Shown here one piece after another: positions 1-64,000 of a stretch of 64,000 nt of DNA. Position numbers and translations under genes: made by a program. The notes beneath the pieces are model-generated. The model was not told the origin of the DNA. It saw only the letters and a list, made by a program, of their open reading frames with translations, and made no database searches. The DNA is from a virus. Taxonomy: Duplodnaviria > Caudoviricetes. The first letter of the stretch is position 1; each line of letters opens with the position of its first letter. The DNA is taken from positions 96,001 to 160,000 of IMG/VR virus record IMGVR_UViG_3300048591_000242. One strand, written 5' to 3'.

Positions 1-14
1 ATTGGAGAAGACTA

Positions 15-236
15 ATGTCTTTCGTTGACCTTAATAAAAACCAAGAGAAGGCTAGAGAAGTAGAAACTCTAGCTACTGTAGCAAACGGTTTAGCCATAGC
101 CAGTGCTGCAATCAGTGAACTTATCGGCAAAGACTTAGCTAAATCCGAAGAAGTATCCTTCGAGGACCTTATCGTAGTCTGTGTAGGTAATGAGATTAAC
201 ACGGCTATAGAGCGTATGGCAGGAGAGAAAGCGTAA
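15..236 (+). CDS. hypothetical protein
   Basis: 73-aa ORF with GGAG SD; stop abuts next start. Confidence 0.6.
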   Translation: MSFVDLNKNQEKAREVETLATVANGLAIASAAISELIGKDLAKSEEVSFEDLIVVCVGNEINTAIERMAGEKA

Positions 237-1663
237 TGTTGACTAATAAAATTATTACTAGATCCAGAGATCTGGCTAGTTCTGTACACTATGCTGGTTT
301 AACATTAACGGGTTGTCCTGGTAGTGCTATTTCCATTTTAAATAAAAAGGTAAGACCTTTAGCTGTACAAGAAACAACCGATGCTGAGATAGGTGGCGGT
401 AGTAGCAATGCAGTTGTTGAAAGTAGCCTTAAGGCTATGTCGGTAATGGTAGATGCGGATGGCACTGAGTCGCATTCAGTGGAGCTGGGGGCCATAGCTA
501 GTTTTGTGGCCGACAGAGTATCTGCTTCTATTAAGTACGCCAGAAACACCATTAATCCACTAGTAGCAGATATCTTGGGTAAGGCAGAAACTGCTCGGGG
601 AGAGGCCTCTATTGGTGGTATTCTGAGTAGACCTATCGTAATGGTAGAGGTACCTGAAATCTATTATGACGGTATGTTGGATAGCCTTATTGAAAGAAAT
701 AAGACTATGCCTAGTACTGCAAAACCAGTAAACCAGATGTTAGCTGAAGAGCTATTAAGCGCCATTACTGACGTAGAGTTCCTTGATGCCGTTCGCACTA
801 ACAACGAGGTGTTTGATAAGAAAGTAAAAAGCATTTTAAACAACGTATCTATCGACCATTACCTTATCTGCGATCGAGTAAGTCGAGTAGCCAAGTCCTC
901 TCCGTTTAATGATAACTTATCTGTACTGGCTTTGCTCTATTTACTAGCCGTTAAAAATGGTAACGTACAGTCCATCGACACCAACGCATTGTCCGCTGAA
1001 GATAAGTTAGAAATCAGTAACGCTATTAATTATTATGGTTTTATGGTTAATAGACAAATTGACGACTTTGACATGTATCTGAGAAAGAACTTTCTGGTAG
1101 ATTTAAATAGTACCGATTACAGTTCAGTGAAAGTAGTAGGCCCTGTATATCGTAACTGGTTGGAAACTTTAAACGGTACACCGGAGGCTGTGTTAGCCTT
1201 TGCTGCTGAAAACAACAATTCCGGTATGCTGGCTACCTTGCAGGCTGACCTTTACGGTAACCCAGGTAAGTACACTGCGTCTTATAATAGAGCAGTACAG
1301 ACGCTGGCTATAGAGAACCGTTTACGGGGAAATCACGCTATAGATAAAGTAGTAAAGCAAGAGCTCTATAAGTTTATCCGTGAAGAATATGCTGATTCAG
1401 AAACCGAGAAGCGTGAGCTTTTAGAAAGAGTAGAGACGGTTACCGGTAGAGCCAAGTATGTATCGGCTATGGATCTGGACATGCATATCCTACGCACCGT
1501 ATGTAGCGTACTCTGTATGGAGAAGAACGATGCCTTTGAGATTCTCACTACTATGCGTAGCTATTTGAAGGATAACCCTGAGTCTACTCCGGCTACAGCC
1601 GCTTTAGTATCGGCTACCAAACTGGTATCTAAGTGGGTAGTCTCTCAGATGTCGTTATCGTAA
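236..1663 (+). CDS. putative virion structural protein (phiKZ-like head module)
   Basis: 475-aa ORF two genes upstream of the head protease; call is positional. Confidence 0.55.
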   Translation: MLTNKIITRSRDLASSVHYAGLTLTGCPGSAISILNKKVRPLAVQETTDAEIGGGSSNAVVESSLKAMSVMVDADGTESHSVELGAIASFVADRVSASIKYARNTINPLVADILGKAETARGEASIGGILSRPIVMVEVPEIYYDGMLDSLIERNKTMPSTAKPVNQMLAEELLSAITDVEFLDAVRTNNEVFDKKVKSILNNVSIDHYLICDRVSRVAKSSPFNDNLSVLALLYLLAVKNGNVQSIDTNALSAEDKLEISNAINYYGFMVNRQIDDFDMYLRKNFLVDLNSTDYSSVKVVGPVYRNWLETLNGTPEAVLAFAAENNNSGMLATLQADLYGNPGKYTASYNRAVQTLAIENRLRGNHAIDKVVKQELYKFIREEYADSETEKRELLERVETVTGRAKYVSAMDLDMHILRTVCSVLCMEKNDAFEILTTMRSYLKDNPESTPATAALVSATKLVSKWVVSQMSLS

Positions 1664-1679
1664 TTAGGGGGATTCTAGT

Positions 1680-2402
1680 GTGGATATTAGTCGTCTAGTA
1701 CGAGACGGTAATAAAGTTAAGTCTACTCTTAAAACAGTAGCTAACGGTATAGTTACCGAAACTGGCTGTAAGATATACATACCCAAACACTACGCTTCAG
1801 GTAAGCTAGGTAGCATGGTGGATAACGTTAAGTCTATAGGCTTCTTCGCTATGGTAGTAGAAGGTAAGTACTATGCAGTGAATAAGGTATGTGCGATGAT
1901 GACGTTTTCTCCAGATACCATTAACGTGGTTATGGTGGATGAGTATCCATACTTGGAGATGTCCTTTCTACCCGGTTCCTTAGCTATTATAGGTAGGGAA
2001 TTAGTTAGAAATAACTCACTGCTATTCCCTATATACGACGAGATTGTAGCTAAGGGTAGAACACCATGGTACCTTAACTATACTGACCTAGGTGGTATGT
2101 TCGATACAGCGCAGATGCACGCTGGAGTAAATCTTAGGGCTTCTCGTTCTATATTAGAGATGCTGGCTGCCTCTAGGGCACGTGATCCTAAGAATAGGGC
2201 GGGTTACTATAGAAATACACTTAAGTCACAAGATGACTTAAATAGTAAACAGCCCGTAGTTATACCTCTACGTAGCGTTAGTGATGGGGCCACTGGTACC
2301 GGCTCAAAGCTTTTAGGTTCTTATTTAAATGAGGGCCTTTCTTCTGCTTTAGTTAATCCTAATGAGAGACTAGAGAGAGTAGAAGAATTACTTTTAAAAT
2401 AA
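1680..2402 (+). CDS. putative virion structural protein
   Basis: 240-aa ORF immediately upstream of the head protease, as in phiKZ-like phages. Confidence 0.55.
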   Translation: MDISRLVRDGNKVKSTLKTVANGIVTETGCKIYIPKHYASGKLGSMVDNVKSIGFFAMVVEGKYYAVNKVCAMMTFSPDTINVVMVDEYPYLEMSFLPGSLAIIGRELVRNNSLLFPIYDEIVAKGRTPWYLNYTDLGGMFDTAQMHAGVNLRASRSILEMLAASRARDPKNRAGYYRNTLKSQDDLNSKQPVVIPLRSVSDGATGTGSKLLGSYLNEGLSSALVNPNERLERVEELLLK

Positions 2403-2419
2403 ACAAGAGGAATTAAACA

Positions 2420-3175
2420 ATGAGCCGTTCAGTTAGTTATAGCTGTAATCTAGTGCACGGTACCGACAAAAAGAGAAAGCTTAAGGTAGATGCTAATGGC
2501 TACTATGAGTGTACCCTGGGTGCCTTTAACATTTACAACAGTAGTGGTGAGTATTATCCGGCATTAGAGTCAGTAAAGGAAATGTTTTCTCCTGGAGGTA
2601 GTCTACGTCGTAGGTTAGATAACGGTACCTGTAGAGGTGAATTAGATCACCCAAGTCCAGCGCAGTGTAAAAACCTTATGGACTTTATTAAAAGAGTACT
2701 GACTATTCAACCAGACAGGGTATCACACCACATTGCCTCGGTTACTCTAAATGAAACCAGAGACGATAAAGGTAATAACATAGTTTTATGTACCGGTAGA
2801 TTAAAACCTTCTGGTCCGTATGCTAGTACCTTACAAGCTAGTCTGGAAAACGTAGAAGAAAACGTAGCTTTTTCCATACGTTCTCTTACCAACGACAAGA
2901 CTTTAAATGGTAGAAAAGAGAAACACATTCAAACTATAGTTACTTGGGATTATGTAAACGAGCCTGGGATTTCTTTAGCGAATAAGTTTCAAACGCCTAC
3001 TTTAGAGTCACTGGATAGTGAAGTAGTTATACTGGAAGATATGTTATCCGATATAGCTAGAGAGAAATCTCCGTTAGGTATGGAATCTGCTAGGGCTGCA
3101 GCTATGGTTTTAACAGACTTAGGGTGGCACAAAGTAGAGGTTATTAATCCTAACCTTGCGTATTTGAATTGGTAA
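2420..3175 (+). CDS. prohead (head maturation) protease, phiKZ gp175-like
   Basis: RGELDHP (catalytic His), AFSIRS (catalytic Ser) and TWDYVNEPG motifs of T4 gp21/phiKZ gp175-type proteases. Confidence 0.85.
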   Translation: MSRSVSYSCNLVHGTDKKRKLKVDANGYYECTLGAFNIYNSSGEYYPALESVKEMFSPGGSLRRRLDNGTCRGELDHPSPAQCKNLMDFIKRVLTIQPDRVSHHIASVTLNETRDDKGNNIVLCTGRLKPSGPYASTLQASLENVEENVAFSIRSLTNDKTLNGRKEKHIQTIVTWDYVNEPGISLANKFQTPTLESLDSEVVILEDMLSDIAREKSPLGMESARAAAMVLTDLGWHKVEVINPNLAYLNW

Positions 3176-3183
3176 ATAAACAT

Positions 3184-3222
3184 TACTCCATACTCCTTAA
3201 TGGGGTATGGGGTATATGCCGT
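3184..3222 (+). terminator. hairpin + TATGCCGT terminator-like element
   Basis: 13-bp stem (with G-U pairs) right after the stop codon, then TATGCCGT. Confidence 0.65.
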
Positions 3223-3330
3223 AGGCCGGTATATCGTATGTCTAATTTTGCAACAATATCTATAGCCGATACCGTTTAATATGTGTTGCTTTATCTAATC
3301 TATATAACTAATAGACTATAGGGGCACGGT

Positions 3331-3813
3331 ATGAAGAAAGGCAGTGAGGGCAGTGTCAGTAGAGACATAGACATTGTGGAAGATACTACCATAAGAGTAA
3401 AGACTATTTTAGGTGGAGCTATAGCGGTTATCATGACGGTAGCTGGCGCTGCTATGGAATTTAGGGATATAAAAAGAGATATCTCTGATATTACCAACGT
3501 ATCTATCTCTAGAGTAAATGAAAGGTATGGGGATTTAAAGGTAGACGTAGCTAACCTGATGGTTGAGAGCGCTGCTAGTAAGACAGAAATTACTAAACTT
3601 ATAGCAGAAAATACTAAGCAGATAGATTTAGGGGATAGTAAGTTACGAGAGTCTATTAGAGACTTAGGTATCAGAGTGACGGATATGGAGGATCGCGTGG
3701 TTAGATTAAAAATAGATATACTTAAAGCTACTAAGGAAAGTGAGACTAAAATAGCTGAGCTGGATAAGCGTATAGATAAGCTTACTAGGGAAATGGATAA
3801 GCTAGGCAAGTAA
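3331..3813 (+). CDS. membrane-anchored coiled-coil protein
   Basis: one hydrophobic segment (ILGGAIAVIMTVAGAAM) followed by a heptad-rich helical region. Confidence 0.65.
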   Translation: MKKGSEGSVSRDIDIVEDTTIRVKTILGGAIAVIMTVAGAAMEFRDIKRDISDITNVSISRVNERYGDLKVDVANLMVESAASKTEITKLIAENTKQIDLGDSKLRESIRDLGIRVTDMEDRVVRLKIDILKATKESETKIAELDKRIDKLTREMDKLGK

Positions 3814-3860
3814 TGTAGTGGCGTGGAGTGTACACCGTAATTTAACAAAGGTGCTGCTCC

Positions 3861-4286
3861 GTGAATAAATTAATTATAGCCTTTTTTACAATGGCTGTGT
3901 CTACCACACTAAACGGGGAGTTAGTTATAATTACTAACCGAGACACAGGGGTAAAATCAATAACCTATGAGTTCCTGTATGACTCCTATGTGTTTAACAT
4001 ACGTACGTGGCCAAACGGCATGCCGCTTACTATAGTCACTTTACCCATGTCTGACGTAGGCCATCGTTTATTTTTAGACAAGTATATTGGATTGGGATCT
4101 GTAGGCTATTTGACTCGCTATGAGCGTAAAGTACTACTGGGTAATGCCAGACCCCCGGTAGTAGTAGAGAGCCCGTACGCGCTAATAGAAGCAGTGTCTA
4201 CTAATGTAGGGTATGTAGGGTATATAGACAGTGATATACTCAAATATAGCGGTACGGATAACATTGAAGTTCTGAATATACAGTAA
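3861..4286 (+). CDS. secreted small periplasmic-binding-protein-like protein
   Basis: signal peptide; VIITN..WPNG..H..F..G.ARPP..VGY pattern resembles small gammaproteobacterial phosphate-binding-like proteins. Confidence 0.55.
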   Translation: MNKLIIAFFTMAVSTTLNGELVIITNRDTGVKSITYEFLYDSYVFNIRTWPNGMPLTIVTLPMSDVGHRLFLDKYIGLGSVGYLTRYERKVLLGNARPPVVVESPYALIEAVSTNVGYVGYIDSDILKYSGTDNIEVLNIQ

Positions 4287-4290
4287 ATAT

Positions 4291-4331
4291 ACTCTATAGG
4301 GACATCTGTCCCTATAGAGTGACCTTATGCT
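4291..4331 (+). terminator. hairpin + TATGC element
   Basis: perfect 13-bp stem ACTCTATAGGGAC/GTCCCTATAGAGT. Confidence 0.65.
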
Positions 4332-4397
4332 TCATTTATATTTTAACGTTTACCAAGAATAGAGTATAAGACAATAGCTTAATCTGGATAGGTTACT

Positions 4398-6863
4398 ATG
4401 TATATTAAAAGAATAATTCTTAAAGGTTTTAAGAATCTAGCACTATCTAACATAGAAGAGCTGGATTATTCCATAGAGATGCCCTTACAGTTAGTGTTAG
4501 GAAAGAACGGTTCTGGTAAATCCAGTTTATTAAGAGAGCTGTCTCCTTTTCCAGCTAACACTAGTAATTTCGATAAGGGCGGTTTTAAAGAAGTACATTT
4601 GGAGTATAACGGTAATACGTATCTTCTTAAAAGTGAAATCAGTAGATCTGGCAGACACTGGTTTATAAAGAATGAAAGCGAAAGATTGAATGACGGTGGT
4701 ACTGCTGCCGTTCAAAAGGAGCTAGTAGAAAGGGAGTTTAATATTACTCCTTTTATTTATAAGTTAATCACTGGTCAGCTTAGGTTCACAGACATGTCTC
4801 CTAGCGCCCGTAAAGATGCCTTAACGACGATTTCTAACCTTAAGCTAGACTATGCCTTGGGTTTATTTGAACGCCTCAGACAGGCCCACAGGGACACTCA
4901 GGGGGCTATCAAACATGTGGATAGTAAACTGGAGGGAGTAAACAGTCAGCTATTGGCTATAGGTGATCTAAATGCTCTACAAGAAGAACACCTAATTATT
5001 ACCGAAAGTATCCGTGAGCTAATACCGCTATCGGTAAACCAAAAGATAAATACCGCATATCTAGAACAGCAATTAAATAACGCATTAGATAACTTAGATT
5101 CGTATATAGTTGCACAGGGACACTGTCTAAATATAAATGATTCCAAGTATAGATCTACCATAGATGTAGAGAAAGCTATTTTAGAGATAGATAATAAACT
5201 CTATGCTGAAAAAACAAATATAGACGAGTTACTAAATAATCTATCTGAGCTTACCAAACTAACCGCTGTATTGGAAGATAATGAGGATGGAATTACTATA
5301 CTGGAAGATAGGGTAAAATATATAGACAGTGAGTTAGCTAAATTGCCTCCTGCCATATCCACTGTAGATTACGTTGTTAGTACGGATATAGTTCTAAATA
5401 AACTTACAGGGGTGTACGGTAGACTACAAGACCTATACGCCAACAAAGACATTGAAATGGTTTCATGTACTAGATTGGAGTATCAGGAGAGTAAATCAAA
5501 ACTGGAAGAAGCTAATACCGCTTTGGTTTACAATAAAGCTTATTTAGGTAGGCAGGAGAATATTCGATCTAAGGTGGAGTTAGCCAGACTAGAGGATAAG
5601 ACTTGTCCTAAGTGCGAGACAGTTATATTGGGTAGTGAGTCTATGTCGGATGAAGAGTACAGTGCACTTCTGGCTAAAATAGAGGAATTACGTGTAACTG
5701 TATCTGAGAGTGAGGCTAAACGAAATAAGATAGCTGAATTACATGACAGATATGAGCTATATGTACGTTACTTTAAATCAGTGCACTCCACTATTTATAG
5801 TGAGAATGAACTGCTTCCACTATGGAACTCTATGGGTGAAATTAAGTGGATCATAGATAATCTAAATGTAAGTTTAGATTTAATACGTAAAGAGATAAAC
5901 TCATTGAAGATTAAAATTCATAGAGACTCTCTTTTGTTAGACAAATCTAATATGGTATCTACTATAGATAACTTTAGATTAGCTGAATCCACTAATGCCT
6001 GCGCACGTAAAAAGTCTATAGAGTCTGCTCTAGATAAACGCTATGCTTCTTTGTCTACGTATAGGGAAAAGAAGAAACATCTAGAACAAGAACTATCTAG
6101 ATTCAGAGCATGCACTGTATTTCAAGAGACTTATCTTAAGCTGAAAGACGAACTTACTTTAGCCTGGTACAATTGGTGTAACGGTATGGCACATAGCCTT
6201 ATAGGAGATAAAATAGAGGAGTTTCAAAATAGATCCGGCGACATAAGAGCTATACTTAGTAAAAAGAATCATCTTTTAATCTCAGCTTATGAGTTAAAAG
6301 AAGATCATACTAGATTGGCAGAAGAGCTAGAAGCCTATAAAGAACTCTCCAGAGAGCTATCACCCACTACAGGCGTAATAGCTGAAATTATGCGTGAGTA
6401 TTTAGATAACTTTCTAGGGGAAATAAACAAAATTATAGGCTTCGTCTGGGAATATCCGCTATCCGTTAAATCCTGCGGCGTAGAAACAGTAGGTTTGGAT
6501 TATAAATTTCCTTTAGTAGTGTCTGACTTAGATACCCCTATAGACATATCTGAGGGTTCACAGGGACAAAAGGATATTATTAACTTTGCCTTTACTATAG
6601 TAGCTATGGCTTATATGGGGCTACAAGACTACCCTATATACATGGATGAAGTAGGTGCGTCTTTTGACCACAAGCATAGAGGTAATTTAATTAACTACAT
6701 AAAGACGCTGATAGAAAGTCGACAGTGTAGTCAGTTATTTATGGTAAATCACTATAGTAGCGACCATGGTGGATTATCTCACACAAACACGCTTGTACTC
6801 TCAGCAGATAACATCGTATTGCCTAGTAACTACAACGAGCACGTTAAAATAACATACAAGTAA
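4398..6863 (+). CDS. sbcC: SbcC/Rad50-like SMC ATPase
   Basis: Walker A GKNGSGKS, long coiled coil, CPKC zinc hook, Walker B IYMDE. Confidence 0.9.
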   Translation: MYIKRIILKGFKNLALSNIEELDYSIEMPLQLVLGKNGSGKSSLLRELSPFPANTSNFDKGGFKEVHLEYNGNTYLLKSEISRSGRHWFIKNESERLNDGGTAAVQKELVEREFNITPFIYKLITGQLRFTDMSPSARKDALTTISNLKLDYALGLFERLRQAHRDTQGAIKHVDSKLEGVNSQLLAIGDLNALQEEHLIITESIRELIPLSVNQKINTAYLEQQLNNALDNLDSYIVAQGHCLNINDSKYRSTIDVEKAILEIDNKLYAEKTNIDELLNNLSELTKLTAVLEDNEDGITILEDRVKYIDSELAKLPPAISTVDYVVSTDIVLNKLTGVYGRLQDLYANKDIEMVSCTRLEYQESKSKLEEANTALVYNKAYLGRQENIRSKVELARLEDKTCPKCETVILGSESMSDEEYSALLAKIEELRVTVSESEAKRNKIAELHDRYELYVRYFKSVHSTIYSENELLPLWNSMGEIKWIIDNLNVSLDLIRKEINSLKIKIHRDSLLLDKSNMVSTIDNFRLAESTNACARKKSIESALDKRYASLSTYREKKKHLEQELSRFRACTVFQETYLKLKDELTLAWYNWCNGMAHSLIGDKIEEFQNRSGDIRAILSKKNHLLISAYELKEDHTRLAEELEAYKELSRELSPTTGVIAEIMREYLDNFLGEINKIIGFVWEYPLSVKSCGVETVGLDYKFPLVVSDLDTPIDISEGSQGQKDIINFAFTIVAMAYMGLQDYPIYMDEVGASFDHKHRGNLINYIKTLIESRQCSQLFMVNHYSSDHGGLSHTNTLVLSADNIVLPSNYNEHVKITYK

Positions 6864-6877
6864 TGAGGAGACAATGA

Positions 6878-7363
6878 ATGGATATAACTACACTGCCAAT
6901 CGAATATGCTGTGATTTTGCTATTCTTGTTTGAAATAATTGGTTGGGTCATCCCATATAGAGGTGATTCTCCGGTATGGGCCAAACCAGGCTTATATACG
7001 GTAGCAGCACTAATAATGTTTAAGTGGATTATATTTTCTGGTATAGTCTACTGGATAGAGGGATTCCTTACCAGTACTAGCATATCCGCTCTGTGTATAT
7101 TTAATGTTTTAAACCCATACTTTTTACTGTATGGAGGTGTAGCCATACCGCATGGGCATCATAACCATAAGAAGATACATAGCGCATACAAACACATGTT
7201 ATCCATTATGTCTATACTAGTTACTGTATCTGTAATTCAGTATATATACACTTATGATGTGATGCCGTGGGCTCACGTGTATGTTAATATATTTTTAATA
7301 TACATAACGTTTGCAGTGCCACCTAGGCAATTAATAAAGTCTCAGCAGCTAGTGTATTTATAG
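6878..7363 (+). CDS. multi-pass membrane protein with His-rich loop
   Basis: about five hydrophobic segments; PHGHHNHKKIH loop. Confidence 0.65.
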   Translation: MDITTLPIEYAVILLFLFEIIGWVIPYRGDSPVWAKPGLYTVAALIMFKWIIFSGIVYWIEGFLTSTSISALCIFNVLNPYFLLYGGVAIPHGHHNHKKIHSAYKHMLSIMSILVTVSVIQYIYTYDVMPWAHVYVNIFLIYITFAVPPRQLIKSQQLVYL

Positions 7364-7412
7364 CATAGTTTCTCTATACAGGACAAATGTCCTGTATAGA
7401 GCTTTATGCTGT
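7363..7412. terminator. GCATA-hairpin-TATGCTGT element
   Basis: perfect 13-bp stem with complementary flanks. Confidence 0.65.
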
Positions 7413-7478
7413 GTATTTTTTAATCTAAATTGTATATAATTATTTACAAAAATAGGTTAAAATAAGAAGAGGTGTGGT

Positions 7479-8132
7479 ATGGTGAACGATCTACAGTTAG
7501 CCCTATTGTGCGTAAACGCATATACCGACGGTAATAACCACGGTAATGGGGTTGTTAGATCACAAGGAGCCAGTGTGGTATACGACAAGGTAGTTTACTA
7601 TAAACAGGTTAGAGAAGTGGAAGTAGTGGGATATTACCTAAACAACAATGATTTTGTTTTGGCAGTAAGAGGCACAGAAACACATCACAACTCCAGAAGA
7701 TGGTACACTAACTGGTTTGACATTGTTAGGAACCTACGTGCTGTACCCTGGAAGACTGAATTTGGTTGGGGGCATGCCGGTTTCTATAAAGGTGCTAAGT
7801 ACTGGCTAGAAGAGTATAAGAGTAAGATACCCAAGAACGTTAACTTACATATAGTGGGTCATTCCATGGGTGCACAGATAGCCGCTTGGATGGCGCTGCA
7901 TTTACGGGATGATGTTAGCAGGGTAGTGTTATTCGCTGAGCCTAAAGGGTTTTTTAGGGGTACTTATAAGACATACAGCATACTAGGGCTTAAATCCATA
8001 ACTACCTCATATTTAAATGGCGATGATTGGATACGTAATGTACCGCCATGGGGAAAGAGATCAGTAAGGCCCACTATGTTACCTACAGGCACGCACAAAA
8101 TGTCCGAGTACATAGCTTCATTACTTAAGTAA
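7479..8132 (+). CDS. lipase, class 3 (alpha/beta hydrolase)
   Basis: LAVRGTE, HAGF and GHSMG nucleophile elbow; D..R.VP. Confidence 0.85.
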   Translation: MVNDLQLALLCVNAYTDGNNHGNGVVRSQGASVVYDKVVYYKQVREVEVVGYYLNNNDFVLAVRGTETHHNSRRWYTNWFDIVRNLRAVPWKTEFGWGHAGFYKGAKYWLEEYKSKIPKNVNLHIVGHSMGAQIAAWMALHLRDDVSRVVLFAEPKGFFRGTYKTYSILGLKSITTSYLNGDDWIRNVPPWGKRSVRPTMLPTGTHKMSEYIASLLK

Positions 8133-8137
8133 AACGC

Positions 8138-8175
8138 AGCTACGGTCTCCATAGGAGGCTGTAGCTATCTATGCT
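8138..8175 (+). terminator. hairpin + TATGC element
   Basis: stem-loop right after the lipase stop. Confidence 0.55.
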
Positions 8176-8225
8176 TGTTAATATAAACCTACTAAATTAA
8201 TAGTATTGCGTCCAAGCATGTTTTA

Positions 8226-8237
8226 GGTATATATCAC
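8226..8237 (+). promoter_or_regulatory. phiKZ-type early promoter (GGTATATATCAC)
   Basis: variant of the TATATTAC consensus; 23-nt exact repeat shared with 19662-19684. Confidence 0.65.
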
Positions 8238-8294
8238 TATAGTAGAATGGTGCACTAAGCACAAAACCAACCACAAGTAAAGGATAAGTTAAAA

Positions 8295-8693
8295 ATGACA
8301 AACAATACACGACCTGAGCTAGTAAAAGCAATTGTAGAAAATACATCTATTGATGGCGGACTAGCTACGGTAGGGGAAAATGTTTATTATGAAAATGCCC
8401 CAGAAGGCATTACACCAGACACAGTAAAGTTACACAGAGGCTATGACAGTGAGTACGCCTGTGCCACTTCTATGGCCATGGGCGAATTAGCCAGTGACCT
8501 CATTACTGGCGATGTCGATACGATAACAATGGAGTACAACATGGGTGCCAATCAGACCGGTACACATGTGGCTATAAAGGACACCAAAACTGAAGTATGG
8601 TCTGGATATAGCTCTATCAAAACAGAGCTAGAGGGAGGGGAAGTATTTACCCTATGTCAACAATCATTATTGGATACATTAAACAAATTGTAA
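8295..8693 (+). CDS. hypothetical early protein
   Basis: 132-aa ORF with AAGGA SD just downstream of the early promoter motif. Confidence 0.7.
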   Translation: MTNNTRPELVKAIVENTSIDGGLATVGENVYYENAPEGITPDTVKLHRGYDSEYACATSMAMGELASDLITGDVDTITMEYNMGANQTGTHVAIKDTKTEVWSGYSSIKTELEGGEVFTLCQQSLLDTLNKL

Positions 8694-8706
8694 CCGAGGA
8701 GGTTAT

Positions 8707-8841
8707 ATGTCATCTTTAGAACTACTGGATGATCTGCTTTACAACCCTGAAAGGGAAGAAGCGGAGGAGTATTACGAGGCCCTGCGCGAGAAGCAGGATG
8801 AAGAAAACCGAATCTACAATTCCGGTGAAGACGGAGTGTAG
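8707..8841 (+). CDS. highly acidic 44-aa microprotein (not in ORF track)
   Basis: GAGGAGG SD; ATG..TAG translated by hand; 15 D/E of 44. Confidence 0.7.
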   Translation: MSSLELLDDLLYNPEREEAEEYYEALREKQDEENRIYNSGEDGV

Positions 8842-8850
8842 TGTGTAGGG

Positions 8851-8878
8851 TAGGGGGCTAATAACCCCCTATTTTTTT
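8851..8878 (+). terminator. classical intrinsic terminator
   Basis: TAGGGG..CCCCTA stem followed by a T-run. Confidence 0.75.
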
Positions 8879-8887
8879 GGGGGTTTT

Positions 8888-9250
8888 ATGAAATTACACA
8901 CCATACAGCTAGCCAAACGTCGATTAGCTGAAAGGTTGGATATACCTGTAATAGATACAACCGTTAAGTCCGGTTTAAGGATATTCGCCCCTACATGGCA
9001 TATGGTTACTTCAGTTAAAGATGGTACTATATCGGAAGAAACTTATACCAAAATGTATTTTGACTTAATGCGTAACTCATATCGAGACCACAACGACATT
9101 TGGGCTGAGTTCTGTAATAGAGAAGAAGTCGCAGTAGCTTGTTATTGTAAAGCGGGGGAATTTTGTCACAGGCACCTACTTGTAGCAATATTGCAAAAAG
9201 TATGCACACATAACGGCATAAGTTTCTTTTATGCAGGTGAGCTTAAATAA
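8888..9250 (+). CDS. DUF488-like conserved phage protein
   Basis: FAPTW.MV and C-terminal ACYC...FCHRHLL pattern. Confidence 0.5.
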   Translation: MKLHTIQLAKRRLAERLDIPVIDTTVKSGLRIFAPTWHMVTSVKDGTISEETYTKMYFDLMRNSYRDHNDIWAEFCNREEVAVACYCKAGEFCHRHLLVAILQKVCTHNGISFFYAGELK

Positions 9251-9263
9251 GAGGTAATGTAAT

Positions 9264-9644
9264 ATGTCATCTATAAACAAACCTGAATATATCAACTATG
9301 CTACGGTGGATAAAGTAATAGACGGGGATACATACGACTGCACTGTACATTTGCCGTTTGGTATATTCTGTAAACAACGTTTTAGGCTGCATGGTGCAGA
9401 TACTCCGGAAACATGGAGGCCCAAGACTGAGTCAGAAGCTAGGCATGGGAAGAAAGCTACTGACTATGTAGTGAGTGCCATAGAAGGCAAGGAGGTTATT
9501 CTAAAGACATATAAGGATATTGGAGTGTATGGTAGATACACGGCTGAGGTATGGATACTTAGCGTCAATAGAACCCCGGTAAACAGTTTAGCTGACTTAC
9601 TAAAAGACGCTGGTCTTCTAAAGCTAGATAGCTACACTGATTAA
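9264..9644 (+). CDS. thermonuclease (SNase) family protein
   Basis: VIDGDT, RLHGADTPE and YGRYTAEV motifs. Confidence 0.85.
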   Translation: MSSINKPEYINYATVDKVIDGDTYDCTVHLPFGIFCKQRFRLHGADTPETWRPKTESEARHGKKATDYVVSAIEGKEVILKTYKDIGVYGRYTAEVWILSVNRTPVNSLADLLKDAGLLKLDSYTD

Positions 9645-9646
9645 AT

Positions 9647-9699
9647 ACAGCATAAGTACACTAGTACCCAATAAGGGTACTAGTGTATGCTTATGCCGT
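9647..9699. terminator. bidirectional ACAGCATA-hairpin-TATGC element
   Basis: perfect 13-bp stem between convergent genes. Confidence 0.7.
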
Positions 9700-10554
9700 T
9701 TAACCGGCAGATTCAGATACTTCTTCTACTTTACTAGCGTAGCTTTCACCGCCAGCCAGAACATCAGAGCTAATCTTGTCGTATGCTGCTGGTAAAGCCG
9801 CTGGTTGGAAACCGGTTTTAACCAGAGCATCCAGATATGTCTGTGCCAGTGTATCGACGTGTGTGCCGATTTGTGTAGTGGCAGTAAATTCGATGGTGTG
9901 TTCTACCGTCTCATTATCTTCGCCAATTACACGCTTACCTTCATCTTCGCCAGAGGTCTTAGGAATCATGTTACTGCATAGCCAAGCAGAAGTTACCTTA
10001 GACAAGTCACGAGAAGGCTCAATAAAGAGAACCGTCATAGAGATTGCATCTGGTAAAAACTCAGGCTTGTTTTGATTCCAAGAGTCTTTGGTAATTAACG
10101 CCGGATGACCAGTTTCAGGGTCAGCTACCAGTTCGGTAATCCACTGACTCATAAGGTTATGAATAACCTTACCTTCTTTTTCTGGCCAAACAAAGGTAGG
10201 TACAGACACAGCACGATTTACCTTAGTAGGCGTGTGGTGTACTTCACCTGCATTGTTTACTTTGTGTTCACCGAAGTTAACATCCAGTTTACTGGTCAAA
10301 CCGGTAATAGACGTAGCCATAACCTCAACTAAGCTTTTAAGCATAGCAATACGGTCTGGACCATCATCCATAAGTTTCATGTGACCGGGTGCTTCTACCA
10401 AAACAGCGATGATTTTCTGTCTGGTATAGCTTGCACTACTGACCCAGCGTTTAGGATCAGACATAGCGCCTTGTTGGCCGCCTTGTGCGATATTAAGGGC
10501 ACGGGTGCGCCCAGCGGTAACCGAATGATCGGCACCTACAAGAACATTACTCAT
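9700..10554 (-). CDS. tail tube protein (phiKZ gp30-like)
   Basis: 284 aa, directly downstream of the sheath gene; highly-expressed-gene codon bias. Confidence 0.75.
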   Translation of the reverse strand: MSNVLVGADHSVTAGRTRALNIAQGGQQGAMSDPKRWVSSASYTRQKIIAVLVEAPGHMKLMDDGPDRIAMLKSLVEVMATSITGLTSKLDVNFGEHKVNNAGEVHHTPTKVNRAVSVPTFVWPEKEGKVIHNLMSQWITELVADPETGHPALITKDSWNQNKPEFLPDAISMTVLFIEPSRDLSKVTSAWLCSNMIPKTSGEDEGKRVIGEDNETVEHTIEFTATTQIGTHVDTLAQTYLDALVKTGFQPAALPAAYDKISSDVLAGGESYASKVEEVSESAG

Positions 10555-10566
10555 TGTACTTTACTC

Positions 10567-12606
10567 CTAGAGATCGCTACGACGACGCGTAATAACGTTA
10601 ATAACACCAACAGTACGCATGTTGTTCATATAAACAGCTACGTCCATTGTCCAGGAATACCCACGCGCTTCATCAGCTTCAGTGAAATAGGTATTAGGCT
10701 CGATAACCACGCGGTTGTCGTATCTACCTTCTACTAATCTCAACAGTAGGGCATTACACGCATCAATGAATTGTTCATTGGTGAGTGTGGTGTTACCGGT
10801 CATCTGACGCCATACTTCAATAGACATTTTACCAACGTCAACTGCGATAAGCATGTTGATGTCGTTGTTCAATACTGAAGTGTCGTCGTCGTAGATGGTC
10901 TGAATGGCCGGGAAGAACAACTGACTGCGGTCAGCGTACTGTACCCAGTTTAAACCAACTTCCCAATCCTTACTACGAACGATGTTTGGTTTCCACGGAT
11001 GGTTAACATTGTTCATAGTTTCGATGCGGTTCGCAGGAGCTACATCATAGGCAAATTGGTTCTTGTACTTACCGGAACCCGCACCCATATACTTAGAACG
11101 CTTCTCAATAAGTTCCATAACCAGAGGAACCTGACGACGGTACTTTGAGTGTAGTTTGTCACCAGTATGACCTACACAGACATAACGGCAAACGGGAGTG
11201 CCCCATAGAGTGGATTCAGGGATCAATCGAGCATAAGCACGCAGTGCTGTCATAATAGACGTTTCTTCGCTGATGCTGTTAGCCGATTCCAGTACATCCT
11301 GAGTACAACCGGTAACTGAGATATCTTTACGGTAGCCTAGTGTACCGATGATAGCCTTCTTGGTTTCCAGAGTAAAGCCAGTATCATAAACAATAGAGAA
11401 CGGATAGCGGGCATCATCCAATAAAGGGTATTCGATGTTTTCCCAGTTATACAGACACTCGTCACGAACCAGTTCATCCAGTGTCAGCTCATCAACAGAA
11501 CCATCAGAGCCACCTACGGCGTAATGTGTAGTGTTTTCATTTAACTGAATGCTACTGCCATCAATAACAAAACTGTAATGATCAATGTCATTGTAATCCA
11601 ACGCATTGAACAGGTTCAGCATATGACGATCAGCTACGGCGCCTGGGTTAGCCGCTTCTTCTTTAACATACAACAAGTCCAGGATTTCTTCAATGTTATC
11701 CTGGTAAATGTACATTGATTCCATTGGGCCATATTTTGGCATGAAACCACTGGAAGGATCAATGCTTTGGTATTCGCTAATCAGTCGGCTAAAGCCTAAA
11801 TCCTGATCTGTCTTAGGATTGAATAAATCCTCTTTCAAACCAAAATCAATAAACTGTTCAGCATTTACGGAACCCACTACTCGTGGCAGAGAGTAAGCAT
11901 CTTCTCTTTCCACGAACTGGCCACGGTAAATCATCCCACGCTGGGACTCAATAACGCTAACATCAGTAGGCTGTGCGGTAGATAGACCTGGATATGACAA
12001 ACGCAAACCTACGTTGTTACCATATTCGCCATAGCCTAGACGGAAAGCCGCAATAGGATATTTTTGCGAATCTACACCAGTACGACCTACCAAAGTACCT
12101 ACTGTTTTCAACTCACCACGAAGGTTGTCAATGTCGGCCAATGGCTGAATAGACCAACGTACACGGTATCCGTCTACTACATCTGTGGGATGTAGCATTT
12201 TGGCGCCAGTAACATCACGCATTACTTCACCGTCTGCTTCACGTTCGTATGCCTGAATGTCGTCTTCCACGATTTCGCAGAATAAAACCAAAGAGGCACG
12301 AGCAGCATTAGCGGCAATTACGCGTTTAAGCATTACTGCATTACCATTACCATTACAGATAGTAGCCGCCATAGTCTGATGTGAGAAGTATTTAGAACGC
12401 TCCTCAAATGACTTTGCACCGTACATATCCATCATGTCCTTACCGGCAACTAATTGCGGAGTAAGCGGCCCACGTTGAGTCTGTGCATAGATTAAAGGAA
12501 GGTGCTGTGGGATCGCTTCACGCACGACGGGTAATGCACGACCAGATTCGTCCCGGATACCGGTGTGGATATATCTCGGGGCTCCGTTCTTTATTGATAC
12601 AGACAT
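10567..12606 (-). CDS. tail sheath protein (phiKZ gp29-like)
   Basis: N-terminal NGAP...GIRDES, YDTGF and C-terminal RGYSW motifs; synteny. Confidence 0.85.
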   Translation of the reverse strand: MSVSIKNGAPRYIHTGIRDESGRALPVVREAIPQHLPLIYAQTQRGPLTPQLVAGKDMMDMYGAKSFEERSKYFSHQTMAATICNGNGNAVMLKRVIAANAARASLVLFCEIVEDDIQAYEREADGEVMRDVTGAKMLHPTDVVDGYRVRWSIQPLADIDNLRGELKTVGTLVGRTGVDSQKYPIAAFRLGYGEYGNNVGLRLSYPGLSTAQPTDVSVIESQRGMIYRGQFVEREDAYSLPRVVGSVNAEQFIDFGLKEDLFNPKTDQDLGFSRLISEYQSIDPSSGFMPKYGPMESMYIYQDNIEEILDLLYVKEEAANPGAVADRHMLNLFNALDYNDIDHYSFVIDGSSIQLNENTTHYAVGGSDGSVDELTLDELVRDECLYNWENIEYPLLDDARYPFSIVYDTGFTLETKKAIIGTLGYRKDISVTGCTQDVLESANSISEETSIMTALRAYARLIPESTLWGTPVCRYVCVGHTGDKLHSKYRRQVPLVMELIEKRSKYMGAGSGKYKNQFAYDVAPANRIETMNNVNHPWKPNIVRSKDWEVGLNWVQYADRSQLFFPAIQTIYDDDTSVLNNDINMLIAVDVGKMSIEVWRQMTGNTTLTNEQFIDACNALLLRLVEGRYDNRVVIEPNTYFTEADEARGYSWTMDVAVYMNNMRTVGVINVITRRRSDL

Positions 12607-12659
12607 AATGAAACACCTCTGTATTTAAATTGGTTAATAATCATAATTAAGGTTTCCTA

Positions 12660-13667
12660 TTAATCCCATAATTCTTTAATTGTAAAATTTTTAACCGCCA
12701 ATGTACCCATGTGCTGCAGTCTTCGATACATTGAATCTCTGGTTATGTTTAATCTAGACATGATCTCCGAAAATTTAGACACACCAAATTCTTTAGTCTT
12801 ATTATCATACCAAAAAATAGGTCTATCATGATCTTTGTTTTTCATTAGCCTGCTCGCCGCTACAACATCCTCTCTCGATGGTAAGTCATCTTTGTGAATT
12901 AAAAAAGTATAATAATAAATTCCTCTAATCTCAGGCAAACCTCTAGAAAGATATGCTTTTATTCCTTTATATCCTGTAATATTTTCTGCTTCTCTTATAC
13001 TAGCGGCTATTATCTTTCCCCCAGTTAACCAATTATGAATCAGTATTCCAGTACGATAATTTCTTTCGCCATATATAAAATCATCCCACGGGCTATCATC
13101 TCCTGCATCCTTGATCAAATATCTTCCATAAATAACACCTTGAGAGTTTTTACGCAGCTCTGAGACTAATCTACTATGAAATGTACCTATAAATCTGGCC
13201 CCATCTGATAAAGAAGAGAAGTGTCTGGTTAAACCTGTCTTTACGTCCTTAATAAGAATAGGTCTTGCATAGTTTGAATTTTCTAATTCAGTACAAGAAT
13301 GCATGGTGTTTTCTCTTTGAGTACACCATTCCAGATTTTCAGGAGTATTGTTCGATCTATCTCCGTCTTTGTGATTTACATCTAACTTTCTTCCACAAGG
13401 AGGTGGTCCGTAGAAAGCAAACATAACTACACGATGAACTAAAACTGATTTACTTATTTTGTTTTTTTCACCGCAAAAGGTTTTAAACTGTCGGTAACCG
13501 TTAGAAAGTGTTCCGAAAGTCTTTTGACCCTTTTTCCTTATTTTATTTTCAGAAGTAGTTAGATAAACTATTTCGCCTCTTGAGGATACTGCCACTTCAG
13601 GATGTTTACTACTAAGGAAAAAACCGGGGAAATCTTTAGATTCTACAGGTTTGAATTTATTACTCAT
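12660..13667 (-). CDS. free-standing HNH homing endonuclease
   Basis: VHRVVM..F..NHKDGDRSNN...NLEWCT...N HNH core plus NUMOD1-like repeats; AT-rich; likely start ATG 13667 after GAGGT. Confidence 0.85.
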   Translation of the reverse strand: MSNKFKPVESKDFPGFFLSSKHPEVAVSSRGEIVYLTTSENKIRKKGQKTFGTLSNGYRQFKTFCGEKNKISKSVLVHRVVMFAFYGPPPCGRKLDVNHKDGDRSNNTPENLEWCTQRENTMHSCTELENSNYARPILIKDVKTGLTRHFSSLSDGARFIGTFHSRLVSELRKNSQGVIYGRYLIKDAGDDSPWDDFIYGERNYRTGILIHNWLTGGKIIAASIREAENITGYKGIKAYLSRGLPEIRGIYYYTFLIHKDDLPSREDVVAASRLMKNKDHDRPIFWYDNKTKEFGVSKFSEIMSRLNITRDSMYRRLQHMGTLAVKNFTIKELWD

Positions 13668-14091
13668 CTTAAATACCTCGCCAATACACATAGTATTGTT
13701 CGTGGCGCAGCATTTATATTTTTAATTTACAAAAATGACTTACCTCCGTATTCGGAATAACGGTACTATTAAACGCCACAGAATAATTTTTTGCGGTGGT
13801 TCATTATATCGCTATATCTGTTACAGAAATTATATCCTCATAAGAGGACATGTTCCTCTGTTGGGTTTATTACAAATTTGACTGTGATCGCAGTCGGGTA
13901 TTCTAATTCAAGACAAGTTATATCAACACAATATTCGTTTAAATATATAGATGGTAACTTCAAACGTAAGAAGCCAAAAATATACCATCCGACATAGTAC
14001 TTACATTGATTTTATAGAATCGTATGTTAAATGCATGTCGAAATGTGCATACTATTTTGTTTAGCGATATAACCACCGTGGAGTATTAGAA

Positions 14092-15015
14092 ATGGGCCCG
14101 TATGAAACCCGTATAAACAGTCAGTACAGAAATCAACTCTCTGACGTAAAAAAGGCAATAGAAAAACAAACGGCCATGGGGGAAGATCGGTTTTTTGTTT
14201 CTTTAGGTAAATACGTACGTATGCCTAAATATGACAATGATACTCTACCACACTGGTCACACCCTTTTGTAATGGGCGGCACCGTATATATGGATGCCAG
14301 ACCATTTATGAATAAGGTTGGTGGTATAAAGAACCACGTAGAATATGACCTTATGCGTAGACGCGCTGTTTTAGAGTATTTGTGGAAAGACGATCCTGAA
14401 ATATTTGAAAGGTTAATGCCGGATATGGTGGTGGTATTTGCTGAGTGGTATACAGGCGGCATCTCTAGTAGATACAACGCCAGTGAGGTAGATCGCTCTA
14501 GATTTAAAGTAGTGGCTGCTTCTTACTACGTATGGCTTATACTTACTCAGGTACAAAACGGTAAGGTAAGTAAAGAAGACGTTAGAAACATTACAGCTAA
14601 AATACTTAGCCGGACAGGTGGCATGCCAGCCAACTATGTATTCGACGTATTAAACGATATGGATACATTGGAGTTATTGGAAGGGGCCTATCCGGATATC
14701 GACAGGCTGGCTAGAAATACAAAGGCTATGGCTACCTTTGACATGGGTGACTTTACTGCTATAGCGGCTATGCAGCTAATGAGCAGTGGCAGTTGGATAG
14801 GCGTTAATAACGTAATGCTGTCGGCTATGGCGCTCGAACATCCGCCCTTGTTTTTGGTACTTATAGCTGGCTCACATGCAATCTCTGGTTATAGAAACAA
14901 AACCAGAATCGGTAGAGCAGTAAACAGTATGGGTAGAAAGATAAACCCAGAATCACTTAACACAACCTTAATTCGGCTAGTTGACGAATACGCTGCTGTA
15001 ATAAGGACGTCATGA
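14092..15015 (+). CDS. putative virion protein (phiKZ gp28-like)
   Basis: position divergent from the sheath gene; size. Confidence 0.6.
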   Translation: MGPYETRINSQYRNQLSDVKKAIEKQTAMGEDRFFVSLGKYVRMPKYDNDTLPHWSHPFVMGGTVYMDARPFMNKVGGIKNHVEYDLMRRRAVLEYLWKDDPEIFERLMPDMVVVFAEWYTGGISSRYNASEVDRSRFKVVAASYYVWLILTQVQNGKVSKEDVRNITAKILSRTGGMPANYVFDVLNDMDTLELLEGAYPDIDRLARNTKAMATFDMGDFTAIAAMQLMSSGSWIGVNNVMLSAMALEHPPLFLVLIAGSHAISGYRNKTRIGRAVNSMGRKINPESLNTTLIRLVDEYAAVIRTS

Positions 15016-15040
15016 ACAACAAATCAGAGTAGGCTTTTGT

Positions 15041-17587
15041 ATGGAAACCGCTAATGAATTTGAACATAGACTGTTAACGTCTGCTGTGGATGAGGTATGG
15101 CAAAATCCACACGACGATAATCAGTTCTCGATTATACCGGCACGACTGTGTTCTCTGAACGGCAAAACAAATGTTCTATATACCTCTGTTGGCACGTATA
15201 GGCTTCCTACTAGTGGCGATAAATATGTTGTTTATGAGTTAGGACAATCTAATCCAAGACAGATAGGCATAGACTCCAATGTCATGTCTTGGATTAGACT
15301 AGATAAGTTGTGTCTAGATAACGAGATGCTTTGTCATGTACACATACGTCAGTTACAGATACCATTGTCTACTGTATATGTAATGCAAAACAATAGAAAG
15401 AATGTTTTATTGGCCGTTGCAGTAAAACCCAATGTCAAGCTACTAAACACGGGTTTACCTTTATACTTTCATGTATACTCTAACGACTGGTTATCGCTAA
15501 CCACTGAAGGTAGGGCTATAGCTGAACCCGTTAAAGAAACCAGTGGCTATGTTGCTGACTTAAATGTGGCATCTAATGTAATAAACACCTATAGAAACAG
15601 CACCGTGGGTAATACGTACTTGCATCACAACGGTTATCTGGTAAATGACATTAGCATGTCAGAGGTATCGCTAGGGGATAACATAGCCTGTCTGAACGAT
15701 AAGAGTGGTAGAGGGTATTTTGATGTAACCCTTAGTTCACTAAAACACTATACTTCTACCTTGGATGCTCGTGGTAAGATTATAGTTCAGGTACCAGAAA
15801 GAACTGTAGGTGATAGACTCTACTGTGAGCCAGTTGATGAAGTAGAAATTTACGTATGTAGTGAGCAGGCTGCGGTTGGTGGCCAGTATCGAATGAAGGG
15901 TTTCTATTATAGTAGAATACAGCCTAAAGATACAAGGATGCTAACGCACAGGGATTTTGCGTTAGATAGCCAGAGACTGGATGCTTTAATAGCTGAGCAT
16001 ATTGCATTTGGTTTGGAGATGGATGATGTATTTCTACGGGTATTCCTTAGAAATCACACGGCTGGTTATAAGACGTTTGTAGACGGTGACTATTTAAACG
16101 ATATGTTTAAGTTAGACATTGCCAATAGAGCTAACCTTTTAACTGAAGTATCCGGTACCTACTACGGATGGAGACCGGAGCTGTTAGAAGTATCACCCTA
16201 TAACAAATGGCAGCAGGCCAGTATAAGCGAATTAGGTATAGGTACCCTGAAAGGTGTCTATAGTCTAGATGAATTAAACATCAGGGCACGTGTTGGTGAA
16301 TTTAACAACACACACCTTAAGTTACCTTACTGTATGGTGTTAGGTGGTAAAGTACTAGGCTTTGATGTAAATGGTGCTATGATAGAGATCATAGATGTTC
16401 CTAGTAATAGCGCATATGAAACAATTGTAGTTTCACCGGACATAGTTAAGGTAGAATGTATACCGGGTACATTTACTGAGACTGGTGAACTAATGGATCG
16501 AGATGTGGACTTCGTAGATCAAGCTGATTGGTTTGATGAGAAGTTCTATTTTAGAACCATAGAGGATACGCAATGGCATGAGGCTGTAGAGGGTACAGAT
16601 TACGTAATCGACACCACCCACAGCACTGTGGTGTGGGATAATCTCCATAATACAGACGGTAGAATGAGACGCAGCATACGGGACGCTATTTACCGTAACT
16701 TCAAAGTAGAGCCAGAAATGCTTTATCATCCGTTACCTATATATGCAAGTCCTGGTCCAGTTACTCTACTAAGGCTAACTAGGCTGGATGTTTATATAAA
16801 CGGTAGAAAAGGTATAGAAGGTCTGGACTACATCGTTGATTATCCTAATATAACCATAACCAATAAACAGTACTATATGAATGAAACTGGTTTGGTGGAT
16901 ATAGACGTATTCCATTATGGTGTCCCAGGTGAGTCTAACTCTAGGGCCGGATTCCTACAAAGACGTGTATTAGCTGATACAGACCTGGATTTGTTTGTAG
17001 GTAACCGAGATGTATCTGTTTGTATAGATGGCTATAGGGCCGAATATGGTGAACTTGGTTTACCTGAAAATCCGGGTACTACTACCAATACTAAATACAG
17101 AGAAGGAGCACCCTATCAAATAGAGCACAGACCGAATATACTGGGCCCTCTAGCCAGAAAGAAACTGGCTTATGGTTATCCTGATATTTCAGCCTTAGCC
17201 TCTACTGCGGTATCTAATCTACTACCAGTACCGAATACTAGTACGCCTGTATTTATACCGCATGGCCATGCTATATATAGTCCGTTTATAAAGAAACTTA
17301 TCGTCATGTTACGTAGCAATGAAATAGATGTTAGTATACATGGGCTATCCGATATGGGCGTAGCCACTACAATGGCTCCTTATATGGACGAAATTGACTC
17401 TGATCTAATTGGGCTTCCTCTAATAACGGATATGGTTGATATACATCCGACTAGTAACGTAGTGCAGGTAGATGTTACTGAGGAGGAGTTTATGTTCCTC
17501 AGAAAGGTAAGTAAGCTTTACTACGAAAACAGGATTGTATTTAACACATACCTAAACATACAAGAAGGCATAGAGCCGCAAACCTAA
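15041..17587 (+). CDS. virion structural/baseplate protein (phiKZ gp27-like)
   Basis: 848 aa in the sheath-to-terminase syntenic block. Confidence 0.65.
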   Translation: METANEFEHRLLTSAVDEVWQNPHDDNQFSIIPARLCSLNGKTNVLYTSVGTYRLPTSGDKYVVYELGQSNPRQIGIDSNVMSWIRLDKLCLDNEMLCHVHIRQLQIPLSTVYVMQNNRKNVLLAVAVKPNVKLLNTGLPLYFHVYSNDWLSLTTEGRAIAEPVKETSGYVADLNVASNVINTYRNSTVGNTYLHHNGYLVNDISMSEVSLGDNIACLNDKSGRGYFDVTLSSLKHYTSTLDARGKIIVQVPERTVGDRLYCEPVDEVEIYVCSEQAAVGGQYRMKGFYYSRIQPKDTRMLTHRDFALDSQRLDALIAEHIAFGLEMDDVFLRVFLRNHTAGYKTFVDGDYLNDMFKLDIANRANLLTEVSGTYYGWRPELLEVSPYNKWQQASISELGIGTLKGVYSLDELNIRARVGEFNNTHLKLPYCMVLGGKVLGFDVNGAMIEIIDVPSNSAYETIVVSPDIVKVECIPGTFTETGELMDRDVDFVDQADWFDEKFYFRTIEDTQWHEAVEGTDYVIDTTHSTVVWDNLHNTDGRMRRSIRDAIYRNFKVEPEMLYHPLPIYASPGPVTLLRLTRLDVYINGRKGIEGLDYIVDYPNITITNKQYYMNETGLVDIDVFHYGVPGESNSRAGFLQRRVLADTDLDLFVGNRDVSVCIDGYRAEYGELGLPENPGTTTNTKYREGAPYQIEHRPNILGPLARKKLAYGYPDISALASTAVSNLLPVPNTSTPVFIPHGHAIYSPFIKKLIVMLRSNEIDVSIHGLSDMGVATTMAPYMDEIDSDLIGLPLITDMVDIHPTSNVVQVDVTEEEFMFLRKVSKLYYENRIVFNTYLNIQEGIEPQT

Positions 17588-17628
17588 TTATTAGTTAGGC
17601 GGCATTGTCTGCTGCTTGGAGAATTAAC

Positions 17629-19305
17629 ATGAGTAATATGGTGTTTCGTAGAGACCCAAATAGAGGTTTTAGGGTTTGGTCGCAGCACGAAGTATATATA
17701 GGGGAATTGGGTGTTACTACCGGTACTCTATATATACCGAATGTAAACGATTTGGTTGTTAACCCAAACGGTATTATCTATCAGGTAAAGGAAGTGGATG
17801 AGGCCAGTGGGTTGCCTACACTTGAAGTTATAAATGGTAAAGATGCTAATTCTGGTATAACTGACCCAGACAGTTTGCCTGAAGGACTGCGTAACTATCA
17901 GCCACATGGCATAAATCGCATTTTCATAGATACTAGCGTATCACCTTCCATTATTTCGGTGGATTCTAGATACCGTATATATGGCAGTGAAACTACGCAG
18001 GCTAAACTATTTAAAGGTACTGACATTAGTACCAGTGGTGAGGTTATATCACACACCTTAAACAGTAGCGGTGTAGTTGTATCTGAGATGATTGCTTTGG
18101 TACCTTTATTCGATGGCAATACTACGATTAAACGTCCGGCCAGATTCCATACTACGGCTGAGTTGGCGGATGGTGAGTTAGTTACTCTGGTAATCTACAA
18201 TGCTAGTGGGCGGGTATCAGGTACCCACCCGTTTATTGTTAGAAATGCCAATACCATAAGTGGGCCTACCGCTAGTAACATTTACATAGTAGATGTAGAG
18301 TTAGTAGGTGATCTTATTTCTGACGAAAACCCATTGCTAATCGAAAACCCATTGCATGTGCCATTCCAGACAAACATGTTGTTTGCTAGAATACACTATA
18401 GTAATGGTGATTATGCCGACCATGCAATAGACGGTAATAAGATAAAGTTACATGGAGTATCTGGGTTTAATACTAGTATAATTGGTCCTAGCAGTAACGT
18501 GGTGTTAAGTTATTATCCGGATAGCACTGAACCGGCTATAAACCTACAGGGTAGCATACATCCGTCCATTAGTAAGACATATAGACTTACTAATATAATG
18601 GCGTCTACTGATCTAGCGCTGAAGCTATACGTTATTCCAGTATGGACAGGTTCAGGCTATGTACTTAAATTCAGACTTACTGATCTTGAGTATCTAGCTA
18701 ACCTGGATGTTACTGACTTAGTGACAGTTTCTAGATCCGATGGTACTGCCTTTAGAGGTAATGACTACGGTAGAGAGCAAACAGTAAACGTATATCTGGA
18801 TTTGTCTAGAATTAACCCTAACCAGAATCCACCACACACTCACGTACAGCAATTTAAGATAACTCTTAATGCGCCAGGCGGTTTAAGTGTAGATAATTAC
18901 GTTATCGACTACGGTGGTGACGGTATGACCTATTTCGGTGCCGGACACTATGCTACTGCCTCCTTAACATATACCCACAAGTTTAAACTGGATATTAACC
19001 AGACTAGCCTTGAAGATTGGAAATCGTGGTTATATAGAACACTTGATCCTATCTTCGATAACTCTGTAGATACTGAAGCACCAGAACCCACACACTTCAG
19101 ACTGGAGCATGGTGGCGTTAATGGCGGCAGGCTAATAGGGACATACGACATCTCTCAATGGGATGACGAGTTTGAGTTAGGCACAGAAAGGGAATGGGAA
19201 CAGGGTTATCCTTTAGTAGTAACCTTTATAGTTAGAGTCAGTGGCACAGACAAGATACTTGGTGTGGCTCCTTTGGCTATTAAGTATATTTACTCTGGAT
19301 CATAA
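17629..19305 (+). CDS. virion structural/baseplate protein (phiKZ gp26-like)
   Basis: synteny; ATG 17629 with GGAG SD preferred over TTG 17605. Confidence 0.65.
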   Translation: MSNMVFRRDPNRGFRVWSQHEVYIGELGVTTGTLYIPNVNDLVVNPNGIIYQVKEVDEASGLPTLEVINGKDANSGITDPDSLPEGLRNYQPHGINRIFIDTSVSPSIISVDSRYRIYGSETTQAKLFKGTDISTSGEVISHTLNSSGVVVSEMIALVPLFDGNTTIKRPARFHTTAELADGELVTLVIYNASGRVSGTHPFIVRNANTISGPTASNIYIVDVELVGDLISDENPLLIENPLHVPFQTNMLFARIHYSNGDYADHAIDGNKIKLHGVSGFNTSIIGPSSNVVLSYYPDSTEPAINLQGSIHPSISKTYRLTNIMASTDLALKLYVIPVWTGSGYVLKFRLTDLEYLANLDVTDLVTVSRSDGTAFRGNDYGREQTVNVYLDLSRINPNQNPPHTHVQQFKITLNAPGGLSVDNYVIDYGGDGMTYFGAGHYATASLTYTHKFKLDINQTSLEDWKSWLYRTLDPIFDNSVDTEAPEPTHFRLEHGGVNGGRLIGTYDISQWDDEFELGTEREWEQGYPLVVTFIVRVSGTDKILGVAPLAIKYIYSGS

Positions 19306-19314
19306 TGGATTTGT

Positions 19315-19584
19315 GTGGCTATGAAAAGTAAAATAAATAAAAAGGGTGTTAAGCTTGTAAGACATGCTAGTGGTGAAAAGCTAGCTTTTGGGCCAGTACA
19401 ATGGCTTAAAGTAAAACCGGTTATTGCTAATGAGTTGTCTAAATGCAATAGCAAGGCTGAACTGCTCCATGCCACTAAAGATATTTTAGGTGGTATCTAT
19501 GGTAGAGATGTAGCTATCATAAAAATGGTAGATGCAGCAGTATCCAGACTAGGTAGTTCTTCAAGGGAAACACAGGAAGCATAG
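19315..19584 (+). CDS. hypothetical basic protein
   Basis: 89-aa ORF followed by a terminator. Confidence 0.55.
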   Translation: MAMKSKINKKGVKLVRHASGEKLAFGPVQWLKVKPVIANELSKCNSKAELLHATKDILGGIYGRDVAIIKMVDAAVSRLGSSSRETQEA

Positions 19585-19600
19585 TTGTAAGTAAGTCTAT

Positions 19601-19644
19601 AGTCATAGATCCGGCGTTTGTCTGGATCTATGACTGTATGCCGT
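19601..19644 (+). terminator. hairpin + TATGCCGT element
   Basis: stem of about 13 bp after the stop. Confidence 0.65.
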
Positions 19645-19662
19645 ATGTTTACTATAACTTAA

Positions 19663-19674
19663 GGTATATATCAC
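19663..19674 (+). promoter_or_regulatory. phiKZ-type early promoter
   Basis: GGTATATATCAC; identical 23-mer at 8225-8247. Confidence 0.65.
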
Positions 19675-19716
19675 TATAGTAGAAACTTTGCTTATAGTAA
19701 CTATTGGAGAATAGTC

Positions 19717-20445
19717 GTGGGTAGAAAAAAAGAAGTTGTGGTTGTAAACACGTACGATCAGATGGTTTATATATTTGAGAGTCTAGGTAGTACCATAGAA
19801 GGGGCTAAGCGGTTAGAATTGCCAGGGGCTAATGAGAAAGGATTCGCTACTACAGTAACAAAGATATTGGGTGGTAAGGAGAATAACGAACCAAATGCCA
19901 TATTGGAGTTCTATTACATAGAGGACTACGATAAACATGTAAAGACCTTAAGGTCATGGTGGAAAGGCACTGAGATATTCCTAACGCTTACTGACGATGA
20001 TAGCGTCTTTATATTTCCAGATAAAGCTGCTTTAATGAATTATTTACGAGCTGTATTCCCTAATAGGGAAGGAATGGGTTCTTTAGAAAACATGGAAATG
20101 GATGGAGTTATAATTAATCTTGGATACAACTGTGAAGCCGAGATTGATGATATGAAAAGCATTGTCGATAGCTATGGTAATGGGTGGAATATATTTACCA
20201 GTCAGGCTATGGCTGCTTTAGGTGGCGACAAGATAACATCACCCGTGGGTTTATGTAACAACGGAGATGAGGAATATCTGGCCTTCGATCCATACGCCTC
20301 AGTTAGGATACACAAATTCGCAGAGGGTAAATATGTTACTCGTGAGTATATGAATGTATTGGAGGCAGGTATAGCAGAGGATACGTGTGTGTCAGTCATA
20401 GTAGTAGAAATGTTAAATACCCCTGAAGTAGTCTATAGTAGGTAA
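19717..20445 (+). CDS. hypothetical early protein
   Basis: 242-aa ORF, GGAG SD, GTG start. Confidence 0.7.
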   Translation: MGRKKEVVVVNTYDQMVYIFESLGSTIEGAKRLELPGANEKGFATTVTKILGGKENNEPNAILEFYYIEDYDKHVKTLRSWWKGTEIFLTLTDDDSVFIFPDKAALMNYLRAVFPNREGMGSLENMEMDGVIINLGYNCEAEIDDMKSIVDSYGNGWNIFTSQAMAALGGDKITSPVGLCNNGDEEYLAFDPYASVRIHKFAEGKYVTREYMNVLEAGIAEDTCVSVIVVEMLNTPEVVYSR

Positions 20446-20508
20446 AATGTGAATTGTGTGTAGTCAGCCGCCGTTGACTATGTATATCCCAGACATAGGT
20501 AAAAGATC

Positions 20509-21021
20509 ATGGGACTCGTATACCTGTACAGGCACACACGGAGTATTATTACACTACTACTCCTTAAAATATCTAAGCTATTAAACATACACTTTAGTAG
20601 TTTAGATAGGTGGGGCTTCAATAGACATACTAACCATACAAAGGCTATGGCTTGTCTAGACGATGAGAAATTGGCGGACTGCATAATAGCAGTTAGGGGC
20701 GATAGTAAGCCAGACAAAATTATAGCTCTGGCAGCGGGATGGGCATACATTTTAAACAAGAAACCTTCTGACATTAGGATTATAAAGTCTTATGTTAGAT
20801 TTGTTATAAAACAAAAGCCTATTCTGGATAGTGATTACTTTATGCTTATGTCGTTACTAGATACTACTACCTTTTATCTACCGGAAAAGATAGTTAGAGC
20901 TTTAATATCTAGTAGTGATTTATCCTACGAAGAAATGGATATCGTATTAGCGGATAAAGGCATTAAGTTAGAGAGAGCCTCATTGTTATATAGTGGGGAT
21001 GTTAGGTGGCTCGGTAGATAA
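20509..21021 (+). CDS. hypothetical protein
   Basis: 170-aa ORF in operon orientation. Confidence 0.6.
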   Translation: MGLVYLYRHTRSIITLLLLKISKLLNIHFSSLDRWGFNRHTNHTKAMACLDDEKLADCIIAVRGDSKPDKIIALAAGWAYILNKKPSDIRIIKSYVRFVIKQKPILDSDYFMLMSLLDTTTFYLPEKIVRALISSSDLSYEEMDIVLADKGIKLERASLLYSGDVRWLGR

Positions 21022-21124
21022 TAAACGCAGATACTCGGTATATCCGGGTATCTGTGATTTATGCATTTATTTATTTTTTCCTATAATAATTTATAAAACA
21101 ACCACAATAACTGGGGTATTTGCA

Positions 21125-23269
21125 ATGACAATTTTGTATGAGGCCGATTGGGGTAAATACCCGTCAGCTATAATAGATACAAAAACTACTAATACTAGTT
21201 TTCTACGACTAGCCAGTGTTTATAACCGGATGTCTGTGAAAAATAATGCGTTTCATCTTAGTTTATTACAGCCTAAACTACAGGGAGTAAATCCATTTGA
21301 TCCAGATTTAGATGAAGAAACCCAGCTAATGATAGCTCTGGAGTGCAGATGGAACCTGTGGTATTGTCTAAGAGAAATTATTCATCTACCCCCACAGGGT
21401 GGACCTAGCCCTATTCGCTATAAAGCCAACAGAGGTAACATAGCGCTTAGCTGGGCATTCATGAACCACATAGATTTTGCATTAATACAGCCACGACAAA
21501 CAGGTAAGTCAGGCTCTACAGACTCACTGTGGATAACAGTAATGAATCTGATGGCCACCCACACCACAATACAGTTACTTACCAATAACGATAAGGTTAG
21601 AAAATCTAACATAGACCGTTTAAAGGGCATACGAAATGAGCTACCTCAATATCTAAACCCTATTTCTAATATGGATTCTGATAACAAAGAAGGTTTGACC
21701 TGTTTAGCTAGAAATAACATCTACAAAACAGCCATAGGTAGAACCGATAGAACGGCAGCGGATGGTGTAGGTCGTGGTTTAACTTCACCTATACTGCACT
21801 CCGATGAAACTCCCTATACACCAAACATACAGATAAGCTTACCCGTAGCACTATCCTCTGGTACTGCGGCCAGAGAAAACGCTAGAGCGGCTGGAGGCTT
21901 ATATTGTAACGTATTTACTACTACTGCTGGTAAAAAAGATTCAAAGGAGGGTAAGTTTGCGTATAATCTAATTCACAACGGTATGTACTGGAATGAAAGA
22001 CTGTTGGATTGTAGAGATAGGGAAGAGTTAGAGAATGTAATACTAAAGAACTCACATGGCGACAAGCCTATGATAAATGGTACCTTCAGCCACAGACAGC
22101 TAGGTTATACTGACGGATGGTTAAAGGATGCCATAAATAACTCTCGCTCCAGTGAGGACTTGGCTAATCGAGATTATTTAAACATATGGACTAGTGGTAC
22201 TGAGTCTAGCCCTTTAACCATAGCCATTAACGAAGCTATACATAGGTCTGAAATAGACCCCATGTACACCGAAATGACTAAGGACGGATATCAGCTAAGA
22301 TGGTATTTACCTAAGGAAGATATACTAAAGGTATTAAATGACGATCCGCATTTAATAACCTTAGATAGTAGTAATGCAGTAGGTAAGGATGCTAACGGAT
22401 TAACCTTTATAAATGCTACCGATATGTCCATTACTGCCACATCAAACGTATCTGAAGCTAACCTATTTAGGTATGCTAAATGGATTACCGACTTACTCAT
22501 TATGTACCCTAAGACCATCTTTGTTATAGAAAACAAAAGCTCTGCTCAGGGTATAATAGATGTATTACTAACTATACTTCCAAAGCACGGTATAGATCCA
22601 TTTAAAAGGATTTATAACAGACTAGTAGAGAACTCTGAGAAGTATGCAGAAGCCTTTGCTGAGCTTAAGAGGCCCGTACATAGTAGAAAGGAAGAGTTCT
22701 ATTTAAAGAACAAAGGTCTATTCGGTTTTATGACTTCTGGTAATAGCAGATCCTTTTTATATGACACCGTCCTACAGCAGGCAGCTAAGATGTCAGCACA
22801 TCTAATACGAGATAGGGTACTATCTAGTGAGATACGTGGCCTGATAATGGTAAATGGTAGAGTAGATCACCCAGCAGGGGCACATGACGACTTAACTATT
22901 TCATGGCTATTGGGACATTACTTTGTTTCACATTCTAAAGGACTTAAGCACTATGACATAGATCTTTCTTTGGTATTATCTAGAGCCATAGATGATTCTG
23001 CTGAAATATCTGAAATAGATGCTGAGAAGCGAGCTAGAGTAGCTAAGCTTAGATTAGAGGTAGAGTCTTTAAAGAGAATGTTAAAGACGGCTATTACACC
23101 CATAGAGGGTAATCGAATAGAGTGTCTACTTAGACAAAGGGTATCTACTTTAGAGCTAGAGACAGGTCAGAGCATAAACTTAGATAGCATAATAAATGAA
23201 GCTAAGGAGATTAAAAACAAATCTACCTCTTTAAGGGATGCAATAAAGAGGTACGCTATATCTAGATAA
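21125..23269 (+). CDS. terL: terminase large subunit (phiKZ gp25-like)
   Basis: Walker A QPRQTGKS, Walker B LHSDE, nuclease LDSS..GKD and HDDL; ATG 21125 preferred start. Confidence 0.9.
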   Translation: MTILYEADWGKYPSAIIDTKTTNTSFLRLASVYNRMSVKNNAFHLSLLQPKLQGVNPFDPDLDEETQLMIALECRWNLWYCLREIIHLPPQGGPSPIRYKANRGNIALSWAFMNHIDFALIQPRQTGKSGSTDSLWITVMNLMATHTTIQLLTNNDKVRKSNIDRLKGIRNELPQYLNPISNMDSDNKEGLTCLARNNIYKTAIGRTDRTAADGVGRGLTSPILHSDETPYTPNIQISLPVALSSGTAARENARAAGGLYCNVFTTTAGKKDSKEGKFAYNLIHNGMYWNERLLDCRDREELENVILKNSHGDKPMINGTFSHRQLGYTDGWLKDAINNSRSSEDLANRDYLNIWTSGTESSPLTIAINEAIHRSEIDPMYTEMTKDGYQLRWYLPKEDILKVLNDDPHLITLDSSNAVGKDANGLTFINATDMSITATSNVSEANLFRYAKWITDLLIMYPKTIFVIENKSSAQGIIDVLLTILPKHGIDPFKRIYNRLVENSEKYAEAFAELKRPVHSRKEEFYLKNKGLFGFMTSGNSRSFLYDTVLQQAAKMSAHLIRDRVLSSEIRGLIMVNGRVDHPAGAHDDLTISWLLGHYFVSHSKGLKHYDIDLSLVLSRAIDDSAEISEIDAEKRARVAKLRLEVESLKRMLKTAITPIEGNRIECLLRQRVSTLELETGQSINLDSIINEAKEIKNKSTSLRDAIKRYAISR

Positions 23270-23270
23270 T

Positions 23271-23325
23271 GCAGCATAGTACTCTAGTACTCCTACGCGG
23301 AGTACTAGAGTATGCTTTATGCCGT
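23271..23325. terminator. bidirectional GCATA-hairpin-TATGC element
   Basis: perfect 14-bp stem between convergent genes. Confidence 0.7.
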
Positions 23326-23663
23326 TATTTTCTTACGTTACTTACTAAACCATTAAAATAGTTACGTATGGTAGTTACTACGGATTTACTTTCCTCTACC
23401 TGCTGCGGCGTATGCTTGAGCTTTAGCTGCTCTCTATCTATACCGCAAGCTACGCCAATCTCAATACGCATCGCATCTATTGTGTCTTGTAATGTAACTA
23501 AGTCGTTATATACCTCACGCATGTTAATCACTCCGGGTATACATGGATGGGTAGAAGTCCACCCATTGGCTTTGGCTATCTTAATGTTTCTACCCAATAA
23601 AGCCATATCGGCTAGAATTGTTGTTGATATTTTATTTATGTTATAAACATTTACTGTTTTCAT
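23325..23663 (-). CDS. hypothetical protein
   Basis: 112-aa ORF. Confidence 0.6.
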   Translation of the reverse strand: MKTVNVYNINKISTTILADMALLGRNIKIAKANGWTSTHPCIPGVINMREVYNDLVTLQDTIDAMRIEIGVACGIDREQLKLKHTPQQVEESKSVVTTIRNYFNGLVSNVRK

Positions 23664-23679
23664 GTGTTACAATTCCTTT

Positions 23680-24165
23680 TTATGCGACTCTATGCAGGTC
23701 AGTATCCAGGAAATACAATGACACGTTTGCATTGTTGAATCTATTTAAAATTTCTGCACCATCATGGTCAGACTCTTGCCAGTATGCTTCTGGTGGAGTA
23801 GGTACTACAACGAACGACAGATCCACCTGAGCGATTAAACCTAAACAGGTAGGACAAGGTATCCTTGTCGTATAAAGTACGCCACCGGACACTCTGGCCC
23901 CAGTACGCAGTGCATTCATTAGAGCATTAGCTTCGGCATGTACTATATTTCTTCTGACAAACTCCCTATCTTCAAATATAGACTCAGGCTCCATCATACC
24001 TCTTGGAAATCCATTAAACCCATCAGTTATTATTTCTTTGTCAGACCCTACAATAACGGCCCCTACTCCAGCTACTGGGTCTTTGGAGTAGCTAGCCACT
24101 ATATGAGCCCTATCCATAAATCTATTGTGCCATTTAAGGCTAAAGCTATTAGGGTCTATAACCAT
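23680..24165 (-). CDS. dCMP deaminase
   Basis: SKDP..GVGAVIV, GFNG, HAEANA and PCPTC zinc motifs; start trimmed to avoid overlap. Confidence 0.9.
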   Translation of the reverse strand: MVIDPNSFSLKWHNRFMDRAHIVASYSKDPVAGVGAVIVGSDKEIITDGFNGFPRGMMEPESIFEDREFVRRNIVHAEANALMNALRTGARVSGGVLYTTRIPCPTCLGLIAQVDLSFVVVPTPPEAYWQESDHDGAEILNRFNNANVSLYFLDTDLHRVA

Positions 24166-24178
24166 CTTAATCACCACA

Positions 24179-24586
24179 CTAGTATAAACGTATACCGCCA
24201 CTACACTCATTAACCCTAGAATATCTAGGCACCAACAGCACCAGGCCATAAGAGTAAACCAAACAAACACCTTCCGTATTTACAATACGCACAGACTCAG
24301 TTTTAATAACCCTATGATACTTATACAGACTTACATTGTTCTCGTTTGCTCTTACAAACCGCCACTCTTCCCCACTTTCCATATAACAAGTTAATACCGT
24401 ATACCTATCCTCATATACGGTGTAACTGCGTACATAATCCATCTGTGTACTGGCTAATACATTACCTTCAATAAAGCTTTGTATCTGTAAAATATACCTT
24501 ATATTTTTAGAGGATATATCCGCTAGATTCATACAGCCTACAGTATTGCTTAATGCTGTTTTATCAGTCAATCTGTATATCGTCAT
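24179..24586 (-). CDS. hypothetical protein
   Basis: 135-aa ORF in minus-strand operon. Confidence 0.55.
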   Translation of the reverse strand: MTIYRLTDKTALSNTVGCMNLADISSKNIRYILQIQSFIEGNVLASTQMDYVRSYTVYEDRYTVLTCYMESGEEWRFVRANENNVSLYKYHRVIKTESVRIVNTEGVCLVYSYGLVLLVPRYSRVNECSGGIRLY

Positions 24587-24640
24587 GACGGTGGCTGTCC
24601 TATATAGGGTTTATTTACAGATAATTTTAAGTACCGGTAA

Positions 24641-26428
24641 TTAATTAAATACCTTATAGGTAAGTATTCTTAGCGTACAGTATATTAGACATGCTATACG
24701 GGTAGAGGCCAGTATACCTGAATGTTTATTAGAGATAGCATTAGTTACTACATCTGTTACTATATCCCTAACCTCCAAAATATCTTGATTGGTAAGCTGT
24801 GAAGATCTATACATGTTTCTTAACTTCACAACCATAGCGGTTAGATTAACGTTCTCTCCAGTATTTACTCGTCGGTATTCTGTTATATAGATAACTAAAT
24901 TACGTATTAGCTTTTCTATGTCAGGCTTATTTCTCTTACCAAAGTTAGCTGGTATTTCCTCTAATGCTTTAGTAAGAAAACGTTTATCTGCGGTAGGTAC
25001 TAATATTAAGGTCTGTTCAACTAACTCGCTACGTATAAAGTCGTTTCTGTCCTTAAAGACCTCAATGCTATTGCGTATGAGAGCGTCTGCGTTATTCTCA
25101 TACTCACGCATTACTCTTTCACCATCTTTAGTAATAAACTTACTTTCAGATAGTACCCTAACATCGGCATCCCTAAGACGCATATATTCACTAGTTAATT
25201 TCTTTATAACTTCCCGTATTCTGGACTGTATGTCTGTAACCACATACATTACTTTTGGGTCGTTATCAAATAACTCTAAGGTCGCTCTATGTACGCTACT
25301 GTCAGACAGGATATCTAGTGATCTAGCCATTACTAAGCCACCCCAGTTATGGTGTTTCTTAAGTAGACTCTTTCTACTAAGAGACTCATATAAAGCTAAA
25401 GCTATAGCCTCCTGGCTCTTATGTGGGAAGAAGTGCCCTAATAGCGACGAAAGAAACTTGTAATGCAGCATCTTAAAAATAGCTAACAAGGCCGAATCTC
25501 TTTCTTTACTAGACAAAGAGTCACTGTTTATAAAGCGATGCGCTAAATATACAAAACTCATATTTACTGGAGACTTACCAACCACACCATATTTGTTGAC
25601 CTCTTCTACGTCTCTGAAGTCATCAGTTAGCTCTTCCCATTCTTCTATCTTAAGGATGTCTTCTATCCACTCACCCTCGTCATCATACGTATATTTAATG
25701 CGGTATATGCCTAACAGATTACTACCTAGAAAATTAATGTGTTCTTCATTTCTGGTTTCAAATCCAGTTACAAAAGAAACTACCTTTTTAGCTAAAGATG
25801 AGTCTATGTCTAGATGTGAAAAGTAATTATCAAATACATCCTTTATCGAGTTACCGGAAGACTTAAGATTCTCAAAGGACGGATTTACATGATGTACTAC
25901 ATGTACACCCTTTGGTACAGTGTAGTCACCTGGGTTTACTTCATTCTCCAGACTCTGTGATTCTGGAAAATGCCATATAGGTAACTCACCTAAAACGTAT
26001 CTGCCTTCATAGAAGCTAGAAATAGAATGCTCGTGTGCCCTTAATTTAGGTACGTACGCTAGCAACATCTTTATAGCTGGAGTAATTATAATTTCAGCTA
26101 CTTTAATTAAGTGTACTGGGTCGGTACACCAGATTACGTTGGTAATGGTAGTGTCTCCTACCAGATAGTTGGCATCTAGATACTTACTATCTAACCTTCT
26201 AAAGGTATCTCTTACTGGAGAATATACAGAGAAGCTCATACCGGCTGGAGGTAAGGTATCTAGATCTATATGTGCCGCCAGGATAGCTTCATTTATTGTT
26301 GGGCAAAAGGGTATCCTGGGCTTGTTACTTTCATCCAACCTTTTAAATTTTTCAGGTACTTCTGGAACGAAGGGATAAAGCACGGATAAGTCGTGGTTCT
26401 CAGAAATATGAAATAGTTTAATAGCCAT
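24641..26428 (-). CDS. putative virion protein with N-terminal ART-fold-like extension
   Basis: C-terminal ~420 aa (SIKDVF..FLGSNLLG) resembles a conserved phiKZ-like virion family; N-terminal FHIS..PRI.F domain; SLE linker. Confidence 0.55.
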   Translation of the reverse strand: MAIKLFHISENHDLSVLYPFVPEVPEKFKRLDESNKPRIPFCPTINEAILAAHIDLDTLPPAGMSFSVYSPVRDTFRRLDSKYLDANYLVGDTTITNVIWCTDPVHLIKVAEIIITPAIKMLLAYVPKLRAHEHSISSFYEGRYVLGELPIWHFPESQSLENEVNPGDYTVPKGVHVVHHVNPSFENLKSSGNSIKDVFDNYFSHLDIDSSLAKKVVSFVTGFETRNEEHINFLGSNLLGIYRIKYTYDDEGEWIEDILKIEEWEELTDDFRDVEEVNKYGVVGKSPVNMSFVYLAHRFINSDSLSSKERDSALLAIFKMLHYKFLSSLLGHFFPHKSQEAIALALYESLSRKSLLKKHHNWGGLVMARSLDILSDSSVHRATLELFDNDPKVMYVVTDIQSRIREVIKKLTSEYMRLRDADVRVLSESKFITKDGERVMREYENNADALIRNSIEVFKDRNDFIRSELVEQTLILVPTADKRFLTKALEEIPANFGKRNKPDIEKLIRNLVIYITEYRRVNTGENVNLTAMVVKLRNMYRSSQLTNQDILEVRDIVTDVVTNAISNKHSGILASTRIACLIYCTLRILTYKVFN

Positions 26429-26611
26429 TGCCTAACTCCGTTTGAGTATAAAATGCGTTATATATAATCGCTGTAGCTATGTATTTTGTTAATTGTATAT
26501 AGAGGCTATATAGTGTTAAAAATAACTATATAGATGAATAGTACGACGGCAGGGAAAACGGGCTACAGCTAATAGCTGGCCCAACTTCCCGTATGTTTTT
26601 ATGGAGGCTTT

Positions 26612-27100
26612 ATGTTATCTGGTAAGAAGTCAGTAGCTCTTAAGGGCAAATATGACATTAGGGCCATACTAAAGGAAGGGCCTTTAAATAAGCTATCTAT
26701 AGATGAAGTTATGGATAACGTAAACATAACCGCAGCCATTATAGATACTTATACTCTTGTACTGCAAAACTGTGAATCAGTGAATTTGTATGATTTTACA
26801 AATGACACCCTAGAAGTACCTGAAGTAATTATAAGAATGTGTGAGAGGGTTATATTCCCTACAGTAGTAAAGTCGAAGATGGTATCTATAACCAACAGTA
26901 CCATACATGTAGAAGAGCCAAAGAAACTACATATAAGCGGCGATCTAATATTAACCGACTCTATATTTACTGGAGGAGGAGAGGTTATTGTAAATGGTAC
27001 AGTATATGCCGATGATGTTAGTTATACCAAAATACCGGAATGGAACATACGCTATAATAAGCTAGTAGACGTAGGTAGTACTAACAGAATACAAACATAA
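26612..27100 (+). CDS. hypothetical protein
   Basis: 162-aa ORF with GGAGG SD. Confidence 0.65.
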   Translation: MLSGKKSVALKGKYDIRAILKEGPLNKLSIDEVMDNVNITAAIIDTYTLVLQNCESVNLYDFTNDTLEVPEVIIRMCERVIFPTVVKSKMVSITNSTIHVEEPKKLHISGDLILTDSIFTGGGEVIVNGTVYADDVSYTKIPEWNIRYNKLVDVGSTNRIQT

Positions 27101-27106
27101 GCTTTA

Positions 27107-27142
27107 TACCTATCCCGTTCTGGGGATAGGTAATTATGCTGT
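27107..27142 (+). terminator. hairpin + TATGCTGT element
   Basis: 10-bp stem TACCTATCCC/GGGATAGGTA. Confidence 0.6.
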
Positions 27143-27164
27143 ATTTTAGATTCAACATTTATTC

Positions 27165-27177
27165 AGATATATATTAA
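27165..27177 (+). promoter_or_regulatory. possible early promoter (AGATATATATTAA variant)
   Basis: one mismatch to the recurring motif, just after a terminator. Confidence 0.45.
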
Positions 27178-27221
27178 AGTAATAGAGCAACAATGCTTTT
27201 AGTTACTAGAGGTATTTGATT

Positions 27222-27353
27222 ATGCAAGAATTCAAGAAGAATAAGGCTATACTGGAAGAACGAGCTTTGGCATATAAGGATATAAAGAAACACAAACACT
27301 GCATGCATAGTACTATAGTGCGTGCAAACAGAAACAAGTACAAAACCATTTAA
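27222..27353 (+). CDS. basic 43-aa microprotein (not in ORF track)
   Basis: GAGGT SD; MQEFKKNKAILEER...KYKTI translated by hand. Confidence 0.55.
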   Translation: MQEFKKNKAILEERALAYKDIKKHKHCMHSTIVRANRNKYKTI

Positions 27354-27386
27354 TCCAATAAGACTTTAAGTCTAGGAGAATTTATT

Positions 27387-27827
27387 ATGTTTACTGCATC
27401 TTTATGTTTAGCACTTTCAGCACTGTTTGGTTTGGCTCTTACCCTTAAAAGATTCATGGGACTAGTTAACCGAAGAACAGTGACTAAAGTTACGCTGCTA
27501 AATCTTGTAACCTCGAGTATTTTATTAGCGTTTGAAGGCGGAACTAACCCACTCATTGTATTGGGCCTTATTATGCCGATGGTGGCTCTACCTATAACTC
27601 TGGACAATATCTTAAAGGATAACATGAAAATGTTTGTTCGTTATGCCATATTTCCTGTAGCAGTGATGGTAATAGGCATAATAAATTTATGGTTGACCGG
27701 CTATGAGCCTATAGCACTGACTCTGTTCTTTGCGTTAGGGTTAGGGGTTGTGCTAAATACGGTTGGCTCTAGAGCTAGAGCAGAAAACGCAATTGCCGTG
27801 GCAAGACAAGTATACTTTGAAATTTAA
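27387..27827 (+). CDS. multi-pass membrane protein, paralog A
   Basis: 4-5 hydrophobic segments; shares motifs with the next ORF. Confidence 0.7.
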   Translation: MFTASLCLALSALFGLALTLKRFMGLVNRRTVTKVTLLNLVTSSILLAFEGGTNPLIVLGLIMPMVALPITLDNILKDNMKMFVRYAIFPVAVMVIGIINLWLTGYEPIALTLFFALGLGVVLNTVGSRARAENAIAVARQVYFEI

Positions 27828-27867
27828 CATAATCCACTGATAGGGTTTTAAACCCAGGAGAATCTCT

Positions 27868-28305
27868 ATGCTAATACCAGCAATTACCTTAACTATCGTG
27901 TACGCGGTTTCATTGTCTATAACCAACTTTATGTATGGACGCATTATAAAACAAGGAATGGTTACCGCTATTACCTTCACAAACCTTATAATTTCATTAT
28001 TGGTAATGACGTTAGTAGGTGGTACCGACCCTATTATAATAATGGGTATGGCATTAGGTGCCATGACGTTACCCTTTCTTATGGATGTAATATTGAAGGG
28101 AAATGTTAACCTATTTATATACTTAAACATGTTGCCTGTAGTAGTTGGGCTGGTAGGCGTAGTACATCTGTGGGGGACTGGTGTGGAGCCTGCTGGATTA
28201 ACTGCCGTAGTGTTATGCGGCTCAGTCTATGTGATATGGCTTGGTATGAAAAAGGACAAGGCTAAAGCTTGTTTATGGCAGGCAAGAAACCTTTATCTTA
28301 GTTAA
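27868..28305 (+). CDS. multi-pass membrane protein, paralog B
   Basis: GGT(N/D)P, LP..(L/M)D.ILK.N and TG.EP shared with 27387-27827. Confidence 0.7.
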   Translation: MLIPAITLTIVYAVSLSITNFMYGRIIKQGMVTAITFTNLIISLLVMTLVGGTDPIIIMGMALGAMTLPFLMDVILKGNVNLFIYLNMLPVVVGLVGVVHLWGTGVEPAGLTAVVLCGSVYVIWLGMKKDKAKACLWQARNLYLS

Positions 28306-28354
28306 CAGCATAGCTATAGTCTACCCATAGTGGGTAGACTATAGCTACATGCAG
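28305..28354. terminator. bidirectional hairpin element
   Basis: perfect 16-bp stem with ACAGCATA flank between convergent genes. Confidence 0.7.
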
Positions 28355-28493
28355 TGCGTATAGGCGTTTTATAAAACGCCTTATTTTTTTGTTTAAAACA
28401 AAGGAAAGATAAATTGTTAAAGATCCTCAGAAGTCATATAGCACTAGAACATACACGATTCTAATGACACATTGTTCCGCATAAGATAAGTTA

Positions 28494-29231
28494 TTATTTC
28501 GGCAAACCCATGGTAATATAACGCATATGTGTTTCGCGATCCGCCATAATACTTATCTTCTTCCAACGTATTCTTAAGATATCCCTATAGATCTCCCAAC
28601 TATCGGCATAGTCATCTACTAAACTACGCATTCTACCGTCTACTAAGCCGCCAGTGTTAGCAGTAATAGACATGTTTATAGAAAGTTTATTAAAGATATA
28701 GCCCTTTGTAGCTACTACAGCTAAATCACCAAAGTCTAAAAGAGCCTTTTGGTTAAAGTTAGAAAGATTGGCGTCGTTTACTATAGTACAGCGTAAGTGA
28801 CTGTTTTGATTCTGTGGGTTTACTGGCACGAAGATAGTATTTGGTGCCACTAGATATACCTCAGGTGTGCCGGTAAATCCAGGTACTCCATCAGATATAG
28901 CATACGGCTCAACCCCTCTATTTACTATCTCTAACGAAAGTACTGAAGATATTAGCCTACCGTGTGTTTGGGATAAAGGTATTTCTATACGTACACCTTG
29001 CTCCATATACGTCCAAGCGGCATGTACTAGCGGCACAGTAATTACCTCACCACCCACTATATTACAGTCTACCATAACTATCTTACCGATAACCTCACTT
29101 CTTATAGTGTAGTCTAGAGACGTTCTATCGGTGTGATATCCCCATTGATTGGTACCAAAGGCCAATGCCAAAAGTGCCTCCGGCACCTCTCTATAAACCC
29201 GGCTAATGGCGTAGTCGATTGCGTTTGACAT
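28494..29231 (-). CDS. conserved phiKZ-like protein (possibly virion), divergent from phuZ
   Basis: 245 aa; NAIDYAI..V..EVP..LL.LAF N-terminus recalled from jumbo phages. Confidence 0.55.
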   Translation of the reverse strand: MSNAIDYAISRVYREVPEALLALAFGTNQWGYHTDRTSLDYTIRSEVIGKIVMVDCNIVGGEVITVPLVHAAWTYMEQGVRIEIPLSQTHGRLISSVLSLEIVNRGVEPYAISDGVPGFTGTPEVYLVAPNTIFVPVNPQNQNSHLRCTIVNDANLSNFNQKALLDFGDLAVVATKGYIFNKLSINMSITANTGGLVDGRMRSLVDDYADSWEIYRDILRIRWKKISIMADRETHMRYITMGLPK

Positions 29232-29288
29232 TGTATTTCCCCTAAAACTAATAAGTATATTAACACAGGATTCTTCAATGGTTTGTTA

Positions 29289-29300
29289 GGTATATATTAC
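29289..29300 (+). promoter_or_regulatory. phiKZ-type early promoter for phuZ
   Basis: GGTATATATTAC. Confidence 0.7.
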
Positions 29301-29403
29301 CCAATAGCAGTAACAGAAAATAACAGCTTCAAGGAATTCTATGCACAACCTAGGTATGGCGTGGCTTCTTATATTTTTCAACTAAAACAAAGGAAATTAA
29401 AAA

Positions 29404-29715
29404 ATGGCTAGAAACTCAATTTCTATTTACGGCTGCGGTGGATTCGGCATCAACATCGTCCGTAACTTTGTGAATATTCCAGATGACCCGGAGCGGCAAC
29501 TGTATCCAAAAACAAGCATTCATGCCATTGACACCAGTGACAGTAATTTGGGCGCTTCACACAATGACATCAAGCACCATGTGGTGCCCGGAATCGACGG
29601 TGCCGGTAAAAACCGTAAACGTGCGTATGAAGCTACGCTGCCGCACATTGCTACAATACTTAACGATCATCGGCCGGGTATATTCAACGTCGTCATATTC
29701 TCAACATCAGGTGGT
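29404..29715 (+). CDS. phuZ: PhuZ phage tubulin, exon 1 (104 aa)
   Basis: GCGGFGINI, IDTSDSN, GAGKNR; ends FSTSGG in the tubulin signature loop. Confidence 0.9.
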
Positions 29716-29836
29716 AAAGTGATACATTAGTATCCATAGCCTGCTACAGCAGTGATGTTGTAGTAATCGTCTCCTAATTGCGGGAAACTCCTTCCTGTCC
29801 AATATTATGTTCACTAACATAACAAAGGTCAGGCAA

Positions 29837-30487
29837 ATGTCTAATTTTGAAACAAGAGTATGTTCGTATTGCAACAATGAGTATACGAATATTTATCGAG
29901 GACCACACGATGTGAAGGGATACACAATACCTACTTCATATTGTAGTAAATCATGCGCCGGAAAGGCGAAGGGTCCTATACTAGAAGATAGAGGTAAAGA
30001 AAACCTTAAGGCCGAAGCTTTGCAGTGCATTGAAGCGGCAGGTAGGTATCTCACTAAAGAAGAAATCTTAACTGAGGTTAAATGTTCTTCAAAAACACTT
30101 ACTAAACATGGTATTAAAATATCAGAACTAAATGCTGAATTAGGTTTCATTAAACCACGTTCAGTTTTTGAAGGTAAGGTGGGTAGGATACTTAAGGATA
30201 AATTTTCAAATGTAGAAAGTGAAAAAACATTTGAAGGTTTAACCGCACCAACAGGTTATCCCCTTAGGGTGGATTTTTATATACCCGAACTTAATCTAGT
30301 AGTTGAGGCCGACGGTTTACAACACTCCGATAAAAAACATCCATGGGCCACTCATCCCAATGGTACTGTCCGGGAATACGACGAAATCAAAAACAAATTC
30401 CTTCGTGATAATGAAATTGATCTTGTGCGTATTCCGTATAGTAAGAATGTTACTCCTGAAAGTGTTTTGGATAAATTAGATATTTGA
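29837..30487 (+). CDS. intron-encoded DUF559/Vsr-like (EDxHD-type) endonuclease
   Basis: FE..V..IL, LRVDFYIP..NLVVEADGLQH, YDEIKN..L..RIPY; N-terminal CxxC/CxxxC. Confidence 0.8.
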   Translation: MSNFETRVCSYCNNEYTNIYRGPHDVKGYTIPTSYCSKSCAGKAKGPILEDRGKENLKAEALQCIEAAGRYLTKEEILTEVKCSSKTLTKHGIKISELNAELGFIKPRSVFEGKVGRILKDKFSNVESEKTFEGLTAPTGYPLRVDFYIPELNLVVEADGLQHSDKKHPWATHPNGTVREYDEIKNKFLRDNEIDLVRIPYSKNVTPESVLDKLDI

Positions 30488-30709
30488 GAGCATTATATAC
30501 CAAGCTAATATCGAAAGATAAGTAGTGGCCTGACTAACTATCAGGGTATGGTAAAAATTATAATGATTGGACAATCCGCCGCGAAGCTTCTCTATGCTAA
30601 AGCAGTGAAGTGTGCTCAACGACTAACCCACTAACCAGGGTGTAGGGTACTAGTGTATCCGAAATGGAGACTGTCTTTAATCGACTAAAGTTTAATTATC
30701 AAAAATCTC

Positions 30710-31990
30710 GTGGGGGGATTTTTGATTCTGGAGGTGTTTATAGAAAAGTGGAAACTTGTAAAATTGGCACCAAATTATGAAATATCTAGCTGTGGAAAAG
30801 TTAGAAGAGTTAAAGATCACTACCATCTAAAAATTGGTATAGACAGATATGGTTATAATAAAATACATCTAATAAAAAATGATGGATCTAATTATTACAC
30901 AACCATACATCGTCTAGTGGCTATTGCTTTTGTAGATAATCCAAATAGATATACTCAAGTTAATCACAAGGATGGCAATAAAGCAAACAACCACTATACC
31001 AACCTGGAGTGGTGTGACGCAAAACACAACGTTATCCACTCGTATGTGAATGGATTAAACAACAACAGGCTACCCGTTATACTAAAAGATTTAAATACCG
31101 GCTATAAAAAATCTTTTATCTCAATAAAAGAAATGTGTAGATATTTAAATTTGAAACCAAATGTGGTTACTCCTTATATCAAAATATCCCACAAATACCC
31201 TTTTATGGGGAAATACGTAATTGAGGCCGATGAGACTGCTATAAAAGGTATATCTAATAGTAAATCACATGGTGTTGATTGTTATGTTTATGATCATGTC
31301 TCTTGCAAACTGACCAAATATCCAAGCATCAATATGGCTTCGTATTTTACAGGAATTAGAGGGCTATCTAATTTATCTAAATACAGTCCTATTAATGTTG
31401 CTGGATATACAGTAAGCAAAATAAGAGAAGAGTGCGTGTCTGATAAACACAAAATAAGTCTTACCTATGCATCTGAAAAGAGGGAAAAATATCACAGCGT
31501 TTCATACACCCAAAGATCAGACGAGGGATATGAGACATATGACTATTATACAGGAAAAACTGTATGGCACAAGGACAGAGACTGTGTTAGGGACTGGATA
31601 AACAAACACAGGGTCATATCCACCTTGCCCATAGAAAGCGATAACGTTAACGTAGCGGTATCTAGTTCTAAGAAAAATAGCAGAACATGTCTTCTTAGGG
31701 GCTATGGGGTAAGATCACTACTTCATGGTTTTGAATGGTTTCCTTATACGGAGGAAGTTATTTTATCAAACATGTATAATAGAAAATTCATTACTAAGTG
31801 TTTTAAGCTAAAAATGTGTGGCAAAACTGAAATAGTATTTGGCCTTCCGGCATTAGCTAAAATATTAAATGCGCCGCATGACATGCCTTTTAACAAAATG
31901 TCTGTTACGTATTTAAACTCGTTGCTAAACGCACCCCACGAAAGCGTAGAGCGACTTAATAACATAGTCGATTTAAAGATAAAGATATAG
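30710..31990 (+). CDS. intron-encoded NUMOD4/HNH homing endonuclease
   Basis: EKWK..NYEISSCGKV; IHRLVA.AF..VNHKDGNKANNH..NLEWC; stop codon overlaps intron P7. Confidence 0.9.
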   Translation: MGGFLILEVFIEKWKLVKLAPNYEISSCGKVRRVKDHYHLKIGIDRYGYNKIHLIKNDGSNYYTTIHRLVAIAFVDNPNRYTQVNHKDGNKANNHYTNLEWCDAKHNVIHSYVNGLNNNRLPVILKDLNTGYKKSFISIKEMCRYLNLKPNVVTPYIKISHKYPFMGKYVIEADETAIKGISNSKSHGVDCYVYDHVSCKLTKYPSINMASYFTGIRGLSNLSKYSPINVAGYTVSKIREECVSDKHKISLTYASEKREKYHSVSYTQRSDEGYETYDYYTGKTVWHKDRDCVRDWINKHRVISTLPIESDNVNVAVSSSKKNSRTCLLRGYGVRSLLHGFEWFPYTEEVILSNMYNRKFITKCFKLKMCGKTEIVFGLPALAKILNAPHDMPFNKMSVTYLNSLLNAPHESVERLNNIVDLKIKI

Positions 31991-32064
31991 TCTAGTCTGC
32001 ATGGAAACATGTAGCAGTTCATAAGAGAACGCGCACCATCTAACGAGTGGTGTGGAATATAACG

Positions 32065-32796
32065 AGTGGAAGTGTGTTGGGCCCGCTGATAGTAGCGGAG
32101 TTACTGCGTAGAGCTATCCCTGTCGTTGCGGTTATTGTGGGTTCCTCTGATTCCGCAAAAGAAGTAAACAACAGTCTAGATACGTTGTCTAGTTTACAGC
32201 AGATGTCGAACGGCGGCCATACTGGCGGTAGAGCTATTCCTATGGTTTATTTGGAAAATGCTCGCGCAGTGAAGGGTAATAAAGAAGACAAGATGGCGAG
32301 CCGCAGTGCTGTGGACAAGCAGGTTGAAGAAAATATTCGTCAACTGGCTTTACTGTTCTCTGGCATGCATCGTGAACTAGATAGAACTGATCTGGTAAAC
32401 TGGTTAGACCACAGTAAGGTTTCTCCTTCTATACCTGCCCAGTTACTGGAAGTCATTATTCACAAAGAAGACGACAGCAACATGCTGGAGGCTTATAGTG
32501 GTTTAGTGGTAGGGGTGGCTAGTTTATTGGCCAGTGAAGATGATCTTATTTCTGATCTAAATGCACCCTATGCCACTAAGGGGTATCTACAGGAAGAAGT
32601 TCTGGAATATGCTGATATTCCAAATCACACATACATTACTACAGCAGCTCGAGTACCAAAAATATTCGAGCGTTTTACCCAAGCTAAGCAGCTCCACCGA
32701 GATACCGTAGAGTCACTAAGCGGTATGGAAGTAGTAGGTGTTAATTCTGGATTTGGTACCTCCGGTATGTCCGGTGGAGACGGCATGGTAATTTAG
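32065..32796 (+). CDS. phuZ: PhuZ phage tubulin, exon 2 (243 aa)
   Basis: begins SGSVLGPL; LDRTDLVNW; C-terminal DGMVI tail; spliced product 347 aa. Confidence 0.9.
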   Translation, partial: SGSVLGPLIVAELLRRAIPVVAVIVGSSDSAKEVNNSLDTLSSLQQMSNGGHTGGRAIPMVYLENARAVKGNKEDKMASRSAVDKQVEENIRQLALLFSGMHRELDRTDLVNWLDHSKVSPSIPAQLLEVIIHKEDDSNMLEAYSGLVVGVASLLASEDDLISDLNAPYATKGYLQEEVLEYADIPNHTYITTAARVPKIFERFTQAKQLHRDTVESLSGMEVVGVNSGFGTSGMSGGDGMVI

Positions 32797-32833
32797 TAGT
32801 TATTAGCAGGGTGACTTTGGTTGCCCTGCTATT

Positions 32834-33187
32834 ATGGAGCTATATGTGTCTATGAATGCATTAATAGTAAAGTTTGACTCTGATACACAGAGGGAGATCT
32901 TTGAAATAATAAACGGTATACTGGAGTACATAGCAGATCCGTTTGGATGTACGCCTGATGACCTGTACGTTCACTGGCTACTAACGCAGATATCACTAGT
33001 TTATAATAAAACTTATATTCCAACCACAACCACAGTACCTACGTTAGAAATGGAAAATACCATAGAAAGTTGCCTGTCATCATACGTTGATGCATTAAGA
33101 CAAATGGTGACGGTACCGGTAGTATTTCCAGATAATTTTACGGTACAAAGAATAGATTCTAATTCTTTGCTAATAAAAGGGGTTTAG
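32834..33187 (+). CDS. hypothetical protein
   Basis: 117-aa ORF in the operon downstream of phuZ. Confidence 0.6.
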   Translation: MELYVSMNALIVKFDSDTQREIFEIINGILEYIADPFGCTPDDLYVHWLLTQISLVYNKTYIPTTTTVPTLEMENTIESCLSSYVDALRQMVTVPVVFPDNFTVQRIDSNSLLIKGV

Positions 33188-33192
33188 TAGTA

Positions 33193-33954
33193 ATGTCACA
33201 ATTCATAAAAACAAGTCTAATTGTAGAGTATAGACAAACTGCTATAGATGTTTTAACGGAATTGAATAACCTGGTCAGAAGTGAGCTATTGCCGGATCTA
33301 AATATAGACTTAGGCTTCTGTGAAAATATGATAATCTCTCAAGTAAAAGATATAGCTGAGCAGGAGCTACGTGCTATACTTAAAAATAAACCCAACGATT
33401 TTCTAGGTCATCTGGTAGCCAATAAAATAAAGGTACACCTGGCTAATAACAACATTCGTAAAGAATACCTTGATATGATGCCTGAAACCCACCGGGTGTT
33501 TTTGGCTGATAAAAAGAAACGGGAGATACTATTATACAGGTATGCGGCGGAAGGTATCAATGGTTTATTGGATGAGCTGTGTCATTTACCGTTTGCCATG
33601 CGTGACTATATAGTAGAATGTGTAGTTAGTATATGGCCGATAACTAGTACGTCGTACGGGCAATTAAATATGGCATTTAATGTTACTGACAGCGTGTATA
33701 GACCGGACATACGGGAGCTAGAACTAAGAGACATGGAAGCTGAGAAAGTTTCCGGTTTTATTGATAACGTAATGTGTATTATAGACGACTTAGGCTGTCT
33801 TAGTAGGCTAAGAGAATTGGTTTCCAGTAGAATCCATGGTAATCCCTATGATGTTTGGGATGTAACTATTAAACCAGGCGGTATAATGGTAGTAGAACAT
33901 GTAGGGGATTTCAGAATACTGGAATGGCATAGAGCAAACAACCACAGCAGGTAA
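33193..33954 (+). CDS. conserved phiKZ-like hypothetical protein
   Basis: 253 aa; C-terminal GDFRILEW motif. Confidence 0.65.
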   Translation: MSQFIKTSLIVEYRQTAIDVLTELNNLVRSELLPDLNIDLGFCENMIISQVKDIAEQELRAILKNKPNDFLGHLVANKIKVHLANNNIRKEYLDMMPETHRVFLADKKKREILLYRYAAEGINGLLDELCHLPFAMRDYIVECVVSIWPITSTSYGQLNMAFNVTDSVYRPDIRELELRDMEAEKVSGFIDNVMCIIDDLGCLSRLRELVSSRIHGNPYDVWDVTIKPGGIMVVEHVGDFRILEWHRANNHSR

Positions 33955-33960
33955 ATAAAA

Positions 33961-34311
33961 ATGATGCCTATTAAAGTACTTGTAGGTATAACTGATATAA
34001 CTAACCACCTTAAAGACTTATTGTCTAGATTCAGCCCTAGCGTAACCTTTATGGATCTAACACACATCACGGAACATTATGTCGACTGCTATATGTACGG
34101 ATCTATGTATGCACAGTACACCATAGATCCAATAGACGAGCTGTTTAGCAGTTTATCCGTACCTACAGATTACAGGACGTACATCAAGACTGACCTTAGT
34201 ATGTCTGTAGTTCTACTGATAGATGAGGCTATGAGGGGGTTGTCTCCAGCAGACGCTAGTTTTGTAATATCGTGGCTACCCAGGGGCGTTGGGGTAATTG
34301 AAGAGGTGTAG
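33961..34311 (+). CDS. hypothetical protein
   Basis: 116-aa tightly packed ORF. Confidence 0.6.
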   Translation: MMPIKVLVGITDITNHLKDLLSRFSPSVTFMDLTHITEHYVDCYMYGSMYAQYTIDPIDELFSSLSVPTDYRTYIKTDLSMSVVLLIDEAMRGLSPADASFVISWLPRGVGVIEEV

Positions 34312-34633
34312 AGTGAGGATAATAGTACCACAACCACATGTAAACTGGATCTACAGAAATCTATCTACAGATGAGACATATATAGCTAGATACGTATATA
34401 TGCTTCTGGTAAATGGGTTTGCAGATTCCACTGAAGAAATCATTAGTAAACTTAACTCACATAACTGGCTAGGTGTATCCAGAGACGCTGACTATACACT
34501 AGTGCTAGAGAGAATAGTTTCCAGAATGGTTTCTGAATACCAGTCTACCGAGCTTGTAGGCTTAGTAAATAGTAAAGTAGTAGATATCTGTCTACTACCA
34601 CCAACCGCACTTATTTTAACGACCAAAGACTGA
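34298..34633 (+). CDS. hypothetical protein
   Basis: 111-aa ORF overlapping the upstream stop. Confidence 0.55.
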   Translation: MKRCRVRIIVPQPHVNWIYRNLSTDETYIARYVYMLLVNGFADSTEEIISKLNSHNWLGVSRDADYTLVLERIVSRMVSEYQSTELVGLVNSKVVDICLLPPTALILTTKD

Positions 34634-34664
34634 CTCTCTAGCCGGGAGTCAGTGAGGTTTTATT

Positions 34665-35060
34665 ATGCATTCCTATAATCATCTTTTTATGCCGTTTGAG
34701 CCTAATGTACAGGCGGCTATAGTTCTAGAACACCGTAACATTTTAAATATATGCTTAAATTCAGGCCTAGCAGATACGTGGTTGTTGTTGCCTGAAATAT
34801 ACACGTGCTTAATATTTAGACCAGAGATGGCGTATGAGGAAATAGCCGATCACCTCCTTAACAGTTCAATGGGGGATGTATTGGAGACTATGGTGGAATT
34901 TAATTATCCAAATTTTACAAATTTGCTTTATAAGTTTGTAGCTGATGTAGTGGAGAGTAGTAGTAAATTTCCATACGACCCAGCTATATACAGAGGCATG
35001 TATGTATTTGAGGCAAGGCCAGTTAGTCGTGACCACATAGCCATTACTTTTAATGTATGA
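34665..35060 (+). CDS. hypothetical protein
   Basis: 131-aa ORF with GAGGT SD. Confidence 0.6.
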   Translation: MHSYNHLFMPFEPNVQAAIVLEHRNILNICLNSGLADTWLLLPEIYTCLIFRPEMAYEEIADHLLNSSMGDVLETMVEFNYPNFTNLLYKFVADVVESSSKFPYDPAIYRGMYVFEARPVSRDHIAITFNV

Positions 35061-35425
35061 GAATATTTGTTATGAAATTAATTATAAGACATCCTGGAAT
35101 CCTTAGGGTATTGGAGGATACTGATCCTGCCATATCCCATATACTTCTGGCTGATGTTTTAAGATTACTTTTAAGTAATACTTATAAGGCACCAGATGAG
35201 ATAGTAGGTGAGCTGCATGCAGAATACGATGCAATGGAGAGACTGTATGATCAGTTACCGGAGAGAGATCCTTATTTGGTAGAAAACAGTGTAGACGATT
35301 TTGTATATGCATTATCGAGTACATTTGAATATCCATACAACCTTACTGACTTTATAGACCTAAGTACGATTTGGGTAAAGAAGGTAGACATTATAGGTAG
35401 AGATGGAGTAATACTGACAATTTGA
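35057..35425 (+). CDS. hypothetical protein
   Basis: 122-aa ORF, ATGA coupling. Confidence 0.6.
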   Translation: MRIFVMKLIIRHPGILRVLEDTDPAISHILLADVLRLLLSNTYKAPDEIVGELHAEYDAMERLYDQLPERDPYLVENSVDDFVYALSSTFEYPYNLTDFIDLSTIWVKKVDIIGRDGVILTI

Positions 35426-35440
35426 CTAAGGCGGTGTGGT

Positions 35441-35752
35441 GTGGCGATAGATATAATAATCAGAGCCGACAACTGGGAAGAGCTAATTGGTGTCATACAC
35501 TGCATCAATTATGCCGATATACCCAGTGACGTATCTATAAGAATGGCCATTTGTAAAGATCTGGAAAAAACCATGAAGGCTTTGTTAAAGGCTAGTGTGG
35601 ATATAGATGATGTATTGTTATCTCATCCAGAAATAGCGATACATTTTAACGAACTTTGGGATAATATACAAGGCTACGGCTATGATATTTCGGATATCAA
35701 GATAATTGATAATTCCGGATCAATTTTAATGCGCATGGGGAGAATTAAATGA
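35441..35752 (+). CDS. hypothetical protein
   Basis: 103-aa ORF. Confidence 0.55.
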   Translation: MAIDIIIRADNWEELIGVIHCINYADIPSDVSIRMAICKDLEKTMKALLKASVDIDDVLLSHPEIAIHFNELWDNIQGYGYDISDIKIIDNSGSILMRMGRIK

Positions 35753-36168
35753 GTCCAATTAGTTTAGAAAACCTTAAGATAGGTGATAACATAATGTTCA
35801 CTACCTATGGTCCGGTTGCAGGTAAGGTAGAGTTTGCAGGTAAGGTAATAGGTTTATCTACAGCAGAATGGTTGCCTGTTACAACTACAGCCCCAACGGA
35901 TCACGTTAACATATATCGTGATTTACCTACTGAGGTACAAGAGTATGTAGAGGATAACTATAGCTCCTATAACTACATAGCAGTTAAAACCATAGACGGC
36001 GTGTTTTACATAGGAGAGCCGTGGATAGTTCTAGGTACACTTGTTTTGGATAATCCGGCCACAGCCACCGTTACCGTTTCTGATTATCGAGAATCTGATA
36101 CAAACCTTTTAACTCAGTTGCTATTATCTAATGGTTTTAAGGTAACTAAAGTAATTGTAAATAATTAA
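35749..36168 (+). CDS. conserved SH3-fold-like protein (phiKZ gp49-like)
   Basis: position upstream of the DNA polymerase; GD.I.F.TY..G.PWI pattern. Confidence 0.6.
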   Translation: MSPISLENLKIGDNIMFTTYGPVAGKVEFAGKVIGLSTAEWLPVTTTAPTDHVNIYRDLPTEVQEYVEDNYSSYNYIAVKTIDGVFYIGEPWIVLGTLVLDNPATATVTVSDYRESDTNLLTQLLLSNGFKVTKVIVNN

Positions 36169-36186
36169 ACGATTTGTAATATATAT

Positions 36187-36486
36187 GTGGAGTTATACTT
36201 TCACGCTGGTGTTTTCGGAGTAGGTCCTCGCTACTCATGTTTCCGACTAAAATCGGTCGCCCCTTTACCAGCGATCTTCTCGCATTCGGGTTTTTTACGT
36301 TTTCTCCCGATACTCCACGTACACGCCAGACCTTCGTGGTTGGGGATCTGGCGTGTACACCTATTTTAAAGGTTTGCGCCCTCGTGCGATACAACGGACT
36401 ACTCTCCGGTTGTTTCTTATGGGCGTTTTGCTAAAGGCTACCATCTATCACTTTACCCTAGCAAAGTGCGGATGGTAGCCTTTTTC
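36187..36486. ncRNA. candidate structured non-coding RNA
   Basis: GC-rich intergenic tract; perfect 12-bp stem 36319-30/36347-58, long-range pairing, closing long hairpin with T-run. Confidence 0.35.
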
Positions 36487-36555
36487 TCTATGCCATATTT
36501 TTTAACAACAAAATATCATTTATATGAGAACAACATCTTAATATAGGAGGATAAC

Positions 36556-36850
36556 ATGAAGATATTTTCAGTAAGAAACATAGTTATACTTCTAAATACA
36601 GTGATAGGTCCAATAACTGATGCCTGCGTAATAGCGCATTGCAACAGCTATATAAACTGGGGGGACTCTAAGCGACACCGATGTCGCGTGGGTCGGAGTA
36701 ACTATAGACGCAGACTGGCACCAGATCGCCACGTGCCATACCGAAGGTGCATCGGGTGTACGTATGGGTAGAATTGCCCCAGTAGATGAAAGTCCTGTTC
36801 TCCGTTACGTAGTCCCGCCAAAAAACCTTTATAAGCATGGATACTCCTAG
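36556..36850 (+). pseudogene. possible frameshifted small gene
   Basis: GGAGG SD + ATG; a protein-like frame continues after the G6 run at 36659-36664. Confidence 0.3.
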
Positions 36851-36880
36851 GCTGATCCTAGGAGTATCGTACTATGCTGT
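36840..36880 (+). terminator. hairpin + TATGCTGT element
   Basis: perfect 12-bp stem. Confidence 0.65.
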
Positions 36881-39268
36881 ATTTCCTAATTTAAAACAAT
36901 ATTAGGTAATTCTTTGTAATCAATGCACGTGTCGTTAAAGGACATAATGGGGAAGAACCAATGAGCAATAACCCTTTCATAAGAGATCCGAAGAAATACA
37001 TAAGGGATCTTGATATAATTTCTAACTACTGTGAGAATATGGCGCAGTACTTAGCCATTTCTACTGGGGATAAATACGAAGACGTTCTATTGTGGGTAAA
37101 ATCAAACATCAAACCAGTAGAGCCTAAACTTAAAGTATTAGCCAGAAGAGACGGAGCTGATAGAAAAAAGGAAGTACAGGAATTATCCAAATATTTAAAT
37201 GAGGTATCTCATACTAACAGACTACTAGGGCCTAACCTAATAGTCTATGATAATCCTAAAAAGAATAAGTCTTTTATTTCTGAATTTATAGATAAGGGAT
37301 TAGAGAGGAGATCCATTGTAAAGAAGAAGGGACAGAAGGCTGAGATGGAAGGGGATATGGAAACAGCTATTTTCTGTGACAATCAACAGGGTAGAATAAA
37401 GATTCTAAACAACTCTATCTCGGGCGCACATGCGTCGCCACATAACCCTATTTATAATGCTACAGCGCATACTACACTTACCTCCGTATGTAGGTGTGCT
37501 ACTAGTTATTCTAATGCGGTAGTAGAAAAACTACTTACCGGCAACCGACATTATTATAGTCCGGAAATAGCTCTGGCTGACTTAGCCTCTATTATCAGAA
37601 TAACTGATTTAGATAAGCTAGAGAAAGCAATGGCTAAGTACTCCATAGTGCCACCTACAAAGGAATATGCTTTAGCGCATATTCTAGAGTCTTGTAATTT
37701 GTACTGGAGAAGTCCTACTGGAAACAGACAGCTATCTGAGTTTATAAACGCTATGTCTGACATAGAACTATCTGCTATAACTTACGTATCTGACCTTAAA
37801 GGTATAAGAGATACCAATGATGCCTTCATGCGCAGATTCATAGGCTGTTTGGTGGAAAAGGCCACAGTAGGTATAGATGAGCCTGAGAAGTATCACAAAG
37901 CCGCTGGTGGAGATTTACTGGCTATGGTAGGGTTAGTTATGTCTGAGGAGCTAAAGGGCCGTACGGTGGATAGAATGGCTAAAGAGGACCCAGAGTACTA
38001 CCGACTATATGGTGCTACTATAAAACAGATACTGGATAGCCTGTCCCTGTACACTGACTTTATAGATGCATTCTTGCGTACCGACAACATGCCGCCAGCA
38101 ATTCACACCATAACCTCATCGCTACGACGAGTGGCTATAGTCTCTGACACCGATAGTACTATTTTTACTACTGAAAACTGGGTAAGATGGTACTTAGGAA
38201 AAAATGAGTTTAATGTTAAAGCTATGTCGGTAGCTGGAGCTATAGCTTATATAGACTCACAGGTACTAGCTCATACATTGGCCATGTTATCTAGACATTT
38301 GGGGGTAGGAGACGATCAGTTATTTAGGTTAGCTATGAAGTCTGAGTTCTATCAGCCGGTACTGGGTGTAACTAACATGTCAAAACATTATTTCTCATAC
38401 ATACAGGCATGTGAAGGTAATGTATACTCAGAATTAAAGTTTGATACTAAGGGGGTAAACCTTAAAAACTCCAGGCTGCCTGGGGTAATTAAAACTGAAC
38501 TTAATAACTACATAAGGTGGATTATGGATTCGGTTATGTCTGAAACCAAACCTACCTTACGTGACGTATTAAGAATACCGGCTACTATAGCCCACGATAT
38601 ATCAGCTAGTCTTTCTTCTGGGGATACTAGCTATTTATCACACATGCAAATAAAACCTAAGTCTTCCTATAAGGGAGATAATCCACCAGCATGGGTACAG
38701 TATCAGCTATGGACTAAGGTATTTGCTCCGGTATATGGGCCAGCAGACCCACCCCCGTATTCTGCAGTAAAGGTACCAGTTATTATAGATAGTAGAGCTA
38801 AGATGGATAGTTGGGCTGAGACTTTAGATCCGGCTATGTCTAAAAGACTACGTGAAATGGTAATGGGTGAATACACGTACACTAGTGTTGATGGCTTAGT
38901 TGAACTAAGAGATGGAGATGTGGTTTTATTCATAACCAGAAAAGGAGGTATTTGCGGGGATATGGGTAAGCTGTATACCTATAGAGGTCAAGCCAAGTCT
39001 ATTGATTTAAGTAGCTTAGGATTAAGTGAAGTATCGTCCTCTACCAGAATATGGGAGTATACTGGTTCCACTAGAGAAAGCTTTACTAGTTTTATGGTAC
39101 CTGTATCTAGATTACGTGATGGTAAAATGCCTGTAGAAATAGCGCGTATTGTAGATTCTGCTAAAATTGAAGACGAAATGTTAGCTGGATTTATGATAGC
39201 TCTTGAGACTACTGGGTTCTACATACGTAACTCTGGTAAAACCAGATTACTGTCTAAAGAAATAGATA

Positions 39269-41699
<2,431 letters not shown>

Positions 41700-41713
41700 A
41701 AGGAAAATGTAAG

Positions 41714-42253
41714 ATGTCTAAAGTTACTGAAATATCAAACGTAATTGGTGGATTAGAAGGTGTGAGTGTGGGCGGCATATTGTCGCGCTTAAAACCTACT
41801 ATGGCGGTAAAGCTTTTAGATAAGGAATTCTTTGAGGAGTATGGAATTCCATCGTACGCCACAAATGGATCTGCTGGTCTAGATCTACTAGCCCACGTAC
41901 CTGAAGATATTGTTGTAGAGCCCGGTGAAGTAAAGTTGGTACCTACTGGTATGTGCATTCAGTTACCGTCTGAAGATTTAGTCGCGTTTCTACTACCTAA
42001 GTCGGGTATTGGCCATAAGAGCGGTATCATTCTAGGTAACGGAACAGGGGTAATCGACGCAGATTACCGTGAGCAAATGTTTGTTTCGGTATGGAACAGA
42101 AGTGCGCAGGCATTTACAATTAGTCGCGGTATGAAGATCTGTCAAATGGTTATCTTGCCGGTAGTACAGGTAAATCTTGAAATTAAAGATGAACTAACCG
42201 AAACCGACAGAAGTGGTGGTTTTGGCAGTACTGGTAAATTTATTAACAGATAG
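41714..42253 (+). CDS. dut: dUTPase
   Basis: AGLDL, PKSG, GVIDADYR and RSGGFGSTG motifs. Confidence 0.95.
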   Translation: MSKVTEISNVIGGLEGVSVGGILSRLKPTMAVKLLDKEFFEEYGIPSYATNGSAGLDLLAHVPEDIVVEPGEVKLVPTGMCIQLPSEDLVAFLLPKSGIGHKSGIILGNGTGVIDADYREQMFVSVWNRSAQAFTISRGMKICQMVILPVVQVNLEIKDELTETDRSGGFGSTGKFINR

Positions 42254-42303
42254 CATAAGCTATACAGATACCTCCGATCGGAGGTATCTGTAATGTATGC
42301 TGT
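42253..42303. terminator. bidirectional GCATA-hairpin-TATGCTGT element
   Basis: perfect 13-bp stem between convergent genes. Confidence 0.7.
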
Positions 42304-42310
42304 ATTTCTT

Positions 42311-43405
42311 TTATTGTACCCAAAGCTCTATTCTACCTAGAGTAGCTTCTATTTTATCCCTAAGAATCCTATCTTCTATTTTACGTAAAACCCCTACATT
42401 ACGAATACGTCTATAGATCTTCTTTAGCGTGTTTCTGTACTTAGTAAGATTGCTATAGCTAGAGGATAGGAATAGGCTAGCTTCTACTAACTGTAGGCTG
42501 GCTAATACTAAAACAGTATAGTTAGCCTGTGTATCTGAGGCTGATATAGTGGCCATGCCGTCCAATATAGAAACGCTTTCACGTATGGAGGGTATGTTGG
42601 AAAGACATGCTTCTGGGGGGATATCCATTACGGTTATTCTATCCAATAAGCCAGATAGCTCCTTCTCTATTTTACTCTCATACGTAGTTACGTGCATACC
42701 TAGCTTGGACTGATAAAGATCCTCATGCCACTCCCCACTAATATTGGAAATCATGTTTAATATAGTACAATTAAACTGACTGTAAAGCATGTTAGGTAGC
42801 ACGTATGAACCTAGAAACTGCTCTATGGTCTCTCTGGTATAGTCTGGGTTTTCTTTAACTAACTTGTTGTTATATTTTACCCATCCAGAATACATTATGG
42901 CTAAAGCTGGTATATCTACAGAAATTACAGAATAGTCATGTCCCTTACCAAAGCCTACTGGATAATGGGTACCTAATAGTCTATAGGGGTGCCGTACTAC
43001 CTTCAATGGCTCCAATGTAATCCAGTCTTCTTCTACCATATTTAGCGTGTCCTTGTACTGTAGGTCACTTGTGGCAATAACATATTCTTGACAAGACGGA
43101 TAAAACACTGAATCAAAAGGAGAATTGCTATTTATGGCGGTGGTTATACCGGCGCCTTGCGCAAGCTCATCTTTACTATCGCTTATTGTCGAATATATAG
43201 AAGTATAGTCTTCTGAAGAGGAGAAGATAAAACTATATACCAGTCTTGTTAGAAAATGACTACCGTCTACTTTCATGCCGCTTTTTCTATAGTAACTTAT
43301 GGCTTTTTCTATAGAAACCATCTGCTGTTTCAGTAGCCTATCTAGGGTAGGCTCCGATAGCGTGGTTTTAGTGAATATAGAGGTTCTATCTAGTAAGGTA
43401 TACAT
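42311..43405 (-). CDS. conserved Chimalliviridae protein divergent from chimallin (phiKZ gp52-like)
   Basis: 364 aa; position; MYTL N-terminus. Confidence 0.6.
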   Translation of the reverse strand: MYTLLDRTSIFTKTTLSEPTLDRLLKQQMVSIEKAISYYRKSGMKVDGSHFLTRLVYSFIFSSSEDYTSIYSTISDSKDELAQGAGITTAINSNSPFDSVFYPSCQEYVIATSDLQYKDTLNMVEEDWITLEPLKVVRHPYRLLGTHYPVGFGKGHDYSVISVDIPALAIMYSGWVKYNNKLVKENPDYTRETIEQFLGSYVLPNMLYSQFNCTILNMISNISGEWHEDLYQSKLGMHVTTYESKIEKELSGLLDRITVMDIPPEACLSNIPSIRESVSILDGMATISASDTQANYTVLVLASLQLVEASLFLSSSYSNLTKYRNTLKKIYRRIRNVGVLRKIEDRILRDKIEATLGRIELWVQ

Positions 43406-43461
43406 TTTTCACCTTCTGTGTGTAGCTCGATTGTAGAATGTATATTATCGGCTATTCTTCG

Positions 43462-43473
43462 AGTATATATTAC
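43462..43473 (+). promoter_or_regulatory. phiKZ-type early promoter
   Basis: AGTATATATTAC. Confidence 0.6.
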
Positions 43474-43545
43474 CGAAATAGATGTATGCGTATTTACATC
43501 TATTAAAGCTTCAAACTTAAGGACTAGATCCTAGGAGAAACAACC

Positions 43546-43662
43546 ATGTATAAGAAAATAATAGAACCTGTATTTTTGTTTACAATCATGCTAATGCTAG
43601 GTATGGAGTTACCCGCTAAGGAGCTTATCGAAACAAAACCTGAAATAAGGGTTGTAAAATAA
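43546..43662 (+). CDS. 38-aa hydrophobic microprotein (not in ORF track)
   Basis: AGGAGA SD; MYKKIIEPVFLFTIMLMLGMELPAK... Confidence 0.5.
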   Translation: MYKKIIEPVFLFTIMLMLGMELPAKELIETKPEIRVVK

Positions 43663-43866
43663 GTAATTTTTTACACGCCTAACTATCATATACGTTACAT
43701 ACACCAGTGCCTTCGGGTACTGGGTACCAAGCGCCGTCCGCTGGTTGTATGTAACACAGTTGTATTTTAATACACCTTGTACTCATGTTGTGCGATAGAA
43801 AGACAATGGTCTTCTATTCCAATCTTGATGTATATTCTAACCACAGTAACTTTCAGGTTTGTTTTA

Positions 43867-43878
43867 GGTATATATCAC
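43867..43878 (+). promoter_or_regulatory. phiKZ-type early promoter for chimallin
   Basis: GGTATATATCAC about 70 nt upstream of the start. Confidence 0.7.
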
Positions 43879-43946
43879 TAACCTGGTGTTCTAGAACTCA
43901 CCAAGAAATAAATAAAACCATAAACCCAATGTTGGAGTAATAAAAA

Positions 43947-45860
43947 ATGGCTATTAAGAAAACAGGTGGAGAATCCGCAGAAGTGTCACAAGACAATGCT
44001 GGACCACAACAAGGATACACGTACCAACCACAATCTACAGGTGACGACCTGTTCTCTGGTATTGGTGTAGAGACTCTTTCTGGAGGCGTAGATACTGAAG
44101 GCTTCGCTGCGTTCAGTGCTGAGATGGAAAGACTATCTAAGTTACCTGAAGTACTCAGAACTATTAAGTTGAGTGTTATTCCGGTATCAAACCAACACCT
44201 TAGACTGCCGGTATTGGCCATGGCGGCTGAGTCTAAAGACGGGGTTGTGGTTTACAGCCTTCTTATTGAAGGCATGATGGGTCAGCCTTTGGAGCCTATT
44301 CGTGAAATCCGTCGTGATTTCGGTGGCCCACAGGGAGCTGAGATTATTATTGATCGTCCTACTAGTCGTTGCTATGACAACGGTTTGCGTAAGATCGTAG
44401 CGGCTGCGGTAGCTACGCAGTTAAATACCAGTGCTGAGCGTATCGTTCACCAGTCACATTGTGTTGTGCCACGTGGCGCTAACCTTAAGTGTGCTGAAAC
44501 CTGTCGCTCGTTCTTTGACAGCGCTAACCTAGCTCTGACAAACGCTGTAGCGCGCGATCGTATTGCCGGTGTTACCGTAGCTAACCTTACCAACCCAGCG
44601 GGTGTGGTAAATCAGCGTACTACTATTACACCTGGACAAAACAAGTTGAACAAAATCGGTTTGCCTATTGCGGCTGACTTTACAACCACTATTGAACTTG
44701 CTCGTAAGGCGCAAGAAAAGACCAGTTGGTCATCAGATATTCACGTTGCACAACAGCGTTACCATTTGGCAGAAGTAAGCGGTTACATTGATTTCTCAGT
44801 AGCTGGCCCAATTCCACCAAAACCAAACATGAATCCAATGCTGCCACAAACTGTACCTGGTTACATTCCTATGGTTGTAATTACAGAAATCGCTGGTTTG
44901 GCAAACAACGGTTCCTCTATTGAAGACATGCGCACGCAGTTACTGGGTATTGCTGCTACTACAGCGCTTACTGCAGATCACGGCTGGGTACGTGTATTTG
45001 AAAAGATGGCCGGTGCCAAATCCGTCAAGGCAGATATCGGTTTATTAGGTTTGGAACACGATCCGTATATCGGTCGTACACCAGAACTAGGTATGGTTAG
45101 CGTAGACAGCATTAGCTACGGTAAGCAGCCAAAAGAAGGCACAATGACTCCGAAGCAAGTAGCGGATTTGTGGTGTACTGATAAAGTAGCAGTAGCGCTG
45201 GATGTTGAACAGGGTGGCCGTTTGCACTGGATTCAGGATATCTTTGTAGCGGCCTCTGGTGTAGGTGATGAAACTGGTCGCCGTACCGCAGCTAACGAAC
45301 GTATCATTGCTGAGTGTGATGTTCTTACTAACGGTATTTTCTCACGTCTATGGACTGAGTTAAACGGTGGTCAGAAAGCACACGTGGTAGCTACTGAAAC
45401 TGTAGCAGTACATTTGGGTACGTATGATGGCGGTAAGAATGGCGGTCGCCGTGATCTTCGTTCTATCGACTATCTGACAATGCTAGGTCAAATGCCGAAA
45501 GATCTGGAAAAGCTAAGTGCAGCTACTGCCGCTACCATTCCTGGTGGCTGTAATGCTATTACACTTACTGATCGCAGAAACGCTATTGAAAACATTGTGG
45601 GCGATTGTGAATTCACCGGTATGGCTACACGCGTCTTCTTAACTGGTGGTTTCATCAATACTTTCGTACGTGCACTTATCCAGGCAGGTGTTACTTTCCG
45701 TTCTGACGATTTGTTAGGTTACGGTCAGTCTAGCCAGCGTGTGGTAATGAACTACAACTTGGCCGGTACTGCTTCTGAAGGTTTATATCAGACAGCATAT
45801 CAGCAGGGTTCAGTACCAGGCATCCCAGGCGGTGCTGGGTATATTAACCCATTGTTCTAG
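43947..45860 (+). CDS. chmA: chimallin, phage nuclear shell protein
   Basis: 637 aa directly upstream of the nvRNAP beta-prime-N gene; EVSGYIDF motif; disordered termini; strong codon bias. Confidence 0.8.
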   Translation: MAIKKTGGESAEVSQDNAGPQQGYTYQPQSTGDDLFSGIGVETLSGGVDTEGFAAFSAEMERLSKLPEVLRTIKLSVIPVSNQHLRLPVLAMAAESKDGVVVYSLLIEGMMGQPLEPIREIRRDFGGPQGAEIIIDRPTSRCYDNGLRKIVAAAVATQLNTSAERIVHQSHCVVPRGANLKCAETCRSFFDSANLALTNAVARDRIAGVTVANLTNPAGVVNQRTTITPGQNKLNKIGLPIAADFTTTIELARKAQEKTSWSSDIHVAQQRYHLAEVSGYIDFSVAGPIPPKPNMNPMLPQTVPGYIPMVVITEIAGLANNGSSIEDMRTQLLGIAATTALTADHGWVRVFEKMAGAKSVKADIGLLGLEHDPYIGRTPELGMVSVDSISYGKQPKEGTMTPKQVADLWCTDKVAVALDVEQGGRLHWIQDIFVAASGVGDETGRRTAANERIIAECDVLTNGIFSRLWTELNGGQKAHVVATETVAVHLGTYDGGKNGGRRDLRSIDYLTMLGQMPKDLEKLSAATAATIPGGCNAITLTDRRNAIENIVGDCEFTGMATRVFLTGGFINTFVRALIQAGVTFRSDDLLGYGQSSQRVVMNYNLAGTASEGLYQTAYQQGSVPGIPGGAGYINPLF

Positions 45861-45871
45861 TAGTTAAACTC

Positions 45872-45899
45872 CAGGGTACTCCTTAATTGGGGTACCCTG
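45872..45899 (+). terminator. hairpin after chmA
   Basis: 11-bp stem CAGGGTACTCC/GGGGTACCCTG. Confidence 0.6.
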
Positions 45900-45934
45900 A
45901 CTTATTACACTAAAAATTTTACTAGGAAATAAGA

Positions 45935-47161
45935 ATGAGTAAAAACATCCGCGTACTGGATCACGATGAACATTTTAGAAGTTTAAATTTTCCACCGATT
46001 ATTCTAAACGATATACCGGCCAGAACTAAGGAGGAGAGAGAAGCACTAAATAACATCATAATGACCACGTACGACAACACAGATACTTTAGAGTCAGTAC
46101 CTAGCTGTGCGTGTGGGGCTCTGTCGTATGGGCATAACTTAGGGGCCATGTGTAGTAGCTGTGGTACCAGAGTAGAAACCCCTACAGACAGAAAAATAGA
46201 GGCTACCGTATGGATACGTTCTCCAGAAGGTATAGTTTCTTTAGTAAACCCAGTATTGTGGTTGGTGTTAGGGAAGATCTTAACAAAATCACACTACAAC
46301 GTTCTGTATTGGTTTTGTAACCCATATGCTGAAGATCCCCCACATAACAACAAGGCTGCTATTCAGTTAATACGCAGATTTTTAAACTCTGGCATACCTC
46401 GAGGATTAAATTCCTTTATAGTGAACTTCGATCAGTTAGTACCTATCTTTCTGGCCGCAGTACCACTAGCTTCTAACCGACCACATCTGGAATCTTTTAT
46501 TTCAGAAAATAAAGACAAGTTCTTTCCACAGCACCTACCAGTACCGTCTAAGGTAGCGTTTGTTCTGGAGAAAACTAGTACTGGCTCTTATGCCGATATT
46601 AACATAAGAGACCCTATTAACGCATGTCTTACTGTAACTTCACTGGACTCTGGTACCTTAAGTAACGTTAAGAGACTAGAAAGCAGAATGTCTTCTGTTA
46701 TCAATGATTTATCGAACTATTACAAACATATGTTTGGTGATCCGTTCTCAGCTAAGGCCGGTCTTCTTAGAAAGACTGTATTTGGCAGTAGGATGGGTTA
46801 TAGTTTTCGATGCGTTATAACCAGTGCTCACGGGGTACACGACTATGAGCAAATAAAGATACCTTATTCTCAAGCGGTAACTCTACTTAAGGCACACCTT
46901 CTAAACAAGCTACACAAGTTGGAGTATAACGAGAGAGATGCTAAGGCTTATATAGCCCAGCATACCAAGGAGAGAGATCCTCTGCTTCTTAGGCTCTTAT
47001 ATGAGCTTATAGCAGAAGCACCAGGGGGTAAAGGTATACGTTGTCTCTGGATTCGGTACCCTACTTTAACGAGGGGCAGTATACAGTCGCTTCATATCTC
47101 GGATATCTCCGAGATGTCAGCTAGTCTTAGTATATTGGCCCTAAACGGCGCTACGGCTGAT
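45935..47161 (+). CDS. nvRNAP beta-prime N-terminal subunit (phiKZ gp55-like), exon 1
   Basis: zinc ribbon CACG..CSSC, K.GLLRKTVFGSR, RYPTL; ends LNGATAD. Confidence 0.9.
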
Positions 47162-48673
47162 GAAGCGGCTTAACTAACGATACTTGAACAATTGTGTTTG
47201 CTAATGTACATTAATGCTCTATGTGTTCTTTAAATTAAATAAATATCATGGTGAGGATAAATGTATGTTAGTTGAAATTAAAGGTTTTCCTGGGTTCTAT
47301 AGGGCTGTTGGTACAACAAACCTGGCCGTAAATAAAAATGGAATCATTCTAGATTTAGTTACCCGTAAATACAAACTCACCGACGTTGCATCGGATGGGT
47401 ACATCACCACAAATGATGGCGGAGTAACTAGGAACGTTCATCGCATTATGGGTGATACATTCCTAAAACGTCCTAGCGGGAAGGGGACGTACATAATCAA
47501 CCATAAGGACGGAGATAAAACTAATCCTAGGTTAGATAATTTAGAATGGGTTACATATAGCGGTAACATAGAACATGCCTACGCTAATGGTCTAAGAACA
47601 GACAACACTCCGGTTGAAGTTTATAACTTGAAAACGGATGAAATTATAAAATTTATTAGTATACAGCAGTGTGCTAAGTATTTTAAACGTAACCATAACG
47701 CTATAGTTAAGTATCTTAAAAGCAAGCGTAATGCACCGTTTATGTTGTCGTACAGCATTAGAAAGGTAGGGGAAGGTTGGCCACCTCTTACCAAGAATGA
47801 TATTGGTAAAGTGGTAAATGGGGCACCCGTTAGCATAATAGCGGTTAATGTAAGTACCGGTGAAAAAATAATTTTCAGTGGTGCTAAAGCGGCGTCAGAA
47901 TATCTGGGTCTAAAGAAATCTGGAATAGGTGGTAACTTACGTGGCACACATGGCGATAAGCCGTACCACGGTTATAGATTTTACCATCTTAACACCTATA
48001 ATCTTGAGTCTACAGATAACGCAATTGATGTGCGTGATCCTCAATCAACTAAATCTAAAGGAAAACCACCTAGACAAAAGCCCAAAATGGTTAGTGCATT
48101 TAATCATGATACCGGTATTGAGGATGTGTTTAACTCCATGCGCGTATTTGCTGAGTCTGTAGGGACAACCTATGATGCAATAGCTAGATCGGTATGGAAA
48201 AACGCTGGTAGGTGGAAAAACTACACAATCAAGTATATAGGTTAAGCCGATAGTCCTCTAGGCTAGTAATGGTCTAGTAGTTTCTCTCTAATTGCTGGAA
48301 CCCACTAAAGATTCACCCACTACAACGTAACTGGAAACGGTAAGCGTGAAGGTATCGAAAGATAGAAAAAAGTGGTGAGTATGGAATATGACGATAGTAA
48401 GTCTAAGTTCTATAGACAATGTGGGAATCAGCAGCGAAGTTCCTAAGCTACTCTACCTTGGTAGAGGTGTATGGAATGTGCTCAACGATCAACCGGTAGC
48501 TCGGTGTAGGGTGGCAAGCGATGTAACAATCAGGCCATTCGAAATGGGAGGGGGCCTTTCATGTTTGTGTGAAAGGTTCATGATATGATCTAATATCCAT
48601 CTGTAATGGATGGGAAGTTCGCTACTTCGGTAGTGAGAACTGTATGGGTGTCGCGGCCCATATGAATGCAATG
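47162..48673 (+). mobile_element. group I intron in the nvRNAP catalytic motif
   Basis: GAU 5' junction, terminal G; CGGCTTAAC/GTTAAGCCG P1 stem around the HNH ORF; AATTGCTGGAA, AATCAGCAG, P7 GATCA/TGATC; P9 hairpins. Confidence 0.9.
47265..48245 (+). CDS. intron-encoded HNH homing endonuclease
   Basis: VHRIMG.TF..INHKDGDKTNPRLDNLEWV..SGN; NUMOD1-like repeats; GAGG SD before ATG 47265. Confidence 0.9.
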   Translation: MLVEIKGFPGFYRAVGTTNLAVNKNGIILDLVTRKYKLTDVASDGYITTNDGGVTRNVHRIMGDTFLKRPSGKGTYIINHKDGDKTNPRLDNLEWVTYSGNIEHAYANGLRTDNTPVEVYNLKTDEIIKFISIQQCAKYFKRNHNAIVKYLKSKRNAPFMLSYSIRKVGEGWPPLTKNDIGKVVNGAPVSIIAVNVSTGEKIIFSGAKAASEYLGLKKSGIGGNLRGTHGDKPYHGYRFYHLNTYNLESTDNAIDVRDPQSTKSKGKPPRQKPKMVSAFNHDTGIEDVFNSMRVFAESVGTTYDAIARSVWKNAGRWKNYTIKYIG

Positions 48674-48883
48674 TACGATGGTGATGTTCTCAGTGGCTGT
48701 ATAGCCCTTAGTAGGAAGCAATATGATGACTTTGAGTACTTCAGACCACACTACGGTATTCATTCCTTTGTTAAGTTAGGTGAGCTAAATGGAAACTGCA
48801 GTTTACCAGAAACCGACATCGGTGTGATTAACTCGTGGTTTGAGTATGAAGAAGATGAGTTAGGTATTGTAGCTGAACGATAG
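48674..48883 (+). CDS. nvRNAP beta-prime N-terminal subunit, exon 2
   Basis: begins YDGDVL, completing the DxDGD triad; spliced product 478 aa. Confidence 0.9.
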   Translation, partial: YDGDVLSGCIALSRKQYDDFEYFRPHYGIHSFVKLGELNGNCSLPETDIGVINSWFEYEEDELGIVAER

Positions 48884-48891
48884 TTGTAGAC

Positions 48892-48920
48892 AGGGGGAGC
48901 CAATGGCTCCCCTTTTATTT
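48892..48920 (+). terminator. classical intrinsic terminator
   Basis: GGGGAGCC/GGCTCCCC stem with T-run. Confidence 0.75.
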
Positions 48921-48944
48921 TTGTGCTGTTTGGAGGAAAGGTTT

Positions 48945-49340
48945 ATGGTTATTCAAAATGTGCCAGTAGGTTGGGTATTGGTAGCGGAAGGTAGTGAGGT
49001 ACCGACGGTACATAGGGAAGGACATGTACAGGATGATGGTAGTGTGGTGTGGGCAGATATTCAATATGAGCACACCGATGCTACGCCTGAATGGGTAGGT
49101 CAACAGGAGGGCGTATATATACTTACAACACTAGGGCATTTATTTAACATATATGTTAATAAAGGCGGCTATCGAATATTTCCAGACGGTACCGTGTTTA
49201 TAACCAAACATAATAGGCCGTCTGGGGACATGTATCGTAGTTTTAGACGAGACAAGGTTGGCAGTTTAATATGTAAAGAAACTGGGGATTACTTATTTAA
49301 GTATGAGGAACACAAACCATGCAGTTATGTGGAGTTTTAG
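48945..49340 (+). CDS. hypothetical protein
   Basis: start moved to the Met after GGAGGAAAGG, outside the terminator. Confidence 0.55.
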   Translation: MVIQNVPVGWVLVAEGSEVPTVHREGHVQDDGSVVWADIQYEHTDATPEWVGQQEGVYILTTLGHLFNIYVNKGGYRIFPDGTVFITKHNRPSGDMYRSFRRDKVGSLICKETGDYLFKYEEHKPCSYVEF

Positions 49341-49798
49341 TAGTAGATATCGCTAATGGCTTTTGTTATATATTTGAGTCTAGCGAATCTGCTTCAAGAT
49401 ACCTTATAGGGGAGAACATATTACATATAGAACCCAGTACGGTGGAAAATCTAATACGGGGTACAAATGGTAATCTGTATAAGGGACTCTTCTTTATACT
49501 AATAAACGATTATGCATATAGTCTATCCATAGCTAGAAACGTACACATGCATGCTAGGACTATGCGTATAGAAGCTATGGATACTAACTCTGGTATTATA
49601 ACTGAATATGTAAACTCCATTATGTTTGCTATGGTTACTAGAGTAAATTTATCTAGTTTGAAGCTTTTGTTTACAGGGCATGAGAAACTGGTATATGTAG
49701 GGAGTTGGGTAGTGCGTTTAAAGGATACACCAGTAGACTGGCCTACGGAGGAGGAGATTAATGATTATTTTAATTACATAACCGGCAAGGTATTGTAA
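49319..49798 (+). CDS. NUMOD1-like repeat protein without nuclease domain
   Basis: two repeats resembling the C-terminal modules of the HNH ORFs here; no HNH motif. Confidence 0.5.
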   Translation: MQLCGVLVVDIANGFCYIFESSESASRYLIGENILHIEPSTVENLIRGTNGNLYKGLFFILINDYAYSLSIARNVHMHARTMRIEAMDTNSGIITEYVNSIMFAMVTRVNLSSLKLLFTGHEKLVYVGSWVVRLKDTPVDWPTEEEINDYFNYITGKVL

Positions 49799-49863
49799 TA
49801 TAACTGCGCATGGGTATATGTTGGAGTACTTTCTGTGCCCTATATAAGGCTCAGCACAATACC

Positions 49864-49876
49864 AGATATATATTAC
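49864..49876 (+). promoter_or_regulatory. phiKZ-type early promoter
   Basis: AGATATATATTAC. Confidence 0.6.
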
Positions 49877-49931
49877 GGTATAGACACACAACCACAAAAA
49901 GCATGGGAAAAGCCCATGGGAGGATAATAAG

Positions 49932-50549
49932 ATAGCTACCTTTTATGGGTCACCAGAAGAAGCGGCTGCCGCACTATACAGTGGTCCCAGTAACGCAGCC
50001 ATGCAGTACGTAAATCAAACTGTAGATAGATTTGTAGGCTACGCGCAGGCTATGCCCGGTAGTATAGCTAACGTAGTACGGCAGAAACACCAGGAGCTTT
50101 TGTCCAGTAGCACTAGTCGTAAAGTAGAGGCTATACGTCACAAAATAAACAACATGTGGCAGGATAATACTGTACGGGTAATGTGGAGTGTAGGGGCAGC
50201 TCAACAGGCACCAGACGCTATGGTACGTTGGATGATGGCTAATCCTAGAATACGTTCCTTGTATCATGACGGTAGGGTAGAAGGCTATGGCGATAGGTAC
50301 AATGATATTCAGCCTAACTGTGTAGGGGAAGAACAGTATGATTATCGCAGGGTAATGGACGGGATGATTGTTAATACTGAAACAGGAAGCCATTATACTA
50401 CCTATCACGAAGAAATAATACCGGATGACGTTGTATTAAATACTTTAGAGAAAATGAGTATTAGATTATCCTGGGACATCGTTAATAAGGAAATAGAAGA
50501 TGGGAATATGGATGATCCGACGTCAGAATGGAACGCACTGATTGGTTAG
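49932..50549 (+). CDS. conserved Chimalliviridae core protein (phiKZ gp59-like); possible AUA start
   Basis: MMANP.IR.LY..GR.EGYG..Y, YDYRRVMDG; frame open upstream of ATG 50001, with GGAGG before ATA 49932. Confidence 0.6.
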   Translation: MATFYGSPEEAAAALYSGPSNAAMQYVNQTVDRFVGYAQAMPGSIANVVRQKHQELLSSSTSRKVEAIRHKINNMWQDNTVRVMWSVGAAQQAPDAMVRWMMANPRIRSLYHDGRVEGYGDRYNDIQPNCVGEEQYDYRRVMDGMIVNTETGSHYTTYHEEIIPDDVVLNTLEKMSIRLSWDIVNKEIEDGNMDDPTSEWNALIG

Positions 50550-50618
50550 TAAATTCAAAATAACAAAAGGGCAAAATTTTGCCCTTTATTTTTTATCAAA
50601 AATACAAGGAGAACAGTC

Positions 50619-51023
50619 GTGTCTAAGACGTTACCTATGTTAGGTGGAGAGGGTTGGCTGACTGATCCTGAACTCATTATGAGTAGAATATACATGCATG
50701 TATTTCTAACGGATCACTCACAGAGTAATATTTACCAGGGCAACATTATCAGCATCCAGTATATTCTATCAAACTCCGGTGATGATCCGGTGGATATTTC
50801 CTCAAACATACAAGCTGGACTGAAGGCTATTTACTCCAAGTACTATGAAAACGTAGACGTAAGTTTTGAACAGTTACCTTCAGATTCATACGGTTTATCT
50901 GAAGCTATAATGGTATTCGGGCTGTCTGTAAAGGGCGAGTTAGATGGGGTTATCTATACGCTGGATAAGGTTTTACAGACAGATAAATCTAGTAGTGTTA
51001 GAAAATTTAAAGAATTAGGATAA
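50619..51023 (+). CDS. conserved phiKZ-like hypothetical protein
   Basis: 134 aa; FLTDHSQSNIYQG motif; synteny. Confidence 0.65.
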   Translation: MSKTLPMLGGEGWLTDPELIMSRIYMHVFLTDHSQSNIYQGNIISIQYILSNSGDDPVDISSNIQAGLKAIYSKYYENVDVSFEQLPSDSYGLSEAIMVFGLSVKGELDGVIYTLDKVLQTDKSSSVRKFKELG

Positions 51024-51032
51024 GGTGAATTT

Positions 51033-51500
51033 ATGTCAATGGAAAGCCTAAAGGCGCAACTTGGTAATCTACCGAAGATTTCTCAATCTGAATTTAGAAA
51101 ATTCTTACCGATTCTAATAGATCCTAAGGCAGATATAACCCTTAAGAGAAAGTGGTTAGATATCTGCATAGATCCAAGATTATCAGTTATCGTGGTAGAC
51201 GATAGTACTGGGGAAGAAGTACATAGGGTACCGCCACTTATTTATACCACTCAGGAGCTTACTGGTAGAAACATATCTGGTACATTAGATGTCATTGGTA
51301 GAATGGCTGATGCTAATCCTTTATTGGGTAGAAAGTATGCCAGAGAAAACCTTACTCCTGAGGTGGTTATTGGTAAGCCACCTGAAGAAGATGTTCAGCT
51401 ATGGAGAGAAATATTAGTCAGGTATGATATCACTAAAGAGGAGGATGCTGAGGCCTCTAATGTAGTAGCTGGTTTATCGGATGACCCAGGTGCCTGGTAA
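51033..51500 (+). CDS. conserved phiKZ-like hypothetical protein
   Basis: 155 aa directly upstream of sbcD. Confidence 0.65.
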   Translation: MSMESLKAQLGNLPKISQSEFRKFLPILIDPKADITLKRKWLDICIDPRLSVIVVDDSTGEEVHRVPPLIYTTQELTGRNISGTLDVIGRMADANPLLGRKYARENLTPEVVIGKPPEEDVQLWREILVRYDITKEEDAEASNVVAGLSDDPGAW

Positions 51501-51518
51501 CTTAACGGAGTAACTGCT

Positions 51519-52655
51519 GTGGGTATTAAACAGAAACCGTATGTTTTAAATCTAGCCTTTATCTCAGATATACATCTAGGTAATCCTAGAGTACCTACGC
51601 ATGACATTATATCTAGGCTAGAAAAGGCATTTCCCTCTAATGCAAAAACAGGGGAATTAGATATACTTTTTATAGGGGGAGATTTATTTGATCAAATATT
51701 GAATCTTCCTGAGAATCAAGTAACTGAGATTCACCTATGGATGTATAGGCTTCTAGGCATATGTAAAAAATGGGATATAAAGCTTAGAGTACTGGAAGGT
51801 ACGCCATCTCACGATAGAGGACAAAGTGCGTTATTTGATACAGTAAACACCGTTAGTAAAATAGGTGCTGACTGCAAGTATATAGACAGACTATCCATAG
51901 AGCACATGGACGATCTGGATTTGGATATTCTCTATATACCAGATGAATGGCGACATGATCCGGATGATACCTGGAGCGATGTACAGGAGGCACTGAATAA
52001 AGCAGGCATTGATAAAGTAGATTATTCCATAATGCACGGGGTATTTGAACATCAGCTCCCTGCCCATCTTAGAATACCCACACACATCGGTTCTAGGTAT
52101 TTAGGCATTACAAGGAAGTATATCTCCATAGGCCATCATCACACCATGGTGGTGAGGGATAGGATCATAGCACAAGGCTCTTTCGATAGGCTAAGGCATG
52201 GGGAAGAAGAGGCTAAAGGTTTCTTTAAAGTAACCTCTAGGGATAGAGTAAAGTGCGATAATGATACTTTGCTATTTGTAGAGAATAAGGAAGCAGCTAC
52301 CTTTAAAACCATTAACTTAGTGGGTATGGACGAGGACACTATAAAAAACAGGCTGAATGAAGTTTGCTTATATAGGCAGGGTTCGCACATTCGTGTAGTT
52401 ATAGATAAATTCTCACCTAGTATGGGTCTGGTACAAAGCTATATTAAAGCTAAAGTGGAATTTAAGTGGTCTACTGTAGCAGAAGGAGAGACAGGTAGCA
52501 AGGAGATAAAACCAGTGGAATTTGATAAAACCAAAATAGCTGTAGATATAGGTAAAAGAGATATCACGCAAGTACTAGAGACTCGTCTACGTACTAAGGG
52601 GCACTCTGATAAATTTATATCTAAGGCACTGTCTTTGTTGGAGGCTATTAAATGA
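51519..52655 (+). CDS. sbcD: SbcD/Mre11-like metallophosphoesterase nuclease
   Basis: SDIHLG, GGDLFD, GTPSHD, HG and GHHH motifs. Confidence 0.9.
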   Translation: MGIKQKPYVLNLAFISDIHLGNPRVPTHDIISRLEKAFPSNAKTGELDILFIGGDLFDQILNLPENQVTEIHLWMYRLLGICKKWDIKLRVLEGTPSHDRGQSALFDTVNTVSKIGADCKYIDRLSIEHMDDLDLDILYIPDEWRHDPDDTWSDVQEALNKAGIDKVDYSIMHGVFEHQLPAHLRIPTHIGSRYLGITRKYISIGHHHTMVVRDRIIAQGSFDRLRHGEEEAKGFFKVTSRDRVKCDNDTLLFVENKEAATFKTINLVGMDEDTIKNRLNEVCLYRQGSHIRVVIDKFSPSMGLVQSYIKAKVEFKWSTVAEGETGSKEIKPVEFDKTKIAVDIGKRDITQVLETRLRTKGHSDKFISKALSLLEAIK

Positions 52656-53443
52656 TTACTCGAGAATTAGGCGAGAAGGTGGCTGTCAGCATAGGCACTG
52701 CCATACCGATAGAGGAGCAGCTACTAAAGGAAAGTTTACCTATTAGTCATTTGTGGGTTAACCTTAGTACCATCTTTAGAAACTTATACGAAGCGTATGA
52801 TGATCCACAGATGATACCCAGGGGCAACCTTATAGGTGAGTTTATTGAGGAGTTGGAGAATATAGCTGGTTTGTTAAGTGGGATAGTGGAAGTGGTCTTC
52901 TATTCTACGGATTCTAGTTACCTACAACAGAAGTTCCCGCACGCTAATGTAAAGGTACCTACTACACCCAAACAGAAGTTATACGCCAACATGGAGCGTT
53001 TGGCTATAGCCGCTGCCACTAACAAGAAAACAGTACCTATAATTAAATGCAAATTAAAAATACCCGGTGATAATACTAGAGCATGGATACTAACCCATCA
53101 TCCTTTAGATTTAATCTCCAGGTATGAGTTTTCCGAATTGACATTACTTAGTAGCCACACCGGATCACTTAAGAAACCGGTAGAGTGGATAGCTAAGCTT
53201 ACTGCTAATCCGGAATATTTAAACATGCCGTTTAACCTACTTACTATACAGGTAGTAGGTGATAGGGCCACACAGTTTAAAGCCGGTAGCGCTATCTTTA
53301 GAAAGATGTTACTTAATGTAGCTAAGGGTGCTAACTGGAAACCAACTACTACCAGATCTAAAGTTAACCACGACTTGGATAAAATAATCGTCCCAGATGT
53401 AAGGGATATCTTTAAGAAAATGTTAAACGTAAAATTAACATAA
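52652..53443 (+). CDS. conserved core protein (phiKZ gp66-like)
   Basis: WVNLSTIFRN and LLSSHTG motifs; synteny. Confidence 0.65.
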   Translation: MITRELGEKVAVSIGTAIPIEEQLLKESLPISHLWVNLSTIFRNLYEAYDDPQMIPRGNLIGEFIEELENIAGLLSGIVEVVFYSTDSSYLQQKFPHANVKVPTTPKQKLYANMERLAIAAATNKKTVPIIKCKLKIPGDNTRAWILTHHPLDLISRYEFSELTLLSSHTGSLKKPVEWIAKLTANPEYLNMPFNLLTIQVVGDRATQFKAGSAIFRKMLLNVAKGANWKPTTTRSKVNHDLDKIIVPDVRDIFKKMLNVKLT

Positions 53444-53462
53444 TTGTGCTAGGAGAATATAC

Positions 53463-54242
53463 ATGACTACATTTAAAGCTATACCCAAGAAAAACGTAAC
53501 GGATGACCCTAAGTTAGCTCTGTTTGGGGAACCTTGGAGAGAAGGGGATTACAGTAAGAAACCTAGTATGAAGTTGAGAGTAATCAACTCTACGGGTAAT
53601 CCAAAATCGGAAGTAAAACAAAGCACAGTCGGTGTTTGGATTACCGTATATTTAAATCATCCAGATGAAAATGATGATGCAAAGAAAATTGACATCAAAA
53701 TGGATGCGGTCATATCGTCTACATTTATAGCTGCTATAGAGCGAGCTATAAAGAACCGAGAAGCCACTATGTTGGGTATAGATAACATGGGGTATACCTT
53801 TGTAGGGGGCAACAAGTCAGATAAGCCCACTAGCCTGGGTAAGGTATTTGTGGGTAGAAACGGTGAGGGAGTATTGTGTCTGGTGGTAGATGCACCCAAT
53901 AGACCAAGGGCTTTATTTCCGTTTACACCTACCTTTTGGTGGGCCCTTATTAATAAGAACGGGGATAAAATATCTGCCGTAGAGGCCTCTGAGTTGGTAG
54001 CAGAAGGCTGGGTAGCCATAGTGCGTCCTTTACTAGCTATGGCTGTAAAGGAAACCTACGACGACAAAGAAGCTGCACACAGAAAAGCTGAATTGGAGGC
54101 AAATCGTAACTCACAAGGCAATAGCGGTGGTTACAGCAAGCCGTATGAGAAGAAGAGCTACGATGACAAAAAGAGCTATGAAAAGAAACCGTATAACAAC
54201 CCAAAGCCAACCACCACAGATGTCTTTGATAGCATTCATTAA
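53463..54242 (+). CDS. chmC: ChmC-like nucleus-associated nucleic-acid-binding protein (phiKZ gp67-like)
   Basis: synteny between gp66- and gp68-like genes; folded N-domain plus low-complexity C-tail. Confidence 0.55.
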   Translation: MTTFKAIPKKNVTDDPKLALFGEPWREGDYSKKPSMKLRVINSTGNPKSEVKQSTVGVWITVYLNHPDENDDAKKIDIKMDAVISSTFIAAIERAIKNREATMLGIDNMGYTFVGGNKSDKPTSLGKVFVGRNGEGVLCLVVDAPNRPRALFPFTPTFWWALINKNGDKISAVEASELVAEGWVAIVRPLLAMAVKETYDDKEAAHRKAELEANRNSQGNSGGYSKPYEKKSYDDKKSYEKKPYNNPKPTTTDVFDSIH

Positions 54243-54250
54243 TTAACTAT

Positions 54251-54289
54251 TTTAGGTAAAGGGCTTAGGCTCTTTACCTAAAGTATGCC
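54251..54289 (+). terminator. hairpin + TATGCC element
   Basis: 14-bp stem. Confidence 0.6.
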
Positions 54290-54303
54290 TGGAGTACTGT
54301 AAA

Positions 54304-54852
54304 ATGAATAGTGAAAAAACAGTTAACATGCACACGGATATAGATGTGGCTAGATACTTATTAGCTACAGAAAACGCCAAACATATGTTTCTGGCATTAA
54401 GGGAAGCCATGTCGCCCTATGGCCAAGTAGATATGACCGTACATTGTGGCATATATACCAACAATGACAATCTGCTAGCAGCCATGTACAACTTATGTAT
54501 ACCTCTGGATTGCGTAAGAAACAATGAGGGCATAGGCAGTATAGTGTTGACGGTAGATAATAGGATATGCCCTACCTACAGATACGATCGTGAGAACAGA
54601 GTACTGGTGTTCGATATGGCCCATAACGGAAAACATGTTAAGGTACAAATACCGCCTATTCTAATTATGGGTATGTGCGTGCGGGATTATCCTAGCACTA
54701 GAGTTAGTGTATCTAACTATGGGATAAATGAGTTTATCTCTGTAGCCGGAGATATGGCTATTACTAAATGCCCTGAGACCATATACAAAAGAACGTTAAT
54801 AAAGGGACAGAAGAATTTACCAGATAACGTGGTTTCTATATTCAACAAATAA
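54304..54852 (+). CDS. SspB-like protein, paralog A
   Basis: RYLL..., IVLTV, VFDMAHNGKHVKVQIPP.LIMG.CVRD resemble the SspB fold. Confidence 0.5.
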   Translation: MNSEKTVNMHTDIDVARYLLATENAKHMFLALREAMSPYGQVDMTVHCGIYTNNDNLLAAMYNLCIPLDCVRNNEGIGSIVLTVDNRICPTYRYDRENRVLVFDMAHNGKHVKVQIPPILIMGMCVRDYPSTRVSVSNYGINEFISVAGDMAITKCPETIYKRTLIKGQKNLPDNVVSIFNK

Positions 54853-54864
54853 TGAGGTTTTACT

Positions 54865-55422
54865 GTGACTGATAATCTACCTTACCTTGAGTGTAACACT
54901 GAGCGATACCTAGCCAGCACTATAGCGGCTAAAGATTTATTTATGCATATGCGAAGCATTATGTCCAAGTATGGTACAGTACATGCCGCTATAAACTGTG
55001 GTACCTTTGTGAGTCCAACTGAGTTTATACCGGCGATGACCAATCTTAAAGTACCACAACCATACATAGAAAATCGAAATGGTGCCGGTGTCATGATTTT
55101 GTCTGTATCAGAAGGCTCGTGCATTCATTACGACTATGATCTGTCTAAACGAGTTTTTGTTTTTAATTTGAGTTTCGGAGGTGTAGCCACTGTAGTACAT
55201 ATACCGCCTATTTTAATAGTGGGTCTGTATGTTAAAGACCACCCAGCTACTGTATCTACCATATCTACATACTCACGAGATGAGTTTATTGGGGTAGCCA
55301 ACGGTATGGCAGTTGGTATATGTCCAGATGAGGTCTATAGAAATTTGTTTCTACCGGTACATGAACCTGTAGGTAATGTAGTTAGTATATTCGATAAAAG
55401 CAAGGGTAAGCCGTCTAAGTAG
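54865..55422 (+). CDS. SspB-like protein, paralog B
   Basis: FNLSFGGVATVVHIPP..IVGLYVKD parallels SspB FNARFGG..V.VP..AV..IYARE. Confidence 0.55.
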   Translation: MTDNLPYLECNTERYLASTIAAKDLFMHMRSIMSKYGTVHAAINCGTFVSPTEFIPAMTNLKVPQPYIENRNGAGVMILSVSEGSCIHYDYDLSKRVFVFNLSFGGVATVVHIPPILIVGLYVKDHPATVSTISTYSRDEFIGVANGMAVGICPDEVYRNLFLPVHEPVGNVVSIFDKSKGKPSK

Positions 55423-55471
55423 TATTTAACGGTACCTACGTATTGGGTAGACCCGTTTTAATAGAATGACA

Positions 55472-55483
55472 GGTATATATTAC
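55472..55483 (+). promoter_or_regulatory. phiKZ-type early promoter
   Basis: GGTATATATTAC. Confidence 0.7.
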
Positions 55484-55516
55484 CTACATGTAAACCAACC
55501 ACGCTAGGATGTTATC

Positions 55517-56953
55517 ATGGAAATAAAAATGAGTGAAATTGAAAAGAATATTCTTTTCGTCACCCACAGAGGGGAGAGTATTCGGTGCCCTACCTCCGGA
55601 TACTTTAAGAAACTATCAACCACAGGCAATAGCTTTGACCCATTAAACGAATACTGGGCCACACTTAGCACGCTGCATCAAGACGCCATATATGCGCTAT
55701 ACGCTGAAGCCAATATGGTTATCGAGGAAACCAATAGTTTTGACAGAACTAAAGCCGATTTGACTGATATCGTAGCTAGACTGTTTGATTTAATAGACTA
55801 CGGTCATCTAACTGATTGGGTACTTAGATATGGTAAGATTTCTTACAACAAAGATATCGCTACGTCCTATAGTGGTGTCTATGAAGAAAGATTAACTTAT
55901 CTAAAAGACGACTATGATGGTCTGGTTGTGCTATCCATGTTCTTTAAGATGCTTACACCTATATGGGGTTTATTCTCTGATACTTCACCTAATTTGGATA
56001 TGGGGTTTAAGGAGATAAATGCATTAGAGATGATGGATACGTCTAAGGTACATTCATTACCGGCCATGGCCAGATTAAAGGACTATTGTGAGGCATTGGT
56101 AAATAAAAACAAGAAGGGGATGACTCCTGCTATACTGGGTAGACATATTGGTACCAGTGAGGTACCTAAGTACTTTTTGGCGTTAGCCGTCGTGCGCAGG
56201 TTAGCGATAGGTGACATTAGAGACAACAAAGACACGTTGATAAAACTGGTTTATAAGTTTCTAAAGTCAAATATAGAAAACCTTAGCAAGGGTGTCAGGG
56301 ATAAGCGTGGGTACAGTAGTGACCCAGATGACCCAGAGTCAGTAGCAGAAAGATATCGTATTTCTCAGAGGGTACCAGATAACGATATTACTACTGCCGA
56401 GTCTTATGTAAAAGACATAGCTAGGTTTGTAACCGATGTATCGCCTACGGGTAATGTAGATAAAGCTATCGCTTATGTAAACGCTATTAAAAATAGCGCT
56501 AGCTTTAGCATAGCTGGATTTCACATACAGTTCATGGGACTAGTTTGTGATAGGGTTATAAGTCCTAGGACATGCAGATTAATGTCAAGAAATAGTTATT
56601 TAACTGTTTTGGGAGTTACCGCTGGTTGGTTATCTGATAACGGGTATCAACTACTGGCCAACATTATAATGTCGCCTAGATATGAAAGAGACCCTGAAGC
56701 CATGCAAATGCATTCGGTATCTGGTTTTGCTTTTACTGGATTAATTAAGGAAAACCGTGAAGCCTTGGATGCTATTTATAGCCACCAACAGCTAGACTTA
56801 CAGGGTAAATCTAAGGGTAACCCTGGAGTAATGATGATTGATATGATCGTGGAAGAAATAAATTCTTACGATTGGGATGAAACGTTAGTCGTACCACAGA
56901 ACATAAGGAACGACATAGCTGCACTGTTATTATACCGGGAGAACGCGCTGTGA
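55517..56953 (+). CDS. nvRNAP promoter-specificity (sigma-like) subunit, phiKZ gp68-like
   Basis: 478 aa; position upstream of the gp69-like gene. Confidence 0.65.
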   Translation: MEIKMSEIEKNILFVTHRGESIRCPTSGYFKKLSTTGNSFDPLNEYWATLSTLHQDAIYALYAEANMVIEETNSFDRTKADLTDIVARLFDLIDYGHLTDWVLRYGKISYNKDIATSYSGVYEERLTYLKDDYDGLVVLSMFFKMLTPIWGLFSDTSPNLDMGFKEINALEMMDTSKVHSLPAMARLKDYCEALVNKNKKGMTPAILGRHIGTSEVPKYFLALAVVRRLAIGDIRDNKDTLIKLVYKFLKSNIENLSKGVRDKRGYSSDPDDPESVAERYRISQRVPDNDITTAESYVKDIARFVTDVSPTGNVDKAIAYVNAIKNSASFSIAGFHIQFMGLVCDRVISPRTCRLMSRNSYLTVLGVTAGWLSDNGYQLLANIIMSPRYERDPEAMQMHSVSGFAFTGLIKENREALDAIYSHQQLDLQGKSKGNPGVMMIDMIVEEINSYDWDETLVVPQNIRNDIAALLLYRENAL

Positions 56954-58446
56954 GCTTAACAAATACCATAGAGTTAGTAAAGGCCTCATTCATAGGTGTA
57001 CCCTGTGAGGCAAACATGCACTATCGCCCATACAAGGCGACATTAGATACCGCTACATTAAATGAGGTAGCAGAAACTACCAGAGGTGGCACTAATATAG
57101 GGTCCAATGCATTTAGCGGTGTAGCTGGCAGAATCTTAGCGCCATCGAGTCAGTCTATGGGGGGTCTAATGATTCCATACGGCTGGGATCAGCGACGCTA
57201 CAGTGTTGTACTGGAGTTTGATGTGATAACGCCATTTGCCGTCGAGCGCTCTATTATAACTGGATATACCGGTTATGATGAGATCACTGCAACTGGCCAT
57301 TTAGATCCAAATATGCCCATATTTGTAAACAGTCACACCATAGCTACCGCTACTGCATTTAAGGATCAAATGGGTATTCGTCGTAACGCCTATAGAAGTA
57401 ATGGGGCCAAGCAAGTACTTAGTGGTGTACAGTACATTAACAATACTGACGGTAGTGTTAATACGGCTAGTACACCAATGCGTCCCTCAGATGCTTTGTT
57501 ATACAAACAAAGACAAGAGATGTGTCTGCTAAATAACGTTGTAGACGCTCGCTCTATGTTGGGAGATGGATATTTGTCATCTAACCGAGATAACGTTATT
57601 GGCAGTAAGTATTTATCTAAGGTCTGTATGGGCTATAGACAGGCGGCCTTATCCAATAGCGAGTATGCTGATACCGATGCGGTTATTTATGGAGATGCTG
57701 CTGAGGTATACGGTGTAGCTGAAAGCAACATAAACAAATCTTTGTTATTCCAAAGACTGAAGGCTCTTACTAGTTACGGACATAACAACTCCATAACTGT
57801 AGGTGAATTGGCTAGCGTATGGCCACAGATTCATGACGATACCACTAAAACGGTTATTCACATGACTCCTGGGCTACCAGAGACTACAGCTAACTGTAAC
57901 AACCACTGGGGTGGTGCTATAAAGGAAACTGCATTGGCATATATGCTTTGTCAATCAGTACCTGCATTGATGAGTACTTTACTATTTAGTGAGTTCTCTT
58001 TTGCTATGGATAACAAAACTATGGACGGCAGCGTACGTATAGCTCTATTAGGCATGCCTAAGTTCATTGTACCGATTCCAGATGACTTACATCGAATCCA
58101 GGCTATGGAGAGTAATCTAGTATCTGACGTAGCCGCACAAATTACTTCTAGTGGTGTAACTGATTTTGATGTAGTTATGACCTGTAGGATAATCGGTAGC
58201 AATCAAGTTACCATTTCTGTCAACGGAGGGGAAAGAATACCCTATAGCGCTCCGGCTTACTGTGATGCCATATACACACCTGTAATGGGTGAGAGCGCCG
58301 ATTCATTAGTTAATTTAGGTAATGACATCGGTTATATGCTACATGGTATATTTGGAGACAGCCACAATAGGTCCAATATACAGCAGCCTGCGGTAGCGTG
58401 GGATGACATTAACGATACACCCGACATATACCTAGGGGGAATGTAG
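56950..58446 (+). CDS. picA: nuclear import factor PicA/Imp1 (phiKZ gp69-like)
   Basis: RPY, GW...RY, P.YCD motifs; synteny in the gp68-69-70 block. Confidence 0.65.
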   Translation: MSLTNTIELVKASFIGVPCEANMHYRPYKATLDTATLNEVAETTRGGTNIGSNAFSGVAGRILAPSSQSMGGLMIPYGWDQRRYSVVLEFDVITPFAVERSIITGYTGYDEITATGHLDPNMPIFVNSHTIATATAFKDQMGIRRNAYRSNGAKQVLSGVQYINNTDGSVNTASTPMRPSDALLYKQRQEMCLLNNVVDARSMLGDGYLSSNRDNVIGSKYLSKVCMGYRQAALSNSEYADTDAVIYGDAAEVYGVAESNINKSLLFQRLKALTSYGHNNSITVGELASVWPQIHDDTTKTVIHMTPGLPETTANCNNHWGGAIKETALAYMLCQSVPALMSTLLFSEFSFAMDNKTMDGSVRIALLGMPKFIVPIPDDLHRIQAMESNLVSDVAAQITSSGVTDFDVVMTCRIIGSNQVTISVNGGERIPYSAPAYCDAIYTPVMGESADSLVNLGNDIGYMLHGIFGDSHNRSNIQQPAVAWDDINDTPDIYLGGM

Positions 58447-59819
58447 TGAAACCTATAGTAAAGTTCTATAAACAATTTTTACAAGACTTAGGCCTTACCA
58501 TTGGTGACGATGATGAGGTGATGTTGGTGGTAAAGGGACATGACCCTATACACATTAAAGTGAACGTTAAACGGGGTAAAGTATTTAAGCAGTTGCCTTT
58601 GTACTTACCCACTGACAGACATTTAAACGTGGATAATGGGGATAAGGTCTATTTTCATCCAGCAGGGGAGAGTTGTTCTCGCGGGCAAAGTGAGGTATTT
58701 AATGCTACACTTAAAATTGCTACTGAACGTATGTTTGCAGCAGTTACCTGTACAGTAGATAGTTTGCTTAAGCTGTGTGCCGATAGGGAGGCGCATAGTA
58801 ACTCTAATGTTACTGTAGAGGCAGTGGAGCTATTAAGAGACGTAGGGGATGTATCTAAGCCTACAGTAGAGCAGTGGAAATCTTTATTTAAGAAGACTAC
58901 TGGGTATACTGGGGAAAGACCGATTATGTCGGTAGTAGTAGGTAGAAATAAAACCATAGATAAGGTTAGTTATTCTAGAATCTGTGGTGTGCGTTTACCT
59001 ATATTAGACAGTGCTGACATGTATGACATAAAGCTAACTAAGACTGCCCAGATGGCAATACGTAAGTCATTTGATTTGGTTTTAGGTAGTGAGCCTTGTG
59101 TTAACGGTAGTAACTCTCCTACAGCACCATACTTCATGGCATTGGCCAAAACCTATCATCAAGTAATGACCAGCGTTATGTCTGTGGTTCGTATTATAGA
59201 GCCATACATGCATGGTGAAGTTAAGTTTGATGGCCGGTGGCTAAAATCTCTGGATAAACTACATGACTGGTATAGAAACGACTTCTATATTCAGTTAGAA
59301 GGTAATTTGGGTTTAGGTAAGACCGTAGAGGAAGAAGACAAACCTGCAAGTAATACACAGGCTCCCCAACGTATCCTTACTGAAGCTAGACAGGACTCTA
59401 GTGAATCCAGTGTGCGTCCAGTACAAATGCCTACACAGCAGCACGTGGAGCCTATACAGGTACCGGTAAAAGAGCCTGTGCCAGATGACGGCATACCGAG
59501 ATTCAAACCACCCACTGGCGCTACGTTGCCTCCTCCATTACCTGCATACCAGCAATATGGTTACGGGCAACAGCCACAAAACAACGATACTTACTTTGAT
59601 AGCCGTACCGGTACATACCGACCCAGGGGCAGCAACAATGTGGCGCCTAATCAGCAGCCGCAGTACCAGCAACCCCAGCAATATCCACCTGGGTACGCTC
59701 CACCACAACCACAGTACGTACCACCACCGACCTATCAACAACCACAACAGCCTATGGGTTATCCACCACAAGTGCAGCCTATAGCGTATGACCAATACGG
59801 GAGACCAATATACAGGTAA
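58446..59819 (+). CDS. conserved core protein (phiKZ gp70-like) with P/Q/Y-rich tail
   Basis: FHPAGE...GQSEV motif; synteny. Confidence 0.65.
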   Translation: MKPIVKFYKQFLQDLGLTIGDDDEVMLVVKGHDPIHIKVNVKRGKVFKQLPLYLPTDRHLNVDNGDKVYFHPAGESCSRGQSEVFNATLKIATERMFAAVTCTVDSLLKLCADREAHSNSNVTVEAVELLRDVGDVSKPTVEQWKSLFKKTTGYTGERPIMSVVVGRNKTIDKVSYSRICGVRLPILDSADMYDIKLTKTAQMAIRKSFDLVLGSEPCVNGSNSPTAPYFMALAKTYHQVMTSVMSVVRIIEPYMHGEVKFDGRWLKSLDKLHDWYRNDFYIQLEGNLGLGKTVEEEDKPASNTQAPQRILTEARQDSSESSVRPVQMPTQQHVEPIQVPVKEPVPDDGIPRFKPPTGATLPPPLPAYQQYGYGQQPQNNDTYFDSRTGTYRPRGSNNVAPNQQPQYQQPQQYPPGYAPPQPQYVPPPTYQQPQQPMGYPPQVQPIAYDQYGRPIYR

Positions 59820-59820
59820 T

Positions 59821-59868
59821 GGCATAAAGATACTCACTCCCACTAAAAGGGAGTGAGTATACTTATCG
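59821..59868. terminator. bidirectional hairpin element
   Basis: perfect 12-bp stem between convergent genes; GGCATA flank. Confidence 0.7.
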
Positions 59869-59881
59869 CTCTATTTTATTT

Positions 59882-60226
59882 TTATAATCTACCACTAGCA
59901 CTAAGGTGTCTATCCAGAATACCAGTTATGGTGGAAGGTCTAATTATTTTGATTTGCATGTTTGGGTCTAGATAGTCGCCACTGGAATGTAATTCATTTA
60001 CTCTTAGAGTTATCCAATGTAAATGCTCTCTTACACCTAGCTCTATAAGTAATCCAGTAAAGTCACCTTTGTATTTACTGTACTGTCTGCCACTAGGAGT
60101 CTCTACTCTTTCTATGCCACTTACACGAATTAAATCTAAATGATCTTCTATTACTTGACGAAATTCAGGACTATGAAACTCAACAGGGCCCATATCCCTG
60201 GCTGTTCTTATAATAGACATTGTCAT
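59882..60226 (-). CDS. conserved small protein, possibly LysM/gp53-like baseplate component
   Basis: F..VIEDHL..I, KY.GDF.GLL..L, HWITLRVN pattern. Confidence 0.5.
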   Translation of the reverse strand: MTMSIIRTARDMGPVEFHSPEFRQVIEDHLDLIRVSGIERVETPSGRQYSKYKGDFTGLLIELGVREHLHWITLRVNELHSSGDYLDPNMQIKIIRPSTITGILDRHLSASGRL

Positions 60227-60277
60227 GTTGTTATACCCTAGATTATGATTTATATATTATCGTCTAACCGATTGTTA

Positions 60278-60289
60278 AGTATATATTAC
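60278..60289 (+). promoter_or_regulatory. phiKZ-type early promoter
   Basis: AGTATATATTAC. Confidence 0.65.
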
Positions 60290-60321
60290 TTAAATGTAAG
60301 ACAACCACTATAAAAGGAGAA

Positions 60322-62415
60322 ATGTTCATGGGCAAACGTACCCTAACACTAGAAGAAAGAAAGGTACCCCTAACCAGAAGAACACATGGCACCATAGCGA
60401 CTTTATCTAGTACCACTACGTTCGATAGTGCCTCCAGGGTACAAATGGCTAGTGTACAGGCAGGTCAAGCCCTAGTGCCACACAAGTCAGATATACCAAG
60501 AATGTTACCTGGATTTGAAGATCAGTTAGCCAAATACACTTTTGGCGTAAAAGCACCAGATGATCTTAAGATTGTCTCAGTAATAAGTAAGTATAGCGGG
60601 GGCTTAGGCGCACATGCCATAAAGTCAAACCCCCTCATAACGGTAATTTATGTAAGTCTGAATACTGGGGAATATGGTTGCTTCCATATAGAGCAATATC
60701 AAAACCAGAGTGAGCGAGTACATGAGACTTTTGGCTTCAAATACAAACTTACTCCTAAAGCCAAGAATTTACACGTTAACATGTGTTTAGAGAAAGGTGA
60801 AGTACTGTCTATCTCTCCCAATGTAGATGAACATGGATGGTACGCCACTGGTATATCAGCTAACGTAGCATACATGTCTACTCCAGCTACTACGGAAGAC
60901 GGATTTGAGATAAGTGATAGTCTATTGGAGAGAGCTAAGCCTACAGCTACTGGTTCTCGTGTAGCAGAATGGGGTAAGAAGTGTTATCCACTAAACATTT
61001 ACAATGAGGGCGATGACAAGTATCGCCCTTTCCCAGAGATAGGAGACCCGATTCGTGAGGATGGTCTGGTGTACGCCATGCGTGACTATGATGACGTTTT
61101 AGCTGGCTTAGACATGACCAACAAGTCTCTTTGTAAGGTGGACTTTGTACACGACGAGTGTGTCTACGGTAAACCAGGGGCTAAGGTATTTGATATAACT
61201 ATCTATACTACTACCAATGAAGGTAGACGTAGCCATAACACTCCATCTGGCATGGAAAAGCTTTGTGAGAAATACTCAAAGCAGCACAGTCAGTATTATG
61301 AAAAGATACTGGAGTGCTATGCTAGCATTAAGCGAGTAACTAATGGGGATTTTAAAATAACCCCAGAATTACAAAACTTAATAGTAAGGGCTAACGGGGA
61401 CATGCCTAACGTAGTGGTACGTAGACTGGAGGACAAGATACGTAAGAAAAATAGTATTATTAAAACTTGGCGAGCTAACCCTATAGATGAGTGGCGAGTA
61501 GAGGTGTTCTATGAGTATTTATTCCCTATAGGGGAAGGGGCTAAGTTTAGTAATCGCCATGGAAGTAAGGGGGTTATTTGTCGAGTCACAAAATCTGAAG
61601 ATATGCCTGTAGATGCCTTCGGTAACAGAGTAGATATAATTATCTATTCTAAAGGTTCTATCTCCAGACTAAACCCCGGGCAGTTTTATGAGCACTTCAT
61701 AAACGCGTGTTCTAGAGACGTCACTCTGGACATAAAGGCCATGATAGGTACTGGTGATAGAAAGGGAGCACTGAAGCATCTGTTGGAGTATTTACGCATT
61801 GCATCGCCTAGGTCATACGAGTTAATTGACTTTGATAATCAGGAGGAACTGGATGACTTATTGGATAGAGCGTGTAAGTATGGTATTTATGTATTCGCGC
61901 CCTCTGACGATAAGGATTTAGGCATAGCTACGTTCTTTAAGCTAATGGAGTTTCGACCACCAAATAAATCACAAGTAACATATCGTGATGTATCTGGTAG
62001 GTTAGTTACTACAGTAGAACCTATTTTGGTAGGGGAAGAGGACGTTATTGTACTAGATAAGCTAGATCATAAACCGATGGCTGTATCTGGTATAAGAAGA
62101 CAACATCATGGTTTCCCTGCTGTAGAGAATAAGAGTACTAAACATAGTACTCCTAGTAAGGAGCAGCCACCTAAGATTATCGGTGAGTCTGAGGCTAGGA
62201 CTGCGGCTGCCGTAATGGGTGGGGATGCAGTATCTGAGTTGTTGGATGTTACTACTAATCCAGAAACACACAGACGTACAGCGGCTGCTATATTCGAAGC
62301 AGAAAATCCAATGGACATAGCGGATTTGGTTGATAGAGAGAATCCTTCTACTGGTGGTAGAAGTATACAATTTATTAAGCATGTGCTTAGCTGTGCTGGC
62401 TATACGATAAAATAA
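60322..62415 (+). CDS. nvRNAP beta subunit, C-terminal part (phiKZ gp71-73-like), uninterrupted
   Basis: SASRVQM, GAKFSNRHGSKGVI, RLNPGQ and IIGESEAR motifs. Confidence 0.9.
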   Translation: MFMGKRTLTLEERKVPLTRRTHGTIATLSSTTTFDSASRVQMASVQAGQALVPHKSDIPRMLPGFEDQLAKYTFGVKAPDDLKIVSVISKYSGGLGAHAIKSNPLITVIYVSLNTGEYGCFHIEQYQNQSERVHETFGFKYKLTPKAKNLHVNMCLEKGEVLSISPNVDEHGWYATGISANVAYMSTPATTEDGFEISDSLLERAKPTATGSRVAEWGKKCYPLNIYNEGDDKYRPFPEIGDPIREDGLVYAMRDYDDVLAGLDMTNKSLCKVDFVHDECVYGKPGAKVFDITIYTTTNEGRRSHNTPSGMEKLCEKYSKQHSQYYEKILECYASIKRVTNGDFKITPELQNLIVRANGDMPNVVVRRLEDKIRKKNSIIKTWRANPIDEWRVEVFYEYLFPIGEGAKFSNRHGSKGVICRVTKSEDMPVDAFGNRVDIIIYSKGSISRLNPGQFYEHFINACSRDVTLDIKAMIGTGDRKGALKHLLEYLRIASPRSYELIDFDNQEELDDLLDRACKYGIYVFAPSDDKDLGIATFFKLMEFRPPNKSQVTYRDVSGRLVTTVEPILVGEEDVIVLDKLDHKPMAVSGIRRQHHGFPAVENKSTKHSTPSKEQPPKIIGESEARTAAAVMGGDAVSELLDVTTNPETHRRTAAAIFEAENPMDIADLVDRENPSTGGRSIQFIKHVLSCAGYTIK

Positions 62416-62424
62416 ACCATAAAC

Positions 62425-62473
62425 TATCTAGTACTACAGCCATACTTTGGAGACAGTACTAGATATATATTAC
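62425..62473 (+). promoter_or_regulatory. inverted repeat overlapping an early promoter motif
   Basis: TATCTAGTACT/AGTACTAGATA arms; AGATATATATTAC at 62461-62473. Confidence 0.55.
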
Positions 62474-62510
62474 CTTTTGAGTATACAACCACTAGTTAGG
62501 AGAAGAATAA

Positions 62511-64000
62511 ATGTCAATACCTAAATATAAGGCAAATGACATAGCCTTAATGTCTGAGGATGAGGTATGGGGTTTACCTAGGCAGATAGAAATTTTATTT
62601 GCAGATAAGGTAAAGTTAGTTACTACATGTAGAAGAACTATTATCAGTTGGTACATGTGGAGACTACATAGGGACTTTCCTGGGTGTCCTGTATTGAGTA
62701 CGCATCACATAGGTAACAAGCGATTTGTGAAGCGTAGTGAGCTTAAAAGACTATCGGTTATTTTCTGGGACGTATATGAGGGTCATCTGGAAAAGCATGA
62801 AAATACCGTATGGGAGATGAGTAAAGCTACCTATGAAATAATAAATACCATTCACAACATAACGGTATCTAGACTGAGTCCTTATGTAACTACTACGGAC
62901 TTAGCTGATATAGCTGAGATTATGACTCACCCAGTAATAGCTGGAGCTAAACGCAAGGCACAAGAGCGAATAGATGCTAATGAGGATGGTTCGGTAGTAC
63001 TGGCTGAAACCTTTAATGAAATCTTTTCTACGTTGGATGGAGATGACCCTAGCTTACGTAGAAATGGCATAGCCAAAATGGTTCGTTGTGGATTGTTAAA
63101 TAGAAACCAGATTTTACAATTCATAGGGCCTAGGGGATTTGTTAAGTCTACTGACGGTACTATGTATAGTGAGCCTATCTATGCAGGGTATGCGGATGGG
63201 TTAAAGAATCTGTATGACTCTATGACTGAGTCTAGAACTGCATCTTTAGCACTGTATATGAACGAAGGTCCTTTACAGGACTCTGAGTACTTTAACAGAC
63301 AGATGCAGCTTTTAGCAGCAGTTATCTCTGGGGTAGGTCAAGATGACTGTGGTACTCAGCATACCTTGGAGTGGTATGTAAATGAGAACGACCTAGAAGG
63401 GTTAGAGGGCAAGTACCATATAGTAGATGGCAAACCTGTTTTATTCAGTAAGCGGGACAGCCATTATGTAGGTAAGATTATTAATCTTAGATCTATTACT
63501 AGATGTGCTAATCCAGACCCTACTGTAGTCTGTAAAACCTGTCTAGGATTAGTGCACAGGGTAATACCGCCTAGGACTAACGTAGGGCACTTTCTTACAA
63601 TTGAACCTCTAGCTACCTTGAGTCAGCTTATACTGTCTACAAAGCACGTAGTAGCCAGCGTAGCCTCATTGTATCTAGATTTGTCTGGTTTACCGGGTAA
63701 ATGGTTTAGATATGACTCTCAGAATAAATCCGCTATACGTGTAAAGAAAGCTAATATAGCTAACTCTTACTGTATTCGGTTTTTAGCTAGTGAGGCTTCT
63801 GGTTTAAACAGTATAGCTTCCTGTAGCGATGTATCGTCTTTACCGCCGCAGCGCATAAGTTGTATTACTGGCATACAGATAGCTAACGCTGATGTAGACG
63901 GTAGTCCTAAGGGAGAATGGGATTCATTTGATACTGTGGTAGGTGGCGTGGGTAGTGCCTTGTCTGGGGATGTGATAGAAGCCATACAGCGTAATGGCTT
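62511..64000 (+). CDS. nvRNAP beta-prime C-terminal subunit (phiKZ gp74-like), truncated by window end
   Basis: read by hand from ATG 62511 after AGGAG; QFIGPRGF, SEYFNRQMQL, DDCGT, LRS..C...VCKTCLG. Confidence 0.85.
   Translation, partial: MSIPKYKANDIALMSEDEVWGLPRQIEILFADKVKLVTTCRRTIISWYMWRLHRDFPGCPVLSTHHIGNKRFVKRSELKRLSVIFWDVYEGHLEKHENTVWEMSKATYEIINTIHNITVSRLSPYVTTTDLADIAEIMTHPVIAGAKRKAQERIDANEDGSVVLAETFNEIFSTLDGDDPSLRRNGIAKMVRCGLLNRNQILQFIGPRGFVKSTDGTMYSEPIYAGYADGLKNLYDSMTESRTASLALYMNEGPLQDSEYFNRQMQLLAAVISGVGQDDCGTQHTLEWYVNENDLEGLEGKYHIVDGKPVLFSKRDSHYVGKIINLRSITRCANPDPTVVCKTCLGLVHRVIPPRTNVGHFLTIEPLATLSQLILSTKHVVASVASLYLDLSGLPGKWFRYDSQNKSAIRVKKANIANSYCIRFLASEASGLNSIASCSDVSSLPPQRISCITGIQIANADVDGSPKGEWDSFDTVVGGVGSALSGDVIEAIQRNG

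Follow-up and report, generated by a model that had tools for sequence, protein, structure and literature searches.

The tubulin gene phuZ of an uncultured marine jumbo phage, which encodes chimallin and is probably nucleus-forming, is split inside its GTP-binding signature, at the point where the second Gly codon meets the Ser codon (SGG|SGS), by what is very probably a mobile, self-splicing, IA2-like group I intron (29716–32064). All coordinates refer to the window, i.e., the whole analysed stretch of 64,000 nt (positions 96,001–160,000 of IMG/VR record IMGVR_UViG_3300048591_000242; Table 1). PhuZ assembles into the spindle by which the phage nucleus is centred and rotated. A chimallin homologue at 43947–45860 was matched by the Pfam profile (PF25677, 32 bits, above the cutoff of 27), whereas phiKZ chimallin as a protein query found no match in the genome. 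At least two further matches to the Rfam group I model RF00028 lie in the same genome.

Table 1 Features of the interrupted phuZ locus, in window coordinates
Feature	Position	Strand	Description	Evidence
phuZ exon 1	29404..29715	+	104 codons, ends ...TCA GGT GGT	tblastn to PhuZ of 93 phage records; alignment
P1	29713..29741	+	exon GGU 29713-29715 with guide GCC 29739-29741	read from sequence
Group I intron	29716..32064	+	2349 nt, IA2-like (P7.1/P7.2 present)	
P1 inner hairpin	29721-29734	+	GAUAC/GUAUC	read from sequence
P10	29733-29737 with 32066-32070	+	guide UCCAU with exon 2 GUGGA	read from sequence
P2 hairpin	29742..29765	+	10 bp, 10/10 canonical	compensatory changes among alleles
5' strands of P3, P4, P5	29769..29791	+	P3 29769-74, P4 29779-84, P5 29789-91; partners 30666-71, 30575-80, 30569-71	
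ORF1	29807..30487	+	226 aa	PHROG, homologues, structure model, structure superposition, flanking stem
Central core	30567..30680	+	P5' and P4' 30569-30580; P6 30581-30615; P7 5' strand GACUA 30621-25; P7.1 30627-30640; P7.2 30645-60; P3' GGAGAC 30666-71; P8 5' strand 30672-80	four-allele pairs, RNAalifold; compensatory changes also in X1 contig
ORF2	30710..31990	+	up to 426 aa	Pfam; PHROG 59, E 4e-37; PDB 1u3e, E 1.4e-14
3' core	31973..32064	+	P8' 31973-81; J8/7 AAGAUA; P7' UAGUC 31988-92; P9 31997-32014; P9.1 32017-30; P9.2 32032-54; terminal G32064	RF00028 alignment; four-allele pairs
phuZ exon 2	32065..32796	+	243 codons + stop; starts AGT GGA AGT GTG (SGSV)	

An insertion splits phuZ at one codon in several phages

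The ORF list of the window shows a 108-aa ORF (29404–29730) and a 249-aa ORF (32047–32796), which a sequence-only reading of this DNA had taken for two fragments of one PhuZ, restored in frame to 347 aa by joining 29715 to 32065. Both proposals are borne out. Searching GenBank phages by tblastn with exon 1 (29404–29715) and exon 2 (32065–32793) led to genes annotated as 'tubulin PhuZ', and the two matches abut to the base in uninterrupted phuZ genes such as those of Erwinia phage Ea35-70 (171606–171908 and 171909–172469) and of RAY (172080–172382 and 172383–172943). The joined protein (junction FSTSGG|SGSVLGPL) aligns there without a gap to seven full-length uninterrupted relatives, which read FS(A/G)SGGSGSV(I/L)GPL, and is 49–51% identical to P0002–P0004 over ~340 aa and 36% identical to P0009. 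The homology is full-length: exon 1 carries the GCGGFG and GAGKNR GTP-binding loops, the signature motif is present, and exon 2 contributes a TubZ_C_2 domain (a weak Pfam match, 18 bits, below the cutoff of 27) and the C-terminal tail (...GDGMVI). An in-frame stop lies four codons inside the intron, in agreement with the truncated 108-aa product that had been predicted for unspliced RNA. Gene callers break this PhuZ into two 'hypothetical' fragments, and surveys that record whether metagenomic chimalliviruses have PhuZ will therefore under-count it.

An intein was ruled out by in-frame stops, ORF1 and ORF2 being separate genes within the RNA core. A twintron, or a pair of introns in tandem around a mini-exon, was likewise ruled out, as the junction lacks no residues and there is a single ribozyme core. 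The locus had no megablast match among GenBank phages, a search of IMG/VR with exon 2 found no related locus, and exon 1 alone retrieved only itself from a set of 5.8 billion proteins.

A survey of phuZ loci, one of the checks suggested with the sequence-only reading, found none of 190 GenBank phage PhuZ genes split into two places, and the same intron at the same phuZ site in at least four other metagenomic phages. Since the record is a metagenome assembly, unrelated DNA might in principle have been joined inside phuZ by an assembly error or chimera; however, the insertion occupies the same codon in independent assemblies from other samples (L005–L008, L009 and L066/L067), and a contig from a different run (X1) holds the same ORF1-plus-ORF2 intron at ~92% identity, which leaves an artefact with a negligible probability. 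The joined phuZ coding sequences are intact in four of four cases (333–347 aa).

Intron ends are conserved across alleles

The U-G pair of P1, the terminal G and the P10 pairing of GUGGA with UCCAU, all named in the earlier reading, were located: the U29715–G29739 wobble lies in P1 at the 5' splice site, and G32064 is the last intron nucleotide. The P1 exon-guide helix is short (3 bp, GGU/GCC) and invariant in four alleles. Among the four intron-bearing loci compared, the U at −1 and the terminal G are kept in all, as is the junction GGTGGT|AGTGGA, even at synonymous positions, while intron-less alleles vary at the junction and have C, not T, at −1 (3/3). This is the pattern expected if sequence change at the exon ends is limited by P10 and by P1 with its U-G wobble.

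The exon sequence GGUGGU permits a slipped P1 register, and the sequence-only reading had offered as its main alternative a 5' splice site of the same intron at U29712, in the first GGU, yielding a PhuZ one Gly shorter (FSTSG|SGSV). In the window, CAGGU (29708–29712) can indeed pair with GCCUG (29739–29743) over 5 bp, against 3 bp at 29715, but this pairing is not kept elsewhere (4/5 in L009; 3 plus mismatches in L066 and L005). The second GGT is invariant in 4/4 intron-bearing loci, where the next intron bases differ, and no compensating G lies 3 nt upstream of G32064. Intron-less alleles moreover have two Gly codons at this position, with SGGSGS in all seven full-length relatives. These observations make the U29712 site highly improbable, and the junction 29715|32065 alone combines the U at −1, the terminal G and the two Gly codons.

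The ribozyme core is conserved and covaries

Comparison among alleles supports the assignment of the interruption as a genuine group I intron, apparently subgroup-IA2-like. P2, P3, P4, P7, P8 and P9, previously named within the 2,349 nt from the sequence alone, were all found and covary across four alleles, and the conserved P3-P4-P6-P7-P8 paired core with its P3/P7 pseudoknot and J8/7 is present in the window, 74–77% identical to the orthologous introns. In the four-allele alignment, P2, P3 (6/6 pairs), P6 (8/8), P7 (5/5), P7.2, P8 (9/9), P9, P9.1 and P9.2 of the window are 100% canonical, and P4 has one mismatch (5/6). P5 is ambiguous, reading as UCC/GGA by homology or as a 6-bp GUCCAA/UUGGAC (29797–29802 with 30567–72). 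Double-sided compensatory changes occur at 43 of 120 pairs, RNAalifold gives compensatory pairs at 8/24 in the central and 8/19 in the 3' segment, and a fifth allele, the X1 contig, adds further changes in P6, P7.1 and P7.2, these counts being drawn from four or five related sequences and not representing independent events.

A covariance-model check, also suggested earlier, matched only the 3' part of the window intron to RF00028 (36.1 bits, E 6e-7, in E-value mode; gathering threshold 50 bits), and at the gathering threshold the whole window gave no Rfam match. The ORF-less intron of L009, at the identical phuZ codon, reached 103.3 bits (E 4e-26) with the IA2-type P7.1/P7.2 insert included; we attribute the low score of the window to ORFs of 0.68 and 1.28 kb that split its core in peripheral loops. 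A weak RAGATH-34 match (30643–30762; 27.6 bits against a gathering threshold of 60.7, E 0.26) and a mir-8517 match fall over P7.2–P8 and ORF1 and were dismissed as chance overlaps.

The sub-threshold score, and the possibility that folding is impaired by the two long inserted ORFs and the rearrangement of P5, would also suit a phage that has lost splicing and lives without PhuZ, its phuZ being a pseudogene broken by a decaying intron/endonuclease cassette. The sequence had no match in the transcriptome runs searched, and some chimalliviruses do lack PhuZ, Erwinia phage Asesino among them (PMC11724907, cited in PMC12908238). We nevertheless consider such a loss very unlikely: neither exon is truncated, and every PhuZ motif and the C-terminal tail are preserved; the helices of the catalytic core, J8/7 and the guanosine site in P7 are canonical and conserved; the exon ends retain both the −1 U and the bases of P10; and the same arrangement occurs with intact coding sequences in four other alleles.

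Two predicted homing endonucleases and a probable homing cycle

The intron holds two genes in different loops. ORF1, in P5, occupies the place of the P5a-c extension of ORF-less relatives and is bracketed by a stem (29802–29812/30488–30498) that includes its ATG. It comprises a 4-Cys zinc ribbon, a helical region for DNA binding and a nuclease domain with the Vsr/EDxHD fold, matches PHROG 559/9084/7140 (E down to 5e-20) and has 3,253 representative homologues; the match to Pfam DUF559 is marginal (E 0.023). Foldseek of ORF1 against the PDB returned weak rows only, and the Vsr-like domain was resolved by VIA-align, in which the model (pLDDT 90) matched 3r3p (Z 9.2) and Vsr (1cw0, Z 9.1). 3R3P is I-Bth0305I, a homing endonuclease of the EDxHD/Vsr-like type from the recA intron of a Bacillus phage. 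The C-terminal domain of ORF1 (119–226) superposes on it with an rmsd of 2.9 Å over 90/98 residues and 17% identity, with the acidic/His residues D156, E167, D169 and H173 conserved, while the N-terminal zinc ribbon differs. Five residues (D156, E167, G170, H173 and K195) do not vary across 32 homologues, in which D169 reaches at least 90% conservation. ORF1 is thus, by its structure model, a predicted homing endonuclease of the I-Bth0305I kind.

ORF2, in the P8 loop, is a predicted I-HmuI-like HNH homing endonuclease. Its start is uncertain (candidates 30722, 30734 and 30740), its stop codon lies within J8/7-P7, and it has NUMOD4, HNH_3 and NUMOD1 domains (Pfam) and a long C-terminal region. 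Residues 13–158 align to 1U3E, I-HmuI of the SPO1 DNA polymerase intron, with the HNH motif residues kept (HKDGNK.NN..NL.W aligned); unlike I-HmuI, ORF2 has an extra C-terminal region of ~270 aa, common to the L005 intron ORF.

That L005 ORF lacks the HNH core, and the introns of L009 and L066 have no ORF. Intact, degenerate or absent endonuclease genes, together with intron-less alleles, would represent stages of a homing-intron life cycle. The intron core is more alike between distant hosts than are the exons of those hosts. The core motif CTCCTAATTGCGGGAAA was found at 54 loci in metagenomes and, within IMG/VR, at one relevant locus (L010), all without PhuZ coding, which indicates that introns of this family are widespread in genes other than phuZ; a second IMG/VR match (L011), in a GC-rich phage, was discarded as a chance match. 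The phuZ allele set (intron-less, with an ORF-less intron, with one degenerate endonuclease gene, with two endonuclease genes) provides natural material for studies of homing and of possible endonuclease-mediated competition among nucleus-forming phages.

Proposed mechanism

We propose that the primary transcript folds into the P1–P9.2 ribozyme, in which exogenous guanosine would attack after U29715 and the freed exon 1, with P10 as its guide, would then attack after G32064. Translation of the ligated mRNA would give the full PhuZ, and that of unspliced RNA only the 108-aa fragment. Intron-less phuZ alleles in co-infecting relatives would be the presumed targets of cutting or nicking by the ORF1 and ORF2 endonucleases, and recombinational repair would then spread the intron. 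A bolder and rather unlikely reading, modelled on the interference weapon PhiPA3 gp210 (Birkholz et al. 2024, PMC11620839), is that the intron plays an active part beyond parasitism, its endonucleases serving as weapons against rival intron-less phuZ genes, splicing gating the timing or amount of PhuZ, or both. If so, a cut or nicked phuZ would cripple nucleus positioning and capsid delivery of a co-infecting chimallivirus, the need to splice inside the ribosome-free phage nucleus could provide the gate, and the greater similarity of cores than of exons between distant hosts would reflect repeated cross-lineage invasion driven by competition.

Comparison with known systems

What is new here is the host gene; the element itself is of a well-known kind. 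We found no earlier report in the literature of an intron in phuZ or in any cytoskeletal gene of a prokaryotic virus, consistent, like the GenBank survey, with the earlier statement that none was known in a phage tubulin. Mobile introns favour the functional motifs that are most conserved, and with the tubulin GTP-binding signature this rule now covers a further class of host gene. The IA2 introns of T4 td, nrdB and nrdD (sunY) share with the phuZ intron an IA2-type core in which P7.1/P7.2 separate P7 from P3', the J8/7-P7 sequence AAGAUAUAGUC, a short P1, an in-frame stop soon past the 5' splice site and a peripheral helix from which an endonuclease ORF loops out, and blastn of the 3' core of the phuZ intron finds matches in T4-like phages. 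In contrast to the T4 introns, which reside in nucleotide-metabolism genes, the phuZ intron interrupts a cytoskeletal GTPase and carries two endonuclease ORFs, of HNH and Vsr-like rather than GIY-YIG type. Closer in host biology, the RNA-polymerase gene of phiKZ and PhiPA3, an essential chimallivirus gene, contains a group I intron with an HNH nicking-type endonuclease (PhiPA3 gp210; Birkholz et al. 2024, PMC11620839). Here the target is phuZ, and the same layout of group I intron and HNH endonuclease recurs in this genome by the chimallin gene (43947–48700).

Reconstruction of the split phuZ gene

The window comes from an IMG/VR record of 202,179 bp with direct terminal repeats (bases 96001-160000). 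Its ORF list shows two phuZ-derived ORFs, of 108 aa (29404-29730) and 249 aa (32047-32796), with two ORFs in other frames between them. When 29404-29715 and 32065-32793 were used as tblastn queries against 50,697 GenBank phage records, genes annotated 'tubulin PhuZ' were matched in 93 and 127 records, respectively, and in uninterrupted genes the two matches abut to the base (Table). The closest full-length relatives in a set of 5.8 billion proteins (P0002-P0005, 337-349 aa) read FS(A/G)SGGSGSV(I/L)GPL at the junction, compared with FSTSGG^SGSVLGPL in the joined window protein (caret, junction). Aligned by MAFFT with seven relatives, the joined 347-aa protein is gap-free at this point, shows 49-51% identity with the nearest three, and retains the N-terminal G-box, the GAGK loop and the C-terminal tail. 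These matches confirm the two-fragment gene and the joined 347-aa protein sequence proposed in the sequence-only reading. The joined CDS is intact in 4/4 intron-bearing loci fetched (the window and three others), all of which have an in-frame stop within six codons past the 5' splice site.

Identification of a group I intron

At the Rfam gathering threshold, no match was found anywhere in the window. In E-value mode, RF00028 matches 31794-32014 below that threshold (36 bits, E 6e-7), and the fit of the J8/7-P7-P9 segment is almost perfect; the score is low because ORFs of 0.68 and 1.28 kb cut the core into three pieces. The relatives were decisive. Three short PhuZ 'fragments' from the protein search (P0006-P0008) proved to be gene calls for the second exon of further split genes. 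One such locus, L009, carries an ORF-less insertion of 450 nt at the identical codon boundary; with RF00028 this insertion reaches 103.3 bits (E 4e-26), and it contains a P7.1/P7.2 insert, typical of subgroup IA2. Further versions are ORF-less (383 nt; L066/L067) or contain one ORF (1261 nt; L005-L008). On this sequence evidence, the 2349-nt interruption of phuZ is a group I intron, as had been proposed.

An E-INS-i alignment of four introns underlies the helix counts in the Table. Compared with the ORF-less introns, the window intron has its P5a-c extension replaced by ORF1 plus about 80 nt, and its P8 loop is occupied by ORF2. Double-sided compensatory changes occur at 43/120 pairs across the four alleles, a count that takes in P5a-c helices absent from the window. 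RNAalifold, run on referenced segments, gave independent confirmation, with 8/24 compensatory pairs in the P4'-P3' segment and 8/19 in P9-P9.2, and P7.1 is CC/GG in the window versus GG/CC in the other alleles. The sequences are few and related, hence these events are not independent; the pattern is nonetheless what a conserved ribozyme would give. P5 of the window is ambiguous: homology points to UCC/GGA, and GUCCAA/UUGGAC is a 6-bp alternative.

Table. Coordinates of intron helices, ORFs and neighboring or comparison genes (window positions unless another phage is named).
Feature	Position	Observation
P2	29742-51 / 29756-65	10/10 canonical pairs in window
P3	29769-74 / 30666-71	6/6 canonical pairs in window
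P4	29779-84 / 30575-80	5/6 canonical pairs in window
P6	30581-90 / 30607-15	8/8 canonical pairs in window
P7	30621-25 / 31988-92	5/5 canonical pairs in window
P7.2	30645-50 / 30655-60	6/6 canonical pairs in window
P8	30672-80 / 31973-81	9/9 canonical pairs in window
P9	31997-32003 / 32008-14	7/7 canonical pairs in window
P9.1	32017-20 / 32027-30	4/4 canonical pairs in window
P9.2	32032-39 / 32047-54	8/8 canonical pairs in window
ORF2	30710-31990	NUMOD4, HNH_3, NUMOD1 (Pfam)
Uninterrupted phuZ, Ea35-70	171606-171908 then 171909-172469	tblastn
Uninterrupted phuZ, RAY	172080-172382 then 172383-172943	tblastn
Chimallin homologue	43947-45860	PF25677, 32 bits, E 2e-9
RNA-polymerase-like ORF, 412 aa	45935-47173	no Pfam match
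HNH endonuclease ORF	47214-48245	
Second group I intron core	48233-48611	RF00028, 41 bits

Splice sites

The splice-site elements described earlier can all be read in the sequence. P1 is short, pairing exon GGU (29713-29715) with GCC (29739-29741) through a U29715-G29739 wobble and enclosing an inner hairpin at 29721-29734. P10 can form between UCCAU (29733-29737), which immediately precedes the guide, and GUGGA (32066-32070) of exon 2, and the last intron nucleotide is G32064. Because the exon ends in GGUGGU, P1 could slip by 3 nt, which would place the 5' splice site at U29712 and shorten PhuZ by one Gly. This register, the alternative offered by the sequence-only reading, is even longer in the window (CAGGU/GCCUG), but the other aligned alleles do not keep its additional pairs and there is no compensating G 3 nt upstream of G32064. 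Moreover, intron-less alleles retain two Gly codons (GGCGGC^AGCGGG, GGTGGC^TCTGGC, GGTGGC^AGTGGA), and SGGSGS occurs in all full-length relatives, two further points against the slipped register. The 12 nt GGTGGT^AGTGGA are common to all four intron-bearing loci, at synonymous positions, and C occupies -1 in 3/3 intron-less alleles. The exon sequence thus bears the signature of ribozyme constraints, with U at -1 (P1) and GUGG (P10). None of the runs recorded as RNA contains the window sequence, and the case for splicing, for endonuclease activity and for homing is inferred from conservation.

Two predicted endonuclease genes

ORF2 matches PHROG 59 (E 4e-37) and aligns, including its HNH motif, with I-HmuI, the SPO1 intron nickase (1u3e; E 1.4e-14). 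The ORF of L005 has N- and C-terminal regions in common with ORF2 and lacks the HNH core, and is therefore a degenerate copy. Directly upstream of the HNH ORF, both alleles keep a hairpin of 11-12 bp with a GUGG loop (window 30697-30725; L005 about 5143-5170) and compensatory changes. The GTG listed as the ORF2 start lies in this loop. As I-HmuI homology starts at about 30743, TTG 30722, GTG 30734 and ATA 30740 are candidates for the real start, and translational control is possible.

ORF1 (29807-30487) has no Pfam match above threshold. The PHROGs that it matches (E 5e-20 to 2e-7) carry homing or intron-encoded nuclease annotations, and its representative homologues number 3253. Four Cys, D156, E167, G170, H173 and K195 show no or almost no variation in a 32-sequence alignment. 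Residues 119-226 of its AlphaFold model (pLDDT 90) superpose on I-Bth0305I (3r3p; Z 9.2), Vsr (1cw0; Z 9.1) and a DUF559 protein (3hrl; Z 9.0). These assignments therefore place two unrelated predicted endonuclease genes in two loops of one intron. A stem of 11 positions with one mismatch (29802-29812 / 30488-30498) brackets ORF1 and would bring both ends of the cassette together; the ATG of ORF1 lies inside it, and the stem may sequester this start codon, by analogy with other intron endonuclease genes.

Distribution and novelty

A fifth allele, from a related phage, was found in an aquaculture metagenome (run X1) as a 2104-nt contig that aligns with window 29521-32118. Its identity to the window over 29736-31179 (5' core, ORF1 and start of ORF2) is about 92%. 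Its exon 1 is diverged, a 652-nt deletion lies within ORF2, and P6, P7.1 and P7.2 carry compensatory changes. Coming from a separate run, it rules out the two-ORF form as an assembly oddity. Introns also occupy this site in other phages: 4/11 protein clusters related to exon 2 are intron-bearing and 7/11 are intron-less. Between alleles, the core is 70-85% and exon DNA 49-69% identical; the window and L005 have the most distant exons (49%) and a 77% identical core, exceeding the 74% of window and L009. This hints at horizontal spread, but tighter constraint on the ribozyme is another possible cause.

The core motif was matched by 54 metagenome contigs and, in IMG/VR, by one relevant contig (L010) and one chance match (L011). 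None of these contigs encodes PhuZ, which means that the intron family resides in many other genes; in GenBank, the genes matched by blastn are those for large terminase, ribonucleotide reductase and RNA polymerase. In other uncultured phages, two same-family introns are separated by about 490 nt within a single gene (L010 9607-10445, minus strand; L012 7221-7729), the L010 pair scoring 91.8 and 86.7 bits. Separately, Vibrio phage vB_pir03 (MT811961.1 39069-39243) has a related core between 'hypothetical' ORFs, in a gap that carries no annotation and adjoins a gene for an RNA polymerase beta subunit. This core probably belongs to an intron that was overlooked in the annotation of a cultured jumbo phage.

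Consistent with the claim that no precedent was known, full-text literature searches found no phage tubulin gene (PhuZ or TubZ) described as containing an intron, a result in which absence is not proof as most subscription journals lie outside the coverage; nor does one appear in the pertinent reviews or in the paper on the PhiPA3 intron. With a full-length relative as tblastn query, no split phuZ was found in GenBank phages (190 records, a single place each), and 120/120 matches listed are single pieces across the junction. The splitting of phuZ by a group I intron is real, and of moderate interest to phage and intron specialists, less exceptional than the sequence-only reading held.

Genome context

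A third group I intron, ORF-less and outside the window, lies elsewhere in the same genome (C1:62545-62805; L001 1501-1761; RF00028, 76 bits). In relatives, too, a DUF7484 gene precedes phuZ, in conserved synteny. Within 43947-48700, the chimallin homologue, RNA-polymerase-like ORF, HNH ORF and second intron core follow the order of phiKZ gp54, gp55 and gp56; together with the phuZ synteny, this gene content indicates that the phage is very probably nucleus-forming.

Follow-up and report, generated by a model that had tools for sequence, protein, structure and literature searches.

The window, i.e. the whole 64,000-nt stretch of DNA analysed here, carries the phage tubulin gene phuZ, which is interrupted within its GTP-binding signature (..STSGG|SGSVLGP..) by a single group I intron of 2349 nt with one catalytic core (positions 29716 to 32064; this and all other features described below are on the plus strand). 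Exon 1 (29404 to 29715) comprises 104 codons, ends in the residues ..FSTSGG and matches positions 1-101 of PHROG 4733 (E 8e-29); exon 2 (32065 to 32796) comprises 243 codons starting with SGSVLGP and matches positions 102-299 of the same family (tubulin PhuZ; E 1.6e-34). The exon 1 frame continues for four codons inside the intron and stops at TAG 29728-29730. U29715 is the last base of the 5' exon and G32064 that of the intron, and joining the exons restores the reading frame; the resulting PhuZ of 347 aa aligned without gaps across FSTSGG|SGSVLGP with uninterrupted homologues. The insertion lies at the best-conserved codons of phuZ. Megablast found no match to the window among cultured phages, and the closest cultured PhuZ is 38% identical. 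The same genome encodes a chimallin homologue, and the phage is therefore probably nucleus-forming. Two endonuclease-like genes, designated ORF1 and ORF2, lie within the intron. Pattern-based locus searches of IMG/VR returned no loci for the protein of phuZ exon 2 or for ORF2, and the search with ORF1 alone returned a free-standing relative (L006, 39%) as its sole locus. A search of RNA runs yielded none that contained sequence from the intron region.

Rfam at the gathering threshold gave no match in the window, and a permissive search of positions 29600-32200 gave a single RF00028 match of 36 bits, under the 50-bit cut-off, as compared to 79 bits for the ORF-less intron of PhiPA3 and 61 bits for the one-ORF intron of L015; the low score is due to two large inserts that break the model. 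As this permissive match was only partial, we mapped the core through relatives. Alignment to PhiPA3 and L015 placed all helices from P3 to P9, and base-by-base alignment to ORF-less and one-ORF relatives agreed on a single core set (P2-P9.2), with compensatory changes in P2, P3, P5b, P7.2, P8 and P9.2.

The 5' part of the intron (29721 to 29765) holds a P1-extension hairpin, the guide and P2. The hairpin (29721-29725, GATAC, with 29730-29734, GTATC) covaries, with GGTATA/TATACC in L209, an independent contig from an aquaculture metagenome that has the same double-ORF phuZ intron, and ATGGCT/AGCCAT in L007, which has an intron at the identical phuZ site. GCC at 29739-29741 is a candidate guide sequence; as drawn, P1 (GGU/GCC) is a putative, weakly supported pairing of approx. 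3 bp. Eight of the nine pairs of P2 (29742-29750 with 29757-29765) show compensatory changes. Alignment to Rfam-annotated relatives located the 5' strands of P3 (29769-29774), P4 (29779-29784) and P5 (29789-29791) within 29769 to 29791; P3 pairs with 30666-30671 (five of six pairs compensatory), and P5 is, by homology, a short helix between UCC at 29789-29791 and GGA at 30569-30571. Beyond ORF1, the segment from 30491 to 30580 contains the P5a-P5c extension (30491-30565) and the 3' strands of P5 and P4 (30575-30580); this extension is homologous to the ORF-less P5 extension in JA-1 and PhiPA3, and both P5a and P5b covary, the latter in all nine pairs. Within 30581 to 30671, the relatives' alignment placed P6 (30581-30615), J6/7 with the P7 5' strand (GACTA, 30621-30625), P7.1/P7.2 (30626-30661) and the P3 3' strand. 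P8 (30675-30687 with 31965-31978; 13 bp with one bulged U) encloses ORF2, and L007 has at the equivalent place a P8 of different sequence that is equally complementary (15 bp). Finally, the RF00028 alignment assigned to the region from 31965 to 32064 the P8 3' strand, J8/7 (AAGATATAG), the P7 3' strand (TAGTC, 31988-31992; P7 was assigned from the invariant words GACTA/TAGTC), P9 (31997-32014), P9.1/P9.2 (32016-32056; P9.2 with compensatory changes in seven of seven pairs) and the terminal G; this region shares long identical runs with L007.

ORF1 (29837 to 30487) encodes a Vsr-like (EDxHD) endonuclease of 216 aa and lies between the P5 5' strand and P5a; its stop codon TGA coincides with the first three letters of TGAGAGC, a conserved word of the core. 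Together with a leader hairpin (CCTGTCC 29794-29800 with GGTCAGG 29827-29833, and an AAGG ribosome-binding site inside it) it forms a cassette (29792 to 30484, with limits taken from alignments) that is missing from L007, JA-1 and PhiPA3 and of which only approx. 45 nt are specific non-coding sequence. Equivalents of the leader hairpin are present in L015, L018, L021 and L154. The first-pass annotation had enclosed ORF1 in a P5 extension closed by pairing of TGTCCAAT (29796-29803) with ATTGGACA (30566-30573); these segments are indeed perfect 8-nt complements (P ~0.036 against shuffles) but do not correspond to the homologous P5. As TGTCC belongs to the conserved leader hairpin, the 8-bp helix represents a competing alternative; homology favours the hairpin plus the short P5, and thermodynamics does not decide, since the folding energies of the two differ by <3 kcal/mol.

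The ORF1 protein consists of a Cys4 zinc finger, a helical domain and a C-terminal Vsr-like nuclease of the EDxHD type. Profile searches gave a weak match to DUF559 and a strong match to a homing-endonuclease PHROG. Its 97 homologues are mostly 200-230 aa long and approx. 35-55% identical, nearly all align over most of the query, and all family-invariant residues are retained in ORF1. Among 30 family members D146, E157, D159 and H163 are invariant and D182 nearly so, making up the composite EDxHD motif (residues were mapped onto I-Bth0305I numbering by inference from the fold match). The AF2 model (pLDDT 91) has a Vsr-type fold: residues 107-216 matched I-Bth0305I (3R3P, Z 9.2; rmsd 2.8 over 90 of 98 residues), 3HRL (Z 9.0) and Vsr (1CW0, Z 8.9). 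These matches came from an exhaustive aligner; Foldseek with the whole model gave weak and mixed matches, and a sequence search against the PDB was empty, i.e., there is no sequence-level match to the I-Bth0305I chain. Pfam detected no NUMOD in ORF1; instead, the family has four invariant cysteines (C9, C12, C36 and C40), and its member in L154 matches zf-FCS. Overall, these results bear out the first-pass call of a DUF559/Vsr-like gene in the P5 region starting at ATG 29837. A start at ATG 29807 was rejected, as homologues fully cover the 216-aa form and no ribosome-binding site precedes 29807; a reading as a frameshifted single ORF was also rejected.

ORF2 (30722 to 31990; 422 aa from TTG) encodes an I-HmuI-like HNH endonuclease that fills the P8 loop. 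NUMOD4, HNH_3 and NUMOD1 domains are followed by a long C-terminal region; the protein matches PDB 1U3E (residues 2-157, E 1e-14), and its N-terminal 148 residues are the part that aligns to I-HmuI. The motif NHKDGN..NN..NLEW..KHN has Asn before His where I-HmuI has Asp, and L209 and two paralogues encoded elsewhere in this genome have the NHKDG variant too. The last nine codons share sequence with the P8 3' strand and with J8/7, and the P7 3' strand opens with the stop codon (TAG, 31988-31990), which the first pass had noted to be part of P7; the positions given there hold to within 1-2 nt. Translation most likely starts at TTG 30722 rather than at GTG 30710; the ATG used by I-HmuI, L007 and JA-1 has become ATA in ORF2 (30740) and ATC in L209, and the TTG is weak and located inside a hairpin. 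Comparison with L209 yielded a dN/dS of 0.15 over 152 codons, with three synonymous changes among the first 11 codons. As relatives of ORF2 are decaying (L209 is without 212 internal codons and L007 without the HNH motif), ORF2 itself may be in the process of being lost; the copy in the window is the most complete one, with 422 aa open throughout, and both proteins, ORF1 and ORF2, look intact.

Related introns with zero or one ORF, for which the first-pass annotation had proposed to look, do exist. The RNA polymerase (RNAP) intron of PhiPA3, with a core closely related to that in the window, has none. JA-1 has a P8 ORF only, and L007 has no P5 ORF and only a decayed P8 ORF of 243 aa; the L007 intron shares P3-P4, the P8 leader hairpin and the 3' end with the window intron, and an insert in its P2 region is possible, as this region holds a run of 100 N. 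In L015 and L018, whose introns interrupt a DnaB helicase gene and an RNAP beta gene, respectively, an ORF1-family gene is the only ORF; GGGAA.CCC, TTCYTG and the leader hairpin precede it, and TGAGAGC supplies its TGA stop, exactly as in the window. Among 19 full-length ORF1 relatives, 17 have the P4 5' motif no more than 125 nt upstream of the start, and 17 have the J6/7 and J8/7 motifs downstream, with J6/7 located 59-188 nt past the stop. Overall, members of the ORF1 family fill one and the same P5 slot in related introns, and these introns interrupt at least five different host genes. Of all parts of the window intron, the P5 extension resembles L007 least (score of 0.17, as compared to 0.93 for P3-P4), which fits a P5 module imported from another intron lineage. 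In a motif-distance screen P5 was short (approx. 76 nt) in most of 117 family members; the fuzzy version of this screen yields false positives (e.g., a spurious J8/7 inside ORF2), and the strict version is too strict.

Introns with two endonuclease genes fall into three types that have only the P5 occupant, an ORF1-family gene, in common: it is combined with an HNH gene in P8 (the window and L209), with a LAGLIDADG gene between P7 and P3' (L151-L154), or with an HNH gene in the P1 loop (L021/L141/L142, in the RNAP beta subunit gene). We compared the window with L209 along the intron. Across the 713 nt of positions 29779-30491, which include the ORF1 cassette, a single base differs. Divergence in the rest of the intron is approx. 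10-15% (the core past ORF1 is approx. 90% identical), the N-terminal part of ORF2 has a dS of 0.86 and a dN of 0.13 (omega 0.15), and exon 1 shows 68% protein identity with saturated synonymous sites. The near-identical tract extends no further than approx. 13 nt beyond the upstream end of the cassette and 5 nt beyond its downstream end, and its flanks share only approx. 20-30 nt of sequence with L209. An independent pair, L154 and L151, shows two mismatches in 624 in the ORF1-family gene as compared to 71 mismatches in 702 in the LAGLIDADG gene, with exons 54% identical. These sequence comparisons show a much younger history for the ORF1 cassette than for the rest of the intron; together with the reuse of the P5 slot, this suggests that ORF1 is a second selfish gene with intron DNA as its homing target rather than a partner of ORF2.

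We thus favour, with a probability of roughly 60%, a single group I intron with two selfish endonuclease genes that differ in age and most likely in target, ORF2 being the resident gene and ORF1 a parasite of the intron. ORF2 would drive the homing of the intron into phuZ: if it works like I-HmuI, it probably nicks phuZ copies that have no intron, close to the GG|SGS codons, and repair would copy in the whole intron. The ORF1 family recurs in precisely the P5 slot of related introns, whatever their host gene, and would colonise this slot independently. The comparative data suggest that ORF1 most likely cuts the DNA of an unoccupied P4-P5 region, so that repair copies ORF1 in; it would thus parasitise the intron itself rather than the tubulin gene. 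Introns with two endonucleases would arise whenever a member of the ORF1 family superinfects an intron in which a resident endonuclease is already present. The ribozyme core would remain intact, since both frames are peripheral and use core sequence for their own ends (the TGA of TGAGAGC and the TAG of P7). In a broader form of this reading, on which we place even odds, the ORF1 family would be a specialised hyperparasite whose homing site is the conserved P4-P5 DNA of one ribozyme family, and which hops among introns in unrelated genes and phages, superinfecting them and creating multi-nuclease introns. The near-identity of the cassette could also stem from ordinary homologous recombination during co-infection, without cutting by ORF1. 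In addition, the ORF1-family genes of L015 and L018 may well target the host gene, being the sole endonucleases there, and specificity may therefore differ among members of the family.

One possible alternative is redundant homing, i.e., both enzymes recognise intron-less phuZ near the insertion site and the near-identity of the cassette reflects recent ordinary recombination. I-Bth0305I does cut the host gene next to the intron insertion site, and not the intron (PMC3239194); recombination is frequent among phages, and the conserved core on either side of the cassette could provide crossover sites. We regard this explanation as unlikely, as the identical tract ends so close to the cassette within flanks that share so little sequence, the same pattern recurs in the unrelated pair L154/L151, the sequences flanking ORF1 (GGGAAACTCC / TGAGAGC) are unlike the phuZ junction (GGTGGT / AGTGGA), and one slot is used in several host genes.

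It seems quite unlikely that one of the genes is non-functional, leaving effectively a one-endonuclease intron. ORF2 would be the likelier candidate, as an older, decaying resident that is being replaced by ORF1: its ancestral ATG is gone, its TTG start lies in a hairpin, its relatives have suffered large losses, and these features fit the homing endonuclease gene cycle of gain, decay and loss (PMC3984707). However, the window copy is full-length and has kept its HNH motif, and both the omega of 0.15 and the synonymous-only changes in the codons after TTG argue against loss of function.

The first-pass annotation had favoured a cooperative two-nuclease weapon, in which the enzymes jointly attack co-infecting relatives, e.g., as two nickases that together produce a double-strand break in a competitor's phuZ, to the benefit of the phage in mixed infections. 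The probable nucleus-forming lifestyle of the phage and the apparently intact state of both ORFs are in line with this idea, as is the reported role of the PhiPA3 intron endonuclease in interference competition (PMC12908238, PMC11878797); complementarity of the two enzymes is conceivable, since I-HmuI relatives and Vsr are nickases (PMC3239194). Nevertheless, the idea is unsupported as stated and appears improbable: two genes within one intron differ sharply in age (one difference in 713 nt around the cassette as compared to a dS of 0.86 in ORF2), the P5 occupant has three unrelated partners (HNH in P8, LAGLIDADG, and HNH in P1) and also occurs alone, unlike a co-adapted pair, and the I-Bth0305I dimer makes a double-strand break unaided (PMC3239194). 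A two-nuclease weapon is thus not needed. By analogy with the PhiPA3 enzyme, interference competition by ORF2 is possible (PMC12908238); the likeness to such a weaponised endonuclease, which would have to enter the phage nucleus, cut the intron-less allele of a co-infecting relative and reduce its fitness, consists only in the setting, i.e., a chimallin homologue and an HNH gene located in an intron. A pair of separate introns, or a twintron, that conceals a micro-exon or second core would fit a total of 2.35 kb, which is large for a phage intron, but can hardly be entertained, as P3, P4, P6, P7, P8 and P9 are each present once, neither a second core set nor an internal exon was found, the sequence outside the ORFs is collinear with the single introns of PhiPA3 (294 nt) and L007 (approx. 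1.26 kb), and the little non-coding sequence specific to the ORF1 block leaves no room for either, in agreement with the first-pass conclusion of one ribozyme invaded twice.

Under the favoured reading, with ORF2 as resident and ORF1 as intron parasite, the locus resembles several known systems in part. I-HmuI-type phage introns (in the SPO1/SP82 DNA polymerase gene and the PhiPA3 RNA polymerase subunit gene) are likewise of the self-splicing type, interrupt an important phage gene within a block of conserved codons and also have an endonuclease ORF, like ORF2, in a peripheral loop; the window intron differs in its host gene, the tubulin gene phuZ, in its second, unrelated endonuclease gene, and in the 422-aa ORF2 with its long extra C-terminal region and TTG start. 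With the I-Bth0305I/EDxHD family (PMC3239194) ORF1 shares its phage intron location, a C-terminal nuclease with Vsr fold and conserved acidic and His residues, while its N-terminus consists of a Cys4 zinc finger and a helical domain rather than NUMOD modules, and its proposed target is the intron's own P5 DNA, not the host gene. Reviews of phage introns that we searched make no mention of introns with two endonucleases. In fungal mitochondria, group I introns with multiple ORFs occur (e.g., Podospora nad1-i4). Side-by-side twintrons have been described in Hypomyces (PMC4964425). These fungal introns likewise have more than one endonuclease-type ORF at one intron locus; however, they are organellar, mostly encode LAGLIDADG or GIY-YIG enzymes and often have a second core, whereas the window intron is from a phage and combines HNH and Vsr-like genes with a single core.

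The acquisition of endonuclease genes by introns has so far been argued mostly from one reconstruction experiment, in which the I-TevII gene enters a peripheral part of the sunY intron because the DNA of that intron includes its cleavage site (reviewed in PMC3984707). While that experiment reconstructed a past one-off event, filled and empty slots of the family described here coexist in nature, and the near-identical cassette in diverged introns and the reuse of the slot across host genes suggest an ongoing, specialised process. Natural phage populations contain introns in all three states, with the slot empty, with the slot filled and with two endonuclease genes, and phage introns of the last kind recur, with at least three different pairings of endonucleases; given these states and the near-identical cassette, the invasion step is directly testable with two proteins and a few DNA substrates. 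The locus represents three nested layers of selfish DNA, i.e., an endonuclease gene in an intron in an important cytoskeletal gene of a probably nucleus-forming phage, and phuZ provides a second gene on which the competition-weapon idea for such phages could be examined. If ORF1 does recognise ribozyme-coding DNA, this would explain why one family occupies one structural position across host genes, and its target specificity would be new and conserved and might be put to use as a tool. The hyperparasite reading, if true, would mean that endonuclease genes still invade introns in nature, a process that has long been hypothesised.

The window belongs to a 202-kb IMG/VR record with terminal repeats, and part of a 638-aa open frame (window 44856-45797) gives a hit to the chimallin family (PF25677) that exceeds the cut-off, at 32 bits. 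As a chimallin homologue is encoded in the record, the phage is probably a nucleus-forming jumbo phage; it is very divergent, and the nearest cultured PhuZ is only 38% identical to that of the window. The phuZ gene is split into exon 1 (29404-29715, positions 1-101 of the PHROG tubulin-PhuZ profile) and exon 2 (32065-32796, profile positions 102-299) by an intron of 2349 nt (29716-32064) with G as its last base, and the exon 1 reading frame reaches a stop four codons inside this intron. Joining of U29715 to A32065 yields a 347-residue PhuZ, which aligned to uninterrupted homologues (337-349 residues) with zero gaps across the junction between FSTSGG and SGSVLGP.

Rfam matched the phuZ intron only partially (36 bits, spanning J8/7, P7 and P9), and distant blastn matches showed that 30487-30645 and 31978-32071 are similar to many phage group I introns. 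Intron elements were placed against two relatives, i.e., the ORF-less intron in the PhiPA3 RNA polymerase gene (79 bits) and the intron in the primase gene of Vibrio phage JA-1, which carries one HNH ORF. The 5' and 3' strands are located at 29769-74 and 30666-71 for P3, 29779-84 and 30575-80 for P4, 29789-91 and 30569-71 for P5, 30621-25 and 31988-92 for P7, and 30675-87 and 31965-78 for P8; the P5a-c extension spans 30491-30565, the P6 hairpin 30581-30615, both hairpins of P7.1/7.2 30626-61 and the P9 hairpin 31997-32014, with P9.1/9.2 extending up to 32056. Eight related introns, aligned with the ORFs taken out, folded into a single shared structure in which compensatory changes are numerous (compensatory pairs: P2 8/9, P3 5/6, P5b 9/9, P7.2 6/6, P8 4/5, P9.2 7/7). 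The phuZ intron contains no second P3, P4, P7 or P9, nor space for one. The intron has one set of core elements, as the first-pass annotation had claimed, and a twintron (for an example see PMC4964425) or micro-exon reading is ruled out. Group I introns occur at least three times in the genome; another one lies at window 47161-48674 (RF00028, 41 bits), with no ORF in P5 and, upstream of its core, an HNH gene paralogous to ORF2 (36% identical), and an ORF-less one (76 bits) lies outside the window at G000:C1:62545-62805 (L001).

Compared to JA-1, PhiPA3 and L007 (the phuZ locus of a 120-kb metagenomic phage contig), the window intron contains an additional block (about 29792-30484) between the 5' strand of P5 and a conserved word, TGAGAGC, which is followed by P5a and of which the TGA is the ORF1 stop codon. 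The homologous P5 is a short helix, UCC/GGA here and, by covariation, CCC/GGG in other members. An 8-nt complement had been noted for the P5 extension; the complementarity is real (P about 0.036), but it is not the homologous P5, and its TGTCC is part of a hairpin (29794-29833) which covers the ORF1 ribosome-binding site. Every relative examined has a leader hairpin, of differing sequence, ahead of the ORF1-family gene. Folding energies (-43.3 kcal/mol unconstrained, including the leader hairpin, vs. -41.5 kcal/mol with the 8-nt helix enforced) do not discriminate. The word ATATTATG occurs at window 29803-29809, within the ORF1 leader and shortly past P5.

ORF1 (29837-30487, 216 aa) has 97 homologues, mostly of 200-230 aa and about 35-55% identity; as nearly all aligned over most of the 216-aa form, the start was placed at ATG 29837. 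All invariant family residues are present (i.e., four Cys, D146, E157, D159, H163, K185 and others). In the AlphaFold model (pLDDT 91), the C-terminal domain is closest to the catalytic domain of I-Bth0305I (Z 9.2), followed by a protein of the DUF559 type (Z 9.0) and by Vsr (Z 8.9). ORF1 is thus a Vsr-like, EDxHD-type endonuclease (family defined in PMC3239194), and the structural matches bear out its initial description as DUF559/Vsr-like. While the catalytic domain is alike in fold to that of I-Bth0305I, the N-terminal half is a zinc finger and helical domain in place of NUMOD modules.

ORF2 has NUMOD4, HNH_3 and NUMOD1 domains, and its alignment to I-HmuI begins at I-HmuI residue 2. The start ATG of I-HmuI, L007 and JA-1 is replaced by ATA (30740) in the window and by ATC in L209, a 2.1-kb contig recovered via the ORF1 protein cluster among aquaculture metagenome contigs mapped to the region; the frame is open upstream of 30740. 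TTG 30722 is common to the window and L209, GTG 30710 lies in another frame in L209, and none of the three differences within the first 11 codons changes an amino acid, which points to TTG 30722 as the probable start of a 422-aa protein. The Asn before the catalytic His also occurs in two HNH paralogues of the same genome and is no defect. A second HNH paralogue (28% identical, 353-aa open frame) is located at window 12957-13448 (- strand). The final nine ORF2 codons overlap the 3' strand of P8 and J8/7, and the TAG stop lies within the P7 strand, as initially noted.

Relatives with zero or one ORF were found, i.e., PhiPA3 (none), JA-1 and L007 (P8 only, decayed in L007) and L015 and L018 (P5 only). 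The L007 exon 2 product is 36% identical and starts with the same intron-tail residues; its intron occupies the identical phuZ site and shares with the window P3-P4, the hairpin preceding the P8 ORF and long stretches of identity at the 3' end, and its P8 differs in sequence from the window P8, yet is fully complementary. P5 of L007 has no ORF, and the P8 ORF (243 aa) has lost the HNH motif. A stretch of 100 N in the P2 region (L007:5798-5897) is probably an empty scaffold gap, since the bases on either side continue in register with the window, although it could hide an insert. In a chimallivirus DnaB helicase gene (L015) and an RNAP beta gene (L018), the ORF1-family gene is the sole ORF of a related intron, in the same slot and with the same junction sequences, and 17 of 19 full-length ORF1 relatives are flanked on either side by group I motifs spaced as expected.

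L151-L154 carry a group I intron (L154:4392-6130) in a very large host gene (exons of 1431 and 1054 aa) for which the L154 exons gave no family match. An ORF1-family gene occupies P5 of this intron, and a LAGLIDADG gene (Pfam E 1e-26) is placed between P7 and P3'; the LAGLIDADG frame is cut to 162 aa by a 1-nt gap in L152 and L153. A third kind, in L021 (2470-4480), L141 and L142, interrupts an RNA polymerase beta-subunit gene (phrog_2986). The P1 loop of this group I intron of roughly 2 kb holds an HNH gene (292 aa, phrog_59) and its P5 an ORF1-family gene, and the locus gave only one RF00028 match; the 189-kb phage with the L021 intron is present in many samples. Double-endonuclease introns thus recur, with the P5 occupant in common. 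Two-endonuclease phage introns are not mentioned in the reviews consulted on group I introns of bacteria and phages and on nucleus-forming phages; multi-ORF introns are known in fungal mitochondria.

L209 has the same double-ORF phuZ intron arrangement as the window. Between the two, phuZ exon 1 shows 68% protein identity with saturated synonymous sites, the core from P5a to P8 about 90% identity, the first 152 ORF2 codons 79% protein identity (dS 0.86, dN 0.13, omega 0.15), and the ORF1 cassette (29779-30491) one difference in 713 nt; identity falls sharply from 5 nt past the ORF1 stop and within 13 nt ahead of the cassette. An unrelated pair, L154 and L151, shows the same pattern (exons 54% identical; mismatches 2/624 in the ORF1-family gene and 71/702 in the LAGLIDADG gene). 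The unequal divergence in both pairs reveals three ages, with the host gene oldest, the intron and resident endonuclease intermediate and the P5 cassette youngest. In a segment comparison with L007, the P5 extension was the least similar part of the intron (0.17 vs. 0.93 for P3-P4). L209 ORF2 (1330-1968) is shortened to 212 aa, with 16 nt in place of the 652 nt at window 31180-31831; this removes a net 212 codons in frame and leaves the nuclease part and last 55 residues. ORF2 appears to be the resident enzyme, tied to the phuZ site in three phages, and has been under purifying selection, though its relatives decay.

The simplest mechanism for cassette entry would be cleavage of unoccupied P4-P5 DNA and repair from a filled copy. 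Ordinary recombination could mimic such invasion, and the characterised relative I-Bth0305I targets its own host gene rather than intron DNA (PMC3239194). A weapon role is possible for ORF2 alone (PMC12908238). The first-pass proposal of a two-nuclease weapon, with ORF1 and ORF2 as a cooperating, co-adapted pair, is argued against by the three unrelated partners of the P5 occupant and by its very different age. The ORF1 family instead appears to enter the P5 slot of related introns independently of the remaining intron, following the model of endonuclease-gene invasion of introns described for I-TevII (PMC3984707), in a form which here is apparently ongoing and specialised.
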